A stretch of 17,208 nt of DNA from a bacterium (GTDB lineage: Bacteria; SZUA-182; DTGQ01; JAFGSM01). The position numbers were made by a program, and so were the translations under genes. Position 1 is the first letter of the stretch. Each line of letters starts with the position of its first letter. The stretch covers positions 1-17,208 of the forward strand of contig JBLIRP010000081.1 in the NCBI GenBank assembly GCA_049472355.1, written 5' to 3'. The notes under the pieces were generated by a model that made no database searches, was not told where the DNA came from, and saw only the letters and a program-made list of their open reading frames with translations. Positions 1 through 17,208 of this stretch are shown here, piece by piece.

Positions 1-237
1 TCTCCAACCGTGGTTGTACGGGCTGTCCCAGTACTCGAAGTTATCGACGAGGATGTCTCCCTCGCCCTTAAATGGATCTTCCCAGGTCGGCACCTGGAGC
101 GGTTGACTTGAAAATGATGGAAAATTCCACAGCGGCGGGAAACCGAAACCCACCTGGGCTATGGCTGTTGATCTGACCATCACAAATGCCAAGGTCACAA
201 CCAAGCAAACCATCAAGGTTTTCATTGCATGTTTCAT
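1..237 (-). CDS. Large secreted protein, paralog A (5' part only, truncated by window edge)
   Basis: Not in the ORF track. Manual translation from ATG 237 gives MKHAMKTLMVCLVVTLAFVMVRSTAIA|QVGFGFPPLWNFPSFSSQPLQVPTWEDPFKGEGDILVDNFEYWDSPYNHGWR. GAGGTG RBS 7 nt upstream. 48/52 mature residues are identical to the 13923-16268 protein. Confidence 0.92.
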   Translation of the reverse strand, partial: MKHAMKTLMVCLVVTLAFVMVRSTAIAQVGFGFPPLWNFPSFSSQPLQVPTWEDPFKGEGDILVDNFEYWDSPYNHGWR

Positions 238-275
238 ATCTATGCACCTCGCTTTATAAGGATAATCATAGTCAA

Positions 276-668
276 TTATTGCAAAAGTGTCCACGCCAAA
301 TAGAAACTTGGATCACCGTACGAATACGTCGGATAATCGAACCGCGCATAGGGGATCGGGGTACCTGGCAAGGTGGTGTACGGGAACGTCGTCTGATATG
401 GGGACCCGAAGTACGGAAAGGTCGGAATACCGAGCGTATTGTACGCCGTGCTCACATCAGGGGTAAGGAACGGGGTGAACGGGGCAAAACCGAGCAGGTA
501 GCCGTTGATCGTGTTGAAATAGCCGTAACTAGGGTAGTAAAGCGGGTTCGTATAATAATACGATGTGGGAAAAACCTGAGCCTGAGCCATCGGTCCCATA
601 ACAAGGACAGCACCGATTGCCAGGACAGCCACAAGCACCCACATTCTCACAAACCTGAAATTATCCAT
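276..668 (-). CDS. Small secreted Tyr/Pro/Thr-rich protein, paralog A (130 aa)
   Basis: Start moved from 752 to ATG 668 because GAAGGAGAG RBS lies just upstream and the length then equals paralog B. Sec-type signal ending AQA|Q, then a 100-aa mature region 77/100 identical to 16291-16683. Confidence 0.88.
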   Translation of the reverse strand: MDNFRFVRMWVLVAVLAIGAVLVMGPMAQAQVFPTSYYYTNPLYYPSYGYFNTINGYLLGFAPFTPFLTPDVSTAYNTLGIPTFPYFGSPYQTTFPYTTLPGTPIPYARFDYPTYSYGDPSFYLAWTLLQ

Positions 669-745
669 AACCATCTCTCCTTCAATTCTAAAAGATAAAA
701 TTGAAACTACAAAACAGAAAGTTTGCAAGACCTTTGGCCTTGTTC

Positions 746-756
746 GAATCACCTCC
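746..756 (-). promoter_or_regulatory. Conserved orphan Shine-Dalgarno-like motif GGAGGTGATTC in 5' UTR of module A
   Basis: Identical 11-mer at a similar distance upstream of both small genes (78 nt here, 73 nt in B). No start codon at normal SD spacing. Confidence 0.45.
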
Positions 757-1363
757 CATCACAAGGAAAATTTGGGCTTGTCACCACGTTAACATTACAA
801 GCCGGAACCATGCTTACAAAAAGGAAAATTTCTCACCCCCTTTTTAATTCCTTAAATAATTTGAACAATATAAACACCTTTGTGTATAAATCAAAAAAGA
901 AAAAATCCAAATCCGATTGCAGATTATTATTCTCTATAGAAATTACACCCTTTAGACGAAAAAAATCGGATAAAACTTACGGCGTATTTTATGGCTGTAA
1001 TTCCCCTTTTTTTTCTTATCCCGACGCAATTATAAGGCCCGTCACAAAGGATCTCAAGACATATACATACTCATATTCTATTATATACCAAACTATTTAT
1101 TATGTAAAGGGATGAAAGAGGATTATTTTTCATATTGTTAAAAATAATAGCAAATAATAATATAATTAGAGCATAATAAACCAATAAATTTTCATTTAAT
1201 CGTAAGAAATGATTATCCGAGGATTTTTAAGTGGATTTTTAGCGGCATTTCGGAGAAATGGATGGGAACCGGCAAGGACTAAGGATGCAACCCTGGTGAT
1301 AGAAGGAGGCCGATGTATGAAAAGATGTATGAAAAAAGGAATAATGATTGCCGTGCGTTTATC

Positions 1364-1392
1364 TTGACAATCCCCTTTAATGATGGCATAAT
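1364..1392 (+). promoter_or_regulatory. Sigma70-type promoter for the rplC operon
   Basis: TTGACA (1364-1369), 17-nt spacer ending in TGn, CATAAT (1387-1392), in AT-rich DNA ~140 nt upstream of rplC. Confidence 0.7.
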
Positions 1393-1535
1393 TGATAACT
1401 TATTAATAAAAATGGAAATACGTTGTATTTTTTTACACTGTGTATCGAAAGAGAGATACGGCGAATTTCGAATCATGTAATTATCCGAATAGTCAGGTAA
1501 GGAACAGCGGAGACATTGGGAAGGAGAATCGGGCG

Positions 1536-2177
1536 ATGTCAGAGTTTTTGATGGGAAAAAAGATAGGGATGACGCAGATCCTGAAGGATAACGGGGATGC
1601 CGTCCCGGTAACGGTTATTCAGGCCGGCCCCTGTATCGTTTGCCAGAAAAAGGTGCCTGAGAAGGACCACTATTCCGCAGTACAGTTGGGCTTTGACCCT
1701 GTCAAGCAGAGCAGGGTCAACCGGCCTCGGTCGGGCCATTTCAGCAAGGCGGGCGTGCAACCCCAGCGCTTTTTGAAGGAATTTCGCGTTGTTGAATCCG
1801 AATTGGAAGGCTACGAGGTCGGCCAGGAGGTCAGGGTGGATCGGTTCAAGGAGGGGGACTACGTGGATATCACCGGTATCTCCAAAGGGAGAGGCTTTTC
1901 CGGCGTGGTCAAGAGACATAAATTTCACGGGGCGCCCGGCTCCCACGGGACCCATGACTACCATCGCCATGGAGGCTCGATCAGCAGTTCCTCTTTCCCT
2001 TCGCGCGTTTTCAAGGGGTTGAGAATGGCCGGCCGCATGGGCGGTGATCGGGTCACCGTTCAGAATCTCAAGATCGTCGAGGTTCGGCCTGAACAGAACT
2101 GCCTGATTGTGTGCGGTGCGGTCCCGGGTGCCAACAAAGGTTTTCTTGTGATCAAGAAGGCGATCAAGAAACAGTAG
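1536..2177 (+). CDS. rplC: 50S ribosomal protein L3 (213 aa)
   Basis: L3 motifs MGKKIGMTQ, VPVTVIQAGPC, YSAVQLGF, VDITGISKGRGFSGVVKRH, PSRVFKGLRMAGRMG, GAVPG. AAGGAG RBS 9 nt before ATG 1536. Confidence 0.97.
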   Translation: MSEFLMGKKIGMTQILKDNGDAVPVTVIQAGPCIVCQKKVPEKDHYSAVQLGFDPVKQSRVNRPRSGHFSKAGVQPQRFLKEFRVVESELEGYEVGQEVRVDRFKEGDYVDITGISKGRGFSGVVKRHKFHGAPGSHGTHDYHRHGGSISSSSFPSRVFKGLRMAGRMGGDRVTVQNLKIVEVRPEQNCLIVCGAVPGANKGFLVIKKAIKKQ

Positions 2178-2180
2178 CAG

Positions 2181-4274
2181 ATGCTCAAGAAACTCTTTTC
2201 CCCCCATTCTGTAGCTGTTATCGGGGCTTCCAGGGAACAAGGGAAGGTCGGTCACGAGGTTCTCAAGAATCTGATTCTGGGTGGATTCGATGGCCATATT
2301 TACCCCGTCAATCCAAAAGCGGATAAGATCCTCGGCAAACGGTGCTTTCCGGACCTTTCGGACATAAAGGGACGGATAGATTTGGCGGTGATCGTTATCC
2401 CTGCCAAATTGGTTCCCCATGCCCTGGAAAAATGCGGTGAAAAAAAGGTCCCTGCCGCTATCGTCATTTCCGCCGGCTTTAAGGAGACCGGTAAAGACGG
2501 GGCCGGTTTTGAGCGTGAGATGCTCGAATGCGCCAGGCGGAATGATATACGAATCCTGGGTCCCAATTGCCTCGGTTTGATCAACACCGATTTCCGTCTC
2601 AACGCATCCTTTTCTCCTGACATGCCTCTGCAGGGGAGCATCGGATTCTTTTCGCAGTCGGGCGCCCTGGGGACCGCGATTCTGGACTGGGCGGTCGGGG
2701 AAAAGATCGGCTTTTCCAAATTCATCAGCCTCGGCAATAAGGCGGATATCTCCGAAATCGACATTCTCCAGGTGCTGGGGGAAGACCCTCACACCAAGGT
2801 TATCCTGGGTTACCTGGAGAGCGTGGAGAATGGATCGGAATTCATCCGAATTGCCCGGGAAATCTCCAAGAAAAAACCGATCATCATAGCAAAGGCAGGC
2901 AGCACCAAGGCGGGTGCACGAGCCGCCTCCTCCCACACCGGGAGCCTGACAGGCTCCGAGGTCGCCTTCAATGCCGCCTTTAAACAGAGCGGAATCATCA
3001 GGGCCTACTCCGTGCAGGATCTCTTTAACTATGCCCTGGCATTTGCCTATCAGCCGCTTCCCACGGGAAACAGCGTGGCTATCGTGACCAATGCGGGCGG
3101 CCCCGGCATTATGGCCGCTGATGCATGCGAGCGTTTTCATCTGAACCCGGTCACCCCGAGCAAGGACATCATCGATGAGCTGGCGGGCTTTCTTCCTCCT
3201 GCAGCAGGTTTTTTTAATCCGATTGATATACTGGGAGACGCAGGTGCGGAGCGGTACGGAAAGACGCTGGATGTGGTGGTAAAGGACCGAAAGCTGGATG
3301 GCATCATCACCATCCTCACCCCTCAGGCAATGACCGAGGTCAATCAGACCGCTGAGGTCCTGGGAGAGGTGTCCATGAACATCAATAAACCCATTCTTTC
3401 ATCATTTATGGGTGCGCACAGTGTCAGGGACGGTATTGAACGGCTGGCCAAGTACAAGATCCCCAACTATATCTATCCCGAACAGGCAATAGAGGCATTC
3501 AGCAAGATGTGGGCGTATAAACAGTGGGTTGACCTGCCGGACGGCCACTACAGAAGTTTTTCCGGTGACAAGGAGCGGGTGCGCGCAGTGCTGCAGCATG
3601 CAATGCAGAATGAAACCTTGACCATGAGCGAACAGAGCGCCCGGGAGATCCTGGATGCCTACGATGTGTCCCTGCCGCGGTACGAGGTTGCCGAGACATC
3701 CGATGCCGCGGTGGAATTTGCCCGCAGCATGGGATTCCCGGTGGTGCTCAAGATCGTTTCCCCCGATATCCTCCATAAATCGGATGTGGGGGGGATACAG
3801 GTGGGGCTTCAGACCCCTGAAGAGGTGCGGCAGGCCTTCCATGACATCATCGCGCGCTGCCGCCGGTTCCTCCCCAAGGCAAATATCAGAGGAGTGGCGG
3901 TTCAGAATATGTATCAGAATGTCAGGGAGGTGATCCTGGGCATGTCCCGCGATCCGAATTTCGGCCCCCTGATCATGTTCGGCCTTGGAGGGATCTATGT
4001 CGAGGTGCTGAAGGACGTCACCTTTCGCGTCGCCCCGGTGAGCGAAGAGGACGCCAGGGGGATGATCACCGAAATCAATGCATATCCTCTATTAAAAGGG
4101 GTGAGGGGACAACGGTCTGCCGATCTGGATGCAATCGTGGAGACGATCCTGCGTCTTTCTCAGATCGCCGGTGATTTCCCCGAGATTTGCGACGCGGATA
4201 TCAATCCTTTGGCGGTGATGGAGGCAGGCGAGGGTGCAATCGCCCTGGATGCCCGGTTCACCATCTGCCATTGA
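2181..4274 (+). CDS. Acyl/acetate-CoA ligase (ADP-forming), fused alpha/beta (CoA-binding, ligase and ATP-grasp domains)
   Basis: SVAVIGAS, IYPVNP, RILGPNCLG, SQSGAL, phospho-His motif ASSHTGSL, TNAGGPG, NPIDILGDA. C-terminal ATP-grasp with PVVLKIVSPDILHKSDVGG, FGPLIMFGLGG, DINPL, LDAR. No GNAT domain seen. Confidence 0.92.
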   Translation: MLKKLFSPHSVAVIGASREQGKVGHEVLKNLILGGFDGHIYPVNPKADKILGKRCFPDLSDIKGRIDLAVIVIPAKLVPHALEKCGEKKVPAAIVISAGFKETGKDGAGFEREMLECARRNDIRILGPNCLGLINTDFRLNASFSPDMPLQGSIGFFSQSGALGTAILDWAVGEKIGFSKFISLGNKADISEIDILQVLGEDPHTKVILGYLESVENGSEFIRIAREISKKKPIIIAKAGSTKAGARAASSHTGSLTGSEVAFNAAFKQSGIIRAYSVQDLFNYALAFAYQPLPTGNSVAIVTNAGGPGIMAADACERFHLNPVTPSKDIIDELAGFLPPAAGFFNPIDILGDAGAERYGKTLDVVVKDRKLDGIITILTPQAMTEVNQTAEVLGEVSMNINKPILSSFMGAHSVRDGIERLAKYKIPNYIYPEQAIEAFSKMWAYKQWVDLPDGHYRSFSGDKERVRAVLQHAMQNETLTMSEQSAREILDAYDVSLPRYEVAETSDAAVEFARSMGFPVVLKIVSPDILHKSDVGGIQVGLQTPEEVRQAFHDIIARCRRFLPKANIRGVAVQNMYQNVREVILGMSRDPNFGPLIMFGLGGIYVEVLKDVTFRVAPVSEEDARGMITEINAYPLLKGVRGQRSADLDAIVETILRLSQIAGDFPEICDADINPLAVMEAGEGAIALDARFTICH

Positions 4275-4425
4275 TAAGAACGATCCGGTTAATCCATACG
4301 CAGGATATACACTGCCGGATTGAGAAAAGGGACCGATGCGGCAATTGATGCACACGAGGAGCGGAAAGAGGTTCCGCACGGCAATGCCTCTCGTTATTAT
4401 CATTTAATGAGAAGAGGAGAATGCG

Positions 4426-5496
4426 ATGATTTCTCTCTATATAGGATCAACGAGCCCATATTCCGGCAAGAGCCTTCTGTGTATGGGATTGGGGAGAAGG
4501 TTCGAAAAGGATGGATTGAGCATAAGCTACCTGAAGCCCTTCGGGACAACCCTGACACGGGTAGGGGACCAGATCACCGACGAGGATGCCATATTCGTGG
4601 AACGCGCCCTTTCCCTTGATGATCCCTTGGACTTGCTCTGCCCCGTGGTGGTGACCCAGGACATGATCATACAGGGGTACATGGGGAAGCTGGTCGGGCT
4701 CGAGGAGAAGGTGATGGAGGCGCATAAGAGACTTTCCCAGGATAAGGACCTCATCCTTATCGGGGGCGGCAAGAATATCTATGACGGGGCGTTTCTGGGC
4801 CTCTCCGGTGTATCGTTGGTCAAGAAGCTTAAGGCAAAGGCGATCCTGATCGACAAATATGAAGAAGACATATGCATTGACTGCATCCTCGCGGCCAAGG
4901 AGGCCCTGGGTGAGAGACTGCTCGGGGTGATCATGAACCGGGTCTCCGGGGAAAGCGAAGGCTGCCTCCGAAGACGGGCGGTTCCCTTCCTGGAGCAAAA
5001 GGGGATACCCGTGCTGGGGATTTTACCGTATGATTCCCTCCTTACCTCGGTGACGGTGAGGGAACTGGCTGATATATTGAACGGCCGGATCATTTGCTGC
5101 GAGGACCGGGTCGAGGATCTCGTGGAAAGCTTCAGCGTGGGTGCGATGAATGTGGACAGCGCCCTCAAGTATTTTCGGGCAAAAAAGAACAAGGCGGTGA
5201 TCACCGGGGGAGACCGGTCGGACATCCAGCTTGCCGCATTGCAGACCTCCACGAAATGTATCGTGCTCACCGGCGATCTGTATCCCAATGAGATCATCAT
5301 CACCCAGGCCGAGGAACGTCACGTTCCCATCATGATTGTGAAGAGGGATACCCTGAGCACCATAGAGGAGTGCGAGCGGATCCTGGGCCGGATGCGCATA
5401 AGGAATGAGCGGAAAATGCGAAGGGCCATCGACCTGGTCAAGGAGCGTATCGATTTTGAGCGCATCTATGAAAAACTCGGACTCAGCCTGGGGTGA
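4426..5496 (+). CDS. Phosphotransacetylase-N-terminal-like protein (BioD/AAA_26-like P-loop plus DRTGG domain), no catalytic Pta domain
   Basis: N-terminal STSPYSGKS P-loop, YLKPFG, GVIMNRV, VLGILP, then VGAM and AVITGGDRSDIQLAAL (DRTGG signature). GAGGAG RBS. Confidence 0.85.
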   Translation: MISLYIGSTSPYSGKSLLCMGLGRRFEKDGLSISYLKPFGTTLTRVGDQITDEDAIFVERALSLDDPLDLLCPVVVTQDMIIQGYMGKLVGLEEKVMEAHKRLSQDKDLILIGGGKNIYDGAFLGLSGVSLVKKLKAKAILIDKYEEDICIDCILAAKEALGERLLGVIMNRVSGESEGCLRRRAVPFLEQKGIPVLGILPYDSLLTSVTVRELADILNGRIICCEDRVEDLVESFSVGAMNVDSALKYFRAKKNKAVITGGDRSDIQLAALQTSTKCIVLTGDLYPNEIIITQAEERHVPIMIVKRDTLSTIEECERILGRMRIRNERKMRRAIDLVKERIDFERIYEKLGLSLG

Positions 5497-6481
5497 TTCC
5501 TCCCCTGATGCAGCCGGCCTGGGGGCACTCAATTGGGATCTCATCTACGAGCTGCCTGACCTTGCCGGGCTCACCGACCTCGGCATTTCACTTTCACCGG
5601 GCGAGGAGATACACCTGGGGCCGGACGCCCTCGATCCCTTGTTGAATCTCCTGGACCGTTACGGGAGGAAGAGGGCGGAATCCGGAGGGGGGCAGGCCGC
5701 CAATACGATTGTCGCCCTTGCAGGGATGGGATTCCGCACCCAAATGCTCGGCAAGGTCGGGAATGATCGATGGGGTGACCTGATCCTTGCCGGCCTCAAA
5801 GGGGTGGATGCCTCTACGGTGATCCGTGAGAACCGTTCAGGGACGTGCATTTCGATCCTTACCCCTGACGGGGAACGAAGCATGATCGCCTTTCCCAACG
5901 TGAACGACACCCTCGACTTTGGGGATATCGCCCAGGGGATACCGTCCGGGTGCCTGTTTTTACACCTCACCTCCTTTGCGGGCCCCCGCCCGCTGAAGGC
6001 ACAGGTCGAACTGGTGAGGCACCTTGATGCGAGAACCCTGATAACCTTCGACCCCGGCAATCTCTATGCGGGGAAGGGATTGGATCAATTGCTGCCCATC
6101 GTCGAGAGGACGTACTGCCTTTTTGCCACCGATGCTGAACTGGAGCGCATCACCGGCCTTCGGCATCCGGAGGCCGCGGCTCGAATGCTCGATCTGGGTG
6201 TGCGCATGGTGGTGTGCAAACAGGGGGCGCGGGGGGCCTATCTCCTCGATTCCAATGGGTGTCGTCAATTTCCCGCCCTTGCGGTTGAGGTGAAGGATGT
6301 GACCGGGGCGGGGGACTGCTTTGCAGCCGGATTTCTGGCCGGTCTCATTCGGGGGGAGGATCTCGGCACGTGCGGCGTGTGGGGGACACGCGCTGCCGCC
6401 TCCTGTATCATGGGCTACGGCCGGGATCGCTATCCCGGCAAGGAGATCCTGGTGAGGGAGAATCGGGGTGAGGTGTGCTGA
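5468..6481 (+). CDS. PfkB/ribokinase-family carbohydrate or nucleoside kinase
   Basis: GLGALNWD, SGGGQAANT, GKVGNDRWG, DGERSM, FDPG, KQGARG, DVTGAGDCFAAGFLAGL. Start uncertain: ATG 5468 overlaps the previous gene by 29 nt, and the ORF is open from 5405. Confidence 0.9.
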   Translation: MKNSDSAWGDSSPDAAGLGALNWDLIYELPDLAGLTDLGISLSPGEEIHLGPDALDPLLNLLDRYGRKRAESGGGQAANTIVALAGMGFRTQMLGKVGNDRWGDLILAGLKGVDASTVIRENRSGTCISILTPDGERSMIAFPNVNDTLDFGDIAQGIPSGCLFLHLTSFAGPRPLKAQVELVRHLDARTLITFDPGNLYAGKGLDQLLPIVERTYCLFATDAELERITGLRHPEAAARMLDLGVRMVVCKQGARGAYLLDSNGCRQFPALAVEVKDVTGAGDCFAAGFLAGLIRGEDLGTCGVWGTRAAASCIMGYGRDRYPGKEILVRENRGEVC

Positions 6482-6483
6482 CT

Positions 6484-7326
6484 ATGGGCACAGGACGTAC
6501 CATAGGGTGGTTTACCACGGGGAGGGATGCCGAGGCGGTGTCCCTGTTGGAGACCATTGTCGAGGGAATAGAGGAAGATGCCATCGAAGGCGAAATTGCC
6601 TACATCGCTATGAACCGGGAGCGGGGGGAGGGGACCTTCTCCGACCGGATCATCGACATGGGCCGGGAACTGGGGATCACCTGCATATGCCTTTCTTCCG
6701 ATTCCTTCGAACCCGAATTGCGCAGGAAGGGCCGTACCTCGCCGCAGATCATGGCTCAGTGGCGGCATCGGTTCCACCACGCGTTGCTGCAAAGGATGAA
6801 TGGTCACGTAGCGGATTTTGTGGTGCTGGCGGGGTACATGCTCATCGTGAGCCCTGAGATGTGCCGGGCACTGCACCTGATCAACCTGCACCCGGCCCCT
6901 CCCGGGGGCCCTGCGGGGACATGGCAGGAGGTGATCTGGAAGCTCATCCGGATGCGGGCCCGGGAAAGCGGGGTGCTCATCCACCTGGTCACCCCAGAGC
7001 TGGACAAGGGACCCCCCATCGCCCATTGCACCTACCGGATACGGGGCGGGGAGCTTGACAGGGCATGGCATGACATGGAGGCAAGGCTTGCCCGCACGTC
7101 CATCGATGCCATCATGAAGGAGGAGGGGGAGGATAATCCCCTCTTCCGGATGATCCGAAGCGAGGGGGTCCGCAGGGAGGTTCCCCTCCTTTTCGAAACC
7201 ATTCGCTGGTTGTGCTCAGGGAGATTGAAAATAGAGGATGAAAGGGTGTATTGTGACGGCCGGGAGTGTCCCGGCGGGGTATGTCTCAATCAGGAGGTGG
7301 AACGAGCCATTGCCGGCCGTTCCTGA
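6484..7326 (+). CDS. PurN-like (GAR transformylase family) formyltransferase, atypical
   Basis: VVLAGYMLI, INLHP (Asn/His) and HLVTPELDKGP (Asp) match the formyltransferase core. GAGGTG RBS 8 nt before ATG 6484. The N-terminal loop and length differ from canonical PurN. Confidence 0.78.
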   Translation: MGTGRTIGWFTTGRDAEAVSLLETIVEGIEEDAIEGEIAYIAMNRERGEGTFSDRIIDMGRELGITCICLSSDSFEPELRRKGRTSPQIMAQWRHRFHHALLQRMNGHVADFVVLAGYMLIVSPEMCRALHLINLHPAPPGGPAGTWQEVIWKLIRMRARESGVLIHLVTPELDKGPPIAHCTYRIRGGELDRAWHDMEARLARTSIDAIMKEEGEDNPLFRMIRSEGVRREVPLLFETIRWLCSGRLKIEDERVYCDGRECPGGVCLNQEVERAIAGRS

Positions 7327-7558
7327 TCCCCGCCGCATCAAAGAACGCACCATCGCGCTCCCTGCAATCACTCAATACATCGCGGGGAAGGGAAGGGGCA
7401 TCCCCCTTTCCGGAGGAAACGCTCATGCCAATTTATGGCGCCGCGAAGCATGAAAATTTGATTTTGTTTTTGGAACAAAAACTGTCAATTCAAGACCTCA
7501 CCCCAAGCCGCTGGCAAGCTTGGTTAACCGTATGGAGATGTGTTTCAGGTAGAACACC

Positions 7559-8665
7559 ATGAGAGGATCATCGATACCAGGCGGCCTTGTCGCCATTGAC
7601 TGCGAAGGCCCGCTCACCAAAAACGACAACGCCCTCGAGCTGGCCACCCATTTCATCCCCCGCGGGGATAGGCTCTTCACCCAGTTGAGCCGCTACGACG
7701 ACATCCTGGCATTCATGGTAAAACGGCCGGGGTACCGAGCCGGGAACACCCTCAAGCTGATTTGTCCCTTCATGCGGGCATTCGGCGTGGGGAACCGAGA
7801 GGTCATCGATTTTTCCGCGCATCATATCCTGATCATGCCGGGTGCGGACACGCTCCTTCAATGGATAGCCGGGCACGGTCATGGGTTCATCATCAGCACG
7901 AGCTACCGGCCCTATATCCGGGCACTGTGCGATGCAGTGGGATTCCCTTTCCGGAATACCTACTGCACCGACCTGGACCTGGAGATGGTGACCCCCTCGG
8001 GGAGTGAGTGCCGGGAGGTGCGGGCCATGGCGGAGCGAATCATTGCGCTTCCCTCATTGGATTGGGAACCCGACGTCACATCGACCGAGGGGCTCTCCCG
8101 GGAGGTGCGGGATGCCTATGCCTCCATAGACGGGATGATAACCGGAGCACTCCCGCAGACAACCCTCGGGTGCTTCCTGGAGCAGGTTGAACCCGTCGGG
8201 GGGGAGGAAAAGGCGAAGGCGGTTTCCGACAGTTGCAGGAGGACGGGGCGCCACATTGCCGAGGTGATCTACATCGGCGACAGTATCACCGATGTGGAGG
8301 CCTTTCGCCTGGTGCGGGAAGGGGGCGGGATGACCGTGGCCTTCAACGGGAACCGGTATGCCCTGGACAACGCCGAGGTGGCCTGTCTCGCTCACCATGC
8401 GGATATTCTGGCCCTCATCTGTCAGGCCTTCTGGGAACGGGGAAGGCCTGGTGTCGAAGGGCTGATAGCGGAGTGGAACTCAGGGTCCTTTTCCATTGAC
8501 CGGGTGGCATCGGATGGTCTGTTGGGTGATACGTTCGAGAAGAGGGAGCGCCACCATCCCTCATCAATGACATTCATTTCAGACAAAAACCGCCCCTCTC
8601 TGATCCGCGAGAGCGAGACGTTCAGGCGGCAGGTGCGGGGCGAGGAGATAGGGAGGCTCGGATAG
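7559..8665 (+). CDS. HAD-superfamily hydrolase, EhaR/COG4030-like
   Basis: Motif I variant IDCEGPLTKNDNA, motif II IISTSY, motif III GGEEKA, motif IV YIGDSITDVEAF, AFNGNRYA. Confidence 0.72.
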   Translation: MRGSSIPGGLVAIDCEGPLTKNDNALELATHFIPRGDRLFTQLSRYDDILAFMVKRPGYRAGNTLKLICPFMRAFGVGNREVIDFSAHHILIMPGADTLLQWIAGHGHGFIISTSYRPYIRALCDAVGFPFRNTYCTDLDLEMVTPSGSECREVRAMAERIIALPSLDWEPDVTSTEGLSREVRDAYASIDGMITGALPQTTLGCFLEQVEPVGGEEKAKAVSDSCRRTGRHIAEVIYIGDSITDVEAFRLVREGGGMTVAFNGNRYALDNAEVACLAHHADILALICQAFWERGRPGVEGLIAEWNSGSFSIDRVASDGLLGDTFEKRERHHPSSMTFISDKNRPSLIRESETFRRQVRGEEIGRLG

Positions 8666-9999
8666 TGGCTGAGATCAGGTCGTTCAAGGGCATCATATAT
8701 AATAAGGATACGATCGCGAACCTTTCCCTGGTCATTGCCCCTCCCTATGATGTCATTTCACCCGAGCATCAGGATCATCTCTATGAGCAAAGCCCCCATA
8801 ACATTGTCCGCATCATCAAGGGGAAGGAATTCCTCGATGACGACGAGTCGGACAATACCTCTATGCGGGCCAATCGATACTTTCAGCAATGGCTCGGGGA
8901 GGGCATCCTGCGCGAGGAGCCTGAGGAGGCCATCTATGCGTGCCAGGACGAATACAGGCTTCCCAACGGAACGAAGAATGTGCGCAAGGGATTCCTGGCC
9001 CTCTTCAGATTGGAGGATTTCGGTACCGGCACCATTTATCCCCACGAGAGGACATTGGCCGGGCCGAAAGAGGGGCGGTTACGGTTGATGAAGGCATGCT
9101 CGGCAAATTTCAGTGCGGTGTTCAGCCTGTATTCGGACCCGGAAAGGCGGGTTGAGCGCATCATGGAGGAGGTCTGCACATCCGCTCCCGATATCGAGAT
9201 CCTCTCGCAGGAAAGGATCCTGCACCGGGTATGGAAGATCAGCAATCCGGGCCATTGCGACGCGCTTGTAAAGGCCATGGCGGGCCAGCGCATATTCATT
9301 GCCGATGGCCATCACCGCTACGAAACCGCGCTGAACTACCGGAGGCTCATGCGGGAAACGCACGGAAGCGCTGGTGATGTCGAGCCCTACGACTATTGCC
9401 TGATGTACTTCAGCAATACCGATGACGAAGGACTGAGCATCCTGCCGTATCACCGGATGATCAACAACCTGTCCCCGGATCTTCTGGAAACACTCCCGGA
9501 GAGGGCAAAGGAGTGGTATGATGTCAAGCACATTCCCTTCGACGGCATTGCCGTAACCGAGGCCGCCGCCCGGAGGAATCTTACCAGGCTCATGGCGCTC
9601 ATGGGAGGCAAACGTCCCGCCTTCGGTTACTACACAGGGGGCCGGCGGTACACCCTCTTTGTCCTCAAGCATCACACGGATATTAACGACATCGTCCCCG
9701 GAGGGGGATCTCACGCCTGGAAATCACTCGATGTCAACATACTTCACTCGCTCATCTTCGAGAGGATATTGGGAATTTCCCCCGAGGATTTCGAAAAGAA
9801 AGGCACCCTTTCCTTTACCCCGGATATGATCAAGGCCATCGATTGCGTGAACATGAAATCCGTGCAGGCGGCGGTGTTTGTCAATCCCACCGGCATTGAG
9901 CAGGTCAAGGTGGTCGCCTTGAATGGGGAAAAGATGCCCCAGAAATCGACCTTCTTCTACCCCAAACTCCCTACGGGATTGGTGATGCGAAGGATTTAA
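8665..9999 (+). CDS. DUF1015 family protein
   Basis: APPYDVI, IYPHERT, IFIADGHHRYETA and C-terminal MPQKSTFFYPKLPTGL. The GTG start shares a base with the upstream TAG, and a GGAGG RBS lies upstream. Confidence 0.88.
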   Translation: MAEIRSFKGIIYNKDTIANLSLVIAPPYDVISPEHQDHLYEQSPHNIVRIIKGKEFLDDDESDNTSMRANRYFQQWLGEGILREEPEEAIYACQDEYRLPNGTKNVRKGFLALFRLEDFGTGTIYPHERTLAGPKEGRLRLMKACSANFSAVFSLYSDPERRVERIMEEVCTSAPDIEILSQERILHRVWKISNPGHCDALVKAMAGQRIFIADGHHRYETALNYRRLMRETHGSAGDVEPYDYCLMYFSNTDDEGLSILPYHRMINNLSPDLLETLPERAKEWYDVKHIPFDGIAVTEAAARRNLTRLMALMGGKRPAFGYYTGGRRYTLFVLKHHTDINDIVPGGGSHAWKSLDVNILHSLIFERILGISPEDFEKKGTLSFTPDMIKAIDCVNMKSVQAAVFVNPTGIEQVKVVALNGEKMPQKSTFFYPKLPTGLVMRRI

Positions 10000-10092
10000 G
10001 CGCATCAGTGCGCTGCACGGACATATGAGCGGTCAACGCCTGCATTGACCGTGAGATCAGAGATAAACGCAGATAACGCAACCCTGGGATAA

Positions 10093-10133
10093 AATCAAAG
10101 GGCCGGGAATCCAGGATTCCCGGCCTTTTGATT
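10093..10133. terminator. Bidirectional intrinsic terminator between convergent DUF1015 and hsp20 genes
   Basis: AATCAAAGGGCCGGGAATCC-A-GGATTCCCGGCCTTTTGATT: 20-bp inverted repeat with one mismatch and A/T-rich flanks. Confidence 0.8.
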
Positions 10134-10150
10134 CATCAGGTTTTTAACCC

Positions 10151-10606
10151 TTATTTCACGTTGACCGTGATCTTCTTCGCCTTCTCATGCTCGGCCTTGG
10201 GAAGACTGATCTCCAAGACCCCCTTGCTGTAATTCGCCTCGACCTTGTCGGTCTTGACCTCGGCAGGGAGCATGAACGATCGGGAAAAGGAGCCGTAGCG
10301 ACGCTCGGTCAAATGGAGGTTCCTCTTCTCCTCCTTTCGTTCCTCCTGTTTCTCCCCCTTGATGGTCAGTATATTGTCAGCCACGGATATATCCACGTCC
10401 TTGGGGTCAATGCCGGGCAGTTCCGCCTTCACAATGACCTCCTTGTCGGTCTCCTCTATATCGACCGCAGGGGAACCGAGGAACGCATCGCCCAAGAAGG
10501 CCTTCTCCATCGGCAGAACACTTCCGAAGAACCGGTCGAAGATGGAATCTATGTCCGTTCGAAGATCCATCAACGGATGGGCTTCTCTCCAGGGTATCAG
10601 TGCCAT
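10151..10606 (-). CDS. Small heat shock protein (Hsp20/alpha-crystallin family)
   Basis: PAVDIEET, VKAELPG, LTIKGEK, ERRYGSFSRSFMLP, ANYSKGVLEISLPK, C-terminal I-T-V motif. AAAGGAGG RBS. Confidence 0.96.
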   Translation of the reverse strand: MALIPWREAHPLMDLRTDIDSIFDRFFGSVLPMEKAFLGDAFLGSPAVDIEETDKEVIVKAELPGIDPKDVDISVADNILTIKGEKQEERKEEKRNLHLTERRYGSFSRSFMLPAEVKTDKVEANYSKGVLEISLPKAEHEKAKKITVNVK

Positions 10607-10719
10607 AGTGTATCCCTCCTTTCCTCAGGGTGCGGAATGCATAATTGTATAAGCATCTACTAATATACCATAAATATAATATTTTTCTTTATGGCTTATC
10701 ATTTATTGAATGTGTTATT

Positions 10720-10748
10720 AATGTAATATCATCGGCAGGGATTGTCAA
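10720..10748 (-). promoter_or_regulatory. Sigma70-type promoter candidate for hsp20
   Basis: Minus strand TTGACA (10748-10743), 17 nt, TACATT (10725-10720). Confidence 0.55.
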
Positions 10749-10781
10749 AAATGTCATTAGCCAATGCTATCTGCGCAAAGG

Positions 10782-11026
10782 TGAAGGGGGGGGCGCCTGT
10801 GTGCCTGCGGACGAGCACTACAGCCTGTGGCGAAGCTGAGGAAAAGCACGCCGCCAACCAAACTTTGTTAGAGCGGAGCGGAGCGAAGCTACTATAAAGA
10901 GGCTTCTTTTGAAAAGCTGGAAGGCTTGCTTTGTTTTTAGGCCCGAAGGGCGAGTTGAGGCGTGCCCGAAGCAAGCCATACAGGCTGTGTGCAAGGGAGC
11001 CGAAACAAAAGGCGCACCCCACTTCA
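10782..11026. repeat. 245-bp nested imperfect palindrome (MITE/REP-like element or structured RNA)
   Basis: Terminal inverted repeats match at 15/17 (TGAAGGGGGGGGCGCCT vs revcomp TGAAGTGGGGTGCGCCT). Inner IRs ACAGCCTGT/ACAGGCTGT and GCACGCC/GGCGTGC. GC-richer than its AT-rich flanks. Confidence 0.6.
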
Positions 11027-11053
11027 ATAACATATTGATTAATAATTCAAAAA

Positions 11054-13480
11054 TCAATCCATGTAGAAGTTGAGCCGCTCGGCCAGGAGTCTGAATGATT
11101 TGACAAGGGAGGGGGGCGTATCCTTGGCATGGTTACTGGTGAGAGCGGGGAGGGTATGATGAAGGAAGGAATAGTACAGGTTCTGTATCTGCCACATCTC
11201 AATGTCCAGCTTGAGCTTTTCAGCAATATCCAGCAGGGTGTGTACGGCATATATATGATGCTCCTGGTGCGGATGTTCAATCAGTTCTTGCAGGGCGTCT
11301 TCAAGGTGCCTTTTGATGCGCTCTTTCACTACGGGCTTGCATAAACCAATGCGCCATATTCTCCCTTGATCAATTATTTCAAGGATCTCTTCTTTATTGT
11401 TCCTGCCGCCCATAAGGCTTTCGATTGCCTCCTCGAGATCCATGGATAACGAATAATCCGCGGCGATGAGAAACCCCTGAGGCACGGGGATATCCATGTC
11501 CACGAACTGGCCCATGATCGCCTTGTTGTTTTCATAGATGGCACGATAGGTGTCAGCGAATTCCCTTTTAATGTTCTGGCTCAGCAGGTCCCCGATCTTT
11601 CTCCGCTCATCGAGAAAAAGGTCTTTCAGGCTGAGAATATGGCATTGGAAGCTGCTGTCCAGGTCCTTTTTGACATTTTCCACCTTTCCCAGATTGAATT
11701 TCCAGAAGTGATACTTGGTGAGCTTCAAAAAGCTGTTGGCGAATGTTGAATCCTTCAGATAGGTAAAGAAATGGGGCCCATCCATATGAAGGACGGCGAA
11801 ATAGGCATTCAGGGATTCCTGGGTGATGGTATGCACTATCCTTACCTTTCCCATTGCCAGGCCCTTTCCGTCCTTGATTCCCTTTTGGAAGTCCTTGACA
11901 TCGATCTGGAAGCAGTAGATTCGTTGCGCCGGCGCGTAATTCTCAAACAGGGAACTGATGGCGTAATGGCTCAGTACCTTTTTCAAATCGAGCTTGAGCG
12001 GGAGAACCTCCCGAAGGTAGATATCCTTGCCCGTCCCTCGTGCATGGACATTGCTCCGTGCCTTGGCAAGTGTCTCCAGAAACGGTGCCTCGATATCCTG
12101 TTGAGTGAAATGTCCTGCAAGCTGGATCGCCCGTGATGCATACTTCAGGATCTGCACGGCCTCTAAACCGGAGATGTCGTCGAAAAACCAGCCGCAACTG
12201 GTAAACATCAGGTGAGAAAACCGCTGCATTTCCATCAGTTGCAGGACCTCGATCCTTTTGGATTCCTCGATGGAGCGGACCTGGTGGCGGGAAAAGAATT
12301 CATTCCTCCGTCCTTCGGAGCGGTCCAGTATGCAATCGATATAATCGACGAGGGTCTCCCAGGGGTCCTTCACATGCTGCCGTGCCTGTTCTTCATAGAT
12401 ATCATCGAGCACGTGTTTCAGTTGCTGGAGGGCCGTGCGGAGCGGTTCCCGCCATTTCTGGTTCCAGTGAGGATGGTGCCCGGAGTGGCATCCGCAATCC
12501 CCGCGCCAGCGCTCGATACCATGGCAACAACTCCATGAGGTATTCTCGATGATTTCAACCTGGAACTGGGGGGGGTGGATCTCCAGAAACTGCCCGTAGT
12601 TGATCAGCTTTATATTCCGTTTCTCTATGCTGGAGAGCACATAGGCCAACGCCATATCGCCGAATTTGAAATGGTGTCCGTACGATTCGCCATCCGTGGC
12701 CACGGAAAGGATGGAGGGCCATATCCGATTTGCACTGAAACCCGACAACAGACGGTTGATAAAGATATCACCGCTGCTGAGCACCTTATCGAATGCGATT
12801 GAGTTCGAAATGGGGCCGTCGTAAAAGAAGATGTCGATGAAGCGATCATCGTCCAAAAAGCAGCGGTAGGGGAGCGTGGGATCGATCTTCCCTCCCCTGA
12901 CGTCCATCCATTCATAGGCATTGATCCTTTTTATTCGGGATGCCTGATGGGGTGCGAGGATGGTGAATCTGATTCCCGCCTCGGCCAGAAGATCAAGGGT
13001 CTCCCGGTCGACCGCGGTCTCGGCAAGCCACATCCCTTCAGGGGACCGGCCGAATCTCCTTTGGAAGTCCCTGATTCCCCACTGGATCTGTATCCATTTG
13101 TCCCTCGGTTCTGCAAGGGGCATAATGACATGGTTGTATACCTGGGCGATGGCATTGCCGTGCCCGTTTCGCTCCTGTGCGCTCAGGCGGTCTGCTTCGA
13201 GGATCGATACATAGACCTTCGGCGCATGGCGCTCCATCCAGGAAAGCAGGGTGGGACCGAAATTGAAGCTCATGAGATGGTAATTATTTGAAATCGCGAG
13301 GATCCTGTTCCGATTATCAACAATCCTTGCAGCGGTGTTGGGTGCGTAGCATTCCGCAAGGATCTTTTCATTCCAGTCATGAAAGGGCCTTGCCGAGTCC
13401 TGGATTTCCAGCTCGTCCAGCCATGGGTTTTCGCGGGGAGGTTGGTAAAAATGCCCGTGAATACAAAGATATCGTTCCAT
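11054..13480 (-). CDS. Glycoside hydrolase family 57 protein with DUF3536 domain
   Basis: CIHGHFYQPPRENPW, SFNFGPTLLSW, AQVYNHVIMPL, nucleophile region GMWLAETA, FFYDG, acid/base region ATDGESYGHH, SWSCCHGIERW, MFTSCGWFFDDISGLE. Confidence 0.93.
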   Translation of the reverse strand: MERYLCIHGHFYQPPRENPWLDELEIQDSARPFHDWNEKILAECYAPNTAARIVDNRNRILAISNNYHLMSFNFGPTLLSWMERHAPKVYVSILEADRLSAQERNGHGNAIAQVYNHVIMPLAEPRDKWIQIQWGIRDFQRRFGRSPEGMWLAETAVDRETLDLLAEAGIRFTILAPHQASRIKRINAYEWMDVRGGKIDPTLPYRCFLDDDRFIDIFFYDGPISNSIAFDKVLSSGDIFINRLLSGFSANRIWPSILSVATDGESYGHHFKFGDMALAYVLSSIEKRNIKLINYGQFLEIHPPQFQVEIIENTSWSCCHGIERWRGDCGCHSGHHPHWNQKWREPLRTALQQLKHVLDDIYEEQARQHVKDPWETLVDYIDCILDRSEGRRNEFFSRHQVRSIEESKRIEVLQLMEMQRFSHLMFTSCGWFFDDISGLEAVQILKYASRAIQLAGHFTQQDIEAPFLETLAKARSNVHARGTGKDIYLREVLPLKLDLKKVLSHYAISSLFENYAPAQRIYCFQIDVKDFQKGIKDGKGLAMGKVRIVHTITQESLNAYFAVLHMDGPHFFTYLKDSTFANSFLKLTKYHFWKFNLGKVENVKKDLDSSFQCHILSLKDLFLDERRKIGDLLSQNIKREFADTYRAIYENNKAIMGQFVDMDIPVPQGFLIAADYSLSMDLEEAIESLMGGRNNKEEILEIIDQGRIWRIGLCKPVVKERIKRHLEDALQELIEHPHQEHHIYAVHTLLDIAEKLKLDIEMWQIQNLYYSFLHHTLPALTSNHAKDTPPSLVKSFRLLAERLNFYMD

Positions 13481-13490
13481 TTAGCACCCT

Positions 13491-13519
13491 ACTATACTGA
13501 ATCGGCTATACCCTGTCAA
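13491..13519 (-). promoter_or_regulatory. Sigma70-type promoter immediately upstream of the GH57 start
   Basis: Minus strand TTGACA (13519-13514), 17 nt, TATAGT (13496-13491), then only 10 nt to the ATG. Confidence 0.7.
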
Positions 13520-13861
13520 CTCCATGTGATGCCGGAAGAGGCACCGATACCGGTCACGACCGCCGGTTCCTATCCCTTTAATCGGCCTTCATCCGCTTCC
13601 ACCCTTTATTATTGGATGGATTTTATCCCAAATAACGCAATCCATCACAGAACACGGATGGCACTTAGTAGTCTTATATGCCAAACGCATTATCATAAAA
13701 GAGTGCCCAACCAAGAATAACACTTTATCAATATCAATACCTTTCTCTGTGCCCTTTGCGTTCCCCGTGGCAGGTCTATAATGCCTCCGCCAGGTTGACA
13801 ATCCGGGCATTGGTAAGGCCACAAATTGTGTGTTGTGATCCCTGAACCTTGGCGGTTGGAT

Positions 13862-13894
13862 AAAAAAAGGCAGCGGATTTTTCCGCTGCCTTTT
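13862..13894 (-). terminator. Intrinsic terminator of module B
   Basis: AAAAGGCAGCGGA-TTTT-TCCGCTGCCTTTT hairpin with a 7-U tail on the - strand, 28 nt past the large-gene stop. Confidence 0.88.
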
Positions 13895-13922
13895 CGAATA
13901 ATCTTATGGAGAGGAGACGTAA

Positions 13923-16268
13923 TTAGTAGGTCCACCAGGGCTTTACATCCAGGAAGAACTCCATGACCGCGTAGCCTCCCCTGATGTCGTAGAACACGAT
14001 TTCCACCATATAAGACCCGGGAAAGTTCGACTGGAAGGTCCAGATAAAGGAACCGTCCGGTGCACTCCCGCAGGAGCCTATGTTGCATGATGCATACAAC
14101 TGATCGCCATCGGGATCTTCCACCGCAAAGTTGGGGGTGTGCAGGATGAACTCCTCGCCCGCCTTGATGACCACCGGCTGGGTGGGCCCGCCGAGGATGA
14201 TGGGCGGATGGTTCAACCACGTGCCTCTGTTCACGGAAAAGATGGTGATCTCGCCGAACCCGAGTGCCCCCCGGGCATCCCGGCAGGTTATCACCGCATC
14301 ATAGGCGCCCTCGAACTTCGGCACCCAGCCGATCAAACCGCTGCACGGATTGATTATCTGCTCGGTCCAGGGACCGTACTGGTAGCTGGGGAGTCCGTTG
14401 ATGGTCAAGTTCCAGACCATGCCCTCCATGTCGGTCCTGAAGTTCGCGTTGAGGGGAAACCCCGGGATGTGGGTGGTTGCCGGAGGCTGGCCCATGGAGA
14501 AGATGAAGCAATCGGGATCGATGAAGTTGACGATGTATTCACCCAACTCGCCCACGTAGAAGATCTGGTCATCGATATCGAGCTGCACCACGGGGGGATA
14601 GTTTTCCATCGGGTAGTTCACCACGCTGATGGGGAAGGTGCGCACGTCGGAGTGAACCCCGTTGGTCACCTCGATGGTCACGATCAGGTCCTCGAAATAC
14701 ATCGGCGTGTAGTCGAGGGCCGCGATGTTCGGCCACACGGTTACCCCTGCATTCCATAGGGCGCCTTCCAGGAGGAAGGTGAGTTCCGGGCGATAGAACG
14801 GTTTTCCATAGGCCGCGATTACATCCAGGGCCGCATAGTAGGCGGGGAAATACGTGGGCATCCCGTCATACGGATACACCGGGAGCGGCTGGAGCAGGAA
14901 TGCCTGGACACCATTGGCGCCGTAGCCCCCGACGGTGGCATTCCATCCCAGGGTACCCTGTGCGATCACGCATTTTGCCATCTCACCGCCCAATCGCATA
15001 TTGGCATCGGCAAAGATGGGCAGGCTGAGGTCCACCACGAATTGGTCCCTCTTGAACAGTGCGGCGATATTGGGATCGTTTGTTCCGAACAGATTGGGAT
15101 CCGCGCCCAGATCGGTCCAGTATTTTACGACCGGATCGTCGGGATCATTGGGGTCCTCGACCAGCAGGAAATTTTTGGGATTGAGCATCAGATCGCTGAC
15201 GTGGTCGCATTCGCTCCTGTGTCCGTCAACATCGTGGGTGGCGATGTTGGCGCCTGCATAGTCCGCAAAGAACAGGAATCGATAGGGCTCGAAGACCTGG
15301 GCATAGAGGGGCCCCATTTCGAACAGGTCGGGGTAGTCGAGCATTTCATGACCCGTATCGGACCTGAACATGAGATTGTCCAACCTGAACATCTGGCCGC
15401 TCAGGAGAATGGCATTGGCCTGAACCATGTACCAGTCCGATCGTTCGGAGGATTCAATGTCGTCGGACGCATCCACCGCAGCCTTGACCGCATCGGGCAG
15501 ATTGATCCAGACCACGTGCCATGATCCGTCAAGGAGACCTCGGCCCAGATACACCATCACCTCCATTGATCCTGCAGTGGTGCCGGAGGAATCCCTGAAC
15601 CCGGTAACCGCTGCCTGATAGCCGTACATCCCTTCGGTGCTGTTCACCGGTCCGATACAGGCGCCGGCGGGGGGCTGCAGAGGCACGAGCCTCACGGTGA
15701 TATCGTTTGGTATTGACGCACCGGTGTACCCGGTCACGGCAATTTCGAAGATGTCCCACTTTTCAATACCGAGGGGCGCCCTGAACTGGAAGCTCAGCAC
15801 GGGATCCTTGGTGAGATTGATGAAATTTTCCCCGTCCTGGTCAACGGCACTCGGTGGGCTGTAAAGGCCATGGAGAATCATATGCTTCTCGTAGGGAGTG
15901 CCGAGCAGGAACACGGAAGCGGGACGATACACATCAAGCACCCTGCTTCCCTCCTGCAGATCAAGCACGGTGTTGAAGATGGTGGCGTAGCCCATACCGA
16001 ACCCATAGGTCGGATATGCCGGCTCGGACTGTCTCCAGCCATGGTTGTATGGACTGTCCCAGTATTCGAAGTTGTCGATAAGGATATCCCCTTCTCCCAA
16101 AAAGGGATCTTCCCATGTCGGGACCTGTAGTGGTTGGGTAGAGAATGAGGGGAAACTCCACAGCGGCGGGAAACCGAAACCCACCTGGGCCACGGCTGCA
16201 GTTTCGACCATCACCATAACCAGGGCCACAACCACACACACAATCAAGGTCTTCTTTACACTCTTCAT
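13923..16268 (-). CDS. Large secreted protein, paralog B (781 aa); probable N-terminal CBM/galactose-binding-like domain and C-terminal cadherin/Ig-like repeats
   Basis: GAGGTG RBS 7 nt before ATG 16268. Signal peptide ending AVA|Q. ILIDNFE...GW...WHVVWINL...RLDNLMF pattern. Two NxPP...DPD repeats. Ends KPWWTY. The CDS is secure; the domain calls are tentative. Confidence 0.85.
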   Translation of the reverse strand: MKSVKKTLIVCVVVALVMVMVETAAVAQVGFGFPPLWSFPSFSTQPLQVPTWEDPFLGEGDILIDNFEYWDSPYNHGWRQSEPAYPTYGFGMGYATIFNTVLDLQEGSRVLDVYRPASVFLLGTPYEKHMILHGLYSPPSAVDQDGENFINLTKDPVLSFQFRAPLGIEKWDIFEIAVTGYTGASIPNDITVRLVPLQPPAGACIGPVNSTEGMYGYQAAVTGFRDSSGTTAGSMEVMVYLGRGLLDGSWHVVWINLPDAVKAAVDASDDIESSERSDWYMVQANAILLSGQMFRLDNLMFRSDTGHEMLDYPDLFEMGPLYAQVFEPYRFLFFADYAGANIATHDVDGHRSECDHVSDLMLNPKNFLLVEDPNDPDDPVVKYWTDLGADPNLFGTNDPNIAALFKRDQFVVDLSLPIFADANMRLGGEMAKCVIAQGTLGWNATVGGYGANGVQAFLLQPLPVYPYDGMPTYFPAYYAALDVIAAYGKPFYRPELTFLLEGALWNAGVTVWPNIAALDYTPMYFEDLIVTIEVTNGVHSDVRTFPISVVNYPMENYPPVVQLDIDDQIFYVGELGEYIVNFIDPDCFIFSMGQPPATTHIPGFPLNANFRTDMEGMVWNLTINGLPSYQYGPWTEQIINPCSGLIGWVPKFEGAYDAVITCRDARGALGFGEITIFSVNRGTWLNHPPIILGGPTQPVVIKAGEEFILHTPNFAVEDPDGDQLYASCNIGSCGSAPDGSFIWTFQSNFPGSYMVEIVFYDIRGGYAVMEFFLDVKPWWTY

Positions 16269-16290
16269 AGCCATACACCTCACTTTTGGA

Positions 16291-16683
16291 TTATTGTAAG
16301 AGCACCCAACTCAAATAGTATGCAGGATCACCGTATGCGTAGGTCGGATAGCTGAAACGTGCATAGGGAATCGGCGTACCCGGCAGCGTTGTATAGGGAA
16401 ACGTGGTCTGATACGGAGACCCGAAGTACGGATAGGTCTGGATACCGGTGCTGTTATAAACATACGCCGTTTCAGGGGTCAAGAACGGCGAGAAATGACC
16501 GAATCCGAGCAGGTATCCGTTGATTGTATTGAAATAACCGTAACCGGTAAAAAAGAGTGGATTTGTATAATAATATGATGTAGGGAATGTCTGGGCCGGA
16601 ACACCTGATATCAGAAAGCAGGTGACGAGGATCGCCAGGCTGCCTGCCGCGAGCCATACCCTCAAAAACTTGACATTGACCAT
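16291..16683 (-). CDS. Small secreted Tyr/Pro/Thr-rich protein, paralog B (130 aa)
   Basis: GAAGGAGAG RBS. 30-aa signal ending VPA|Q. 100-aa mature part aligns without gaps to paralog A. Stop lies 22 nt before the large-gene start. Confidence 0.88.
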   Translation of the reverse strand: MVNVKFLRVWLAAGSLAILVTCFLISGVPAQTFPTSYYYTNPLFFTGYGYFNTINGYLLGFGHFSPFLTPETAYVYNSTGIQTYPYFGSPYQTTFPYTTLPGTPIPYARFSYPTYAYGDPAYYLSWVLLQ

Positions 16684-16755
16684 AACCACTCTCCTTCGGG
16701 CCTTTTTACTGAAAAAAGAATCACTTCATATCTTTCATTGTTCCGTACCTGACGT

Positions 16756-16766
16756 GAATCACCTCC
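16756..16766 (-). promoter_or_regulatory. Conserved orphan Shine-Dalgarno-like motif GGAGGTGATTC in 5' UTR of module B
   Basis: Identical to 746-756, at an equivalent position. Confidence 0.45.
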
Positions 16767-16958
16767 TTGTTTGATTCATCCCTTGTATTGCTGTCGCGTT
16801 TATATTTTCATGCCCGATTATGCAACCGGACATGGGGTTTATTTCTTCAACCACCATCCATAAAAAAATTATCATAAAATCACTGGTAAAGTCAAAAATC
16901 AGCAGTTTTTTTCATCTATTTCAGATGCACTGTAACATATCGTTATTGTGGTTATTAA

Positions 16959-16974
16959 AGCAAAAAACATGCCA
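16959..16974 (-). promoter_or_regulatory. Sigma54 (-24/-12) promoter candidate for module B
   Basis: Minus strand TGGCATGTTTTTTGCT: GG and GC separated by the canonical 10 nt, close to the TGGCACG-N4-TTGCW consensus. Confidence 0.55.
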
Positions 16975-17132
16975 CTATTCGGATTGGGAAAAAATATGGT
17001 CAGGGTGATGCAGAACCCGTTTTTATCATCAGGGCATAATTGTTAGACAGATTCGTACATTCCTGTTTTTTTTTAATAGGCGGAAATTATTTTTCACCAG
17101 GTATAAATTTTATACATGTGCCTGGTGAAGGC

Positions 17133-17166
17133 AAAAAAAGAGGGCAGCGGATATCCGCTGCCCTCT
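17133..17166 (-). terminator. Intrinsic terminator of probable large-gene paralog C
   Basis: Perfect palindrome AGAGGGCAGCGGATATCCGCTGCCCTCT with a U-run on the - strand. Shares the GGCAGCGGA/TCCGCTGCC stem with 13862-13894. Confidence 0.88.
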
Positions 17167-17188
17167 GGGTGTTTCCCGGTTAAGGGTA

Positions 17189-17208
17189 TTAGTAGCTCCA
17201 CCACGGCT
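17189..17208 (-). CDS. 3' end of probable third large secreted protein, paralog C (truncated by window edge)
   Basis: Minus strand ..AG CCG TGG TGG AGC TAC TAA = xPWWSY*, matching KPWWTY* of paralog B, and followed by a homologous terminator. Only 20 nt are visible. Confidence 0.75.

Follow-up and report, generated by a model that had tools for sequence, protein, structure and literature searches.

In the ligand-binding region of SraP, a lectin head is projected by a cadherin-like stem, a division of labour described in PMC4047093. The S-layers of Aeromonas are secreted by the T2SS and anchored to LPS, and Campylobacter fetus varies its S-layer proteins (PMC13721041). The STAB-SD of the Bacillus thuringiensis cry3A mRNA is a Shine-Dalgarno sequence that lacks a start codon and blocks RNase J (PMC4113751). 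A literature search of partial coverage retrieved general papers and no description of a system like the one reported here.

The window, i.e., the whole stretch of 17,208 nucleotides that was analysed, is the entire contig G000:C129, and both flanking genes are therefore truncated by assembly breaks. All unit genes are encoded on the minus strand (Table 1). The coordinates given by the first-pass annotation, with a small gene followed by a large gene complete in unit B, the same order again at <1-668 (unit A), and a third large-gene 3' end at 17189-17208, were reproduced. The small gene B ORF opens at 16689 or 16683, and the ATG at 16683 is the one that fits the ribosome-binding site. The small and large genes are 22 nt apart in unit B and 38 nt apart in unit A. 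The unit B terminator was absent from the pattern scan output and was found by its folding energy. The operon layout, together with RNA contigs that lie on both units and span the small and large genes at 20-360 and 16011-16818, supports the co-transcription proposed earlier. Large A shares 80% identity with large B over 79 aa, and 215 of its 237 nt are the same as in a large-gene 5' end on contig C127. The third large-gene 3' end and its terminator comprise 77 nt identical to contig C70, and at the corresponding place on a syntenic contig of G009 (L079) lies a 467-aa stretch of a large gene. Concerted evolution of all paired copies was ruled out, with within-genome copies 73-80% alike and orthologues 88-93% alike; among the paired copies, the 77-nt identical 3' end is limited to the A-like pair. 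We propose, with a probability of about 0.5, that the two gene products are exported and help to build a protein coat held together non-covalently, in which the large protein would be docked by an aromatic tail and the small protein would serve as mortar.

Table 1. Coordinates of the features in the window
Feature	Position	Strand	Details
Large gene A, 5' end	1..237	-	truncated at contig end; 79 aa available
Small gene A	276..668	-	130 aa
Start-less Shine-Dalgarno, small gene A leader	748..756	-	GGAGGTGAT
Unit B intrinsic terminator	13864..13895	-	hairpin, -23.3 kcal/mol, z -6.9
Large gene B	13923..16268	-	ATG 16268; 781 aa; signal-like 1-27; mature from Gln at 16187
PWWTY motif	13926..13940	-	large B C-terminus; candidate docking tail
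Large B D3, cadherin-like (Big_9/He_PIG-related), predicted	13941..14219	-	NHPP and DPDGD motifs
Large B D2, cadherin-like, predicted	14229..14609	-	NYPP and invariant D-P-D motif
Large B D1, dystroglycan/cadherin-type Ig core, predicted	14610..15341	-	pLDDT 94.8
D1 insert, ~170 residues	15257-14739	-	three Asp-Pro-Asn motifs
Large B head, galactose-binding-like jelly-roll beta-sandwich, predicted	15348..16121	-	mature 23-280
Small gene B	16291..16683	-	130 aa, with residues 1-30 signal-like; 100-aa mature chain that begins with Gln at 16593
Start-less perfect Shine-Dalgarno, small gene B leader	16758..16766	-	GGAGGTGAT
Candidate unit B promoter, sigma-70-like	16868..16895	-	TTGACT-16-GATAAT; 10/12 consensus matches, consensus only
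Third large gene intrinsic terminator	17139..17166	-	-25.9 kcal/mol, z -6.6
Third large gene, 3' end	17189..17208	-	...PWWSY stop; truncated at contig end

Both families were found in all 13 genomes of one order, the large family with 11-29 matches in each, and neither was found in 7 genomes from elsewhere in the phylum. No named family was matched by either protein over its full length, in agreement with the first-pass annotation. Its claim of a fixed pair, however, was contradicted, and the two genes are often unlinked. Of the 18 large genes in this genome whose upstream DNA can be seen, 4 have a small gene in front of them; across the order, 21 of 46 small-family genes lie directly 5' of a large gene, and no genome of family f2 links the two (0/6). 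Linkage is without exception in just one set, the short small type of genus g1 and G012 (21 of 21 loci with downstream DNA). In the tree, 48 of 61 scored large rows have no small partner and the pairing state switches 6 times. Given that the majority of large copies stand alone, the small protein is not a necessary neighbour of each large gene. Nine of the 10 long small variants sit 5' of a PPYNxLWPLWSP secreted family, and one member of the small family occurs as a fusion with a protein of 467 aa. In the proposed coat, the small protein would be a reusable module with several partners rather than a dedicated chaperone of the large protein. Paired copies would provide the bulk coat supply, and solo large copies may be specialised variants with swapped heads, TSP3 or metal-binding repeats, or a probable selenocysteine form.

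The mature chain of small B contains 18 Tyr, 15 Thr, 12 Pro, 10 Phe and 3 charged residues, and the family as a whole has 19% Tyr, 13% Pro and 4% charged residues (110 alignment rows). Gln occupies position +1 in 108 of these 110 rows and in 60 of 90 rows of the large family, where 11 of the rows are gaps. In both proteins a hydrophobic signal-like N-terminus followed by Gln was read directly from the sequence, which agrees with the exported-type proteins and Gln-initial mature chains suggested before. A glutaminyl cyclase of type PF05096, which a pyroglutamate (Q-rule) secretome would call for, was detected in 9 of 13 genomes and not in G000, G008, G009 or G011; an unassigned M28 protein is present. 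Small A and small B are identical at 77 of 100 mature positions and at 9 of 30 signal positions, with pN 0.15 vs pS 0.71. Because mature identity is far above signal identity and pN far below pS, this likeness is not due to chance. The claim of several diverged copies is borne out. The pN/pS ratio ranges from 0.11 to 0.25 in 15 pairs of the small family. A crude screen of this genome returned 77 signal-like, Gln-start, aromatic low-charge proteins, of which about 10 are membrane-protein false positives. Prediction of a large-small complex scored 0.00, with the small chain's own fold uncertain in the model, and was counted neither for nor against an interaction. No matches to the small protein were found in Pfam at E up to 1, including the sulfur globule family PF17228, or in the cluster atlas, and neither the small nor the large protein matched PDB sequences. 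The uncharged, Tyr/Gly/Pro-rich secreted composition, which resembles that of sulfur globule proteins, could point to proteins that stay periplasmic and, like these, wrap an inclusion. However, the small protein has no Pfam match, and an architecture of CBM-like head and cadherin-like stalk is usual for proteins that face outward; such a role is therefore scarcely credible. In the coat that we propose, this small uncharged tyrosine/proline protein would be the filling, acting as mortar.

The structure model of large B (pLDDT 88, pTM 0.82) predicts four compact domains, a jelly-roll head of carbohydrate-binding type and a stalk of three cadherin-like domains, in line with the earlier description of a CBM-like and Ig-like protein. 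In model comparisons, the head resembles the sandwich of D-glucuronyl C5-epimerase 4pw2 (Z 14.5, rmsd 3.5, 168 aligned), with the match confined to the non-catalytic sandwich at chain residues 198-370, and CBM16/11/29/30 (Z 9-9.7); homologue P0271 matches PF21174 with an E value of 4e-4, under the cut-off. Sugar binding by the head stays predicted, because this fold is common to enzymes, CBMs and non-binding proteins. The D1 core aligns to dystroglycan/cadherin-type Ig domains over 82-95 core residues (Z 7.6-7.8, model comparison). Outside the family itself, matches of the large protein are limited to He_PIG/Big_9 repeats in the last two domains; the family profile places the repeat matches at positions ~625-764, and 17 of 51 large homologues match Big_9 at E up to 0.01. 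The calcium-type motif residues N529, P532, D557 and D559 are invariant in 90 rows, and N659, D691, D693 and D695 are kept in at least 90% of them. The best match in the cluster atlas (0.83) is to Ig clusters and is a lead only. The NCBIfam model ZorA1 was rejected as an identity (E 0.44, chance).

The top Foldseek match of the large model is SraP 4m00 (E 9.5e-12), which aligns to D2-D3 with Z 9.5 over mature residues 529-751. This match and the CBM-like head would suit an adhesin or biofilm protein that binds glycans on its own in the manner of SraP, with paralogues that diversify ligands and a small protein that acts as anchor or folding helper. The head is also less conserved than the D1 core (0.58 vs 0.77-0.78), and headless and head-swapped large variants occur, as might be expected of diversifying ligand specificity. 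However, serine-rich repeats, a cell-wall motif and a membrane anchor are all absent from the sequence, the small family also accompanies unrelated partners, and tandem arrays and the leader motif suggest bulk supply. An adhesin of this kind consequently seems rather improbable.

The D1 insert found no structural match in two libraries and contains the invariant residues D441, W415 and P444, features that would be compatible with a secreted enzyme whose active site lies in the insert or the head. In one large-paralogue subfamily an in-frame UGA is aligned to Cys (TGA in G008-G011, TGC/TGT in 4 homologous sites), and in such variants the activity could be of redox type. The genes selA, selB and selD are present in 11, 12 and 10 of 13 genomes, respectively, and every selD has its own TGA. 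Behind the UGA, where a SECIS hairpin would be expected, a stem begins after 15 nt in 4 of 4 cases, with a loop unlike those behind the selD UGA. Genome-wide recoding of TGA to Trp was ruled out, since TGA terminates 951 of ~1780 long ORFs. This one form of the large paralogue probably contains selenocysteine, as judged from sequence. However, the large copies in the window do not have the Cys/UGA site, and in short paralogues most of the insert is missing. The epimerase match is limited to the non-catalytic sandwich, and no catalytic domain, epimerase barrel or glycoside-hydrolase domain was found in the large model. We therefore give an enzymatic role almost no weight.

PWW is found at the C-terminal end of 136 of 172 large homologues, and 25 were left out of the tail test as truncated or unclassified. 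The remaining 11, which are related to each other, lack PWW and the last domain and have another long C-terminus; 8 of these 11 finish in a low-charge aromatic stretch, compared with 24 of 1288 controls. This apparent exchange of PWW for another aromatic tail is a new finding of the analysis. C22 and P0255 have lost D3 yet keep PWW, which also ends one protein from another secreted family. As a general sorting signal PWW is weak, occurring in 10 of 633 signal-like ORFs vs 4 of 1983 soluble ones, mostly within the large family. Animal cadherins are known to exchange strands by means of Trp. The conserved terminal WW could accordingly suggest a fibre, in which the large protein polymerises head-to-tail by Trp-Trp insertion and the small protein is a core or nucleator. 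Covariation (226 rows, effective 153) is too weak to judge head-to-tail assembly by: 3 of the top 120 pairs join head to D3, no more than noise, and 15 join the insert to D2. The tail is also retained in single-domain and headless variants, and genes for assembly functions, such as an usher or a sortase, were not found beside the loci inspected. Such a fibre is very unlikely. In the proposed coat, the PWWxY tail would instead dock the large protein, with its predicted sugar-binding-type head and rigid cadherin-like stalk, into the coat, and calcium may stiffen the stalk.

A perfect, start-less Shine-Dalgarno lies 73-173 nt 5' of the start codon of small loci, in 21 of 27 canonical small loci compared with 17 of 927 control genes. 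This candidate element of the small-gene leader is a new finding of the analysis. RNase J (TIGR00649) was not found in the 13 genomes of the order, 8 of which are at least 90% complete, and therefore the leader motif cannot act as in Bacillus. Sigma-70-like sites number 5, with 3.7 expected by chance. Summed RNA depth at 82% likeness is 12-890 on the units and 0-16 on other genes, although the RNA runs were themselves retrieved by means of this gene, and the depth of contigs is no basis for ranking genes. On unit A, one contig that is 97% alike reaches a depth of 515; the closest pieces on unit B have 8-13, rplC has 12, and the near-identical pieces from two solo copies have 2-6. This is a hint, not evidence, that the A-type copy is dominant in RNA.

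BamA, LpxC and GspD genes were identified in this genome, GspD over the cut-off; by gene content, the host is a diderm with a type II secretin. Export of the two proteins would proceed by Sec and then type II secretion, and the coat would lie outside the outer membrane. The same secretin, the compact four-domain model and its Ig-like domains may also accommodate a crystalline S-layer, in which type II-secreted large paralogues form alternative lattices that the small protein seeds or anchors; there are precedents in the T2SS-secreted, LPS-anchored layers of Aeromonas and the variable layers of Campylobacter fetus (PMC13721041). However, no solved layer matches significantly (D1 alone: HPI 8cka, E 0.24; SbsC 4uj7, E 0.16), and no SLH domain was found in the large protein or in the 87.5% complete genome. 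The copies are dispersed, the paired ones each have their own leader, and they are not silent cassettes. We regard a crystalline S-layer as unlikely.

A coat of globular bricks, each a head plus cadherin stalk, and many cargo proteins, held by interchangeable aromatic tails of PWWxY or tyrosine-rich type in a tyrosine mortar, dispensing with any lipid, covalent or SLH anchor, and fed through start-less Shine-Dalgarno leaders that work without RNase J, would be undescribed; we put this forward as a tentative possibility. If true, the aromatic tail and tyrosine mortar would represent an anchoring principle outside the SLH, lipoprotein, sortase and type IX routes. Both families are unnamed, multiplied and found in one uncultured order only, suggesting that they probably define cell-surface presentation there. 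The start-less ribosome site in a lineage lacking RNase J is a separate question of mRNA control.

Among described systems, the large protein resembles Staphylococcus aureus SraP (4m00) in that a head of lectin type precedes a tandem of cadherin-like modules bearing calcium motifs. It differs from SraP in its 10-15% identity, its galactose-binding-like head, and its three cadherin domains with a 170-residue insert. Moreover, it has no serine-rich repeats or LPXTG, its chain ends in PWWTY, and it belongs to a diderm host with ~18 paralogues and a small partner gene. With the giant He_PIG (PF05345)/Big_9 (PF17963)/dystroglycan surface proteins it shares the Ig-like sandwich with NxPP and DxD motifs, but it has three domains compared with 7-40, and its fixed head, insert and PWWxY are confined to one order. 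The beta-sandwich fold of the head is shared with C5-epimerase (PF21174, 4pw2) and CBM11/16/29/30, whereas the catalytic helical barrel of the epimerase is absent from the model. The leader resembles the STAB-SD of cry3A (PMC4113751) in having a perfect Shine-Dalgarno without a start codon in the 5' leader, and differs from it in that RNase J was not found in the 13 genomes of the host order. A signal-bearing protein, an LPS diderm, a type II secretin and several variants per genome are also features of the Aeromonas and C. fetus S-layers (PMC13721041). Unlike those S-layers, to which there is no sequence or significant fold match, the system described here has two gene products, and a lattice would be hypothetical for it.

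The pair of small genes, which encode a tyrosine-rich protein, and large genes, which encode a predicted head and cadherin-like stalk, is real, order-specific and expanded, and both families are unnamed and of exported type. The first-pass annotation had read a complete unit (B), a second unit (A) and the 3' end of a third large gene in the window, and all of these were confirmed. The window is the entire contig C129 of a 3.5-Mb host genome (G000) that is 87.5% complete.

Positions of the paired genes, their leader motifs and the genes lying between the units
Feature	Position	Strand	Basis or remark
Large gene A, 5' part	237-<1	-	cut at contig end
Small gene A	668-276	-	38 nt before large gene A
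Start-less perfect Shine-Dalgarno, small gene A leader	756	-	sequence motif
Ordinary metabolic genes between units	2181-5496	+	labels assigned from sequence
Ordinary metabolic genes between units	10151-10606	-	labels assigned from sequence
Ordinary metabolic genes between units	11054-13480	-	labels assigned from sequence
Large gene B, 781 aa	16268-13923	-	22-nt gap after small gene B, then terminator
Small gene B, 130 aa	16683-16291	-	ORF reading
Start-less perfect Shine-Dalgarno, small gene B leader	16766	-	sequence motif
Third large gene, 3' end and own terminator	17208-17139	-	confirmed as real

Contig C70 has an identical copy of the final 77 nt of the third large gene with its terminator, and large gene A shares 215 of 237 nt with a large-gene start on contig C127. 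Given these likenesses, the assembly probably split two close A-type units, of which one would lie in tandem with unit B. A syntenic contig of genome G009 (L079) carries 467 aa of the third large gene, and the assemblies of L004, L005 and L052 show small-large-small-large genes in tandem. The intervening genes, which we take to encode a GH57-like hydrolase, Hsp20, an acyl-CoA synthetase and a DRTGG-type protein, include no assembly or export gene. The sole rplC copy of the genome (1473-2177, +) lies isolated ahead of the acyl-CoA synthetase-like gene; the S10 operon on contig C101 (L090) reads tuf-rpsJ-rplD-rplW-rplB, without rplC. RNA contigs that cover both units come from two studies; pieces over 20-360 and 16011-16818 show 9 and 46 differences, and a 200-nt piece of large gene B shows none. 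An RNA contig over two genes is no proof of a single transcript, and contig depth is no basis for ranking genes.

The large family has 11-29 matches per genome in all 13 genomes of the order, and the small family is also present in 13/13; neither protein matched in the seven other genomes of the phylum. A protein search returned 185 relatives of the large and 113 of the small protein, and among the relatives listed, names were absent, hypothetical or taken from an added repeat. Among 1.84 billion representatives searched with a profile, matches outside the family were limited to the last two domains of the large protein (D2 and D3) and occur as repeats within proteins of about 800-7500 aa; the six scanned were all He_PIG/Big_9. 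Neither window protein has a significant Pfam, NCBIfam or PDB sequence match. No published description of such a system was found in a search of part of the literature made without the lineage name.

The first-pass annotation had also proposed a fixed pair, which is not borne out, as only 4 of the 18 large genes of the host genome with visible upstream DNA are preceded by a small gene. Across the order, 46 small-family genes were counted, leaving out one weak match (G004:C24): the short type upstream of a large gene accounts for 21, long variants for 10 (9 preceding the secreted PPYNxLWPLWSP family), divergent orphans for 7 and single copies in family f2 (six genomes) for 6; one gene is cut by a contig end and one is fused to a 467-aa protein. 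In this fusion (L077 3368-4771; G003:C69), the small module forms the N-terminus, and the protein has no Pfam match. Each f2 copy lies downstream of a conserved secreted-type gene of 1230-1273 aa in the two loci seen whole (L086 2616-6437, L087 5979-9671); this gene is ~600 nt upstream, with its 3' end visible in 6/6 genomes. Long variants with a SITDPFY insert (G000:C2 44625-45898, C41 2173-3379; L035, L070, L071, L073, L075, L076) sit ahead of PPYNxLWPLWSP members, of which G000 has about 30 genes. On a FastTree phylogeny of 62 large proteins from fetched loci, a biased sample (13 paired, 48 alone, 1 unscored), the pairing state changes six times and paired copies fall in distant clades. Pairing is therefore old or recurrent, yet optional.

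The AlphaFold2 model of the large protein, built on 90 sequences, has a pLDDT of 88.5 and a pTM of 0.82. Mature residues 23-280 are a predicted jelly-roll nearest to a C5-epimerase sandwich (Z 14.5, rmsd 3.5, 168 aligned); two microtubule proteins of trypanosomatids follow at Z 13-14, and many CBMs at Z 8-10. Residues 283-526, folded separately (pLDDT 94.8), contain an 80-95-residue core that aligns with the cadherin-like domains of dystroglycan and SraP at middling Z (7.4-7.8); the ~170-residue insert matched nothing in structure searches. The pair does not belong to the SraP, epimerase, SLH or sulfur-globule families, as it lacks a defining trait of each. Both D2 and D3 have NxPP and DxD motifs, of which several are invariant. 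In 120 homologues, Asp-Pro-Asn averages 3.7 copies per protein, where 0.23 would be expected. In one subfamily of paralogues, copies from four genomes (L105, G009:C2; L107, G011:C271; L108, G010:C106; L109, G008:C48) contain an in-frame TGA where four homologous sites read Cys. In two more copies (G000:C22, L050), a TGA lies at roughly this position, a low-confidence loop of the model; selA, selB and selD were found in most genomes of the order. A stem starts 15 nt behind the UGA in 4/4 cases, but with a loop unlike those that follow the selD UGA. This subfamily is a probable secreted selenoprotein variant.

The large chain ends in PWWxY, and PWW ends 136 of 172 homologues. Another long C-terminus is found in 11 (the other 25 being truncated or unclassified), and 8 of these 11 finish in an aromatic, low-charge stretch, compared with 24/1288 control proteins, a contrast that carries no p-value as the 11 are related to each other. 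PWW is retained despite loss of D3 in C22 and P0255, and it also ends one PPYNxLWPLWSP-type protein and a single-domain mini protein (G000:C56 2657-3439). The latter consists of a signal, a brief segment rich in tyrosine and a single D3-type domain ahead of PWWSF. From this tail exchange and retention we infer that D3-PWW and tyrosine-rich tails do an equivalent job, docking to a coat.

The mature small protein (100 residues) averages 19% Tyr, 13% Pro, 12% Thr and 4% charged residues (110 rows), and its gene is under purifying selection (pN 0.01-0.16, pS 0.06-0.78; 15 pairs). It belongs to a larger set of signal-like aromatic low-charge proteins. A crude screen of the host genome gave 77 with a Gln start, about ten of them false; Gln start was a filter, so the screen cannot test a Gln rule. 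Overall, the likeliest reading, at a probability of about one half, is that the large proteins serve as bricks and the small ones as mortar in a protein coat. BamA, LpxC and GspD scored above their cut-offs in the host genome, and SLH was not found in it (87.5% complete). An adhesin is a less probable alternative, and a crystalline S-layer slightly less probable still.

A start-less Shine-Dalgarno lies 73-173 nt upstream of 21/27 canonical small genes in three families, within otherwise divergent leaders. It precedes 17/927 control genes of the host genome and 3/60 large genes, one of the three being an ordinary RBS. Most of the 17 control genes with the start-less GGAGGTG appear to encode signal-bearing proteins, which points to a motif shared by leaders of the secretome. 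In f2 (L032-L034, L036-L038), the small-gene leader also has a second Shine-Dalgarno with an ATG; the mini-ORF of 4-16 codons that begins there lies 40-50 nt upstream of the start-less site. In form, the small-gene leader motif resembles the STAB-SD element (PMC4113751). As a search for RNase J in the 13 genomes gave no match, the motif would more likely serve as a stand-by site for ribosomes or shield the mRNA from a different nuclease.
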